A DNA stretch of 47,875 nucleotides from an uncultured archaeon (GCA_964645535.1 CAZYCQ010000021.1:1-47875); one strand, 5' to 3'. Counted from the stretch's first letter, positions 1 through 47,875 are shown. Numbers and translations are program-made. The notes: generated from the sequence alone by a model not told the origin.

Positions 1-210
1 GCCACTGAAATGAAGATTGCTGACCAGTACCAAACATCCACCCAAAGAACCATAAAAAACCTCGATTTCTTCATTGTCTTGGAAGCAATCCCAAGAATCA
101 CAAAACTATCACAACGCCTCACCTCCGAATTTTCAGAGTACGACACCTATTCAATCGTTCTCCAATTCCTCAGACAGAGAGTTGAACAGATAACTGATAC
201 CCCCCTCTAG
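1..210 (+). CDS. 3' end of a hypothetical protein truncated by the window edge
   Basis: Frame is open from base 1 (GCC ACT GAA ATG...) to TAG at 208-210; composition like the neighbouring gene; no recognisable motif. Confidence 0.4.
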   Translation, partial: ATEMKIADQYQTSTQRTIKNLDFFIVLEAIPRITKLSQRLTSEFSEYDTYSIVLQFLRQRVEQITDTPL

Positions 211-421
211 AAACATCATCTCAGTCCTTTGTCTCCAAGAATTTTCCTATCACTGCCCCATCTTCTCGTCTGCCAATGCCAAAGAAATTACTGGCAAGTC
301 ATCTTCTGGTAAATTTTATTTGATACGGAAAAACGAGATAGAACAGTTTTGTTGAAAATTTTACGTACTCGCCATAACGATTATCTGCATTTTTAAATAT
401 GCGTTGGTTGATTTACTATAC

Positions 422-553
422 GTGCCTAAAAAAAACAAGAAAACCAGTGAAAAGGAAACAGCAACTAAAAAGAAAAAAAGCAACAAACCCATAGACCGCG
501 ACAAAGAAATCAACATAGATCATGTCGTGGGATCATGGGGCTTAAGATTTTAG
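422..553 (+). CDS. Small Lys-rich protein, 43 aa (MPKKNKKTSEKETATKKKKSNKPIDRDKEINIDHVVGSWGLRF); not in the ORF track
   Basis: GTG at 422 to TAG at 551-553, translated by hand; TATA-like TTTTAAATA at 391-399 is ~23 nt upstream, as expected for a leaderless archaeal mRNA; fills an otherwise empty gap. Confidence 0.4.
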   Translation: MPKKNKKTSEKETATKKKKSNKPIDRDKEINIDHVVGSWGLRF

Positions 554-682
554 GGAAGGGCTTGGGAAAAGACTAGAAAAAATTCAAATCCACATCTTGT
601 CCTCACACAGGGAGTTGGACAGATGAAAATCCAATACTCGTACGGAAAAAACTTATGAACTTCCTTGCCAAATATGTCATAA

Positions 683-1798
683 ATGCGTTCCATTTGCATT
701 CTCCTCTTGCTTTCCCTGATCATGTTGCCAGCAATTGCCGAACCGACAATCACCATCGCCTTCGAGAACCCCACAATAACTCCTACTGAACTCAAGGATA
801 AAATCCTCAATGATGCCCAGCTTACCTTCCAATATGAAATCTATAACGGACTGAACCAAACATTCACTGACCTGAACACAAACATAAGCTGTGACCTCAT
901 CACTTCTGTCGCAATCTTGGGCAATCATACATATTGCCATTCAAATATCATGATATCCCCGGGATTGAACACCATAATCTACCAAGACAATCTCTCATTC
1001 TCTGAAATCGCATCAGAAATTGCAATCACAATTTATTCAGATCTGCCTCAGGTTTCTACCATCGGAAACCTTCTTCCAACAACTCTCAACCTGTCTAAAA
1101 AAGGAAACACCTACCATACCGAATACTCCCCCCCAATCCCCAACAATTGGGCAACAAATGGATCAATCCAGATACGAATAAGATCAGTCGAGATTCTCCA
1201 AAATGTTCAAATCACTCCCTCCGGAAAACTGAGAATCGACATGAACTACAAAATATTCATGCCAGAACCCATGGAACAACCATATGTAGCAGGAACCTTC
1301 AAAATTTCAACTTCCGAAGAAAACGTCAGATTCATGCAGGAACCGGATTCATATACTTCACTCTCCCTCCCCTGCAACAAAAAAGGAACCGTTACCGTCC
1401 AGAAAACATTCCACACGACCTTCGAAAACCTCAATTGGACAAGCACACAAAATATCCTGCTAATTATTGAATTTGATGTCCAAGGTGCATCCCATCCTGT
1501 CAATGTCCTCCAATACTCCATGACATACTCTAGAGGTGAAAAAATCAAAGAATACCCTCCCAAAATTCCCGATGGACTGAAAACGCTGGAACCCCTCACA
1601 TGGAGCAGTACCGAATGCACCACAAAAGAAAATTATTCCTCCAATCCAAAGATCATCGTCTCAAATGCAGTCATCATCGCAATACTAACTACCCCCCTCG
1701 CTATCATCACCATCGAACAGATCAGCAAAAAAAGACAAAAAAGAATACCATTCTGCGAAGATTATCCTGATCCCGATGAATTCCAGAAATACAATTGA
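683..1798 (+). CDS. Secreted, C-terminally membrane-anchored hypothetical protein
   Basis: Signal peptide (MRSICILLLLSLIMLPAIA), beta-rich body with several N-x-S/T sequons, C-terminal hydrophobic helix followed by KKRQKR. Confidence 0.75.
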   Translation: MRSICILLLLSLIMLPAIAEPTITIAFENPTITPTELKDKILNDAQLTFQYEIYNGLNQTFTDLNTNISCDLITSVAILGNHTYCHSNIMISPGLNTIIYQDNLSFSEIASEIAITIYSDLPQVSTIGNLLPTTLNLSKKGNTYHTEYSPPIPNNWATNGSIQIRIRSVEILQNVQITPSGKLRIDMNYKIFMPEPMEQPYVAGTFKISTSEENVRFMQEPDSYTSLSLPCNKKGTVTVQKTFHTTFENLNWTSTQNILLIIEFDVQGASHPVNVLQYSMTYSRGEKIKEYPPKIPDGLKTLEPLTWSSTECTTKENYSSNPKIIVSNAVIIAILTTPLAIITIEQISKKRQKRIPFCEDYPDPDEFQKYN

Positions 1799-1944
1799 TA
1801 CTCATAGGGAACTTGCAATTCAACCACAATTATCTCGACAATCGCTGATTTTTCAAGCTGAACTTCCTCGCTCAGAGTATAAGAAGACTGTCTTCTGTCT
1901 AGTTGTTTCCATGAGAAAATTGAAACGATCATCAATACCTTGAA

Positions 1945-1970
1945 TATAAAAAAAGTGGGAAAAATGAAAA
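1945..1970 (-). terminator. Oligo(T) terminator downstream of tRNA-Tyr
   Basis: Minus strand reads TTTTCATTTTTCCCACTTTTTTT immediately after the discriminator base. Confidence 0.5.
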
Positions 1971-2106
1971 TCGGGACTCCGGGATTTGAACCCGGGGCCT
2001 GCCGGTTCCTGTTAAGCGCTGGCTATCTATCTTTTCATTGGGTTTTCCCTCGAGATGTGGTATAATACCTACAGCCGGCCGCTCTGCCAGTCTGAGCTAA
2101 GTCCCG
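1971..2106 (-). tRNA. trnY: tRNA-Tyr(GTA) with a 62-nt intron at 37/38 (exons 2106-2069 and 2006-1971)
   Basis: Acceptor CGGGACT/AGTCCCG + A73 (C1-G72, archaeal/eukaryotic Tyr identity), D stem GCTC/GAGC, anticodon stem GCCGG/CCGGC with CT-GTA-G, T arm CCGGG-TTCAAAT-CCCGG; BHB splice motif (CUGU/ACAG helix, bulges AG^G and GA^A); CCA not encoded. Confidence 0.97.
2007..2068 (-). ncRNA. tRNA-Tyr intron with K-turn and ACA box; candidate H/ACA-like guide for Psi35
   Basis: Intron GUAUUAUACCACAUCUCGAGGGAAAACCCAAUGAAAAGAUAGAUAGCCAGCGCUUAACAGGA; K-turn CGA-GGG/CCC-AAU-GA; segments complementary to both flanks of U35-A36; ACA 3 nt from the intron 3' end. Confidence 0.55.
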
Positions 2107-2349
2107 TTGTGGAACCGTAGTTCCTGATTGTATTTTGACTGATTGGCATTTAACTTATTTGATATTGTCGTTGTCAAGTGCTTTATTGTGATTATGATGT
2201 GTGTGTATTTTATTTTCCTTGTTTTAAGGATATTTGGTGGGTGTTTTTGTTTTTATATCATAAAAATATTTTCAATTTTTTGTGACTTGTTTGTTCATTT
2301 TAATTCATCTTGTAGTTGATTTACTTGTTCGATCATGGTGGAAAATATT

Positions 2350-2406
2350 TTTAAACAATGTTTAATTAATGGAGTTTACCAACACTGAGGTTTGAACAAT
2401 GTTTAA
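2350..2406. promoter_or_regulatory. Pair of palindromic operator-like sites TT(A/G)AACA-A-TGTTTAA
   Basis: TTTAAACAATGTTTAA at 2350-2365 and TTTGAACAATGTTTAA at 2391-2406; the first overlaps a TATA-like tract, the second the ATG at 2399. Confidence 0.4.
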
Positions 2407-3304
2407 ACGGACGATCATGATGGTTTTGTTGATCGGTTTGCTTGCCAATGCCCGCGTCGGATATGCCGAGGTTCCGCATAACCTTAATGTGGGTGACGAA
2501 TTCAGTTTCACCATTTCCGACTATGTCTTTTCGGATCAGGTGAATGGTACCGAATATATGACTGCTTCATCTCCTTTCAAATCTGGGGACACGGTAGAAG
2601 TTAGCATTACCAATATTGGTACGGCGTCTTCTTCTGATGATCTTTTTTTGGGAGATGAAGTGACATTTTTCAACATAACTGAGACGTTTCATGGTGATCA
2701 ACGTTATGACAGTTCTACTATTTTAGATGGTTGGTATCCTATAGTTGTTGGTTTTGCCTTTCTGTATCAGCTTTCTGGCTTTTTGTTGTTAGACTATCCC
2801 GAATCTGCATATTTTGGTGCTCCTTCTTCGACCGACACGGATCCAATTGAAGGTACTGGTTTTCCGTATTTTGCCACATCAAACGAGAGTTTTTATATTG
2901 AAATGGCGGATGAATTCAATTCCAGCATGTTTGATTTGGGTTCTGGTTTTGAGACCTCTACAGCAACTGGCAGTTCCGAATTTGATGATTCATCGAAGCA
3001 ATTCAACATGATGGTTGATGCGGTGGTAAGGGATACGAACCAAACTTCCGCCGGTGATCCTGTTTCATTGGAGATATTGTTCAAGCTTGATCTCAAGATT
3101 GATGTTCCAAGAAGCTTGGTCACTTCTTTTTCCATTGAGTACAAATTTTCGTTGAGTATCGGTTCTGCATCCAAGCTTACCCACTACAAGCTTGGTTTTG
3201 TGGAGGGTGGTGGTGCCGGTCTGGACTCGATACCGTACCCTGGTCTTCTTTTGATCTTGGGTTCAATCGTTACGGTTTCCGTGTTGTTGAGAAAGAGACG
3301 GTGA
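2399..3304 (+). CDS. Acidic cell-surface protein with C-terminal PxP-TM-basic anchor (paralog 1)
   Basis: Signal peptide, N-terminal HNLNVGD motif, tail SIPYPGLLLILGSIVTVSVLLRKRR; GAGG upstream; colinear paralog downstream. Confidence 0.85.
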   Translation: MFKRTIMMVLLIGLLANARVGYAEVPHNLNVGDEFSFTISDYVFSDQVNGTEYMTASSPFKSGDTVEVSITNIGTASSSDDLFLGDEVTFFNITETFHGDQRYDSSTILDGWYPIVVGFAFLYQLSGFLLLDYPESAYFGAPSSTDTDPIEGTGFPYFATSNESFYIEMADEFNSSMFDLGSGFETSTATGSSEFDDSSKQFNMMVDAVVRDTNQTSAGDPVSLEILFKLDLKIDVPRSLVTSFSIEYKFSLSIGSASKLTHYKLGFVEGGGAGLDSIPYPGLLLILGSIVTVSVLLRKRR

Positions 3305-3682
3305 TATCTGCCTTAAGCACTTATTCCGTTGTTTTGTTAAGAACGTGGATGCATTTTCGGAGGATTCTTTCATTAAGGGCGACCATGACATAGGGTTTAA
3401 GCATGAAAATATTTCCTTTTTTGATATCTCAGTGGGGTGTAGTTTCATATCGTTCCTGAGGGTAATCCCTTCATTGAATTTTTCGATGTTGGTATCCGTA
3501 TATGACCTGTTGTAATATTATCTTGTCATTATGTTGTGTCTTTTTTTGTGTTTTTCGGATTCTTGGTTTTGTTGTCTTTCTATAATAGTGGTCGGTTTTG
3601 TAAGTATGTTTCCGTCAAAAGTTGGAAAAATTTAAATTTATGGTGTCTAATTATGATTTACCTAATTTGTGAGGTGATCTTT

Positions 3683-4596
3683 ATGGTCAGGCGTCTTGTG
3701 AGTTTGTTTTTGCTGATAGGGGTTCTCAGCAATGCTTCGGTATCTTTGGCAGTTCCCCCTCATAATTTGAATGTGGGTGATACCTTTATTTTCACGATTA
3801 CTGACCTGCTTTTGTCAAACAAGGTCAATGGGACGGAATATTATGATGTGAACATGCCTATTCAGGAGGGTGACAAGGTTGAGGTTACTATTAACGGAAT
3901 TGAGAGCGGTACCGTCATTGTAGATCCCACTTCTCCACCGGTGTATGATTCGGTGGTTTTCAATGTAACTGAGAAGGTTGGGGATAAGGAATACCAAAGT
4001 TTGACGGTGCTTGATTCATGGCTCACTGATTGATTGGCACCTTTTTCTTTTTGTATATCATGTCGAATTTGATATGGCTGAATGACTATCCAGAATCAGG
4101 TTATTTCGGTGTTCCTTCGCAAACAAACATTGAATCTCCCTTCAAGGGTACTGGTCTTCCCTATTTTGCGACTTCGAACACGACTTATTATGAGGAGTTG
4201 GATAACGATTTCAATGAAACTCAGCATGCATTGGATCTTGGTTTTGAGGAATCTGTTCTCACTGGCTCCTCCAATTTTGATTCGAGGAGGAATGTTTTCA
4301 CCGAATCCTTGAAGTTGGAAATTTCAGACACCAATATGACCTCTTCTGGCGATCCGGTTTCTTTGGGTATTGTTTTGAACTTTGATGTGGAGGTTGATGT
4401 GTCAAGGAGTGTTGTGAGGAAGTTTTTTGTGGAATACCTACTCGATTTGGTCATTGGTTCTGCATCTTCGTTGACGCATTATCGGATCGGAATGGTGGAG
4501 GGTGATGGTAGTTCATCTTCAGTTCCTGGTCCTGGCGTATGGCTTGCCTTTGGGAGTCTATTTGTTGTAGCCATTGTTCATCGGAGGCGACAATAG
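3683..4596 (+). pseudogene. Tandem paralog 2 of the surface protein, split by a 1-nt deletion near 4028-4030 (pseudogene or assembly error)
   Basis: SD GAGGTG at 3671-3676, ATG 3683 (MVRRLVS...). ORFs 3536..4033 and 4030..4596 together align end to end with paralog 1 (HNLNVGD, VNGTEY, DYPES, GTGxPYFATSN, GDPVSL, LTHY, PGPG-TM-RRRQ); adding one base restores the frame. Confidence 0.8.
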
Positions 4597-4639
4597 GGTT
4601 GGTTCTAATTCTTTAATAATTTATCATTTATCAATATTC

Positions 4640-5344
4640 ATGGAAGACGATTATCTTTTAGGTGTTAATCGTAGGCAACGTCTAGTTTTGATATCGGGTG
4701 GTGCGGTTGTTGGAGCTTCACTTCTTCTTTTTGTGATGCCGGATTTTCTTGTGGTTTCGTGGTTGATATTGGTCATGATGTCAATTTTGGGTTGGATTTT
4801 GGTAATTGGCATGCTTCCAAAATTTATTCCGATTTTTCCCGATATTGACTGGTCGTCAAAGGGTTACACCTTCTATGGGGAGTATTCAGAACGGATTGGG
4901 ATATGGTTATTGAAGGCTATGAGTGTGGTTATACCATTGTTCTTCCTGATTCCAGCATCTATTTCAGTCATTGAGGGTTTTCCGGGTGCTGCAGTTCCTC
5001 TGTTTGTGTTGTCGATTATCTTTTTTGTTGTTTTCAGGAAGTTTTCTGAGGTTAGAATTGATGTTATGGAAGGTAAGATCCTGTTGAGGACAGGATTTTT
5101 CAGCGATGAGATTGAGGTTGGCAATATTGCAAGGATAACTGTTGTGGACATCCGTCCTGTATGGCAGTACGGAGGATATGGTCGGCGTTGGGGTGTGGAT
5201 GGCACGATTGGCTACATCACGGGCAACCGAGGAGTTCGGATTGATACAACTGATAAGAAGAGCTATGTGATCTCCCTTCCTGATCCTGAGGGATTTGTGG
5301 AGATGTTCAGGCGAGGCAAATCCAATCATCTTGTCGAGGAATGA
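4640..5344 (+). CDS. Integral membrane protein (about 4 TM) with C-terminal PH-like beta domain
   Basis: Four hydrophobic segments, then a soluble domain with YGGYGxR...G...GVRI...YVISxxDPE; ATG 4640 preferred over the overlapping start at 4574. Confidence 0.7.
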   Translation: MEDDYLLGVNRRQRLVLISGGAVVGASLLLFVMPDFLVVSWLILVMMSILGWILVIGMLPKFIPIFPDIDWSSKGYTFYGEYSERIGIWLLKAMSVVIPLFFLIPASISVIEGFPGAAVPLFVLSIIFFVVFRKFSEVRIDVMEGKILLRTGFFSDEIEVGNIARITVVDIRPVWQYGGYGRRWGVDGTIGYITGNRGVRIDTTDKKSYVISLPDPEGFVEMFRRGKSNHLVEE

Positions 5345-6521
5345 TGAATTCGCATCCATTTTCAGTTATGACAATCATTTCCTCGAGTGAGACCATGCCG
5401 AAGTCCTTTGTTTTCACATAAAGTTCGAGGGTGAATACATTTCCTTTTTTGAGTTCACCAAGTGGTGTTTGTCCGTACCGTTCCCACATGGGACCAAGGA
5501 TGGTTCCTCCATCATGAGCAAATTTTCCGACCTGATGGCCAAGTGCATGTTTGTATTCTTCATATCCGTTGGCAATCACAAAATCTCGTGCTATCTTGTC
5601 GATGTCAACTCCTCTCATTCCGGGGCGGATAGCCTTTGCGGCTTCAGTGATTGCTCCATGTACTGTCTTGAATGCATGTTCAAGTTGGTCTGGGATGTCC
5701 TTCCTTTTGCCGAAGAACCACATTCTTTGGATATCGGAGCAATAGCCTTGAAACTTGACGCCAAAATCATTGTGCAGAGTCTGTCCCAATCTTGTTTTGA
5801 GTTCGGTAGGTCCGACATGTCCCATTTCCTTTTCAGGTCCTGCGTCGACTGCTGGACATGCATCCCTTTGCCAAGCCTCAAGGACACCTCTTTTGTTCAT
5901 TTCCTGATGGAAGAGTTTTTGGATTTCGATTTCGGTCATGCCAGGTCTGAGCTGCTGGGTGATGGTATTGTTGATCTCTTCGGTTATTTGGCAGGCCTTT
6001 CTGATAAGATCGATTTCGGTGGGTGTCTTGACCGACCTGATTGTCTCGACGATATGCTGGGCGGATTTGAATTCTCTCTGTGGTAGTATTTCGGTAAGCT
6101 TGAGATACATTCCGTGGGAGAGTCCATCTGCGGCAACATCATCCACTGAGTAGTTGACGAACATATCCTTGGGGTCAAGAGTTTCGATTTTGTCTTTCAG
6201 TGGTTCTGAGATTCCGTGTACATAGCCAAAGATTTCGTCCCAGATACCTTTTCTCTCTTCTGCCTGCACATCGAAGTTGCCGACTATTGCAATCTTTTTC
6301 AGCTTTCCATTGGCCTTATGGAACAGGAATGCGGATTCCCAGACCACATCGCCTGCCACTACGAGTTCAAATGTGGGATCTGGAGCCATTGCAGTTTCCC
6401 TGACGAAGATGATCCAGCATTGTTCGTCTTCGAGTGTTTCTTCGATGAGACGATGTTTTTCCTTTGCGATCTGGATCTGCAATTCATAAGGGGTATCGAA
6501 GTTAAACTCCATGACTGTCAT
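5307..6521 (-). CDS. M24 family Xaa-Pro aminopeptidase/prolidase
   Basis: Metal ligands D(FG)..YCSD..HALGHQVG..HD..TLE..LEE; creatinase-like N-domain; RSVKTPTEI linker. Confidence 0.93.
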   Translation of the reverse strand: MTVMEFNFDTPYELQIQIAKEKHRLIEETLEDEQCWIIFVRETAMAPDPTFELVVAGDVVWESAFLFHKANGKLKKIAIVGNFDVQAEERKGIWDEIFGYVHGISEPLKDKIETLDPKDMFVNYSVDDVAADGLSHGMYLKLTEILPQREFKSAQHIVETIRSVKTPTEIDLIRKACQITEEINNTITQQLRPGMTEIEIQKLFHQEMNKRGVLEAWQRDACPAVDAGPEKEMGHVGPTELKTRLGQTLHNDFGVKFQGYCSDIQRMWFFGKRKDIPDQLEHAFKTVHGAITEAAKAIRPGMRGVDIDKIARDFVIANGYEEYKHALGHQVGKFAHDGGTILGPMWERYGQTPLGELKKGNVFTLELYVKTKDFGMVSLEEMIVITENGCEFIIPRQDDWICLA

Positions 6522-6627
6522 TGATGGGTTTGTTTTAAATGGGTGCTTTTATTGGTGCAGATGGTTCGCAAAATGGCATTCGGTTCCGGGAAAAGGACAA
6601 AAAGGTGGACTATTGGATTGACGTTAT

Positions 6628-8439
6628 ATGGCTTTGAGGACGGAAGGGTCATGGTTTGTTGACGATGAGGGAAACCGAATCCTGCTAAGAGGCGTGAATT
6701 TGGGTGGTTCAACGAAAGTTCCGATAGGGGGTGAAACGCATCTTCCTGCAAATTTTGGTTCGGATGTAAGTTTTGTGGGTCGTCCATTTCCACTGCGGGA
6801 GGCCGATGAGCATTTCAGTAGGTTAAGAAATTGGGGTTTCAACTGTCTTCGTCTGTTGACCACATGGGAGGCGATTGAACATGATGGTCCAGAGAAGTAT
6901 GATGGTGCATATCTGAATTATTTTGAAAAATTGGTGGAGATTGCGGGGGACTATGGTTTCTGGATTTTTGTGGATCCTCATCAGGACGTGTGGTCCCGTG
7001 CGACCGGTGGAGATGGAGCCCCGCATTGGTTGTTCGAAAAGGTTGGCATGGATTACCGGACTTTTGACAGGGCGGAAGCGGCATTGACGATGCAGGCAAA
7101 CTATCCGGACAATTATCCACCGATGAGCTGGACATCAAACTACAACCGTTTTGCGACAGCAACCATGTTTACGTTGTTCTTCGCAGGGAAAAGATTTGCA
7201 CCGTCGTTGCATATCGAGGGTCTAAATGTTGAAGAGTATTTGCAGGAGCATTATACTGCATCCATAAGTGCTTTGGCGGAACGGTTGGTGGATTTTGAAC
7301 ATGTTATCGGTTTTGATTCGATGAATGAGCCCCATAACGGATACATTGGTTATCCTGACATCCGTTCACTTCCTGAAATTCCAATTCCGGGGAAGGTTTA
7401 TTCTCCATTCGATGCCATGCAGGCAGCTGCGGGTATTCCTTTGATGGTTAAAGAGTACGGCATTAAGTGGTTCAATCTCCGTCCCTTACGAAACGTTCCA
7501 TTAAATGCTGAAGGCATATCTGTCTGGTTGGATGATGATCTTGACATTTGGAGGAATGAAGGTGTTTGGAAACGGACGGAGAAAGGTGGTGAGGTGCTTA
7601 AGCCCCATCACTTTTCGGTTAAGGCCTTTTCATTTTTCAGGGATTTTATCCGTCCGTTTGCTGCAAGGTACATTCAACGACTTCGACAGCTCAATCCGAA
7701 TTGGCTTCTGTTCATTGAGGGCAATCCTGTTGAAGGTCGGGTTTGGTGGGGTGCTGAAGATCCCAGAGGTGTTGTCAATGCTTCTCATTGGTATGATACG
7801 CTGACGCTATTCACGAGGAATTTCCAGACATGGTTCAATGTGGATTTGGAGAGCCGGCGTCCGGTATTCTTCCGGAAGAACATCCGTAAGCTGTTTTTGC
7901 GGCAATTGTCATCTCATCTCGAGGATTCACTCAAGATTCACGCAGGGATTCCGACATTGATTGGTGAATTCGGTGTTCCCTTCAATTTGAACAAGGGTAG
8001 ATCCTTCAGGACAGGTGATTTTTCCAAACAGGAGACTGCATTGACACTTTATTATGAATTGATGGATGAACTGATGCTTCACAGCACCTTGTGGAACTAT
8101 ACACCTGACAACACCAACAGATGGGGCGACAATTGGAACCTTGAAGACCTTTCCATCTTCAGCCGCGACCAAGAAGATTTGGATAAGGGGGCACGTGCCC
8201 TCAAAGGTTTTTGCCGTCCTTATCCGATGCGGTTCAAGGGTCATCTGCACTGGTTCCAGTTTCAGAAAGGTACATTCATCTTGGACATTGATTTCGGTGA
8301 GGATGGATTTGTTGAAATCTATGTTCCCAGTTATTTGGAGAATCTGTCCATTGATTGTGGAGATTGCAGTTCTACAAAGGAAGAGGGTGTGATTAGAATC
8401 AGTGGGTTGGGGAGAAGGAGGATTGTTCTGAAAGGTTGA
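6628..8439 (+). CDS. GH5 endoglycoceramidase-related glycoside hydrolase (EGCrP/steryl-glucosidase-like)
   Basis: LRGVNLGG, SFVGRPFPL, WEAIEH, DPHQDVWSR, GGDGAP, acid/base NEP, nucleophile IGEFG, WNYTPDN, WNLEDLS; no signal peptide. Confidence 0.9.
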   Translation: MALRTEGSWFVDDEGNRILLRGVNLGGSTKVPIGGETHLPANFGSDVSFVGRPFPLREADEHFSRLRNWGFNCLRLLTTWEAIEHDGPEKYDGAYLNYFEKLVEIAGDYGFWIFVDPHQDVWSRATGGDGAPHWLFEKVGMDYRTFDRAEAALTMQANYPDNYPPMSWTSNYNRFATATMFTLFFAGKRFAPSLHIEGLNVEEYLQEHYTASISALAERLVDFEHVIGFDSMNEPHNGYIGYPDIRSLPEIPIPGKVYSPFDAMQAAAGIPLMVKEYGIKWFNLRPLRNVPLNAEGISVWLDDDLDIWRNEGVWKRTEKGGEVLKPHHFSVKAFSFFRDFIRPFAARYIQRLRQLNPNWLLFIEGNPVEGRVWWGAEDPRGVVNASHWYDTLTLFTRNFQTWFNVDLESRRPVFFRKNIRKLFLRQLSSHLEDSLKIHAGIPTLIGEFGVPFNLNKGRSFRTGDFSKQETALTLYYELMDELMLHSTLWNYTPDNTNRWGDNWNLEDLSIFSRDQEDLDKGARALKGFCRPYPMRFKGHLHWFQFQKGTFILDIDFGEDGFVEIYVPSYLENLSIDCGDCSSTKEEGVIRISGLGRRRIVLKG

Positions 8440-9612
8440 TCATTTCAATAGATGATCCAATTCGTTTTCACGAATGAAGGCCTCAATTCTGTCGACGATC
8501 TGCTTGAGTTCATTTGCAGATGCTGACAATTCTTCCATGGCTGAGCTCATTTCCTCTGAGGTAGATGCGACTTCCTCGGAAGACGCTGCGGTTTCTTCGG
8601 ACAGGGCGGATACCTCTTCTATCTTGAACCTGATGTCATCAAAAGCTGATTTCAGGGTCTGTGTCACAACATCTGAAACAGAGATGATATTTTCAGCAGC
8701 CTTTTTGGATTCGTCCGAAAGTCGTCTTACATTTTCGGCAACGACTGCAAATCCTCTTCCATAATCTCCCGCCCTGCTGGCTTCGATTCCTGCGTTCAAT
8801 GCGAGAATATTGGTCTGGAGAGCTATCTGGCTTACAACCTCTGAATTCTCTTGAATCTGGGAGATGATGTTGGTTATTGCTTGGTCAAGGTACTGGAGCT
8901 TGTCAACAATTTCCTGGACATGTTGTGCCTGTTGATTGGCCACGTCAGACATGGATTGGCTTGATGAGGCAACTTCTTCAGAAGATGCAGAAATCTCATC
9001 AGAAACAGAAGAGAGTTCATTGGCTGCCGAGATGATCTCATTTGTGGCATTCAGGTTTTCAACTAGTTTTCCAGTCAGATCAATGGCCTCATTCAACGCA
9101 TTAATGATTTTTCCAAAAGTCCTATCTTTAAGGGAATTCGGGTCAGTAATTCTGACTGAATACCTTCCTTCTTTCAATGCAGTGGAAATCCTGTCCACAT
9201 TTCGCAAATGCATGTCAACATCATGAAGCATATTGAAAAATGCACCCAATCCGCCTAGAAACATGAAAAGCAGGAGGATAAGGTAGGTAATAACGCCATC
9301 TGTCGTTAAGGATCCAACAGTTTCTGCAAAACTGATATAAGTAACACTAGTGACTGCTGCGATAATTAGGAAATGGAATACTAATCGAGAACGAAAGTCA
9401 TTCCATCCGATGACATAAGCCAAAAGGATTGCAGATACTATCCCTACTACTGTGCTGGCAAGGAAATGAATTCTCCACACCTCTGCTGCAATTCCCAAAA
9501 ATGGATCAATCCCTATGATGTTGGAAATAATGAACGGTGAAAGGACGTAAATCACACCAATAATTTCCAAAACATACCAAATTCTCGGTCGTGCAATGCT
9601 TTTTTCCGACAT
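8440..9612 (-). CDS. Methyl-accepting chemotaxis protein (about 4 TM, HAMP-like linker, short signalling domain)
   Basis: Hairpin tip [36 protein letters not shown]; SSEE methylation-type heptads. Confidence 0.92.
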
Positions 9613-9768
9613 ATTGATACACCAGACAGAGTATGAAATGCTTTTGTGTTATTTTAGCTTTTCGTGCAAAATCAGTTGATTTCGAAAGATTCTCTACATG
9701 ATTTGACATTGGATTGGTTGACTGATGGTTACAAAAATTAGATAAAGGATGGATGGATACAATTCCCT

Positions 9769-10338
9769 ATGAGTGTTTCCTCTGCCAATTACATGGCGAA
9801 GATCGTTCTCTTGGGCGATGGGGCGGTTGGAAAAACAAGTTTGCGAAGGATGTACTTGGGCAAGGGATTCAATCAATCTCATCTGATGACGATCGGCGCA
9901 GATTTTGCCACCACGAATATTCAAATTGGAGATGAAGTTCTTAATACACAGATTTGGGATATTGCCGGTCAGCAGAATTTCAAGATGATTCGTCAACGGT
10001 TTTTGGTAGGCTCTCATGGAGCCATGATTGTATATGACGTGACCCGTCCTTCTTCTTTCCATAATCTCTCCTCTTGGTTGAATGAACTGTGGACAACAAA
10101 CAGAAGAACTGACATCCCTCTTCTCTTCATCGGAAACAAGACCGACTTGGTTAATCAGAGAAAAGTGTCCAAGAAAGAGGCGGAAAAGTTTGTAAATGAA
10201 GTTCGCCTTCATCCGAGACTCAGAGGTGTCCCTATCCTATACATTGAAACCTCTGCAAAAATGGGGGAGAACGTAGTTGAGGCATTCCAGCTTTTGGGGA
10301 AGGAAATTGTTTCCAAATTCAAGGCTCGAAGGCTATGA
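9769..10338 (+). CDS. Rab-like small GTPase (Ras superfamily)
   Basis: G1 GDGAVGKT, G2 TIGADF, G3 WDIAGQ, G4 NKTD, G5 ETSAK; no C-terminal Cys. Confidence 0.95.
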   Translation: MSVSSANYMAKIVLLGDGAVGKTSLRRMYLGKGFNQSHLMTIGADFATTNIQIGDEVLNTQIWDIAGQQNFKMIRQRFLVGSHGAMIVYDVTRPSSFHNLSSWLNELWTTNRRTDIPLLFIGNKTDLVNQRKVSKKEAEKFVNEVRLHPRLRGVPILYIETSAKMGENVVEAFQLLGKEIVSKFKARRL

Positions 10339-10410
10339 TCTCAAAATGGGATAATAGAGGACTTATCAAAAAGCTACACTTAAAAGGGTTCAAAATAGGA
10401 AATCCATGTA

Positions 10411-13400
10411 ATGATACGGCAATTCTTGTTGATTTTCCTGATAATGGGTACTTTAATTCCTTTGAGTGGCAATATCTCATCAAAACAGCAGCTTTTCACT
10501 GAAAATGGCAATGAAGATGTGACACGATTTCTGGAAACACAGGAATTGCCTCATGACGCATCTGGACGTTTGATTGTGGTCAGTCGGATTTCTCAACGAA
10601 TGACTTACGATATCGTTCCTCCTATGAAGATCGGAAATTACTATCTGCATTTTGTTGAAGGTACGACTAAGCGGGTGATCAATTCCATCCTTTTCAGCGA
10701 CCCTGATGCAACGATTCTTTTCGACAGAAAGGTTGATTTCAATTCGGGAAGGGAAACTGGAAAGTTTCGGCAGACTAGCTTTGTGGCCAAGGAGCTCATG
10801 GGGATTGAAGATGCATGGAACTCCTACAATGTGAGTGGAAATGGGGTTGTGCTAGGAATAACCGACTCGGGTGTTGATTTTGGCCATTCAGATTTAAGCG
10901 ATTCTCCAAGACTTCTAGAATCCGGAATTACTGCATCGTTTGATCCTACCGGATTTGGTGCGGCACCGACTTCACTGACGCTTCAACCAACAGTTGTTTC
11001 AGGTGTAACTGTTCTTCCCTTGGAAGGCAAAAATCTTACCCTTAACTTGGGAGAGGAAGGAGGTACAGCACAGAGCTCAGAGCTTGGAATAACATTGGAA
11101 AACCTAGATATCTCCAATATTGCGGACCGTTCCAAATCCGGGAATTTCAAAGTTGGAATGATGTACCAACCTGGAGAAATTCGTCAGGTTTTCCTTTTTG
11201 TCTTGGTAGACACCCAAAGTGCAGGAATCTATGATGAACTTTGGGTTGATTTATCGACGAGTCTAGGTCTCTCCCTTGCACTAAACGGGATTATTTTCGA
11301 AGTAGGTAGGTTCTATCGAGAATTGGTGGATTGGTCGTTGGTGGATGAGGAACCATTTGGACCTGGAAAACCAGTAATTGCCAAGGACATTAATGGTGAC
11401 GGATATAACGATGTTTCAATGGGAGCCTTGGCTACAGTTCTTGATCTTTCTGGATTGGTTAATGGTGGATATATCCGTGGAATTGATCCTGAAGGGCGTG
11501 GCATAGGTGTTATGTACGACGCCATTGGTCATGGCACTCAAGTGGCAAGTGCCGCAGCAGGAAGAGGTAAAGTTCCTATTCAAATTTATGACAACTTTAC
11601 CACTGCCGATGAGATTGAAAATTCCACCATCTACTATCTTCCAGGTTCGGCACCCAATGCCAGCATTATTGTTACAAAAGGGATCCAAATCACGGATTTC
11701 CTTCTTGGGTGGTTTTGGTTGGCCGGTTTGGAGCCGGTTCTGAGTGAAACAGGTGGTTGGACAATTGACAAGGAACATCTTGCCGATTTATCCTCGAATT
11801 CATGGGGTGACGGATCCATAGGTGCACAATTGAAAGGAATGGATACTCTTTCATTCCTGTTAGATGCCCTGAGCACTCCTGATATATTTTCGGAAATCGA
11901 TTTCGGAGTGACCTATCCTGATTATCCGGGTTTGATTTTCTTTGTAGCCTCTGGTAATGGTGGTCCTGGATTTGGGACTATTGCAACTCCAGGAACTGCA
12001 GTTGCTGCAATCACCATTGGTGCATCAACGAGTTTTCATCCACAAAAAAATAAAGGACGGAATGACATTGCCTTATTTAGCTCCAACGGACCTACTCCAT
12101 TAGGTATTGTCAAACCAGACTTAGTGGCTCTTGGAAGTTTTGGTTTTACTGCCAAAGTTCTGATCTTAGGAAGTGGAAACGGAACCTTGGCCGCAGGGGA
12201 ATTTGGTGGAACGAGTGAAGCTACACCTAGGGCTGCCGGGATAGGTGCTCTTGTGATTGAGGCATTGAAAAAGAATGGAAAAACTCCTACATTGAATGAG
12301 CTTAAGGTAAGGCTTAAATCCACGGCTCAAGATCTTTATTTCCCTAGCAACATGCAGGGTGCAGGATTGATCAATGCTTATCAAGCAGTCTCGACAGTTT
12401 ATAGGGATGATTATCTGCTTGTCAAAGATTCTGCTTCACCACAATTTCTTGGAAAGGAACTGTCCCCTGCTTTTCAAAGCATCTTCAACAGTCCTCATCC
12501 TATGGCCAATGGTGGTTTCGAAGATTCCTCCATTTATGGATATCCTGAAACCTTTGAAAAAGGACGAATGTTGACTATTGAGACTTCAAATGGAAGCGTT
12601 CCTACCGTAGGAATGGTTTCTGTGGTACATCTGGAAGAAACTGGTTCTTTTTCATATTCTTTCACCACCAGCCTTTCCTCCGAAGGAGTGTATCCAATCA
12701 CATCCATTCCCTCATCAATACTTGATGCGGATTTCATGGTAATTTCAATCGGAATGACTGAGGAATCTTATTCTGCTCTTCAAGATGCAGGATTGCTCCC
12801 CCCTAGTATGTCTCTTATTGATTCTGAAACGGGGCGGATCGTTGATGAATCCTTTTCCACTGCCTACTCGCAGCAATTGTATTCAGGCAATCCACAAGAA
12901 GATTTTGTTTCCTCTCCTGCGATTGTTTTGGAGGACCCTGGTTTTGTATCCAACGTCCCATTTTGGGAAGGTCTAACCTATGAATTGACCGTGTATGGTT
13001 ATTCCCGGATTCCCTCAACAGATTTCAATGTGACGCAGGTCGGTAACGTTTTCAATATTTCCGCAGATCCTGATCCTATTTATCAACTTCACATGCTGGA
13101 AATCAAGCAACCCTTTGGTTCAGTTTACCTTCCATTAACTGTATTGGACTTGAACCATGTAGGCTATGGTAGCAATGCGGATATAATTGGTGATGAATAC
13201 AGGCAACATCAATTCTATCCGCAGAATTCCACTTACGGTGCTTTCAATTGGTTTGGAAATACCGCTAGACCAGAAGCAGGAGATTATCGTTTCTATACAC
13301 TCGAGGTTCCTAGCAATGCGACTTTTCTTGCCATCAGATTAAGCTGGAATCAAAGCAATTTAGTGCCAAATCTTTATCTCTATGATTCCAAGGGAGTCTT

Positions 13401-14628
13401 GGTTACGCAGAGCAAGACGGACTATGTTGGAGGTGGATTTTACAGAAGCGAGACATCTGAACCAAATGCACAGAATCTGTTCATTGAAGTAAATGATACA
13501 CGATATTATTTGATGGCTCACTTTGTCGAAACTCCTTTTGGTTCAGGTCCCTATCCATTCCAGTTGATTGCAAGATATCTTACCATAAGTGAAATTCCAA
13601 GACCGAAAACCGTCTTTTCGCAGGATTTAGGAAACCCTGTTTCAGGAACTCTTGGGATTTCCGCCACAAACTATTCCGTAAACGAGTTTCCAGAACTGAA
13701 AATTGATGAAATTACTGTTCAAATATACAAGGGAAGAAATGGAACAATTGAAGGTAATCTTCCAGTTGATAGCCTTTCCGATGCGCCGTTCACTCCTGAA
13801 TATTTTGTTCCTATTGAGTTTCAAGCAGGTGAAAAGGGTGCAATTGGATTGTTCTGGTTCAATAAGGATTACGATCTTGATCTTTACCTTTTCCCAGCGG
13901 ATCAAACAGGGCTGTTGGATAATGATGTTCTTTCACGACAAGGAACACGACCTGGGGCTACAAACGAAACCGCGGCTTTCTCCATTGATCGAACAACTAC
14001 CTATCTTGTAATGGTAGATTTTGCAGGAGGCGAAGTTCCCTCCCAACCCATAGATTTCATTATTATTTATGACACCCGTAAAGGTCCTTCATTTCGAGCC
14101 TCTGATAATGAAATCCAGATAGATACTGCCTCATTTGAAAACGATAACTTTGGGATCTGGATTGAATACGGAACCAATTTCGGGCTTGACTTTCAGGAAA
14201 TTGCAGAGGCTAGCTTTTCAAATTATGTCAACTTCACCTCCACACTAATCTCTCCGATTGAAGGGGATGTGTTGAATGGGCTGGTGAATGTTGAATGGGC
14301 TTCAAGCGTGAATACCACTGCCTTTTTCTATTTGGAAAAAGAAAAAGTTTCTACATTCCTCGGATCATCTGATACTTCGTCGTTCACTTTCGACAGTACG
14401 GCATTCCAAAATGGTGAATATGTCCTGCATGTTATCATCACTGACGGTATCTTCGTTCATGAATATCGGAGAGGGATTGTATTGCAGAACAGCGAATTCT
14501 CGACTCTTCCTCCATTCGAAACCGAATCCAGCACACGACCGATTCCATTGATGCTATTTTCCGTGATGAGCGGATTACTAGTTACTTCCGTAATTCTTGG
14601 GAGAAAAAAAGGCCAACGTCAGGCTTGA
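10411..14628 (+). CDS. Large surface-anchored S8 subtilisin-like serine protease (pyrolysin-like)
   Basis: Signal peptide; Asp (ITDSGVD), His (GHGTQVA), oxyanion Asn (ASGNGG), Ser (GTSEATP); ~215-aa insert between Asp and His; C-terminal beta domains; PIP-TM-RKK tail. Confidence 0.92.
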   Translation: MIRQFLLIFLIMGTLIPLSGNISSKQQLFTENGNEDVTRFLETQELPHDASGRLIVVSRISQRMTYDIVPPMKIGNYYLHFVEGTTKRVINSILFSDPDATILFDRKVDFNSGRETGKFRQTSFVAKELMGIEDAWNSYNVSGNGVVLGITDSGVDFGHSDLSDSPRLLESGITASFDPTGFGAAPTSLTLQPTVVSGVTVLPLEGKNLTLNLGEEGGTAQSSELGITLENLDISNIADRSKSGNFKVGMMYQPGEIRQVFLFVLVDTQSAGIYDELWVDLSTSLGLSLALNGIIFEVGRFYRELVDWSLVDEEPFGPGKPVIAKDINGDGYNDVSMGALATVLDLSGLVNGGYIRGIDPEGRGIGVMYDAIGHGTQVASAAAGRGKVPIQIYDNFTTADEIENSTIYYLPGSAPNASIIVTKGIQITDFLLGWFWLAGLEPVLSETGGWTIDKEHLADLSSNSWGDGSIGAQLKGMDTLSFLLDALSTPDIFSEIDFGVTYPDYPGLIFFVASGNGGPGFGTIATPGTAVAAITIGASTSFHPQKNKGRNDIALFSSNGPTPLGIVKPDLVALGSFGFTAKVLILGSGNGTLAAGEFGGTSEATPRAAGIGALVIEALKKNGKTPTLNELKVRLKSTAQDLYFPSNMQGAGLINAYQAVSTVYRDDYLLVKDSASPQFLGKELSPAFQSIFNSPHPMANGGFEDSSIYGYPETFEKGRMLTIETSNGSVPTVGMVSVVHLEETGSFSYSFTTSLSSEGVYPITSIPSSILDADFMVISIGMTEESYSALQDAGLLPPSMSLIDSETGRIVDESFSTAYSQQLYSGNPQEDFVSSPAIVLEDPGFVSNVPFWEGLTYELTVYGYSRIPSTDFNVTQVGNVFNISADPDPIYQLHMLEIKQPFGSVYLPLTVLDLNHVGYGSNADIIGDEYRQHQFYPQNSTYGAFNWFGNTARPEAGDYRFYTLEVPSNATFLAIRLSWNQSNLVPNLYLYDSKGVLVTQSKTDYVGGGFYRSETSEPNAQNLFIEVNDTRYYLMAHFVETPFGSGPYPFQLIARYLTISEIPRPKTVFSQDLGNPVSGTLGISATNYSVNEFPELKIDEITVQIYKGRNGTIEGNLPVDSLSDAPFTPEYFVPIEFQAGEKGAIGLFWFNKDYDLDLYLFPADQTGLLDNDVLSRQGTRPGATNETAAFSIDRTTTYLVMVDFAGGEVPSQPIDFIIIYDTRKGPSFRASDNEIQIDTASFENDNFGIWIEYGTNFGLDFQEIAEASFSNYVNFTSTLISPIEGDVLNGLVNVEWASSVNTTAFFYLEKEKVSTFLGSSDTSSFTFDSTAFQNGEYVLHVIITDGIFVHEYRRGIVLQNSEFSTLPPFETESSTRPIPLMLFSVMSGLLVTSVILGRKKGQRQA

Positions 14629-14664
14629 ACACAAAATGTTAATTAGGATGCGTCTTGTATTTAA

Positions 14665-15105
14665 TTGAAAGTGCTTAATGAAACCCAACGTTCTTTATTG
14701 AGTATCTTGCAGGATGAGACTCGATGCAAGATCCTAGAAGAACTTTCTGAGCAGCCTTGTCCTCCTGATCGCTTAGTTGAAGTGACAGGTGTTTCAAGAA
14801 CTGCTGTTGAGAAACATCTGAAGCTTCTTCTCTTCCACAACCTGATTGAACGCAGGGCTCAAAGCTTCCCTCGGCTAAGGTACATCTATTCCATAACATA
14901 CGAAGGAGAGATACTTCTATCGGGAATTTCAAATGTAACAGATATCTTCATTGAATCAAGCCTTTCAAAATGGGAAGAGGAATTGACGCAAATTGAACAA
15001 GGGTTTGTGTATGGGGTCATTCAAAAGGATGAATATGATAAATTGAAAAAAGACTATCAGGCCAAAATTTCTGGATTTAAGAAGGGGATTCCGAATGACA
15101 ACTGA
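14665..15105 (+). CDS. ArsR-like winged-HTH transcription regulator
   Basis: DETRCKILEEL...GVSRTAVEKHLKLL...LIER...YSIT-G; TTG start. Confidence 0.8.
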   Translation: MKVLNETQRSLLSILQDETRCKILEELSEQPCPPDRLVEVTGVSRTAVEKHLKLLLFHNLIERRAQSFPRLRYIYSITYEGEILLSGISNVTDIFIESSLSKWEEELTQIEQGFVYGVIQKDEYDKLKKDYQAKISGFKKGIPNDN

Positions 15106-15916
15106 CCATATTGAATATTGGGTGTCCAGTTTCTTGCCGAGGATACGAGACTATCTAGGACTTGACGATTCTGATAGGGTTCTCCTAAAGCGTTATGCCG
15201 AGATTGGGAGCCGTAATACACTCGACCAAGAACAAGTTTTCAATTCGATTGTGCATTTGGTTCCTAAAAAGAATAAGGGATCCCTTGTCTTTGGTGCTGC
15301 TGAAAATTTGGTCTCTCAGGTCAGAATTATTCAGGATTTTCAAGAGCCATCTCTTGCAGACACCGTCCTGATTTCCGCAGATGGGGCAACCCGCTTGCTT
15401 CTCAAAAAAGGCTTGGTGCCTGATATCATGTTTACCGACCTTGATTGCGGTTTGGATTTGGTGGAAACTGCTATTAATGAAGAAATTTGGGTCTTCATAC
15501 TTTTGCATCCTGATAATGTGGCACTCTTTGATGAATTTCTTGAAATGTCCATGGATGGTAAGGTGGTCTTCTGTACACAAGATACTCCAATCCATGGGTT
15601 TGTCAATACATTCGGCTTCACAGATGGTGATCGGGCGACCAGTTTCTCTGTACTTTCTGGTTTAAAGACTCTTACCGTTGGATTTGATCTTGATGGACTA
15701 CCAGGTTTCTATTCTGTGCAATCAAAGAAGGTAAATTTAGACTATGTGGTGATGAAACACAAAAAACTAACTGTAGCCAAGGAAGTTCTTTCTTATCTTG
15801 CAAATCAAGGAATGCTTTATACTTTTGACGAGAAGCTCGCGCCAGGAATAGAACTTGAAGGAGGAAATTCAGAAGCTAAATTGGCATATTTTTTCAGCTT
15901 GATTGATTCAACTTGA
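15095..15916 (+). CDS. mptE: 6-hydroxymethyl-7,8-dihydropterin pyrophosphokinase (archaeal MptE type)
   Basis: ADGA, PDIMFTDLD, HPDN, TQ, FGFTDGDRA, GFD and K-KKL motifs. Confidence 0.82.
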   Translation: MTTDHIEYWVSSFLPRIRDYLGLDDSDRVLLKRYAEIGSRNTLDQEQVFNSIVHLVPKKNKGSLVFGAAENLVSQVRIIQDFQEPSLADTVLISADGATRLLLKKGLVPDIMFTDLDCGLDLVETAINEEIWVFILLHPDNVALFDEFLEMSMDGKVVFCTQDTPIHGFVNTFGFTDGDRATSFSVLSGLKTLTVGFDLDGLPGFYSVQSKKVNLDYVVMKHKKLTVAKEVLSYLANQGMLYTFDEKLAPGIELEGGNSEAKLAYFFSLIDST

Positions 15917-15987
15917 AAAAGGGGTTCAATCTTTATCAATTGATGAAAAAGGCTTAATATAATCGATTAACTAACACCATTTAAGAA

Positions 15988-16557
15988 ATGACTCAGAATT
16001 ATTTCCTAAAGATAAGCCTTCTTGGTGATGGCGCCGTAGGCAAGACCAGCTTACGAGAGCGGTTCATGGGTCGGGGATTCCGTAAGGAACATATGATGAC
16101 CATAGGGGCTGATTTCGCCAGTTATGAAAGAATGATTGGTGACTATAAGGCTACATTTCAAATTTGGGACATGGCTGGTCAAGAAACATTTCAAAGTATC
16201 CGGTCTCGATTTTTCAGGGGATCGATGGGTGCTCTTTGTGTGTTCGATGTCACTAGACCTGAAAGTTTCATGAACCTTAAAACTTGGATTGAGGAACTTT
16301 GGAAACACAACGGGAGGGGAGTAATTCCAATAACAATATTGGGTAATAAGGCAGATCTTAGGGACAACCATTCTGTCAGTGTTCAACAGGCTGAAGAATA
16401 TGCTAAGGCCATTTCCGCCCATACACAAAAATATGGTTTTCAAGTTCAATACATGGATACCAGTGCAAAAGAAGGATTGAATGTGGAAAGAGCATTTGAT
16501 ACGTTAGGTCTGACAATTATTGAGATGCTCCAAAAAGGAAACTTGAAGATCGGTTAA
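15988..16557 (+). CDS. Rab-like small GTPase (second paralog)
   Basis: GDGAVGKT, TIGADF, WDMAGQE, NKAD, DTSAK; no prenylation motif. Confidence 0.95.
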   Translation: MTQNYFLKISLLGDGAVGKTSLRERFMGRGFRKEHMMTIGADFASYERMIGDYKATFQIWDMAGQETFQSIRSRFFRGSMGALCVFDVTRPESFMNLKTWIEELWKHNGRGVIPITILGNKADLRDNHSVSVQQAEEYAKAISAHTQKYGFQVQYMDTSAKEGLNVERAFDTLGLTIIEMLQKGNLKIG

Positions 16558-17039
16558 AGAAAATCAACTGCTGTGGCAACTGATTTTGAATATTCGCCTG
16601 CTGAAACTTGAATCTTGGTCAGATTCGGATAGTTTGGTCGCAATTCTTCTGTTATCAGTTCAGTTAGATATTCTGAAATGCATTCAACTGTTGAATTTTC
16701 TTTCGGTAACAATGAGACAGTATATCTTGGAAAAACGTATTCACTTTTCGTTGGAAGAACAATTACTTTCACAAAGCCTTCTGTGAATTCTACTGAGAGA
16801 AGAGGGTTTGATTGAGGGATAAACACCGTAAAATTGAACTTTTCAATGATCCTTTTGACGATTGATTTCAATTCCAAAAAATCTACTATCATTGATGATT
16901 CGGTTCGTTTTCCCTCCACCTTGATTCTGATTGAATAAGTGTGACCATGAAGTGGTTCAATTAAGGTTGGAGAAACCACAAAATGTGCACAATTCAAGAC
17001 CAGGTCATCTCTTTGCCAAGTGAGATAATCATTCGTCAC
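16554..17039 (-). CDS. 6-pyruvoyl-tetrahydropterin synthase (QueD/PTPS) family protein with Glu-type (PTPS-III-like) active site
   Basis: AHF...EPLHGHTY, IVDF, STVE motifs; no Cys ahead of HGH. Confidence 0.85.
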   Translation of the reverse strand: MTNDYLTWQRDDLVLNCAHFVVSPTLIEPLHGHTYSIRIKVEGKRTESSMIVDFLELKSIVKRIIEKFNFTVFIPQSNPLLSVEFTEGFVKVIVLPTKSEYVFPRYTVSLLPKENSTVECISEYLTELITEELRPNYPNLTKIQVSAGEYSKSVATAVDFL

Positions 17040-17083
17040 TGAAATTCATCAATTCGAAAAGTTCAATTATGTTTGGTCTAGGG

Positions 17084-17269
17084 TTAAAACTTTTTCTCGT
17101 ATTTAGTGGTCCACTTAAGCTTTCTAGGATTTCTCTTCATTTCCACCAAGGAAACCCTGCATTTCCTGCTACAGAAACTCAAGATTGTTCCATCTGTTCT
17201 TACATAGAACGATCCCGTTGTTCTAGGGATGTCCTTTCCACAAAATGAGCATTTATAGACTCTGATCAT
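17084..17269 (-). CDS. rpl24e: 50S ribosomal protein L24e
   Basis: CSFCG...FCSRKC...RNPRKLKWT. Confidence 0.97.
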   Translation of the reverse strand: MIRVYKCSFCGKDIPRTTGSFYVRTDGTILSFCSRKCRVSLVEMKRNPRKLKWTTKYEKKF

Positions 17270-17271
17270 AC

Positions 17272-17514
17272 CTACCTTCTCCTCATGTTCCTTGCCTCAC
17301 GCTCGGTGTCCTTGAGCATGAGGATGTCTCCCAGTTTGACAGGACCCTTGATGTTTCTTGTCAGGATCCTATTCTTGTCTCTCCCTTCAAGAATTCTTGT
17401 ACGGACTTGGATGACTTCACCTATGGTTGAAGCCCTTCCAACAATCTGAATAACTTCCGCAGGAATGCCATCTTCGGATTCAGACATTCCAACGGGTTGA
17501 TTTTCTTCACTCAT
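17272..17514 (-). CDS. rps28e: 30S ribosomal protein S28e
   Basis: AEVIQIVGR...[21 protein letters not shown]; SD GAGGTGG upstream. Confidence 0.97.
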
Positions 17515-17526
17515 TCAGTTGCCACC

Positions 17527-17871
17527 TCAGTTCAGCTCTTTGATTCTCTCAGCAATGCTTTTGAGAATGCCCTCCGCCTCACCTGCATCAATTATTGCAG
17601 AAGATGCAGTGGGAACGTCAAGTCCTGCTGCCTTTCCGAGAGCTTCTGCAGATGGTACTTCGATGTAGGGTGTGTTTTTCTCCTTTGAAAGGATAGGAAG
17701 GTGGCGAACAATCTCTGGGGGGTTAACGTCCTTGGCAATGAAAACAAGTTTTGCCTTACCCCTCTCGATGTTCTTCGTAACTTCATTTGTTCCTTTCTTG
17801 ATTTTTCCGACTTCTCTTGCTCGTTCAAGCAAAGCGAGTGAATCATTGATTAGATCTTCTGGAAATTCCAT
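17527..17871 (-). CDS. rpl7ae: Ribosomal protein L7Ae (K-turn-binding protein)
   Basis: GKIKKGTNEVTKNIERG...IAKDVNPPEIV.HLP; first gene of the conserved L7Ae-S28e-L24e cluster. Confidence 0.98.
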   Translation of the reverse strand: MEFPEDLINDSLALLERAREVGKIKKGTNEVTKNIERGKAKLVFIAKDVNPPEIVRHLPILSKEKNTPYIEVPSAEALGKAAGLDVPTASSAIIDAGEAEGILKSIAERIKELN

Positions 17872-17878
17872 TTTTAAT

Positions 17879-17925
17879 CTCCTCGGGTAATTTCATTCCT
17901 GTGAAAGTCAATTACCTTCATCAGG
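17879..17925 (-). promoter_or_regulatory. Double K-turn in the rpl7ae 5' UTR covering the SD (autoregulatory element)
   Basis: RNA CCU-GAU-GA-A-GGUAAUU-GA-CUU-UCAC-AGG-AAU-GA-AAUUACC-C-GA-GGAG: 7-bp helix flanked by two tandem G.A motifs with 3-nt bulges; SD GAGGAG at 17884-17879; TATA TTTTAATA at 17954-17947. Confidence 0.8.
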
Positions 17926-18037
17926 TAATTCACAATACAATCTGATTATTAAAAGGAATTTGATAGAATCACCTTTTGAAGAACTTCCTCTTGCTGTCGT
18001 CACAAGCCTTAAAATACAGAGACTCTTCCCTCGAAAT

Positions 18038-19030
18038 ATGGATCGCGTCGGCCAGGCAAGTGCTCCGGGAAAGATCATTCTTTCAGGAGAACATAGTGTT
18101 GTGTATGGTTATCCAGCATTGGTTTCCGCAATATCTCTGAGATGTACCGCATATGCCCAATTTCTTCCAGAACCAGGGATAGAGATAATCTCGCGTGATC
18201 TGAATGTCCGACAGATCTATTCACTGGATGAGGTTATCAGACTCAAAGACATCCCAATGAACAAAAAAACAGACAATCTTGCGTATGCGGTTTTCAAAAC
18301 CATTGAACATTTGGAAATGGATCTCAGAAGAGAAAATGGTGTTACAATCTCTATTAGCAGTGAAATCCCAATTTCAGCAGGTCTTGGAAGCAGTGCGGCC
18401 TCTGCGGTGGCAAGTGTTGGTGCGGTCATATCTCTTTTGAGAGAAAAATTGGAGAATGAGGTCATTTCCAAACTTGCATATGAAGGGGAAGTGCTGGCTC
18501 ATGGTACTCCCTCGGGAGTAGACAATGCCGCTGCAACATATGGCGGTTTTCTGAAATATGAAAAAGGAGAGATTACAAAATTGGATATAGTCTCAGAGGT
18601 TCCACTGCTTATCGTGAATTCGATGGTTCCAAGAGAGACCAAAAAATTAGTTGGCGCAGTTCGTGAGAGATACAACCAAAATGAGGCTGTGATGAAAAAC
18701 ATTCTAGCGGTCATGGGGAAAATTCCACAAGAAATGATCCAATGCCTGAGTGAAGGTGACTACAATAGGATGGGACAGTTAATGGAGATTAACCATGGCT
18801 TGCTTGAAGCAATCGGCGTCGGTCATCAGGCATTGAGTGAAATCGTTTGGGAAGCTAAAAAGAACGGTGCATTGGGGGCAAAATTAACTGGTGCCGGTGG
18901 TGGGGGATGCGGAATTATTCTTCCAGAAAATGAGGAGCAAGCATTGGCAATTAGCCATTCTCTACAAGAACGTCAATTTAAGGTATTTCCGACTAAAGTT
19001 TCTCATCAAGGAGTGAAAATTGCAGGATGA
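18038..19030 (+). CDS. mvk: Mevalonate kinase
   Basis: SAPGKIILSGEHSVVYG, PISAGLGSSA, HGTPSGVD, KLTGAGGGG; ATG 18038 chosen (TATA-like CTTAAAA ~25 nt upstream) instead of TTG 17960. Confidence 0.95.
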   Translation: MDRVGQASAPGKIILSGEHSVVYGYPALVSAISLRCTAYAQFLPEPGIEIISRDLNVRQIYSLDEVIRLKDIPMNKKTDNLAYAVFKTIEHLEMDLRRENGVTISISSEIPISAGLGSSAASAVASVGAVISLLREKLENEVISKLAYEGEVLAHGTPSGVDNAAATYGGFLKYEKGEITKLDIVSEVPLLIVNSMVPRETKKLVGAVRERYNQNEAVMKNILAVMGKIPQEMIQCLSEGDYNRMGQLMEINHGLLEAIGVGHQALSEIVWEAKKNGALGAKLTGAGGGGCGIILPENEEQALAISHSLQERQFKVFPTKVSHQGVKIAG

Positions 19031-19845
19031 TGACAAAGCAGATTCTTGTTAAACTTGGGGGTTCGGTGATTACAGAAAAAAACAAGGAAAAAACCGTCAA
19101 CCTCTCACTGGTACGGCGTGCATTTCATGAAATGGGCATGGTCAAGGGAATCCATCTCCAACTTATTCATGGTGCAGGATCCTTTGGACATCCCACCGCC
19201 AAGAAATATGACCTCATTTCCGGTCATACTGAAAAAAACCATGAATACGTACCTTGGGCAGTTTCAGTTACCCGACGGAATATGATCGAACTTCATTCCC
19301 ATATTGTGGATATTGCCCTTGAGAAATCTTTCTTTCCGTTTTCCTTACCTGTTTCATCCAACTCGTTTGAAAAAGGCAATGGGGAGCTCTCTTTTTTTGG
19401 TGATCCCCTTTTTCTCGCCCTTAAAAACGGTTTCAATCCTGTTCTCTATGGTGATGTCATACTCAGTGAATCAAGGGGGTTTACCATCCTTTCAGGTGAC
19501 CGCATCATGCTGGAGATCATTGAATTTCTCCAAGGAACGAACTTCTTACCTCAGGAGATTATCTTTTGCACTGATGTGGACGGCTTTTTTACTGATGATC
19601 CCAAGCTGAATCCCAATGCCAAATTAATTCCCAAGGCAAGCAAGGATGAAATAGGTACGTTGAAAAATTATGCAAGAGAAAGCCAAAACCCTGATGTCAC
19701 AAAAGGAATGCTTGGCAAGCTCGAACAGATCGAACAGATACTCAGTTATGGCATCCCTGTTAAGATCATCAATTTAACTGAAAAAGGAAGGCTTTACGAT
19801 TCCTTAACCAAGGAAAGGTTTGTCGGAACCCTTTTCGTTCCTTGA
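19027..19845 (+). CDS. ipk: Isopentenyl phosphate kinase
   Basis: KLGGSVITEK, HGAGSFGH, LYGDV, SGD, DVTKGMLGK; ATGA overlap with mvk. Confidence 0.93.
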   Translation: MMTKQILVKLGGSVITEKNKEKTVNLSLVRRAFHEMGMVKGIHLQLIHGAGSFGHPTAKKYDLISGHTEKNHEYVPWAVSVTRRNMIELHSHIVDIALEKSFFPFSLPVSSNSFEKGNGELSFFGDPLFLALKNGFNPVLYGDVILSESRGFTILSGDRIMLEIIEFLQGTNFLPQEIIFCTDVDGFFTDDPKLNPNAKLIPKASKDEIGTLKNYARESQNPDVTKGMLGKLEQIEQILSYGIPVKIINLTEKGRLYDSLTKERFVGTLFVP

Positions 19846-19905
19846 AAACCAAGGACAAGAACTAAACCCATTAAAAGCAGTACTGTCTAAGATGATTGAG
19901 AACAA

Positions 19906-20550
19906 ATGTCCGCAGACCAAGAACTCTTTGAAGGAACAATTGATGAGAATGAATTGTTGGTTCCTCTGGACGACTACCTTACCTCAGGAGTACACATTGG
20001 AACCACTGTGTCAACCAAACAAATGGAGCCTTTCATCTATCGAGTCCGAAATGATGGGCTTTATGTCCTTGACATCAAAAAGACTGATGAACGGATCAGA
20101 CACGCAGCAAGAATGCTAGCTAGCTACGACCCTGAAGATGTTGTGGTGGTTTCCCAAAGGCAATATGGAACTGTGCCTTCTTCCAAATTCGCAAGAATCT
20201 GTGGTTTTAAGGCAATTCCCGGACGATTTGTCCCTGGAACCTTTACCAATCCCCAAAGTAAGTATTTCACTGAACCCAAATTGGTCTTCATCAATGATCC
20301 AAAGTCAGATAAACAGGCATTGGATGAAGCGAGAAGAATGAACATCCCAGTAATCGCCCTTTGCGATTCAGATAATACGACATCTTATGTTGATTTGGCA
20401 ATTCCTGCAAACAACAAGGGTCGAAGGGCTTTGGCACGGGTATATCTTCTACTGACTCAACAAGTCCTCCGTGAAAGAGGAGAGCTTGGAGAAAATGAAC
20501 CATTAAACATGGAACTTGATGACTTTGCATTCAAAATATTGAGAAATTAA
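19906..20550 (+). CDS. rps2: 30S ribosomal protein S2 (uS2)
   Basis: YLTSGVHIGT, GRFVPGTFTNP, IPANNKG. Confidence 0.98.
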   Translation: MSADQELFEGTIDENELLVPLDDYLTSGVHIGTTVSTKQMEPFIYRVRNDGLYVLDIKKTDERIRHAARMLASYDPEDVVVVSQRQYGTVPSSKFARICGFKAIPGRFVPGTFTNPQSKYFTEPKLVFINDPKSDKQALDEARRMNIPVIALCDSDNTTSYVDLAIPANNKGRRALARVYLLLTQQVLRERGELGENEPLNMELDDFAFKILRN

Positions 20551-20557
20551 ACCAATC

Positions 20558-20764
20558 TTATCGTTCCTGTTGGTAAGGTAAAATTGTGTCAATTAAATTG
20601 ACTTGACTAATAATCATCCTTCGACAACAGATTTTCTTAAGCCCTAATTCATCAAGGATTTCTGCGAGATTTCTTTCAGGATTTTCTTTTCTCATTTGTT
20701 CATATTTTTCCCATTTATCTCCCACAATTGTTCCGCAGGTGAAACATCGCACTGGTATTATCAT
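20558..20764 (-). CDS. rpoN: RNA polymerase subunit N (Rpo10)
   Basis: MIIPVRCFTCG...LDELG...CCRRM; start placed at the conserved Met (20764) rather than 20788. Confidence 0.97.
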   Translation of the reverse strand: MIIPVRCFTCGTIVGDKWEKYEQMRKENPERNLAEILDELGLKKICCRRMIISQVNLIDTILPYQQER

Positions 20765-20874
20765 TAAGTCTTTATCCACAAATTCCATTCAAAAGCATAT
20801 TGATGGTGTTAACATGGGAACTAAAATAGTCAGAACAGTGTATTTTTTAACTGCCCATACAGGAATTCAATACG

Positions 20875-22779
20875 ATGCATCTTAGAAAAGGAATGTTCTT
20901 TGGGTTGATTTTATGTATCCTTATGCTCCCATTTTTACCCACGACTCCCGCTCAAACAGCAGACAATTTTACCCTTACGGTCATAGTCCCATCAGACAAT
21001 CAACGGATCAGATCCATGGTTAACCTGTTGGATGATTATTGGAACCCCCTACATGTACAAGTGAATGTTGTTGGCTTTCCTGAGGTCACATATCTCCAAA
21101 ATCTAATCAATCCTAATTTGGATTGGGATCTTGCAGTGGTTTCATTTAGTGGCGGTGAATTGCTTGACCCCGGTTTAATTGATCTATACCATCCAAAATA
21201 TTCCTCATTTGCAACCAAACTATATCCTACCAACGATACAAATCTCATGGAGGAAATAGGCATCAGTCAAGATTTCTTGAACCTAATTGAAGATGCATAT
21301 TTCGCCGCAAATAAATCCCGCAAGATTGAATTGCTTTCAGAATTTCAAAGACGGTACAATGAAGAATGGCTGTTGGATCTTCCACTTTTTTCAAAACTTG
21401 GTGCAGTTGTGAGCTACCGTCAGCTTCAGGGTTTTGTTCCAGAAGATGGACTTGCATCTTCAATTTTTAGAGGAATGCATTGGAGCGGCAATGCAAATCG
21501 AAGAGCGGACCAAGGGGGGACTGAAGACAACCTTCGAATGGTTATCCAGAATCCGGTGGGAAGTTTCAATCCACTTCTTTCCAATTCTCCTGATTATGAT
21601 GAATTGAACAGCCTTATTTTTCCTCAGTTGCTCCTCTTTGACCCGCAAGCAACCCCCTATCCTGACCTCGCCATTGGATACGGAATCAAAGACCTTGAGA
21701 ACGGCACTCGACTTATTGATTTCAAAATAAGAAATAATGCAAAATGGATGGATAATGATGGCCATGCACTGAACCCAATAGGTCCAAAGGATATTAAATT
21801 CACTTTTGACATGCTAAGATTCCCATGGGTTCCCACAAGCTCAACAAATCTTGTCGCCCGCTTGAACTCCATCCGCATTCTAAATGATACGTCAGTTCAA
21901 TTTTCCATTTCCCGTCCATCACAATCTGATCTCTATTTGATTGGATCCCAAAGAATTATCCCCGAATTTCTACTGAATGTGACTCTTACGAAACAAGGCT
22001 CTGAACTAGGAACCATCTATGGTGACAAAATCTCTCCAATTGAAAGCGATGAATGGACAAATTTTGCTTCATTGCCTGTCACTGGCTCCCTTTATTATGT
22101 TGATTCGAAGAGTGAAAACCTCATTACCCTTCATGTAAACCCCTCTTATTGGTATCCAACAATTGATGACATAATAACCCCCAATTGGGCTCCTCAAAAC
22201 AATTACTTCTTCGATTGGAACGACAATCCTTCCACCACTCCAATTGAAAAACCTATCCAGCCTTATATTCAAGAAATCACTTACTCCATTGTTGAGGACA
22301 AGTCTTCTGCTGCTTTGCAGTTCCACTTTGGTGTATTTGATATTTTTCGATCACAGGCGTTGGACAGCAAAAACCTTTACACTGACGATCCCGATTTGGT
22401 AAATCTTGACTTTGTTCCTAAAAGTTATGTAGAATCGTTTTTAATCAACTATGATAATTTATTCCTTCGGGATTATAGGGTGAGGAAAGCCCTTCTTGCA
22501 GCTCTCAACAGGGAAGAGATGCTTCAAGTCATTGGAACAAGCCAAGAAATTCAATATTCCCCCATCTCAAAAGCTTATACTGATTTTTACAACGATCTTG
22601 GTGGTGTGAAATACAACTATGAACTGGCTAGAGATTTATTCCGAGAAGCGGGCTTTTTTGCTGAGGATGCCTCAACTGTTAGTTATTCTCCTCGCAGTGT
22701 GAATCTTCCCTTCCCTATCTACTCCTTCCTAATGATAATTCCATTTGCGCTTGTAAAAAGAAAGAAATCGACAAGTTGA
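20875..22779 (+). CDS. Family 5 (peptide/nickel) ABC substrate-binding protein, circularly permuted, PxP-TM anchored
   Basis: Signal peptide; SFNPL, PYPDLA, DIKFTFD, DYRVRKALLAALNR, YNYELARDLFREAG; tail LPFP-TM-KRKK. Confidence 0.88.
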   Translation: MHLRKGMFFGLILCILMLPFLPTTPAQTADNFTLTVIVPSDNQRIRSMVNLLDDYWNPLHVQVNVVGFPEVTYLQNLINPNLDWDLAVVSFSGGELLDPGLIDLYHPKYSSFATKLYPTNDTNLMEEIGISQDFLNLIEDAYFAANKSRKIELLSEFQRRYNEEWLLDLPLFSKLGAVVSYRQLQGFVPEDGLASSIFRGMHWSGNANRRADQGGTEDNLRMVIQNPVGSFNPLLSNSPDYDELNSLIFPQLLLFDPQATPYPDLAIGYGIKDLENGTRLIDFKIRNNAKWMDNDGHALNPIGPKDIKFTFDMLRFPWVPTSSTNLVARLNSIRILNDTSVQFSISRPSQSDLYLIGSQRIIPEFLLNVTLTKQGSELGTIYGDKISPIESDEWTNFASLPVTGSLYYVDSKSENLITLHVNPSYWYPTIDDIITPNWAPQNNYFFDWNDNPSTTPIEKPIQPYIQEITYSIVEDKSSAALQFHFGVFDIFRSQALDSKNLYTDDPDLVNLDFVPKSYVESFLINYDNLFLRDYRVRKALLAALNREEMLQVIGTSQEIQYSPISKAYTDFYNDLGGVKYNYELARDLFREAGFFAEDASTVSYSPRSVNLPFPIYSFLMIIPFALVKRKKSTS

Positions 22780-22804
22780 AATCATTACATTCAAGATTAA
22801 AAAT

Positions 22805-23074
22805 ATGGATGAAGAAAAATTAGTTCAAAGACTGGCAATGAAAATGTTCCTCTCAGTTGGTTTTGCAGTCTCTCTTACAATGTTTGGCGTAATGTTCTTC
22901 TTTGTCGGAATTTTCTTTTTGGGTAGCAATTCCGTCTCTACAATCCAATATAAAGAGTCCGCTGGTTGGTGGATTGCCCTTGGATTGGTCTTATTTGTTT
23001 TAGGTTTCTTTCTTTTGATAAGATTCCTGAAAGACAGTCCCGAGCCAGGATCACTCAATTACAAACATATCTAA
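22805..23074 (+). CDS. Small two-TM membrane protein
   Basis: Two clear hydrophobic helices; co-oriented and tightly packed with neighbours. Confidence 0.7.
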   Translation: MDEEKLVQRLAMKMFLSVGFAVSLTMFGVMFFFVGIFFLGSNSVSTIQYKESAGWWIALGLVLFVLGFFLLIRFLKDSPEPGSLNYKHI

Positions 23075-23114
23075 AGGATCACCCTTTTATCTCAAAATCT
23101 TCCTTTAAGAATAA

Positions 23115-23864
23115 ATGAATTTGAAAGAAGAAATAGAACAAATCTGGACATCAAATACCTCCACTTCTCTTGGTCGGACTCTACCTTCCGTGTTAGATCT
23201 CCTGCTTCAAGCTAGACGAACGAAAGAGATAATCCCCATTGAGCTTGAGCTGGATATCGTAATGACTGCCAACTATGCTATGGACTATGGATCTACCACA
23301 GAATCATTGAACCATATCTCTTTACTATGGAAAGATGGATATAATCACCTGTTAAATCATGTCTCCTCAATATCAAATGATTTAGCGAGGAAAATCAATA
23401 GATTGAATTCAATTTTCGCAAATGCCATGTTAGGCTCTATCATTTATGATTTGCAGAACAAAAGCGTGGTTACTTCAGAGGCAAACAACATCTTGACTGA
23501 TATGTTCCAAATCATCGGCCCTTCTGAGGATTATGTCCTCCAATCGCTGGAATACCTTGCGCAATCCCAACTTGAATTTCTGATGATCACGAAAATGAAC
23601 AGTTGGTTCTATGAAAACGTTTCGGATGCAATCACCATTCTTTCATTAATTAAGGATAGAAATGGTCAAATTGAAAAGTTCAAGGAACCTTTGAGAAAAG
23701 TGGCAGAAAAAATAAAAAATCTAGGAAGCAAATTCCGCTTTGAGGAATGGGAAAATACCTTTTCAAATCAGACAGAACGGTATCGGTTCATCTCTATTTT
23801 GATGAACAATGCCAATCCTTCGGATTCAACCTGGAAAGAAATAGCTCAATCCCTGAAAGACTAA
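23115..23864 (+). CDS. Hypothetical alpha-helical protein
   Basis: 249-aa ORF filling the interval; no motif recognised. Confidence 0.7.
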   Translation: MNLKEEIEQIWTSNTSTSLGRTLPSVLDLLLQARRTKEIIPIELELDIVMTANYAMDYGSTTESLNHISLLWKDGYNHLLNHVSSISNDLARKINRLNSIFANAMLGSIIYDLQNKSVVTSEANNILTDMFQIIGPSEDYVLQSLEYLAQSQLEFLMITKMNSWFYENVSDAITILSLIKDRNGQIEKFKEPLRKVAEKIKNLGSKFRFEEWENTFSNQTERYRFISILMNNANPSDSTWKEIAQSLKD

Positions 23865-24007
23865 CCAAATGTCCTGAAAATAACCATTCCAATGTTTAAT
23901 AATACAATTATCGAAGTGTTCGTACCATAAGGTGTATTTAAAAATACCCCAACCCAATTTCTCTTGTAAGACACCTTGAGGTCTTTACAAAGTCATGAGG
24001 TGATTAA

Positions 24008-24958
24008 ATGAGCTTAATGGCATATTTTATCCGAAGAACATTGGCAATGATCCCACTAACTATCGGGGTATCAATGCTGATTTTCTTCATGTTCGCAATC
24101 ACCCCCATTGACCCAGTCAACATAAAAGTCGGTTTGGATCCACATGCGCAGAAAAACCGTGACCAATATGTACGGGCTTGGGGGTTAGATAAACCGATCT
24201 ATCAGCGATACTTAGATTGGGCGATACCAATGTTTACTCGTCTTGAATTTGGCGAGAGCTGGACAAGGGATGTTCCTGTGGAAGAGATTTTTGCACCTTT
24301 CATTGGAAACACCATTTTCCTTTTTGGAATTGCCTTTGTCCTCTCACTTTTGGTCTCGACCATTATTGGTATCGTCGCAGCAACCCATCATAACTCTTGG
24401 TTTGATCAAAGTGCTCTTTTCGGAAGCTTGGTGGGGTTCTCGATCCCTAACTTCGTTTTGGGTATTGTCCTGATCATGACCCTTTATGCTTCTTTTGGCA
24501 TTTTGGCAGTTTATCTCCCAGGAAATGATAAGAATTTAACGGATCAAATTCCAGCCCTTGTTACCGCAGAGATTACTATGCTGATCTCAGGTATTGCTTT
24601 CGCAACCAGATTAGTTAGGTCGCAAATGCTCAACGTGCTCAGGCAAAACTACATCAGGACTGCAAGAGCCAAAGGGCTCTCTGAGCGTTCTGTTATCTAT
24701 AAGCATGCTTTGAGAAATGCATTGTTGCCTTTTGTCACCGTTATTGCACTCTCATTGCCCGGTGTTCTCAGTGGTTCTGCAATCATTGAAAGGGTCTTCA
24801 ATTATCCTGGTGTAGGTCGCCAATTGATCCGTGCAGCACTTGAATTCGACCTTCCAACAGTATTGGCAGTCAACATGTTTTTCTCAGTTCTTACAATCTT
24901 CATGCTGTTGGTTGCGGATGTAGTTTATGGGCTTGTAGACCCAAGGATCAAATTCTAG
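24008..24958 (+). CDS. Peptide ABC transporter permease (OppB/DppB family)
   Basis: GLDKP, YIRTARAKGLSERSVIYKHALRNA, IERVFNYPGVG, LVDPRI; SD GAGGTGA. Confidence 0.95.
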   Translation: MSLMAYFIRRTLAMIPLTIGVSMLIFFMFAITPIDPVNIKVGLDPHAQKNRDQYVRAWGLDKPIYQRYLDWAIPMFTRLEFGESWTRDVPVEEIFAPFIGNTIFLFGIAFVLSLLVSTIIGIVAATHHNSWFDQSALFGSLVGFSIPNFVLGIVLIMTLYASFGILAVYLPGNDKNLTDQIPALVTAEITMLISGIAFATRLVRSQMLNVLRQNYIRTARAKGLSERSVIYKHALRNALLPFVTVIALSLPGVLSGSAIIERVFNYPGVGRQLIRAALEFDLPTVLAVNMFFSVLTIFMLLVADVVYGLVDPRIKF

Positions 24959-24969
24959 GAGGTAATCAA

Positions 24970-26706
24970 ATGTCGACAGTAACTGAAACCAGAAGCCATA
25001 AAGAACCTGTTCTTCCAGCGCCTGGAACGTACAACCCCTCCTATTTCTCAATGGCTATCAATTTTCTTTCATTTTTGGCCTATTTGGTCATGTTATATAC
25101 TCTGTTCTTTGCCTCTCTTTTCTTTATCTTTGGATTTTCGGATTATCTCGAATATCAAAGGCAATATGCCGCCGCAAAATCTGCCTATGAAGAACAAAAA
25201 AGAATATGGGAAGCCGCCCATGAAGGACAACAATACACTCAACCCTTCTCATTTGTGGCAAAGAATGAAAACGGTGATTTAATCCTTCCCTATACTACAT
25301 TGAGATTTGGCCTTCAATTTTTCTTGGTTTTCTTGGTCATTTTCATCCCAACACGAAAAATCGTCAGAACCTATGGTTCAAGAAAATTGATCATTGATGA
25401 CAACGGAATTACAATAAAGGTCCTCCACCTTAAAACGTTATTCAAGAAATTGCTCTTGGCACCTTTTACCTATCTGCAAACCAAAGAGTTTGATCTTGAT
25501 CCCATGAAGACCGAACAATTTGTGACATGGGAAGGTGTTCTCGACATTCAGGTCAAAAAATCTGAAAGTATCATCGCTTCCATCATTCCGAATCTGAAGA
25601 AGGCGGTCGTATATACCATGGATCGATCCTTCGTCATTGATAGCCTTGCATATCAAAATGCAGATGAAATCATGGAAAAGATGAAAACTTTCGGGGACAG
25701 CCTAGAGGAAAAAGTCATCGATTTTGGTTATGGTGCAAGCATTGCCATCATCTGGAGAAGAATGAAACGTTCCAAGGTCGGAATGCTAGGCTTTGTTCTT
25801 GTTACCTTCTTCCTCCTTGTTGCCGTGTTTGCAGCCGTATTTAGCATTGCCTATCCTCTCAGCGACCTTCAAATCCGAACCCAGCCAGTTCTGATTAAGT
25901 TTTTCTCTCTTAACATTGGCGGCAAGGAATTCCCATTCCAGCTAAGAAACCCCAATTTTGGTGACCCTCGTGCAAAATGGGTGGCTCCCAATGAACAATA
26001 TTATTTCGGAACAGATGGTGACGGAAGGGATATCTTTTCACGGATCTTCTTCGGCTCGTTTTACTCCATCCTCATTGGCGTAATTGCCCAAGTTATCATT
26101 GTTGTATTGGGAGGCATCATCGGTGCTGCAAGTGGTTACATGGGTGGCGCATTCGATAACGTGATGATGAGGGTGGCAGATGTTCTTCTTGTTCTCCCAG
26201 GTTTGCCTATCCTCATTATGATTTCCGCGGCCTTCGGAAGTGTCTTTGATGTCATCCCGATTGAGGGCGCCTATTATCTGGTTGTCTATTCAATCTTTGC
26301 TCTTATCGGATGGCCTGGAACTGCAAGATATATCCGTGCGGAAGTGCTTGCCATTAAGGAAGCTGAATTTATTCAAGCAGAATATGTATTGGGTGCAACT
26401 CATTGGCGGACAATCACCAGACATATCATCCCCAATGCAATGTCTACCCTAATCATCATATTCACACTTGGTATAGCAGGAGTGATCCAAGGTGTAGCAT
26501 CCCTCGCATTTCTTGGTTTCGGATCGTCCGATACCCTTGTCTGGGGTAGTGATCTTTCGGTCTATTCGAATGATACCCGTTTGGTGACCCAAGGTGTTTG
26601 GTGGGGTGTGACCTTTGTATCATTGGCTCTTTTCCTTCTCACCTTAGGGTTCAACCTCCTTGGTGATAGCTTGCGTGATGCACTTGATCCAACCCTGAAA
26701 GAATAA
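24970..26706 (+). CDS. Peptide ABC transporter permease (OppC/DppC family) with ~255-aa N-terminal extension
   Basis: FGTDGDGRDIFSR, MRVAD, RHIIPN, FNLLGDSLRDALDP; SD AGGAGGT. Confidence 0.93.
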   Translation: MSTVTETRSHKEPVLPAPGTYNPSYFSMAINFLSFLAYLVMLYTLFFASLFFIFGFSDYLEYQRQYAAAKSAYEEQKRIWEAAHEGQQYTQPFSFVAKNENGDLILPYTTLRFGLQFFLVFLVIFIPTRKIVRTYGSRKLIIDDNGITIKVLHLKTLFKKLLLAPFTYLQTKEFDLDPMKTEQFVTWEGVLDIQVKKSESIIASIIPNLKKAVVYTMDRSFVIDSLAYQNADEIMEKMKTFGDSLEEKVIDFGYGASIAIIWRRMKRSKVGMLGFVLVTFFLLVAVFAAVFSIAYPLSDLQIRTQPVLIKFFSLNIGGKEFPFQLRNPNFGDPRAKWVAPNEQYYFGTDGDGRDIFSRIFFGSFYSILIGVIAQVIIVVLGGIIGAASGYMGGAFDNVMMRVADVLLVLPGLPILIMISAAFGSVFDVIPIEGAYYLVVYSIFALIGWPGTARYIRAEVLAIKEAEFIQAEYVLGATHWRTITRHIIPNAMSTLIIIFTLGIAGVIQGVASLAFLGFGSSDTLVWGSDLSVYSNDTRLVTQGVWWGVTFVSLALFLLTLGFNLLGDSLRDALDPTLKE

Positions 26707-26736
26707 ATCTAATTAGGTAGAAAAAAATCAAGGTTT

Positions 26737-27423
26737 GTGGAAAAATTACCTAAACAATTCAATCAAATCAAAACTAGAGGCGTTAGAATCAAAATAAAGG
26801 GATTTCTAAGGAATGCAGATACGTGGGAAAAGATACGTGCGACATTGCTATTTGTCTTTATCCCTCCAATAGTCGTTTCTTTTTTGCTAAATATGATACT
26901 TTTTCTATTTTCTTCTTATGTCCTTTCTCAAACTCAATTTCTAGGAGTTTTTTTGGCAACCTTCATGATCATGGGGCTTGTTTTCCTTTATTGGGGGTGG
27001 TATCGTACTTTCAATGGCTGGATTCTTTTTGACAAGGACAACGAAATTTTATTTGTCCTAGTGGATAAAAAATTCCCTACACTCTTAGAAATTCCCTATG
27101 AAGAGATTATCGGAATACAATGGGTAGGAGGGAAAAATGGTTACGCTAAGATCGAGACACCTGTTGGCTCTTTCCCAACTGAACGAGCATCTGAAAAAAA
27201 GGAAGGGTCTGTGACAGAACTTTGGGAGGATTTGGCAAGCATTGGGGCGCCGTTTGAAGATTGGCCCATCACCCTGTGGTGTCCTTCATGCAATAGAAGT
27301 TTTGGGCATCATCTTGGCACCGCCGTTTGTCCATTTGATCCTGAAACTGCCCTGATTGACTTGGAAACCAAGGGTAGACATGATCCACAAGGGATTTCTC
27401 CGGAAGATCTTGACCGTGTCTAA
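26737..27423 (+). CDS. Two-TM protein with PH-like beta domain and C-terminal Cys/His cluster
   Basis: Two TM helices, EIPYEEIIGI strand pattern, CPSC-x5-HH-x5-CP; start codon uncertain. Confidence 0.65.
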   Translation: MEKLPKQFNQIKTRGVRIKIKGFLRNADTWEKIRATLLFVFIPPIVVSFLLNMILFLFSSYVLSQTQFLGVFLATFMIMGLVFLYWGWYRTFNGWILFDKDNEILFVLVDKKFPTLLEIPYEEIIGIQWVGGKNGYAKIETPVGSFPTERASEKKEGSVTELWEDLASIGAPFEDWPITLWCPSCNRSFGHHLGTAVCPFDPETALIDLETKGRHDPQGISPEDLDRV

Positions 27424-27631
27424 TATTTTTTTGCACCACGTGTTCCGTATTTTGGAGAGCGAAAAATCGTGAAAATGTATAACATAAAATTGATTTTCTC
27501 GAAATCTTGAAATACGAAAATCGGATCCAAAACCCCTCTTAATTTATTAGTGTTCAAACAAATAGCTAAATTGCACTAGCCTCATGCAGTCAAACCCAAA
27601 ATCTATAAATAGGGTCAATTGATTGCAACAT

Positions 27632-27690
27632 GAGGACAAGGCTAACGAAAGTTAGTCCCTCTAGGCTGAAAAGGAATTCGAAAGAATTTC
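27632..27690 (+). promoter_or_regulatory. Structured 5' leader with two GAAA-tetraloop hairpins
   Basis: GAGG-ACAA-GGCUAAC-GAAA-GUUAGUC-CCUC (27632-27661) and GGAAUUC-GAAA-GAAUUUC (27673-27690), between TATA CTATAAAT (27603-27610) and SD AGGTGA (27694-27699). Confidence 0.55.
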
Positions 27691-27708
27691 AATAGGTGAA
27701 TGATTAAC

Positions 27709-29799
27709 ATGAAACACAGAAAATTAATGCTCCTAAGCGTTCTGATCATGGGCACATTTTTCTTGAGCTCATTCGGCAACGCGACTCTTGTTTCCCAAAC
27801 TGTCGGTCAAGGAGTTGTCAACTTCTCCATGGTCATTGAGACCAATGTTGGTAATAGGAGAAGGGAGAGTTTTGCATACTATCTCCAACAGGCCTTGGCT
27901 GAATTGGGAATCGATGTTAAAGTAGTCGGTAAGCCATTTAGCCAATTCGTCGGTGACCTGCTCTTTGCAAGTCCCAAACCCTACGGAATCGGTATTGTCG
28001 GCTTTATCGGCGGTTCTGTCATCGCTCCTGACTTCTACGATCTTTATCACAGTGAAGGGTTCTTCGGTGACCTGACCTATCAGCTGTCATCCGATGAATG
28101 GAAGCAATGGCTTCCCCAGGATCCTGGCAGCGGAGGCATCACCCAAGACGATGTTGACAACCTCGTCGGAAACATCACCTTCAACTTTGACCTACTCGGT
28201 GAAAGGAAAGATCTGACCCTTCAGTTCCAGCAGATGTTCATGGAACAGTTGTTATATGACTATCCTCTGCTTGCACCTACTGGTATCTTCTCAATTTGGC
28301 ATGGTCTTGAGAATTTTGACCCTGAAGAGGGAACCCTCGGATCAGCTTACTTGGGTGCCAAATGGGGTCCTGAAACCCCCTCCGAAAGGCAGAACAATGC
28401 TTCAACCATCGCAGTCAGGCTGGCTTCAATCACCGGAAACTTTGACCCCTTACAGGTCGCAGATTCCGAAACCAGCACTGTTCTCTCTGGTCTGTTCCCA
28501 CAACTTCTCATGTTCTCTGGAAGAGACTATAGTCCTCATCCATGGTTGGCCAAAGAATTCAATGTGACCACATGGTTCGATGCTCCCCTTGGTCCTAATG
28601 GTACCACTGTTGATGTCCCATACGGAAGGATGGACTTCTATCTCTATGACAATTGGCAATGGAGATATCCCAACGGCACCGTCTTCGGTCCTGTTGATGT
28701 CGATGACGTCAAGTTCTCCTTCGAATTGAGGATGGCACCCCACACCTTGATCAACGGTAAATCCGCTTTTGATACCATTTACAACGTGACTGCATATCCC
28801 TCAGAAAACAAGGTTTCTGTCTTCATCACTGAACCTACTGTCGATGACATCTTCTCCTTCGGTGGTATGGATATAGTCCCCTATGACCTTCTCGGCGGAG
28901 ACCTCCATTTCGAAAATGGTACCACCATCCGTGCATTGGAGAACACAACTGACACAGCCAATACCGGATTTACTCACTACAACCCATTTGACACTGTTGA
29001 ATGGAATGCATTCGAGGACAATCCAGTACAGGCTGGTCCTTATTACATCGACTTCTCCAACCCTGACCAATATCTTGCTGGTCAATATGTCTACAAATGG
29101 GCCAACCCATTGTTCACTTTCCCCAATGAATGGGACAGCAGCAACTTCGATCAGAGAACTCCTGAACCCGAAGATGCATACTTCTTCGCTTGGGCAGATG
29201 ATCCCAACACTTCCCAGAAGGAGAAACCCACTGAAATGACTATCAACCAGTTCTATCACCCAATTGTTGAGGATGTCAACATTGAATTGATCCTCTTCAA
29301 GGCAGGTGAAGTCGACTTGACCTCACCAACAGCCTTCGGTGGTGCAGAACTGCAATCACAGATTGATGATCCCAGATTTGACGTGCACACGGTTTCAACC
29401 ACCGCAACTGCTGATCTGCTGATCTTCAACCTGCTTGATCCCAACCTGAAGAAATACAACGTCAGGAGAGCTATCGCCCATGCAATTGACAAGACTGCAC
29501 TTCAAGCACTTGTCGACAATCTGCGTGAGCCTCAGGACTCCCCTGTCAAGCCATTCTTCAAGAACAACTACTACTCCGATCAATGGAAGATCCCCTATGA
29601 CCTTGAAGCTGCAAAGGCATTGATGAGGCAAGAAGGATATACTATTATTGATGAAGAACCTGCGAATCCAACTGAAATCCTCACCAGGATTCCATCAATT
29701 GAAGCAGGTGGTTTCAGTGTTCCATCTCCATTCTTTGCCTTCATTGCATCTCTTGCAGTTATGACTGTAGGTCTTAAGATCAAGCGCAAGAAAAACTAA
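27709..29799 (+). CDS. Family 5 ABC substrate-binding protein, circularly permuted, PxP-TM anchored (paralog 2)
   Basis: Signal peptide; LQQALAELGIDV near N-terminus, NFDPL, PHPWLA, DVKFSFE, AGPY, VRRAIAHAIDK, YDLEAAKALM; tail VPSP-TM-KRKK; ATG 27709 fits SD spacing better than 27700. Confidence 0.9.
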   Translation: MKHRKLMLLSVLIMGTFFLSSFGNATLVSQTVGQGVVNFSMVIETNVGNRRRESFAYYLQQALAELGIDVKVVGKPFSQFVGDLLFASPKPYGIGIVGFIGGSVIAPDFYDLYHSEGFFGDLTYQLSSDEWKQWLPQDPGSGGITQDDVDNLVGNITFNFDLLGERKDLTLQFQQMFMEQLLYDYPLLAPTGIFSIWHGLENFDPEEGTLGSAYLGAKWGPETPSERQNNASTIAVRLASITGNFDPLQVADSETSTVLSGLFPQLLMFSGRDYSPHPWLAKEFNVTTWFDAPLGPNGTTVDVPYGRMDFYLYDNWQWRYPNGTVFGPVDVDDVKFSFELRMAPHTLINGKSAFDTIYNVTAYPSENKVSVFITEPTVDDIFSFGGMDIVPYDLLGGDLHFENGTTIRALENTTDTANTGFTHYNPFDTVEWNAFEDNPVQAGPYYIDFSNPDQYLAGQYVYKWANPLFTFPNEWDSSNFDQRTPEPEDAYFFAWADDPNTSQKEKPTEMTINQFYHPIVEDVNIELILFKAGEVDLTSPTAFGGAELQSQIDDPRFDVHTVSTTATADLLIFNLLDPNLKKYNVRRAIAHAIDKTALQALVDNLREPQDSPVKPFFKNNYYSDQWKIPYDLEAAKALMRQEGYTIIDEEPANPTEILTRIPSIEAGGFSVPSPFFAFIASLAVMTVGLKIKRKKN

Positions 29800-29886
29800 A
29801 TTGACGTAATATTGTAAATTGAAGAAATAATCTAAATACAAACAAAAATATCATTTTTAAAATCCGTCATCCATTCAGTTTTAGAT

Positions 29887-31335
29887 ATGGTTGAATTGAA
29901 AAGAGTAAGCAATCACATTTGGGAAATTCCAGTGGATACTAGGGCAGATATGAATGTTCCAGTCCATATCTATTCTTCCGAACGATTGTTGAAAGATCTG
30001 GATGAAGGTGTCATCGAACAAGGTGTGAATGTCGCTACTCTTCCAGGTTTAGTGAAGAAGGTTTCAGTCATGCCAGATGGCCATTGGGGCTACGGCTTTC
30101 CAATCGGAGGAGTCGCTGCCATGGATGTCGACGAAGGTGTGATTTCACCAGGAGGTATTGGGTTTGATATCAATTGTGGAATGAGATTGATTAGAACAAA
30201 TCTCACTTATGAAGATGTTAAGCCTAAATTAAAAGAACTTGTTGATGAACTTTTCAAAGCAGTCCCGACAGGGGTTGGAACTAAAGGTATCCATCCCTTG
30301 AAAGATCGGGAATTTGATGAGGTAATGAAATATGGGATTGATTGGGTGATTGAAAATGATCTTGGTTGGAAGGAGGACAAACAGTTCATGGAAGAGCAGG
30401 GTGTAATCAAAGGGGCAAAACCGGAATTGATTTCACAAAAAGCACGATCAAGAGGGAGAAACCAACTCGGAACCCTCGGATCAGGGAACCATTTCCTCGA
30501 AATTCAGGTTGCCCAACCAGAAAACATTCATGACAAAGAGACTGCAAAGGCATTTGGAGTAGACATTGACAATCAGGTCGTAATCATGATCCATTGTGGA
30601 TCAAGGGGCTTTGGCCATCAAGTTGCTTCGGAACATCTGAGAGTTTTCCTTGAGGCAATGCCAAGGTATGGCATTAAAATATTGGATAAAGAATTGGCAG
30701 CTGCCCCAATCAAATCAAGGGAAGGTGAGGAATATTTTGCCTCAATGGCCGCAGCCGCAAATATGGCCTTTGCAAATCGTGCAATCATAATGCATGAAAC
30801 ACGAAAAGTGTTTTCAAAAGTGTTTGGCCAAGATCCTGAAGACCTCGGAATGCGGCTTACTTATGATGTCTGTCATAACATTGCCAAATTTGAAGAACAT
30901 GTAGTTGATGATGAAAAACGTGAGGTACTTGTCCATCGTAAAGGGGCAACTCGTGCCTTTGGCCCACATCATCCTGATCTTGCAGATGCATACAAACCAT
31001 ATGGCCAACCTGTGATTATTGGTGGCAGTATGGAAACTGGATCCTATATTCTTGCAGGAACAGAGGCATCCATGCATGAGGCATTTGGAAGTTCTGCCCA
31101 TGGATCTGGAAGAACTATGAGCAGAAGCAAAGCCAAAAAGCAAATCACCGGTCAAGAACTCTATGAACAGATGCTTGAGAAGGGCATTTATGTCAGAGGG
31201 GCATCATGGAAAGGACTTGCTGAAGAAGCTGGATTTGCCTACAAGAACTTATCTGAGGTTGTTATGGCCTGTGAAGGTGGAAACCTTGCACGACCAATTG
31301 TTCAATTACGTCCAATTGGCAATATCAAAGGTTAA
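29887..31335 (+). CDS. rtcB: tRNA-splicing ligase RtcB
   Basis: MPDGHWGYGFPIGG, DINCG, GSGNHF, HCGSRG, CHN, HRKGAT, HGSGR. Confidence 0.98.
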   Translation: MVELKRVSNHIWEIPVDTRADMNVPVHIYSSERLLKDLDEGVIEQGVNVATLPGLVKKVSVMPDGHWGYGFPIGGVAAMDVDEGVISPGGIGFDINCGMRLIRTNLTYEDVKPKLKELVDELFKAVPTGVGTKGIHPLKDREFDEVMKYGIDWVIENDLGWKEDKQFMEEQGVIKGAKPELISQKARSRGRNQLGTLGSGNHFLEIQVAQPENIHDKETAKAFGVDIDNQVVIMIHCGSRGFGHQVASEHLRVFLEAMPRYGIKILDKELAAAPIKSREGEEYFASMAAAANMAFANRAIIMHETRKVFSKVFGQDPEDLGMRLTYDVCHNIAKFEEHVVDDEKREVLVHRKGATRAFGPHHPDLADAYKPYGQPVIIGGSMETGSYILAGTEASMHEAFGSSAHGSGRTMSRSKAKKQITGQELYEQMLEKGIYVRGASWKGLAEEAGFAYKNLSEVVMACEGGNLARPIVQLRPIGNIKG

Positions 31336-32276
31336 TCTCCCCATTCTATTCCCATAGTTCCCATAGAAAATCCCAGACTTGTTCCACTAACAAGGATTTT
31401 TGATCCCTTTTTAATTAATCCATTCTCCAGTCCATAGTCCAATTGGAAGAGTAGGTCATTTGTTCCCATATGCGGGACTTGTCTGAGGCATTCAATTCCT
31501 GTCTTTTCCAAGGGGAATTTCATCTGATCAAGCACCATTCGAGTAGCGGCATATGTTGAACAACTGATTGCTATGAAGTCAATATCTTTGGGATATGTTT
31601 TCATTGCCAAACAGGCTTTTCTCATGTGGTTTGCAAATGTTTTGACCATGTATTCTGAAAGTTCCTTTCCTTTTTGCAAATTGGCCAGTTGGTATTTGGC
31701 TTGGTTGTTCAGAATAAACATATCTCTGAAATAAGGGTTGGTGCTGATCTCCACATATTTGACCTTGTTTCCATGTTCTCCTTTTGAAAAAGCAAAAGAA
31801 CCAATCGAATCTGCGAAAATGCAATTACCGTCTGAGCAATTGTCAGTATACTGTGTTGTCATCTGCACTGACCCCACTATGATATTATTTACTTCTGGAT
31901 GAATAAAATGGGTTCCTGCAATTTGGGCCGCAAGAATTACTGAGGCACAGCCCAACGAGAAATCAAACCCAAATCCCTCGGTCTTAGGAAATGCGGCCAT
32001 GGTTACGGGGCTTGCTCCTTCTGGATGCCTATCAATGCCATTGTGTATCCCCAAAAAACCTTGGATGTCATCCCCTGTCAATCCTGCCATTTCTGCTGTT
32101 TTCTGCACTTCCTTGATTAGAATTCTATCCCATTGGTGGTCATCGGAGTACACAAATGTTGCAGGTACGGGATTTCTCTTCAAAACATTTTTGGGTAAAT
32201 CCAATTCGTCAATTGGGATTTTTTTGTCACCTTTGTTGAACGACCACCCTGAAAGAAGCAAATTATCAAACTTCAT
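31332..32276 (-). CDS. 3-oxoacyl-ACP synthase III (FabH/KAS III)-like thiolase-fold enzyme, atypical active site
   Basis: FDFSLGCAS (catalytic Cys), IFAD, DIDFIAISCS (His of HQAN absent), HMGTND (in place of GNT), GTSLGFSMG; start ATG 32276 or TTG 32315. Confidence 0.8.
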   Translation of the reverse strand: MKFDNLLLSGWSFNKGDKKIPIDELDLPKNVLKRNPVPATFVYSDDHQWDRILIKEVQKTAEMAGLTGDDIQGFLGIHNGIDRHPEGASPVTMAAFPKTEGFGFDFSLGCASVILAAQIAGTHFIHPEVNNIIVGSVQMTTQYTDNCSDGNCIFADSIGSFAFSKGEHGNKVKYVEISTNPYFRDMFILNNQAKYQLANLQKGKELSEYMVKTFANHMRKACLAMKTYPKDIDFIAISCSTYAATRMVLDQMKFPLEKTGIECLRQVPHMGTNDLLFQLDYGLENGLIKKGSKILVSGTSLGFSMGTMGIEWGD

Positions 32277-32446
32277 AACAACTATGTCCAATTCTCGGTG
32301 TGGCTTCAAGAACATTCCTGTTTGAAACAGGGGGTTTCTGTGTTATATCTGTGTAAAACTTAAATCGCTTAACATTTGCATCAAAGTCATTTAGGGAGTG
32401 AGCTCCAGATGAAACAATTTTTGTACCCTCCCTTGAACGATGAACC

Positions 32447-33925
32447 ATGATAGAAAAGCTACTTATCGCAAACCGCGGAGAGATTGCTCTCAGGGTGATA
32501 AGAGCCGCAAAAACATTGGGTGTGGAAACTGTAGGGATATATTCTGAACAAGATAGGCATTCATGGCATGTCAAGATGGCGGATGAAGCTTACAGTTTGG
32601 GAGGAGGACCTGCCACGCAAAATTATTTGAATATTGACAAGATCCTAGATATTGCGGAAAATGTTGGGGCTGATTCTATTCATCCCGGATATGGCTTTCT
32701 TGCAGAATCACCGGAATTCGCGGATGCGGTAAGCAAAGCTGGATTGAAATGGGTAGGTCCAAAAGCAGAAGTCATTCAGAAATTAGGCGACAAATTGACC
32801 TCTAGGGAAATCGCTGAAAAGGTTGGTGTCCCTGTTTCACCGGGAAGTGATGAACCTGTTCTCCCAAATGAAGACGCAAAAAAAATCGCAAAGGAAATCG
32901 GCTATCCTATCATGGTGAAAGCTTCCTATGGGGGTGGAGGAATGGGGATTCAGATAGTTCGGTCGGAAGAGGAGTTAATTCCCACCATTGAAAGAACGTC
33001 AAAGCAAGCAATGGCTGCTTTTGGCAATCCAGAAGTCTTCATGGAAAAATTCATTGAAAAGCCTAGACACATCGAAATTCAATTCATGGGTGATCACTAT
33101 GGAAAGGTGGTTCATTTGGGAGAACGAGAATGCTCCATTCAGAGGAGACATCAAAAACTCATTGAAGAAGCTCCTTCGACAGCAATCAATGAAGAAGAGA
33201 GAGAACGTATCGGAAAACTCGTTAAAAAATTGGCCAAATACGTAGGATATGAAAATGCAGGAACTGCCGAATTCTTGTACAAAGATGGTCAATTCTACTT
33301 CAACGAAGTCAATACACGGATTCAAGTAGAGCATCCGGTGACGGAAATGATTACTGGAAAAGATTTGGTTTTGGAACAGCTTCTTGTTGCTTCTGGAAAA
33401 CGTTTGTCTTGGGCACAAAAGGATATTACTTTCCATGGTCATGCAATTGAAATGCGAATCAATGCGGAGGATCCATTATTGAATTTCGCACCCACTTCTG
33501 GAAAAATACAACAACTTTCAATTCCCGGAGGTCCAGGTGTTCGTTTCGATTCACACATTTTCGCAGGATATACAATCCCCAAAGAATATGATTCCCTCCT
33601 CGGTAAACTGGTGGTTTGGGGAGAAAACAGAGATCAATCAACGGCTCGTGCTTTTTTTGCAATGACTGAATTGGCGATAACCGGTGTTCCAACCAACCTT
33701 CCCTTTCATAGAGTAGCCATTGCCAACAAAAACTTCCAGAAAGGGAATCTTCACACCAATTTCATAGAAGACAACAATATCCTTCCATATATCAAGGCAG
33801 CATACAACAGGCGAGTCGTTGCATTGTTTGCAACTCAAATGAAGACAAGGAAGGTGTTCCTTCCTATACGAAAGAAGTCCAATTGGAGACAGGTTGCCTT
33901 AAAGGAACTGACACGAGGGTTATAA
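32447..33925 (+). CDS. accC: Biotin carboxylase subunit of acyl-CoA carboxylase
   Basis: LIANRGEIA, HPGYGFLAE, GGGGMG, ERECSIQRRHQKLIEEAP, EVNTRIQVEHPVTE, RINAED. Confidence 0.96.
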   Translation: MIEKLLIANRGEIALRVIRAAKTLGVETVGIYSEQDRHSWHVKMADEAYSLGGGPATQNYLNIDKILDIAENVGADSIHPGYGFLAESPEFADAVSKAGLKWVGPKAEVIQKLGDKLTSREIAEKVGVPVSPGSDEPVLPNEDAKKIAKEIGYPIMVKASYGGGGMGIQIVRSEEELIPTIERTSKQAMAAFGNPEVFMEKFIEKPRHIEIQFMGDHYGKVVHLGERECSIQRRHQKLIEEAPSTAINEEERERIGKLVKKLAKYVGYENAGTAEFLYKDGQFYFNEVNTRIQVEHPVTEMITGKDLVLEQLLVASGKRLSWAQKDITFHGHAIEMRINAEDPLLNFAPTSGKIQQLSIPGGPGVRFDSHIFAGYTIPKEYDSLLGKLVVWGENRDQSTARAFFAMTELAITGVPTNLPFHRVAIANKNFQKGNLHTNFIEDNNILPYIKAAYNRRVVALFATQMKTRKVFLPIRKKSNWRQVALKELTRGL

Positions 33926-33926
33926 A

Positions 33927-34517
33927 ATGAAGCACCCAGGGATCAAAAAATCAATGACCGCCCAGGAGCGGATGAAAAAAGAACAGAAAAATGCCAGAAA
34001 TCTGGATCCCAACTATTTGGAGGAATTCAAGTCATATGATATAAATTTCACTGGACGAACCTCTCAATTGCTATTTAACGAAAAAACTGGAGAAATCATC
34101 ATGGATGGAGTTGTTTATCGACCTGAAGTCTTGGACTTGGGATCTCATTACCTTGTAACTGTTCAAGATGAACATTCTTACAAGATTTCCTTCAGTGAGG
34201 GTCATATTTTCCTAGATGGACGGGTTGTGGATTTCTCCTATACTCCATCTGTACCCAAGCTCAAGCGTAGATCCTCAAGCGGAATACAGAAAATAGAAAT
34301 ACAATCTCCTCTTCCAGGAGTCATTGTTGGAATTCATGTGAAGGTCGGTGACCATGTCAATGAAGGTGATAAAATACTCACATTGGAAGCAATGAAAATG
34401 CAAAATGAACTTGTTACTGAAAAGGCAGGCGTTGTTGAAAAAATCCTCGTCAAAATGAATGACCAAACAGAAACCAATCAGTTGCTGGCGATAATTTCTC
34501 CCGATCCGAAAGAATAG
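33927..34517 (+). CDS. accB: Biotin carboxyl carrier protein
   Basis: SPLPG...LEAMKMQNE biotinylation motif; starts 1 nt after the accC stop. Confidence 0.93.
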   Translation: MKHPGIKKSMTAQERMKKEQKNARNLDPNYLEEFKSYDINFTGRTSQLLFNEKTGEIIMDGVVYRPEVLDLGSHYLVTVQDEHSYKISFSEGHIFLDGRVVDFSYTPSVPKLKRRSSSGIQKIEIQSPLPGVIVGIHVKVGDHVNEGDKILTLEAMKMQNELVTEKAGVVEKILVKMNDQTETNQLLAIISPDPKE

Positions 34518-34593
34518 ATGTTTTACGGTCATAATATATTTCAAGCCCTGTACCCTCAGTTGATTTTAAAAACATACGATTTTCCTGAAAGGC

Positions 34594-36165
34594 ATGAGTA
34601 ATCTAGACCCAGAGGAGACAACCCAAGCAAAAATCGAGCACTACAAGCAGCTCAAAAAACAGGTACTTCTAGGCGGTGGAGAGAAACGAATCAAGGCTCA
34701 ACATGATAAAGGCAAGTATACAGCTCGTGAAAGAATTCAATTATTGATGGATCCCGGGTCATTTGTCGAACTTGGTGGGTTTGTAACACATCAGAAAACA
34801 GATTTCGGTCTGGATAAAAAAAAGTTTTTGGGTGATGGTGTCATTACTGGATACGGAAGGGTCAACGGACGTTTGGTCTATGTCTATGCCCAAGATTTCA
34901 CTGTTCTAGGCGGCTCTTTAGGTAATGCCCATGCCAAAAAAATAGTCAATATCATGGAGCTTGCTTTGAAAACAGGTGCCCCTATTGTAGGTTTTAACGA
35001 TTCTGGCGGGGCAAGAATCCAAGAAGGAGTTGATGCCCTCGCGGGATATGGAGACATTTTTTTTCACAATGTCTTGGCTTCAGGAGTCATCCCACAAATT
35101 TCTGTAATTGTAGGACCTTCCGCAGGTGGAGCGGTGTACTCTCCTGCTCTTACAGATTTCATCATCATGACAAAAGAAACATCTCATATGTTCGTTACAG
35201 GTCCATCTGTGGTTAAAACAGTAACCGGCGAAGACATCTCGTTTGAAGAGTTGGGAGGAGCAACAACTCACACCTTGAAATCTGGTGTTGCCCATTTTGA
35301 TGGAGCTGATGAAAAAGAAAGTATCGAGCTAATCAAACGCATTCTTAGCTATCTCCCTTCCAACAATTTAGAAGATCCTCCTGTCGTTGAACCAACGGAC
35401 GACAAGGCAAGGATGAGTGAAAAGCTCAATTCCATCATTCCTGATGATTCAAAAGTTCCTTATGATATGAAGGAAGTTATCCGTGAGGTGGTGGATCACG
35501 GTGAATTTTTGGAAATCCAAGAAAAATGGGCAAAGAACATTATAATTGGATTTGCTCGATTAAATGGATATCCTGTAGGGATTGTAGCCAACCAACCTCC
35601 TGTTCTTGCAGGTGCTTTGGATAGTGAAGCTTCAATCAAAGGCGCAAAATTCGTGCGATTTTGTGATTCTTTCAATATTCCAATTATAACATTTGTTGAT
35701 GTGCCAGGCTTCCTTCCAGGTGTTGATCAAGAATGGAAGGGCATCATTAGAAATGGAGCAAAGCTTCTGTATGCATACTGTGAGGCAACGGTTCCGAAAA
35801 TTGCAGTCGTAACACGAAAGGCCTTTGGAGGTGCATATATCGTTATGGCTTCGAAACATCTCAGAACAGACGTGAATTTTGCTTGGCCAATGGCAGAGAT
35901 TGCGGTAATGGGATCTGAAGCCGCTGTCAATATTATTTTCAGAAAGGAACTTCAAAAGGCAGAGGATCCAGTTGCCAAACAAAAAGAAATTGAAAAGGAA
36001 TATCGTGAGAAATTTTACAACCCCTATTCTGCCGCGTCATTGGGTTATATTGATGAAGTTATTCTTCCTTCAGAAACCCGTCCAAAATTAATAGAAGCCC
36101 TTTGGCCTCTTCTCACAAAAAGAGAGAACCGTATCGCCAAAAAACATGGCAATATTCCTCTATGA
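34594..36165 (+). CDS. pccB: Single-chain carboxyltransferase subunit (PccB/AccD type)
   Basis: TARERI, QDFTVLGGSLG, DSGGARIQEG, AGGAVYSPA, DVPGFLPG, KKHGNIPL. Confidence 0.95.
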   Translation: MSNLDPEETTQAKIEHYKQLKKQVLLGGGEKRIKAQHDKGKYTARERIQLLMDPGSFVELGGFVTHQKTDFGLDKKKFLGDGVITGYGRVNGRLVYVYAQDFTVLGGSLGNAHAKKIVNIMELALKTGAPIVGFNDSGGARIQEGVDALAGYGDIFFHNVLASGVIPQISVIVGPSAGGAVYSPALTDFIIMTKETSHMFVTGPSVVKTVTGEDISFEELGGATTHTLKSGVAHFDGADEKESIELIKRILSYLPSNNLEDPPVVEPTDDKARMSEKLNSIIPDDSKVPYDMKEVIREVVDHGEFLEIQEKWAKNIIIGFARLNGYPVGIVANQPPVLAGALDSEASIKGAKFVRFCDSFNIPIITFVDVPGFLPGVDQEWKGIIRNGAKLLYAYCEATVPKIAVVTRKAFGGAYIVMASKHLRTDVNFAWPMAEIAVMGSEAAVNIIFRKELQKAEDPVAKQKEIEKEYREKFYNPYSAASLGYIDEVILPSETRPKLIEALWPLLTKRENRIAKKHGNIPL

Positions 36166-36258
36166 TGCCTTAGTGAACTATTTTATGACCAAATAATCAA
36201 TCTAACATACATTTTAAGAATTGTCCAATCAAGAGCAAATCAGAAAAAACTAGAGGAT

Positions 36259-39200
36259 GTGAACATGATCATGAATGGCTCCAATCACAAAAAAATTCGC
36301 TTTGAAGCAGTTGAACTTCATGAATACGAACCAGTTGCTATTGTTGGCCTCGGGGCAGTCATGCCTGATGCCCTCAATATAGATGAATTTTGGAGAAATA
36401 TCTATGAAGGCAGGAACAGCATTGGAGAAGTTCCTAAAGACAGATGGGATCCTGACCTGTTCTATGACCCTGATCCCTCGGTTCCAGATAAAACCTATAC
36501 CAAGATTGGAGCCTTCATCAAGAATTTCAAATTTGATGGTTTGAAGTTTCGCATCCCTCCGAAAATGGCAAACAAGCTTGATCCAATCCAGCAGATGGCT
36601 TTGACGGCTGCAAAAGAGGCATTGGAAGATGCAAATTATGAATCAGAAAACTTCAACCGAGAAAATACCGCCGTTATCATTGGAAATTCCATGGGAGGGG
36701 AAATAGTCAGACAATACACCAGAAGAGTTTATTTCCCTGAAATAGTGGAATCTTTGAAACAAACCAAGGCCTTCAAAAATCTCAGTCCCTCAGATCAACA
36801 ACAACTCATTGTTGAGGTTGAACAGAAATACAAATCGCATTTGGAGGAAATAACTGAGGATTCAATGCCCGGTGAGTTAGCAAATGTAATTGCCGGACGA
36901 ATCGCCAATGTCTTCAATCTTCGTGGTAAGAACATGACAACAGATGCTGCATGTGCCTCATCCATGGCAGCAATTGATGAGGCATTCAAAAGTCTAGTGA
37001 CACACGAAGTGGATGCAGTTGTCTGTGGTGGCGCTGACCGCTCAATGGATGTTTCCACCTATGTCAAGTTCTGTAAAATCGGTGCCTTGTCCCCTGATGG
37101 ATCATTCCCTTTTGATGCAAGGGCAAATGGGTTTGTCATGGGTGAAGGTGTCGGTTTCTTCGTTTTGAAACGCCTCTCAGATGCCATCCGAGATGGAAAC
37201 AAAATCTATGCCCTGATCAGGGGTGTGGGCGCATCTTCCGATGGTAAAGGCAAGGGAATCACTGCTCCAAACCCATTGGGTCAACAATTGGCTATCGAAA
37301 GAGCATACAAAATTGCAGGCATTTCTCCGGCCGAAGTCTCTCTAATAGAAGCTCATGGCACCTCAACCAAAGTTGGCGACGTGGTGGAAGTTGAAACGCT
37401 CCATAAGGTTTTCAATAAATACAAAATTCCAAAAGGATCCATTGCTCTTGGCTCAATAAAAAGCCAAATTGGACACCTGAAAAGCGCTGCTGGAGCTGCT
37501 GCAATCATTAAAACTGCATTGGCTCTCCATCACAAGATACTTCCTCCCTCCATAAATTTTGAAACTCCAAATCCCAAAATTGATTGGGCTAACTCCCCAT
37601 TTTACGTGAACACCAAGGCTAAAGAATGGAAACATGAACCTGGGAAGACAAGAAAAGCCGGAGTCTCTTCATTTGGCTTTGGCGGAACCAATTTCCATAT
37701 TGTAATGGAGGAATATGATCCTTCTGTTGACTACTTTGCAAACAAAAAGAAAAGAGAAAGAGTTTTTTCACGATCCTACAAAACTTTTGACTATGATGAG
37801 TATGTCCGAAGAAACAAAAATCTCCAAGGAGAACCATTTGCCATTTCAGGGAAAACAAAAGACGAATTCCGTTCCAATGTCAACCTCTTCTTCAATTCTC
37901 TTCCAGAAGGAACAAATCTCGAATCTCCTGAGCTTCCTTCTCTCATCCAAATACGGGAAAATGCTCCATTTTCGCCCCAAGACAAATTCCGGGTTGCTAT
38001 TGCGGCAACATCCCTTGAAATCCTTAAAGACAAGAGAGAGCTTGTTGAAAAAGGGCTGAAAAGTAGCCAAATGATGAACGCATTGATGAAGAGAGGTGTT
38101 TTCTTTTCGAAAGCAATTCCCAAGGGGAAACTTGCTTTTGTCTTTCCGGGACAAGGTTCACAATATGTGAACATGGTCAAAGATCTTTATGACAAATACA
38201 CTGTGGTCAAAAAGACCGTTGATGAGGCGGATCAAATTCTTCATGAATTTCTCGGGAAAAAGATCTCCTCAATTATGTTTGGGAATCCCAAAAAACAAGA
38301 GAAAGTTCTGAAACAAACCCAATACACTCAACCTGCAATACTTGTTGCCGACATTGCAATTTTCCGCCTCTTGGAAGAATTTGGGATTTCTCCTGATATG
38401 GTTGCAGGTCACTCTTTGGGAGAATATGCCGCACTTGTTGCAGCTGGAGTACTCTCCTTCAAGGACGCCCTAATGGCAGTGGCTGTTAGAGGTAGGGCAA
38501 TGGCAAATGTCAAATCTGAAGATAAAGGAACAATGGCCTCTGTTTCTGCGCCATTGGAAACCATTCAAGAGGTTCTCAAGACTGTGGATGATTATGTAAT
38601 CCCTGCAAATCTCAACAGTAAAAAGCAGATTGTTATTTCTGGATCTACCAAGGGTGTTGAAAAGGCCATTGAGGCATTGACTAAAAAAGGAATCAAGTGC
38701 ATACCTCTTTCCGTTTCTGCTGCATTCCACACAGAAATAGTTGCTCCTGCTGCCGTTGAACTCGCTGAATTCCTGAAAACAATAAAATTCAACAAACCTA
38801 AAATCAAGGTCTCTTCAAATGTATTGGGTGATTTCTATCCGGAAGACCCTGAAGAGATAAGAAATCTCTTGGAAAAGCAAGTTGAATCACCTGTTCATTG
38901 GATTCATCAATGCGAGACCATGTATGATGAAGGTGCCCGCATTTTCCTAGAAGTTGGTCCAAAAAGGGCACTTGCAAGTTTTGTAACGGAAAACCTTGAT
39001 GGAAAGGATGTGATTGCTCAAATAACCAATCACCCCAAGAATGGGGGAATATACCATCTTGCAGAAGCCTTGGCACTCTTTATGGCCATGGGTATGGATC
39101 TGGATCTACCATCTGATTCTGATGACCGGTTAGTTGATGAAGCTAAATGGCATCCTCCAGAACCGTCCCCGGCAGATGTCCCGAAGATCCAAGAAACCAA

Positions 39201-42200
39201 AATCTCACCTCCCCCTCATGATTCCAAGGCATTTGAACACTATATCTCATCCCAACCTGATTTAAGAAAGTTAATGCAAGAAGAAATGTTCCAAACTTTT
39301 CTCAAATCTCAAGGTGCAGTATTCAACCAATTCCTTCAATCTTCTTATGAATCGTTCAAGAAACTCTATCACGAAACCAACGCAATTGCCGAAAAAGTTC
39401 AGAAAATGGGCTTGAACTTGGATGATGTAGTCATTACCGGTGCAGGCGTCGGTCTTCCTGGGAAATTCAAAGAAATTTTTGATCAAAGAAACATCGAGCT
39501 TATTCTGGATGGATACAACTTCATTGATCCCGTTGATGAACGTAAACTGCAACAGCAGACAGACAAGAACATAGTCAAATTAGTAAAGAGAGACAAAGGA
39601 CAGCCGACACTTGAAAAAATAAACAACATCAGGGATGTAATTAAACTAGCCGCCCAAGGTGGAAAATTTGACCTCGTGGAAGAATATCAATTGGCGGATA
39701 AAATCATTGAGGCTTATGACCGAACCACCCAATTGGCAATTGCCGCAGGACTTGAAGCATTGAAAGATGCTGGTATCCCTCTTGTCCGAACTTATGTAAG
39801 AACAACAACAGGCAGTTACCTCCCCGGAGACTGGGCTCTGCCAGAGGAACTCAGAGAAGATACAGGGATTATCTTTGCATCTGCATTTCCAGGTTATGAT
39901 AGTCTTGTCAAGGATCTTTCAGAATTTTATCAATCCAAATTTGCTGGTGAAGCCTTGGATGTCCTGCGCAAGGTTTACGGTGAGATAATCCGTAAACTCG
40001 GCGATAAGGAGGATTACAGGGATTTCATCTCCTTCCTTGAAGAAAATCTTGATGAACTGGAAAAACACAGATCTGTTTACCAATTCAATAGAAAGTTCCT
40101 CTTCAAGATTCTGTCAATGGGTCATTCCCAATTTGCCCAATTGATAAAAGCTTATGGTCCCAATACACAGACGAATGCTGCCTGTGCTTCCACCACACAA
40201 GCAGTAGGCATCGCCCAAGATTGGATAAGGGCTGGAAGATGCAAACGAGTCATCATTATCGGTGCTGATGACGCTTCAGGAGATCAATTGTTTGAATGGA
40301 TTGGATCTGGTTTCCTTGCATCTGGTGCTGCAACCACAAAGGCAAAGGTTTCAGAGGCTGCCCTTCCGTTTGACAGAAGACGACATGGCATGATCATCGG
40401 AATGGGTGCTGTTGGATTGGTTGTGGAAACCGAATCGGAAGCAAAAAGAAGGGGGATCAAACCAATTGTCAAGATTCTTGGAACTTACTACTCAAACTCT
40501 GCTTACCATGGAACTCGCCTTGATGTCAACCATATTTCCCGAGAACTGGAGTATTTCTTCAAGAAAGTCACGGCACAAACTGGCTTGACTGTTGATGAAA
40601 TTGCCAAATCAGCAATGTTCATGAGCCATGAAACTTACACCCCTGCAAGAGGAGGAAGCGCTGCCGCTGAAATTCAATCCTTAAGGCATGTATTTGGCCA
40701 AAAAGCATCACAGATCATCATTGCCAACACCAAAGGCTTCACCGGTCATCCAATGGGTGCGGGAATCGAAGATGCAATTGCCATCAAGGCTTTGCAATAT
40801 GGTAAAATCCCTCCAATCGCAAATTTCAAGGAACCTGATGAAAATTTAGGAGATCTGACCCTTTCCAAAGGAGGAAAATATAATGTTAAGTATGCCATCC
40901 GTCTTGCAGCTGGGTTTGGTTCGCAATTGGCATTTGCCCTCTATGAAAAGGCTGCAGGTCTAGAACGAAAGACACCTCGTTATAATGAATGGCTTAAATC
41001 AATCGGTGGATCCCAAGAAGATTTGACCTTTGTGGGCAAAACACTCCGATTGAAAGATCGCGGACCGCCAAAAGGCATGCCGCAAAGCAAATCGACACGA
41101 CAAGTTCCTAAAGTTACAAAACAGAAGGTAAGCCGTCCAAAACCAACAATTCCTGCAAGAAGAATTGATAATGTACTTGATTGGATTTCCAAAGAAACTG
41201 GATATCCCGTTGAACTGCTGGATGACTACGTAAATCCAGTCAGGGATTTGGGTATTGACCCTTCAAGATTTAGAGAGGTGCTAGGAGCAATTGATAAGAA
41301 AATTGATGAATTGACTATTGGTGATGTCAAAGGCATTCGTCCCACCATTTCTTCCTCCACGCAGCCCCCCACTAAACCTTTACCAATGGCTTCAGCCATG
41401 GCTCCCAAGAAGCCTAAAACTGATGACAGTCTGATTGACAAAATCAAGGCTATCATTTCCGAAAAAACAGGTTATCCTCCTGAAATGCTTGATCCAGATC
41501 TTGACATGGAAGCAGATTTGGGAATTGATACCGTCAAACAGGCTGAGTTGTTTGGTTTGATTAGGGAAAGTTTCGGCATTCCCTTGATTGAAGATCTGGA
41601 TCTCTCTGAATACAATACCATTGCAAAGATTGCAGAATTTGTAAGCACATATTCCTCTCCCTCTGTTCAAACGAAAGCTAAAGAAAAGGTTGCTCAAAGC
41701 AGTTCAAATCGGAATCAAATCCTTTCTGAAATCAAGAGCATCATTTCCGAGAAGACTGGATATCCTCCTGAAATGCTCGATCCAGATCTTGACATGGAAG
41801 CAGATTTGGGAATTGATACCGTCAAACAAGCAGAATTGATCGGCGTAATCCGAGAGCATTACGGTATCCCAATGATTGAAGATTTGGATCTCTCTGAATA
41901 CAACACCATTTCAAGAATTGTAGATTTCGTGATGGAACACTCTGGAAGTTCTGTTTCACCCCAAGCATCGCAGATTGAGAGGCAAAAAGAGACCACAACA
42001 GTCTCTGATACTGATGATATTCTAGATGAAGTCATCGAAATAATTTCTGAAAAGACCGGCTATCCCCCAGAAATGCTAGAGCCTGATCTTGACATGGAAG
42101 CAGATCTGGGAATTGATACCGTCAAGCAGGCAGAGCTTTTCGGAGTGATACGTGAAAATTACGGTATTCCCATGATTGAAGATTTGGATTTATCGGAATA

Positions 42201-45200
42201 CAATACCATACGGAAAGTGGTGAATTTTGTCAATGAACATCGTCCCCAAACGGAGACAAAATCCAAGACAAAACCCACTGTTGTATCCAAGGCAATTGCA
42301 AGTAACGACAGGTCTGAAATCTTGGCCAAAATCATCTCAATAATTTCTGAAAAGACCGGCTATCCTCCTGACATGCTTGATCCTGATCTTGACATGGAAG
42401 CAGATCTGGGAATTGATACCGTCAAGCAGGCAGAATTGATCGGTGCAATTCGTGAATATTATGGTATTCCTCTCATAGATGATCTCGATATTTCCGAGTA
42501 CAACACCATCAACAGGGTTGTGGACTTTGTTCTTACCTATAGGCCATCTGAAAAAACCACCGTTATACAAACACAAGAAAACGGTAACCAAGTTGCATCA
42601 TTGCTGAAGAAACGGGTTTCTGAACTTACCGGTTTCCCTGAGGATTTGATTGATGAAAATATCGATCTTGAGAAGGAAATGGGAATAGACAAATCCCAGA
42701 TCATTCAAATTGTGGATCAGGTTGTCAAAGAATTAAAATTGCCTGACAACAAAGTCACATCCCAAACCATCGCTTCAATTGCCAATGAACTTTTAGCTAA
42801 ACAGACTACCCCTGAGAAACAAAAACATGCAACTCACAGATATGTGATCAAATTAATCCAAAAGCCTAGAGAAGGAAAACCGAGGAAAAGAGAAAATGTC
42901 ATTGTCTATGGAAATCATAGGCTTCCTAATGTTCGAACCATCAAGGACCTCAATGAATTATCGAATGAAAAACTAGAGCAGTTGGTCATTGTCAATCCTC
43001 CTTCAACCATGGATATGGTGGCTCTATTTGAGCTATTCAAAAACAACATCGAAACCTTGAAGTTTGTTGCAATTTCAGAAGTCAATCCTAAAGCCCAAAC
43101 ATTAAATGATCTATCTCCTGTTGCAGGAGCTATCGGAGGAATGATTAAGGCTCTGCACAAGGAGTTCGGTATCTCCGGAAAGATTGTTCTTGCTCAGGAT
43201 CATGCTTTGCTTGAAAATGAACTCTTTACAGAAAATCAAGACATGGAAGTTGTCTTGATGAAGGATCAGCGTCTCATCCCTGCCTTAATGGAAGAAGACC
43301 TTCCTGAAGCAAAAGACGGTCTTCCCTCTGGAAGCATCCTCATTGCTTCGGGAGGTGCTCAAGGAATTACCTATCAGTGTGTAAAGGCTCTTGTTGAAAG
43401 GTCTGAGAATGTACATGCCATCCTTATCGGTCGAACAAAAATTAGGGACAATGCCTCAAATGTAGCAAAGATGGATGTCAATCAATTGGAGAAACTAAAA
43501 CATAAACTCCTTGAACAGCTCAAAGAGAATAACCAACGAGTCACCCCTGTCATGCTCAACAAGGAGTTTGAAAAGATTACAAAATCCGCCCAAGTGTATA
43601 AATCCATTGAGGAACTAAAGTCTTTAGGAGCAAAGGTAACATATGTTCAGGAAGATATCACCAATGAGGGCATAATACCACAAATCTCCAAGATTTTGGA
43701 AAATGAAAAGACCCCTGTTTATGTCATTCATGGTGCTGGTGTCGAAATTTCCAGAGCAACAAAATCTAAATCGACAGACGAATTCCGGTTGATTTATGAT
43801 ATCAAGGTGAAAGGATTAGAAAACCTTGTTGCAGCAACGAAGAATAGAAATGTCGCTAGATTCGTTGCGTTTTCCTCAGTTGCAGGAAGGTTTGGCAATG
43901 CAACACAAATTGATTATTCCGCGGCGAATGAATATCTTGCCAAATCCGTACAGAAACTTCGCAAGCAAAAGGTTAATGCAATCGCAATTGACTGGTCTGC
44001 ATGGGATGAAATAGGTATGGCAACTCGAGGGTCAACAATGAAGGTTTTGGAAGCTGCGGGTGTGACCCCAATCCCTCTCAAGGAAGGTGTCCGTCGTTTC
44101 CTGTCTGAATTCTTCTACTCTTCTGAAAATGAAGTCATCATTAGTGGAGAATTGGGTCAGCTTGCAAGTGGAACCATTTTCACAGACAAAGAAGATGCCA
44201 AGCCTAAAGAAGGCAGTAAGCTTGATGATTCTACCAAACCAACTGTTGAGTTGCAGTCCCCTCCAAAACAAACAATAACATCCAAGAAAGAAAAGCCATC
44301 TACAGATGACTTTCCCACTCTTAATCCGAACTACCCAATGATCCATGAAACAACTGAGGTTGGTAAAATCCTGTCTGGGAAACGAATCATCAATCTTTCA
44401 CAGGACCTCTATTTGGAAGATCATAGGATTGATGGAAAGGCTGTACTTCCTGGTGTTATGGGTCTGGAATTTTTCACCGAGTTTGTGAATTTTCATGAAG
44501 GACAGGTTATAGGAATGAGGGCAGTTCAATTTTCATCGCCTGTCAAACTTCCGAAAGATAAACCTCTAGAGCTCTATGTTGTCCCTGAAAGGGTTACTGG
44601 TATGAATTCCGTCAAACTTACCCTAAAATCCAAATTCATAGGTCCTGATGGAAAGCAACTTGGAGACCTCCGCAATCACTTCAGTGCAGAAATAATTGAA
44701 GGAGACCTTTTGCCGGGATATCCTTTTATTCCATCGACACAGGCGAAGTGGTTTACCACAAAGAAATCCGCAATGAGTCGAAAAGAGATCTATGATCTGT
44801 TTTTCCATGGACCCTCTTTCCAAGTTTTGAAACGGATAATCTCCGTCGGTGCTCACAGTGTTAGTGCAGAATTCAGACTGCCATCTGAACCATTGTTTTC
44901 AGATCCAAATGCCAAAACTCACTTTGTCCCCCTCCTCATAGAAGCTTGTTTCCAAACTGCTGGAATGTTTGATCTCCTCATCAACAGGACAATGTCGTTA
45001 CCTTATGGAATAACAAAGATTCAAATGTATCAGGGTGTAGAAAATGCCAAATACATCCACGCCACCCAGACACGGCAAAAAGATAACCTTTCCCATTACA
45101 ATGTTGTTGCGTTGGACAAGGATCTTAATGTGGTTCTTGAATTAATCAACTACGAAATGATCCATACGGGAACTGTCCAATCAGTTGAAACACCAAAATT

Positions 45201-45873
45201 ATCTCCTGAGCCGACTATTGTTCCCGTAATCCATGCTCTTGGGAAAATCACCCCGTTGGCAATCACAATCTCAACAGATGCAATGGAAAATCTGAAAGGA
45301 GATTTCCTAGACACATACCTTAATCCTTCAGAAAAGGTGATCTATGCACGTCTGAATGTGCCAAAACGAAAGCTAGAATGGATCGCCGGGACAATTGCAG
45401 CTAAAAAAGCAATTAGCCTAACCTTCAACATTCCTGAAAATGAAGTAGAAATTATTAAGAACAAAAATGGAAAGCCGGGTGGCATTTTCAACGGAATGGA
45501 GTATCCTGTCACCAAAACCCATTCGAATGGTGTTGCTTCCGCTATGGCGCATCCAGATGGCGGGGTCGGGCTTGATATTGAAAGAATTGAACCAAGAGAT
45601 CCTTCCTTGATTGAAACGGCTTTTACAGAAGATGAGATCAAAAGATTCAAACTCACTCCTGAAAAGCATAAATTGATTACACAACTCTGGTCAATCAAGG
45701 AGGCTGCACTAAAAGCGATTGGAACCGGTTTGAAAACCTCGCTGAAAGATACTATTGTCAGAAAACTTGAAGGTGAACATAAGTTCTCTGTCAAGGTCAA
45801 GAGAAAAACCATCTCAATCACCTCCTTCACCACCGATGAATGGGTTATCAGCCTAGCTTTAGTTAATTCTTAA
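36259..45873 (+). CDS. Iterative type I fatty acid/polyketide synthase: KS1-AT-KS2-(degenerate ACP)-ACPx4-(degenerate ACP)-KR-DH-PPTase
   Basis: KS1 DAACASS (Cys codon 36952)/EAHGTST/IGHLK; AT FPGQGSQ/GHSLGE/SAAFH; KS2 NAACAST (40183)/SHETYT/TGHPMG; four GYPP..DMEADLGIDTVKQAE repeats; KR SGGAQGI/HGAG/YSAAN; DH DHRIDGKAVLPG + IEACFQ; Sfp-type PPTase GKP/THS/GLDIE/WSIKEAALKA. Exact start may be ATG 36265 or 36271. Confidence 0.96.
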   Translation: MNMIMNGSNHKKIRFEAVELHEYEPVAIVGLGAVMPDALNIDEFWRNIYEGRNSIGEVPKDRWDPDLFYDPDPSVPDKTYTKIGAFIKNFKFDGLKFRIPPKMANKLDPIQQMALTAAKEALEDANYESENFNRENTAVIIGNSMGGEIVRQYTRRVYFPEIVESLKQTKAFKNLSPSDQQQLIVEVEQKYKSHLEEITEDSMPGELANVIAGRIANVFNLRGKNMTTDAACASSMAAIDEAFKSLVTHEVDAVVCGGADRSMDVSTYVKFCKIGALSPDGSFPFDARANGFVMGEGVGFFVLKRLSDAIRDGNKIYALIRGVGASSDGKGKGITAPNPLGQQLAIERAYKIAGISPAEVSLIEAHGTSTKVGDVVEVETLHKVFNKYKIPKGSIALGSIKSQIGHLKSAAGAAAIIKTALALHHKILPPSINFETPNPKIDWANSPFYVNTKAKEWKHEPGKTRKAGVSSFGFGGTNFHIVMEEYDPSVDYFANKKKRERVFSRSYKTFDYDEYVRRNKNLQGEPFAISGKTKDEFRSNVNLFFNSLPEGTNLESPELPSLIQIRENAPFSPQDKFRVAIAATSLEILKDKRELVEKGLKSSQMMNALMKRGVFFSKAIPKGKLAFVFPGQGSQYVNMVKDLYDKYTVVKKTVDEADQILHEFLGKKISSIMFGNPKKQEKVLKQTQYTQPAILVADIAIFRLLEEFGISPDMVAGHSLGEYAALVAAGVLSFKDALMAVAVRGRAMANVKSEDKGTMASVSAPLETIQEVLKTVDDYVIPANLNSKKQIVISGSTKGVEKAIEALTKKGIKCIPLSVSAAFHTEIVAPAAVELAEFLKTIKFNKPKIKVSSNVLGDFYPEDPEEIRNLLEKQVESPVHWIHQCETMYDEGARIFLEVGPKRALASFVTENLDGKDVIAQITNHPKNGGIYHLAEALALFMAMGMDLDLPSDSDDRLVDEAKWHPPEPSPADVPKIQETKISPPPHDSKAFEHYISSQPDLRKLMQEEMFQTFLKSQGAVFNQFLQSSYESFKKLYHETNAIAEKVQKMGLNLDDVVITGAGVGLPGKFKEIFDQRNIELILDGYNFIDPVDERKLQQQTDKNIVKLVKRDKGQPTLEKINNIRDVIKLAAQGGKFDLVEEYQLADKIIEAYDRTTQLAIAAGLEALKDAGIPLVRTYVRTTTGSYLPGDWALPEELREDTGIIFASAFPGYDSLVKDLSEFYQSKFAGEALDVLRKVYGEIIRKLGDKEDYRDFISFLEENLDELEKHRSVYQFNRKFLFKILSMGHSQFAQLIKAYGPNTQTNAACASTTQAVGIAQDWIRAGRCKRVIIIGADDASGDQLFEWIGSGFLASGAATTKAKVSEAALPFDRRRHGMIIGMGAVGLVVETESEAKRRGIKPIVKILGTYYSNSAYHGTRLDVNHISRELEYFFKKVTAQTGLTVDEIAKSAMFMSHETYTPARGGSAAAEIQSLRHVFGQKASQIIIANTKGFTGHPMGAGIEDAIAIKALQYGKIPPIANFKEPDENLGDLTLSKGGKYNVKYAIRLAAGFGSQLAFALYEKAAGLERKTPRYNEWLKSIGGSQEDLTFVGKTLRLKDRGPPKGMPQSKSTRQVPKVTKQKVSRPKPTIPARRIDNVLDWISKETGYPVELLDDYVNPVRDLGIDPSRFREVLGAIDKKIDELTIGDVKGIRPTISSSTQPPTKPLPMASAMAPKKPKTDDSLIDKIKAIISEKTGYPPEMLDPDLDMEADLGIDTVKQAELFGLIRESFGIPLIEDLDLSEYNTIAKIAEFVSTYSSPSVQTKAKEKVAQSSSNRNQILSEIKSIISEKTGYPPEMLDPDLDMEADLGIDTVKQAELIGVIREHYGIPMIEDLDLSEYNTISRIVDFVMEHSGSSVSPQASQIERQKETTTVSDTDDILDEVIEIISEKTGYPPEMLEPDLDMEADLGIDTVKQAELFGVIRENYGIPMIEDLDLSEYNTIRKVVNFVNEHRPQTETKSKTKPTVVSKAIASNDRSEILAKIISIISEKTGYPPDMLDPDLDMEADLGIDTVKQAELIGAIREYYGIPLIDDLDISEYNTINRVVDFVLTYRPSEKTTVIQTQENGNQVASLLKKRVSELTGFPEDLIDENIDLEKEMGIDKSQIIQIVDQVVKELKLPDNKVTSQTIASIANELLAKQTTPEKQKHATHRYVIKLIQKPREGKPRKRENVIVYGNHRLPNVRTIKDLNELSNEKLEQLVIVNPPSTMDMVALFELFKNNIETLKFVAISEVNPKAQTLNDLSPVAGAIGGMIKALHKEFGISGKIVLAQDHALLENELFTENQDMEVVLMKDQRLIPALMEEDLPEAKDGLPSGSILIASGGAQGITYQCVKALVERSENVHAILIGRTKIRDNASNVAKMDVNQLEKLKHKLLEQLKENNQRVTPVMLNKEFEKITKSAQVYKSIEELKSLGAKVTYVQEDITNEGIIPQISKILENEKTPVYVIHGAGVEISRATKSKSTDEFRLIYDIKVKGLENLVAATKNRNVARFVAFSSVAGRFGNATQIDYSAANEYLAKSVQKLRKQKVNAIAIDWSAWDEIGMATRGSTMKVLEAAGVTPIPLKEGVRRFLSEFFYSSENEVIISGELGQLASGTIFTDKEDAKPKEGSKLDDSTKPTVELQSPPKQTITSKKEKPSTDDFPTLNPNYPMIHETTEVGKILSGKRIINLSQDLYLEDHRIDGKAVLPGVMGLEFFTEFVNFHEGQVIGMRAVQFSSPVKLPKDKPLELYVVPERVTGMNSVKLTLKSKFIGPDGKQLGDLRNHFSAEIIEGDLLPGYPFIPSTQAKWFTTKKSAMSRKEIYDLFFHGPSFQVLKRIISVGAHSVSAEFRLPSEPLFSDPNAKTHFVPLLIEACFQTAGMFDLLINRTMSLPYGITKIQMYQGVENAKYIHATQTRQKDNLSHYNVVALDKDLNVVLELINYEMIHTGTVQSVETPKLSPEPTIVPVIHALGKITPLAITISTDAMENLKGDFLDTYLNPSEKVIYARLNVPKRKLEWIAGTIAAKKAISLTFNIPENEVEIIKNKNGKPGGIFNGMEYPVTKTHSNGVASAMAHPDGGVGLDIERIEPRDPSLIETAFTEDEIKRFKLTPEKHKLITQLWSIKEAALKAIGTGLKTSLKDTIVRKLEGEHKFSVKVKRKTISITSFTTDEWVISLALVNS
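41431..42540 (+). repeat. Four tandem ACP-coding repeats (period 288, 300, 300 bp)
   Basis: Near-identical core GATCTTGACATGGAAGCAGATYTGGGAATTGATACCGTCAARCA, with the ACC codon at 41530, 41818, 42118 and 42418; linkers unrelated. Confidence 0.95.
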
Positions 45874-45924
45874 TACGATAAAGTAACATCGAAGCAAATA
45901 TTAAGGGATTGTCAAAGCTAAATT

Positions 45925-47875: not shown

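What the first reader, a model, noticed from the sequence alone, without database searches (positions are those of the whole stretch)
2007..2084. tRNA-Tyr intron can refold into a self-targeting H/ACA-like guide for anticodon U35
Seen (minus strand): intron UAGCCAGC-GCUU (2025-2014) pairs with exon G22AGC-(G26 bulged)-GCCGGCUG34 (11 of 12 positions incl. G-U); U35-A36 stay unpaired; G37-GUA pairs with intron UACC (2062-2059); above this an AUCU/AGAU stem leads to a K-turn (CGA-GGG-AAAA-CCC-AAU-GA); ACA (2012-2010) begins 14 nt from the top of the 3' guide strand and ends 3 nt before the intron end. Established: archaeal H/ACA guides are a hairpin with an L7Ae-bound K-turn, a bipartite pocket leaving the target UN unpaired, and ACA about 14-16 nt away; Psi35 of tRNA-Tyr is intron-dependent in eukaryotes; an intron-encoded C/D guide is known for euryarchaeal pre-tRNA-Trp. 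Inference: the pre-tRNA toggles between an H/ACA-substrate mimic (cis, or trans via the excised intron) and the mutually exclusive BHB splicing fold. Caveat: the ACA itself is forced by BHB pairing with CUGU; the K-turn and 12-nt complementarity are not.
Basis: partly seen in the sequence, partly recalled or inferred. Interest (0 to 1): 0.85.

Follow-up and report, generated by a model that had tools for sequence, protein, structure and literature searches.

The report
Self-guide kink-turn hairpin in tRNA-Tyr intron
The intron of this Asgard archaeon's only tyrosine tRNA gene carries a conserved protein-binding kinked hairpin whose flanks pair with the tRNA's own anticodon region so that only U35 and A36 stay free, which looks like a built-in guide for turning U35 into pseudouridine before the intron is spliced out.

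Summary
The gene is tRNA-Tyr(GUA) on the minus strand at 2106-1971, with a 62-nt intron (2068-2007) at position 37/38.

In this one sequence only the K-turn exceeds chance (4 of 2000 shuffles). The exon complementarity does not (9% of shuffles do as well). The case rests on comparison of 66 distinct Asgard pre-tRNA-Tyr sequences:
- The K-turn stem, a hairpin starting exactly at G37, and a 3' intron segment pairing up to G34 covary. 92% of cells are paired and 11 of 16 pairs show compensatory changes.
- Together they form a three-way junction in which only U35 and A36 are unpaired.
- The K-turn lies 10-11 nt from the nucleotide that pairs with G34. This matches the ~10-layer "GA stem" of H/ACA guides. 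Its distance to the splice sites varies.
- The same module occurs in TACK and DPANN archaea.

There is no lower stem. The ACA at 14 nt is forced here by the splicing helix and is not conserved in close relatives. The best match is therefore the atypical H/ACA guide without lower stem or ACA, which Sulfolobus work shows to be functional and self-modifying.

Pus7 is intact, so the module is not strictly required. I found no paper describing it. This scan has already noted the same module on at least eight other genomes.

The parts
1971..2106 (-). tRNA-Tyr(GUA) gene with intron. 5' exon 2106-2069, intron 2068-2007, 3' exon 2006-1971. It is the only tRNA-Tyr found in the assembly.
   Evidence: Rfam RF00005, 51.9 bits. 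C1-G72 and A73. ARAGORN with the intron option finds the gene but miscalls it His. No other Tyr gene appears in the genome scan.
2007..2068 (-). 62-nt intron at position 37/38, by far the longest of the tRNA introns ARAGORN found in this genome (the others are 14-36 nt).
2014..2025 (-). 3' guide segment UAGCCAGCGCUU. It pairs with exon G34..G22. The core UAGCC pairs with G30-G34.
   Evidence: Read directly from the sequence and pair list. YAGCC lies at this position in 55 K-turn introns.
2072..2084 (-). Exon strand G22..G34 (3' half of the D stem, G26, 5' half of the anticodon stem, C32-G34). In the alternative fold it pairs with the intron.
2070..2071 (-). U35 and A36, the only unpaired junction nucleotides. 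U35 is the proposed target and sits where H/ACA guides place their 'UN'.
   Evidence: In 16 of 64 relatives the minimum-free-energy fold gives a perfect junction, against 0.05% of shuffles.
2059..2069 (-). Hairpin starting at G37: GGUA (2069-2066), loop UUA, UACC (2062-2059). UACC plays the part of the 5' guide.
   Evidence: Covariation is: the second pair is AU 29, UA 22, GC 6, CG 2.
2026..2058 (-). K-turn hairpin (upper stem). Pairs are C2057-G2027 and AUCU/AGAU (2056-2053 / 2032-2029), with A2028 bulged. Sheared G2051-A2035 and A2050-G2036. C-stem GGG/CCC with an AAAA loop, and a 3-nt bulge AAU (2039-2037). The strand from the K-turn to the junction is 9 nt on the 5' side and 11 nt on the 3' side.
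   Evidence: All seven stem pairs covary in relatives. d3 is 10-11 in 47 of 50 automatic parses.
2006..2012 (-). 3' half of the bulge-helix-bulge. ACAG (2012-2009) pairs with C32-U35 (2074-2071). The 3' bulge is G-A-A38 (2008-2006). ACA (2012-2010) doubles as the candidate ACA box.
17527..17871 (-). L7Ae gene, encoding the protein expected to bind the K-turn.
   Evidence: Pfam PF01248, 94.7 bits.

Best explanation
The intron holds an atypical H/ACA-like pseudouridylation guide aimed at U35 of its own precursor.

Proposed sequence of events:
1. Before splicing, the pre-tRNA adopts an alternative fold. The intron's 3' segment pairs with the anticodon-stem 5' strand up to G34, and in this window on into the D stem.
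2. G37 plus the first intron bases form a short hairpin with the segment just 5' of the K-turn stem.
3. The K-turn hairpin closes the junction, leaving only U35-A36 unpaired.
4. L7Ae binds the K-turn.
5. Nop10-Cbf5 dock about 10 stacked layers below it and isomerise U35. This may act in cis on the same molecule, or in trans through the excised intron.
6. The RNA then refolds into cloverleaf plus bulge-helix-bulge and is spliced.

Shown here: the sequence elements, their conservation and covariation, the spacing, and the presence of the L7Ae, Cbf5 and Nop10 genes.

Inferred, not shown: protein binding, Psi35 formation, cis versus trans action, and the order of events.
For: (1) A K-turn or K-loop is in the tRNA-Tyr intron of eight Asgard families (f1, f2, f4-f7, f14, f27) among the 66 distinct sequences. 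Both of its stems covary.

(2) A covariance-model alignment of 63 matches (62 tRNA-Tyr sequences) gives 92% of cells paired, against 74.5% in shuffles and 27-39% in slid controls. 11 of 16 pairs have compensatory changes. The covariation score is 0.436 against 0.165, reached by 0 of 500 shuffles.

(3) The distance from the K-turn's 3' GA to the nucleotide pairing with G34 is 10 or 11 nt in 47 of 50 automatic parses. Three cases where the parser chose the wrong GA (L001, L002, L088) read 11 by hand. Intron length meanwhile ranges from 42 to 77 nt, and the sequence left after the PS1 core from 0 to 37 nt. This matches the 'GA stem' of 10 in H/ACA RNP structures and 8-11 in natural guides (PMC4652768).

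(4) The stem abuts both flanking helices without spacers in most sequences. The minimum-free-energy fold gives a perfect junction with only U35 and A36 free in 16 of 64 sequences, against 0.05% of 6400 shuffles.

(5) Precedents:
- Stand-alone H/ACA guides Sso1 and sR115 make Psi35 of pre-tRNA-Tyr by pairing with the same two regions, shown in vitro and by deletion (PMC2651775; PMC11077068).
- Guides without lower stem and ACA are functional. They also self-modify a U in their 5' flank when its upstream bases pair with the 3' guide (PMC11077068).
- ACA is dispensable for typical 'UN' targets (PMC7075261).

(6) In Asgard families without a K-turn, a 12-nt complement of exon 22-34 is followed by NN and ACA. 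ACA starts at nt 15 in eight of ten sequences: seven in the parse, and L110 by hand because the parser placed PS1 wrongly and printed 21. In L086 and L110-113 this ACA is not part of the BHB helix.

(7) L7Ae, Cbf5 and Nop10 genes are present.

(8) The same module occurs in Thermofilaceae, Bathyarchaeota, Nitrososphaerota and DPANN.
Against: - Pus7/TruD is intact in this genome. It is also present in 4 of 5 DPANN genomes that carry the module. A protein-only route to Psi35 therefore exists.
- Gar1 was not found (the genome is 89% complete). The Sulfolobus work found atypical guides to depend on Gar1.
- ACA is not conserved in the K-turn clades.
- A same-genus genome (L007) keeps the K-turn and the G37 hairpin but has no 3' guide.
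- Family f4 and the DPANN forms lack the G37 hairpin.
- The window's own stem is irregular, with 4 Watson-Crick pairs, two bulges and an A/A closing mismatch. Its minimum-free-energy fold pairs U35 with A2026.
- The 3' guide core pairs with invariant exon bases, so it yields little covariation. Introns match their own exon only modestly better than other exons (mean rank 0.35 against 0.5).
- There are no expression, binding or modification data.
Confidence: 0.55

Rival explanations
1. The K-turn hairpin is an L7Ae-bound structural or timing module. The alternative fold only sequesters the anticodon stem, delaying or ordering splicing or stabilising the excised or circular intron. Cbf5 plays no part.
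For: The alternative fold competes with the splicing fold, and the two have similar energies. In many lineages the BHB helix is weak (GURG or GCCG against CUGU) while the alternative helix is strong. L007 keeps the K-turn without the 3' guide.
Against: This does not explain why the K-turn keeps a fixed 10-11 nt distance to the G34-pairing nucleotide while its distance to both splice sites varies. It also does not explain why exactly U35-A36 are left free. No such role of L7Ae is known.
Confidence: 0.2
2. The alternative fold presents U35, in the UGUAG context, to the stand-alone synthase Pus7. This would be an archaeal counterpart of the intron-dependent Psi35 of eukaryotes, with L7Ae acting only as a scaffold.
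For: Pus7 is intact here and in DPANN carriers of the module. The target lies in the Pus7 consensus. Psi35 is intron-dependent in yeast and plants (PMC2651775).
Against: P. abyssi Pus7 modifies intron-less tRNA-Tyr just as well. A K-turn at H/ACA spacing has no known role for Pus7.
Confidence: 0.1
3. The excised intron is a trans-acting guide for another RNA such as rRNA, and its match to its own exon is incidental.
For: Atypical H/ACA guides act in trans on rRNA.
Against: The 5' element covaries with the intron's own first bases plus G37. The 3' element tracks the tRNA's own stem wherever it extends (L002, L094, L097, L108). The guide arms are short and variable.
Confidence: 0.05
4. It is a box C/D-type methylation guide, like those in the tRNA-Trp and tRNA-Met introns.
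For: The K-loop strands resemble D'/C' boxes (UGUGA ... AAUGAU).
Against: There is only one K-turn and no terminal C/D pair. The strand upstream of the D'-like box sits inside a 7-bp stem, so no guide is placed for the N+5 rule. No D box follows the 3' segment.
Confidence: 0.03

Closest known systems
Stand-alone H/ACA sRNAs that guide Psi35 of pre-tRNA-Tyr in Sulfolobales and Aeropyrum (Sso1, Sto1, Sac1, Mse2, Ape7; sR115 of S. islandicus). PMC2651775, PMC11077068.
   Same: The target is the same (U35). The two pairing partners are the same: the anticodon-arm strand 5' of U35, and G37 plus intron bases 3' of A36. Both have a K-turn in the upper stem. The target-to-ACA distance is 14 nt, as in this window. 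Some have unusually long 3'-guide duplexes.
   Different: They are separate genes that act in trans. They have a classic lower stem and a conserved ACA. They occur where Pus7 is defective, whereas here the guide lies inside the target's own intron and Pus7 looks intact.
Atypical (H/ACA-like) guides without lower stem and ACA: Pyrobaculum sR203-210 and S. islandicus sR109, sR136, sR148, sR563, including their Cbf5 self-modification. PMC4652768, PMC11077068.
   Same: A single K-turn hairpin with flanks that serve as guides, and no lower stem or conserved ACA. One of them (sR148) has only a 3' guide, like the DPANN and f4 forms here. In self-modification, a U in the 5' flank is loaded because the bases upstream of it pair with the 3' guide. 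That is the same topology as exon..G34 / U35 here.
   Different: They are free-standing sRNAs aimed at rRNA. Here the '5' flank' is the tRNA exon itself, and the module must be dismantled for splicing.
Intron-encoded box C/D guides of pre-tRNA-Trp (Haloferax and others) and tRNA-Met (N. equitans). PMC3491384.
   Same: An L7Ae-binding guide housed in a tRNA intron, complementary to its own exons, whose pairing excludes the splicing fold.
   Different: A different guide class (two K-turns, fibrillarin, 2'-O-methylation) with different targets (positions 34 and 39).
Intron-dependent Psi35 formation by Pus7 in eukaryotic pre-tRNA-Tyr.
   Same: Psi35 is made on the intron-containing precursor.
   Different: A protein-only enzyme acting on short introns without a K-turn.

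Membership tests
Archaeal bulge-helix-bulge tRNA intron | Intron at the canonical 37/38 position of the anticodon loop | tested here: met
   Exon ends ...CUGUAG|, and the 3' exon starts |ACCGGC. C1-G72 and A73 fit Tyr.
Archaeal bulge-helix-bulge tRNA intron | 4-bp helix flanked by two 3-nt bulges that carry the splice sites | tested here: met
   CUGU (2074-2071) pairs with ACAG (2012-2009). The bulges are A36-G37-G and G-A-A38. The outer helix is only 2 bp.
Classic archaeal box H/ACA guide RNA | K-turn or K-loop in the upper stem | tested here: met
   GA/GA with a 3-nt bulge and a GGG/CCC stem. It appears in 4 of 2000 shuffles and covaries in relatives.
Classic archaeal box H/ACA guide RNA | About 10 stacked layers (8-11) between the K-turn and the pocket | tested here: met
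   d3 is 10-11 nt in 47 of 50 relatives. The window has 11 nt on the 3' strand and 9 nt on the 5' strand. The rule comes from PMC4652768.
Classic archaeal box H/ACA guide RNA | Bipartite pairing that leaves the target U and the next base unpaired | tested here: met
   The 3' guide pairs up to G34 and the 5' guide pairs from G37. U35 and A36 are free.
Classic archaeal box H/ACA guide RNA | Intramolecular lower stem of 7-9 bp closing the pocket | tested here: not met
   No such stem exists. The exon:intron helix simply continues for 12 positions in the window and only 5-8 in most relatives.
Classic archaeal box H/ACA guide RNA | ACA box 14-16 nt from the target junction | tested here: inconclusive
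   The window has ACA at nt 14, but it is forced by the BHB helix. In the window's own order it is absent or at nt 11, 12, 19 or 25. It is conserved at nt 15 in Asgard families without a K-turn, and there it is partly independent of the BHB.
Classic archaeal box H/ACA guide RNA | Assembly with L7Ae, Cbf5, Nop10 and Gar1, and Psi formation | not testable with these tools
   Genes for L7Ae, Cbf5 and Nop10 were found. Gar1 was not found in an 89% complete genome.
Atypical H/ACA-like guide (Pyrobaculum / S. islandicus type) | Single K-turn hairpin whose flanks act as guides, with no lower stem and no required ACA | tested here: met
   The family is defined in PMC4652768 and PMC11077068.
Atypical H/ACA-like guide (Pyrobaculum / S. 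islandicus type) | Free-standing, Cbf5-associated small RNA | tested here: not met
   The module is embedded in a tRNA intron and uses the exon as one strand. Cbf5 association could not be tested.
Intron-encoded box C/D guide (pre-tRNA-Trp type) | C/D and C'/D' box pairs forming two K-turns, with a guide 5' of D or D' | tested here: not met
   There is one K-turn only, no terminal C/D pair, and the strand 5' of the D'-like box lies within a stem.

The most novel reading that the evidence does not exclude
Self-guided pseudouridylation is an ancient, archaea-wide function of the tRNA-Tyr intron. The intron would be a cis-acting, ACA-less H/ACA-type guide that makes Psi35 on its own precursor. 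The free-standing Sulfolobales guides and the eukaryotic Pus7 route would be later replacements. This would explain why the tRNA-Tyr intron is so persistently kept, and why Psi35 is intron-dependent up to eukaryotes.
Probability: 0.35. Interest if true: 0.9.

Novelty: new variant of a known kind. Interest (0 to 1): 0.8.

Why it matters
If true, this would be the first pseudouridylation guide housed in the intron of its own target, and a natural cis-acting H/ACA-type RNP.

It would give a functional reason for the long-noted retention of the tRNA-Tyr intron and for the intron-dependence of Psi35. It would also link Asgard archaea, other archaea and eukaryotes.

It would extend the recently validated lower-stem-less guides beyond Crenarchaeota. 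It predicts a programmed conformational switch between a modification fold and the splicing fold.

The idea is directly testable with four recombinant proteins and one transcript.

Tried and rejected
- ARAGORN with default settings finds no tRNA in the window. With introns allowed it miscalls the gene as His(GUG). I rejected that call on BHB geometry and on C1-G72/A73.
- The single-sequence test of exon complementarity was not significant (185 of 2000 shuffles).
- The test of each intron against its own versus other exons showed only modest tracking. Mean rank was 0.35, and the intron's own exon was best or tied-best in 15 of 66 cases. The guide core pairs with invariant bases, which limits this test.
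- 'Pus7 is missing' is rejected.
- ACA as a conserved box in the K-turn clades is rejected.
- The box C/D reading is rejected.
- A descriptor scan of the genome for classic H/ACA hairpins, meant to calibrate the spacing in this organism, was no better than its control (107 hits against 79).
- Gar1 was not found.
- Literature searches for a K-turn or H/ACA guide in a tRNA-Tyr intron found nothing. A 2026 preprint on Asgard tRNA introns mentions neither K-turn, L7Ae nor Tyr.

Full report
**What is at the site.** Rfam places a tRNA at 2106-1971 on the minus strand (51.9 bits). ARAGORN misses it by default. With introns allowed it calls tRNA-His with a 62-nt intron.

That call is wrong. C32-U35 (2074-2071) pair with ACAG (2012-2009). 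This helix is flanked by the 3-nt bulges A36-G37-G and G-A-A38. A canonical bulge-helix-bulge is cut after the second bulge base. That gives exon ...CUGUAG | intron 2068-2007 | ACCGGC..., which is tRNA-Tyr(GUA). C1-G72 and A73 agree.

It is the only tRNA-Tyr found in the assembly. Its intron is by far the longest of the tRNA introns ARAGORN found there; the others are 14-36 nt.

A same-genus genome has a tRNA-Tyr intron identical to one in a record titled Candidatus Heimdallarchaeota (L006 = L178). The organism is therefore a Heimdall-group Asgard archaeon. This agrees with earlier notes on this genome.

**The observation.**
- The 12-position exon:intron helix has one mismatch, two G-U pairs and G26 bulged.
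- U35-A36 are free.
- The GGUA/UACC hairpin starts at G37.
- AUCU/AGAU leads into a well-formed K-turn.
- ACA starts at nt 14 of the 3' strand.

Taken alone, only the K-turn is improbable (4 of 2000 shuffles). The duplex energy is reached by 9% of shuffles.

The unconstrained minimum-free-energy fold uses the intron-exon helix. Explicit evaluation puts the alternative fold at -36.7 and cloverleaf+BHB at -37.9 kcal/mol; folding with the cloverleaf enforced reaches -44.2 and the unconstrained fold -46.0. Both states are therefore plausible.

**Relatives.** I collected tRNA-Tyr genes without using any intron feature as a criterion. Sources were the family, the order and a 301-genome sample of the phylum. 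This gave 66 distinct precursors.

In eight families (f1, f2, f4-f7, f14, f27) the intron carries a K-turn or K-loop of the form xxGA-[stem or loop]-NNNGA-xx. Three further elements recur:
- a short hairpin that starts exactly at G37 (GGUA/UACC, GGU/ACC, GAG/CUC, GUC/GAC, GAU/AUC, GAC/GUC, GCCG/UGGC, GGCA/UGCC, GAAC/GUUC, and others);
- the K-turn stem, which begins directly after that hairpin;
- a YAGCC(G) segment directly after the stem, which pairs with G30-G34 (and C29).

Folding G22 through the intron end gives a perfect three-way junction, with only U35 and A36 unpaired, in 16 of 64 sequences. The rate in 6400 dinucleotide shuffles is 0.05%.

A covariance model built from 17 sequences aligned 63 matches from these loci, one of them a stray hit elsewhere in L054. 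On that alignment:
- 92% of cells are paired, against 74.5% in column shuffles and 27-39% when partners are slid;
- 11 of 16 pairs show compensatory changes;
- all seven K-turn-stem pairs vary on both sides, and two of the three G37-hairpin pairs do.

The alignment is fitted to the model and the sequences are related, so these figures overstate independence. The pair types nevertheless change repeatedly between families.

**The spacing.** The number of nucleotides from the G of the K-turn's 3' GA to the nucleotide that pairs with G34 is 10 (19 sequences) or 11 (28 sequences) in 47 of 50 automatic parses. In the other three (L001, L002, L088) the parser chose a wrong GA; read by hand each gives 11.

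The 5' strand, from the end of the G37 hairpin to the 5' GA, is 9-10 nt. Intron length meanwhile runs from 42 to 77 nt, and the sequence left after the PS1 core from 0 to 37 nt. The variation lies in the K-turn's distal stem or loop, in the G37-hairpin loop and in the tail.

The K-turn is therefore held at a fixed distance from the U35 junction, not from the splice sites. That distance is the 'GA stem' of H/ACA guides. It is 10 layers in all RNP crystal structures and 8-11 in natural guides, and it is thought to set the L7Ae-Nop10 contact (PMC4652768; PMC7991803).

The window's own copy is a somewhat degenerate member. It has 9 nt on the 5' strand and 11 nt on the 3' strand, four Watson-Crick pairs plus C2057-G2027, two bulged A's and an A/A closing mismatch.

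**What does not fit a classic H/ACA motif.** There is no intramolecular lower stem.

The ACA at nt 14 is the BHB strand itself. In the window's order, ACA is at nt 19/25 (L002), 12 (L003) or 11 (L010), or it is absent.

Asgard families without a K-turn (f10, f12, f21, f24) show a different pattern. They carry a plain 7-9 bp hairpin, a 12-nt complement of exon 22-34 with one bulge, and then NN-ACA. ACA starts at nt 15 in eight of ten sequences. One search lists seven of these. The eighth, L110, I placed at 15 by hand, because the parser chose the wrong PS1 there and printed 21. In L086 and L110-113 the BHB uses a later GCAG or GUAG, so that ACA is conserved for another reason. This is suggestive of an ACA ruler in about three lineages, but it is not proof.

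**Precedent for a guide without lower stem and ACA.**
- H/ACA-like RNAs of Pyrobaculum lack the lower stem and often the ACA (PMC4652768).
- Four such RNAs of S. islandicus are functional guides in vivo and in vitro. One has only a 3' guide. They also self-modify a U in their 5' flank when the bases upstream of it pair with the 3' guide (PMC11077068). That is the same topology as exon..G34 / U35 here.
- ACA is dispensable for a typical unpaired 'UN' target, and 3'-side pairing matters more than 5'-side pairing (PMC7075261).
- Psi35 of pre-tRNA-Tyr is made by free-standing H/ACA guides in Sulfolobales. These pair with the anticodon arm and with the intron, exactly as the two arms do here (PMC2651775; sR115 deletion).

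**Against necessity.**
- The genome has an intact TruD/Pus7: 394 aa, 217 bits, motif GIKDKKA with the catalytic Asp.
- 4 of 5 DPANN genomes carrying the module also have Pus7, and all five have Cbf5.
- Cbf5 and Nop10 are present in this genome, and L7Ae lies in the window.
- Gar1 was not found.
- One same-genus genome (L007) has the K-turn and the G37 hairpin but no 3' guide.
- Family f4 and the DPANN forms lack the G37 hairpin and leave a 5-6 nt bulge.

**Distribution.** Records listed include Promethearchaeota, Heimdall- and Hodarchaeota, Thermofilaceae/Thermoproteales, Bathyarchaeota, Nitrososphaerota, and Woese-, Pace- and Nanoarchaeota. The pattern fixes the spacing, so this shows presence in those groups, not an unbiased frequency.

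**Verdict.** The reading is partly supported. The element works like an H/ACA-type guide with its substrate already docked, and it fits the atypical class. It is not a classic H/ACA RNA and not a box C/D guide.

I put 0.55 on Cbf5-dependent self-guided Psi35. The rivals are an L7Ae-bound folding or timing module (0.2), presentation of U35 to Pus7 (0.1), a trans guide for another RNA (0.05) and a C/D guide (0.03).

I found no publication describing it. Earlier notes of this scan reached similar readings on at least eight other genomes. They are not independent evidence. One of them led me to the S. islandicus paper, which I then read myself.

Noticed in passing
window 1971-2106: ARAGORN with default settings reports no tRNA in the whole window. 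With introns allowed it labels this gene tRNA-His(GUG). It similarly labels two relatives' tRNA-Tyr genes (L009, L012) as Asn(GUU). Automatic annotation of these genomes may therefore lack tRNA-Tyr.
   Followed up: yes
L086, L098, L107-L113 (Asgard families f10, f12, f21, f24): tRNA-Tyr introns without a K-turn carry a 12-nt complement of exon 22-34 (one bulge) followed by NN-ACA. ACA starts at nt 15 in eight of ten. In L086 and L110-113 this ACA is not the BHB strand. The f21 introns also have a variable 20-30 nt extension after ACAU.
   Followed up: partly
L007 (G001, same genus as the window): This intron keeps the K-turn stem and the G37 hairpin but has no segment complementary to G30-G34. 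The stem runs straight into the BHB strand GUAG.
   Followed up: partly
G000:C42:9278-9364 (minus strand): tRNA-Arg(UCU) has a 14-nt intron, ACAUGAAGGAUGAA, with two GA dinucleotides at K-loop-like spacing. The 36-nt intron of elongator tRNA-Met (C11:7714-7823) was also not examined for guide features.
   Followed up: no
L092, L096, L101, L102, L116: Several Asgard tRNA-Tyr genes have a second intervening sequence in the variable-loop or T-arm region, in addition to the 37/38 intron.
   Followed up: no
L137, L156, L191, L192, L187: Five matches lie in records labelled as bacteria. L156 (Nanopelagicaceae) carries an archaeal tRNA-Tyr whose intron is identical to that of a Promethearchaeia record (L147), which points to a mis-binned contig. 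L137 (Sedimentibacter) and L192 (Alphaproteobacteria) also look like archaeal tRNA-Tyr. L187 and L191 look like chance matches.
   Followed up: partly
window 17527-17871 (minus strand): The L7Ae gene (Pfam, 94.7 bits) lies 15 kb from the tRNA-Tyr gene.
   Followed up: no
window 1948-1970 and 2129-2153: An oligo-T run (UUUUCAUUUUUCCCACUUUUUUU on the minus strand) directly follows the tRNA 3' end. A/T boxes (TTAAAT at 2153-2148, AAAATA at 2136-2131) lie upstream. This fits an independent transcription unit.
   Followed up: no
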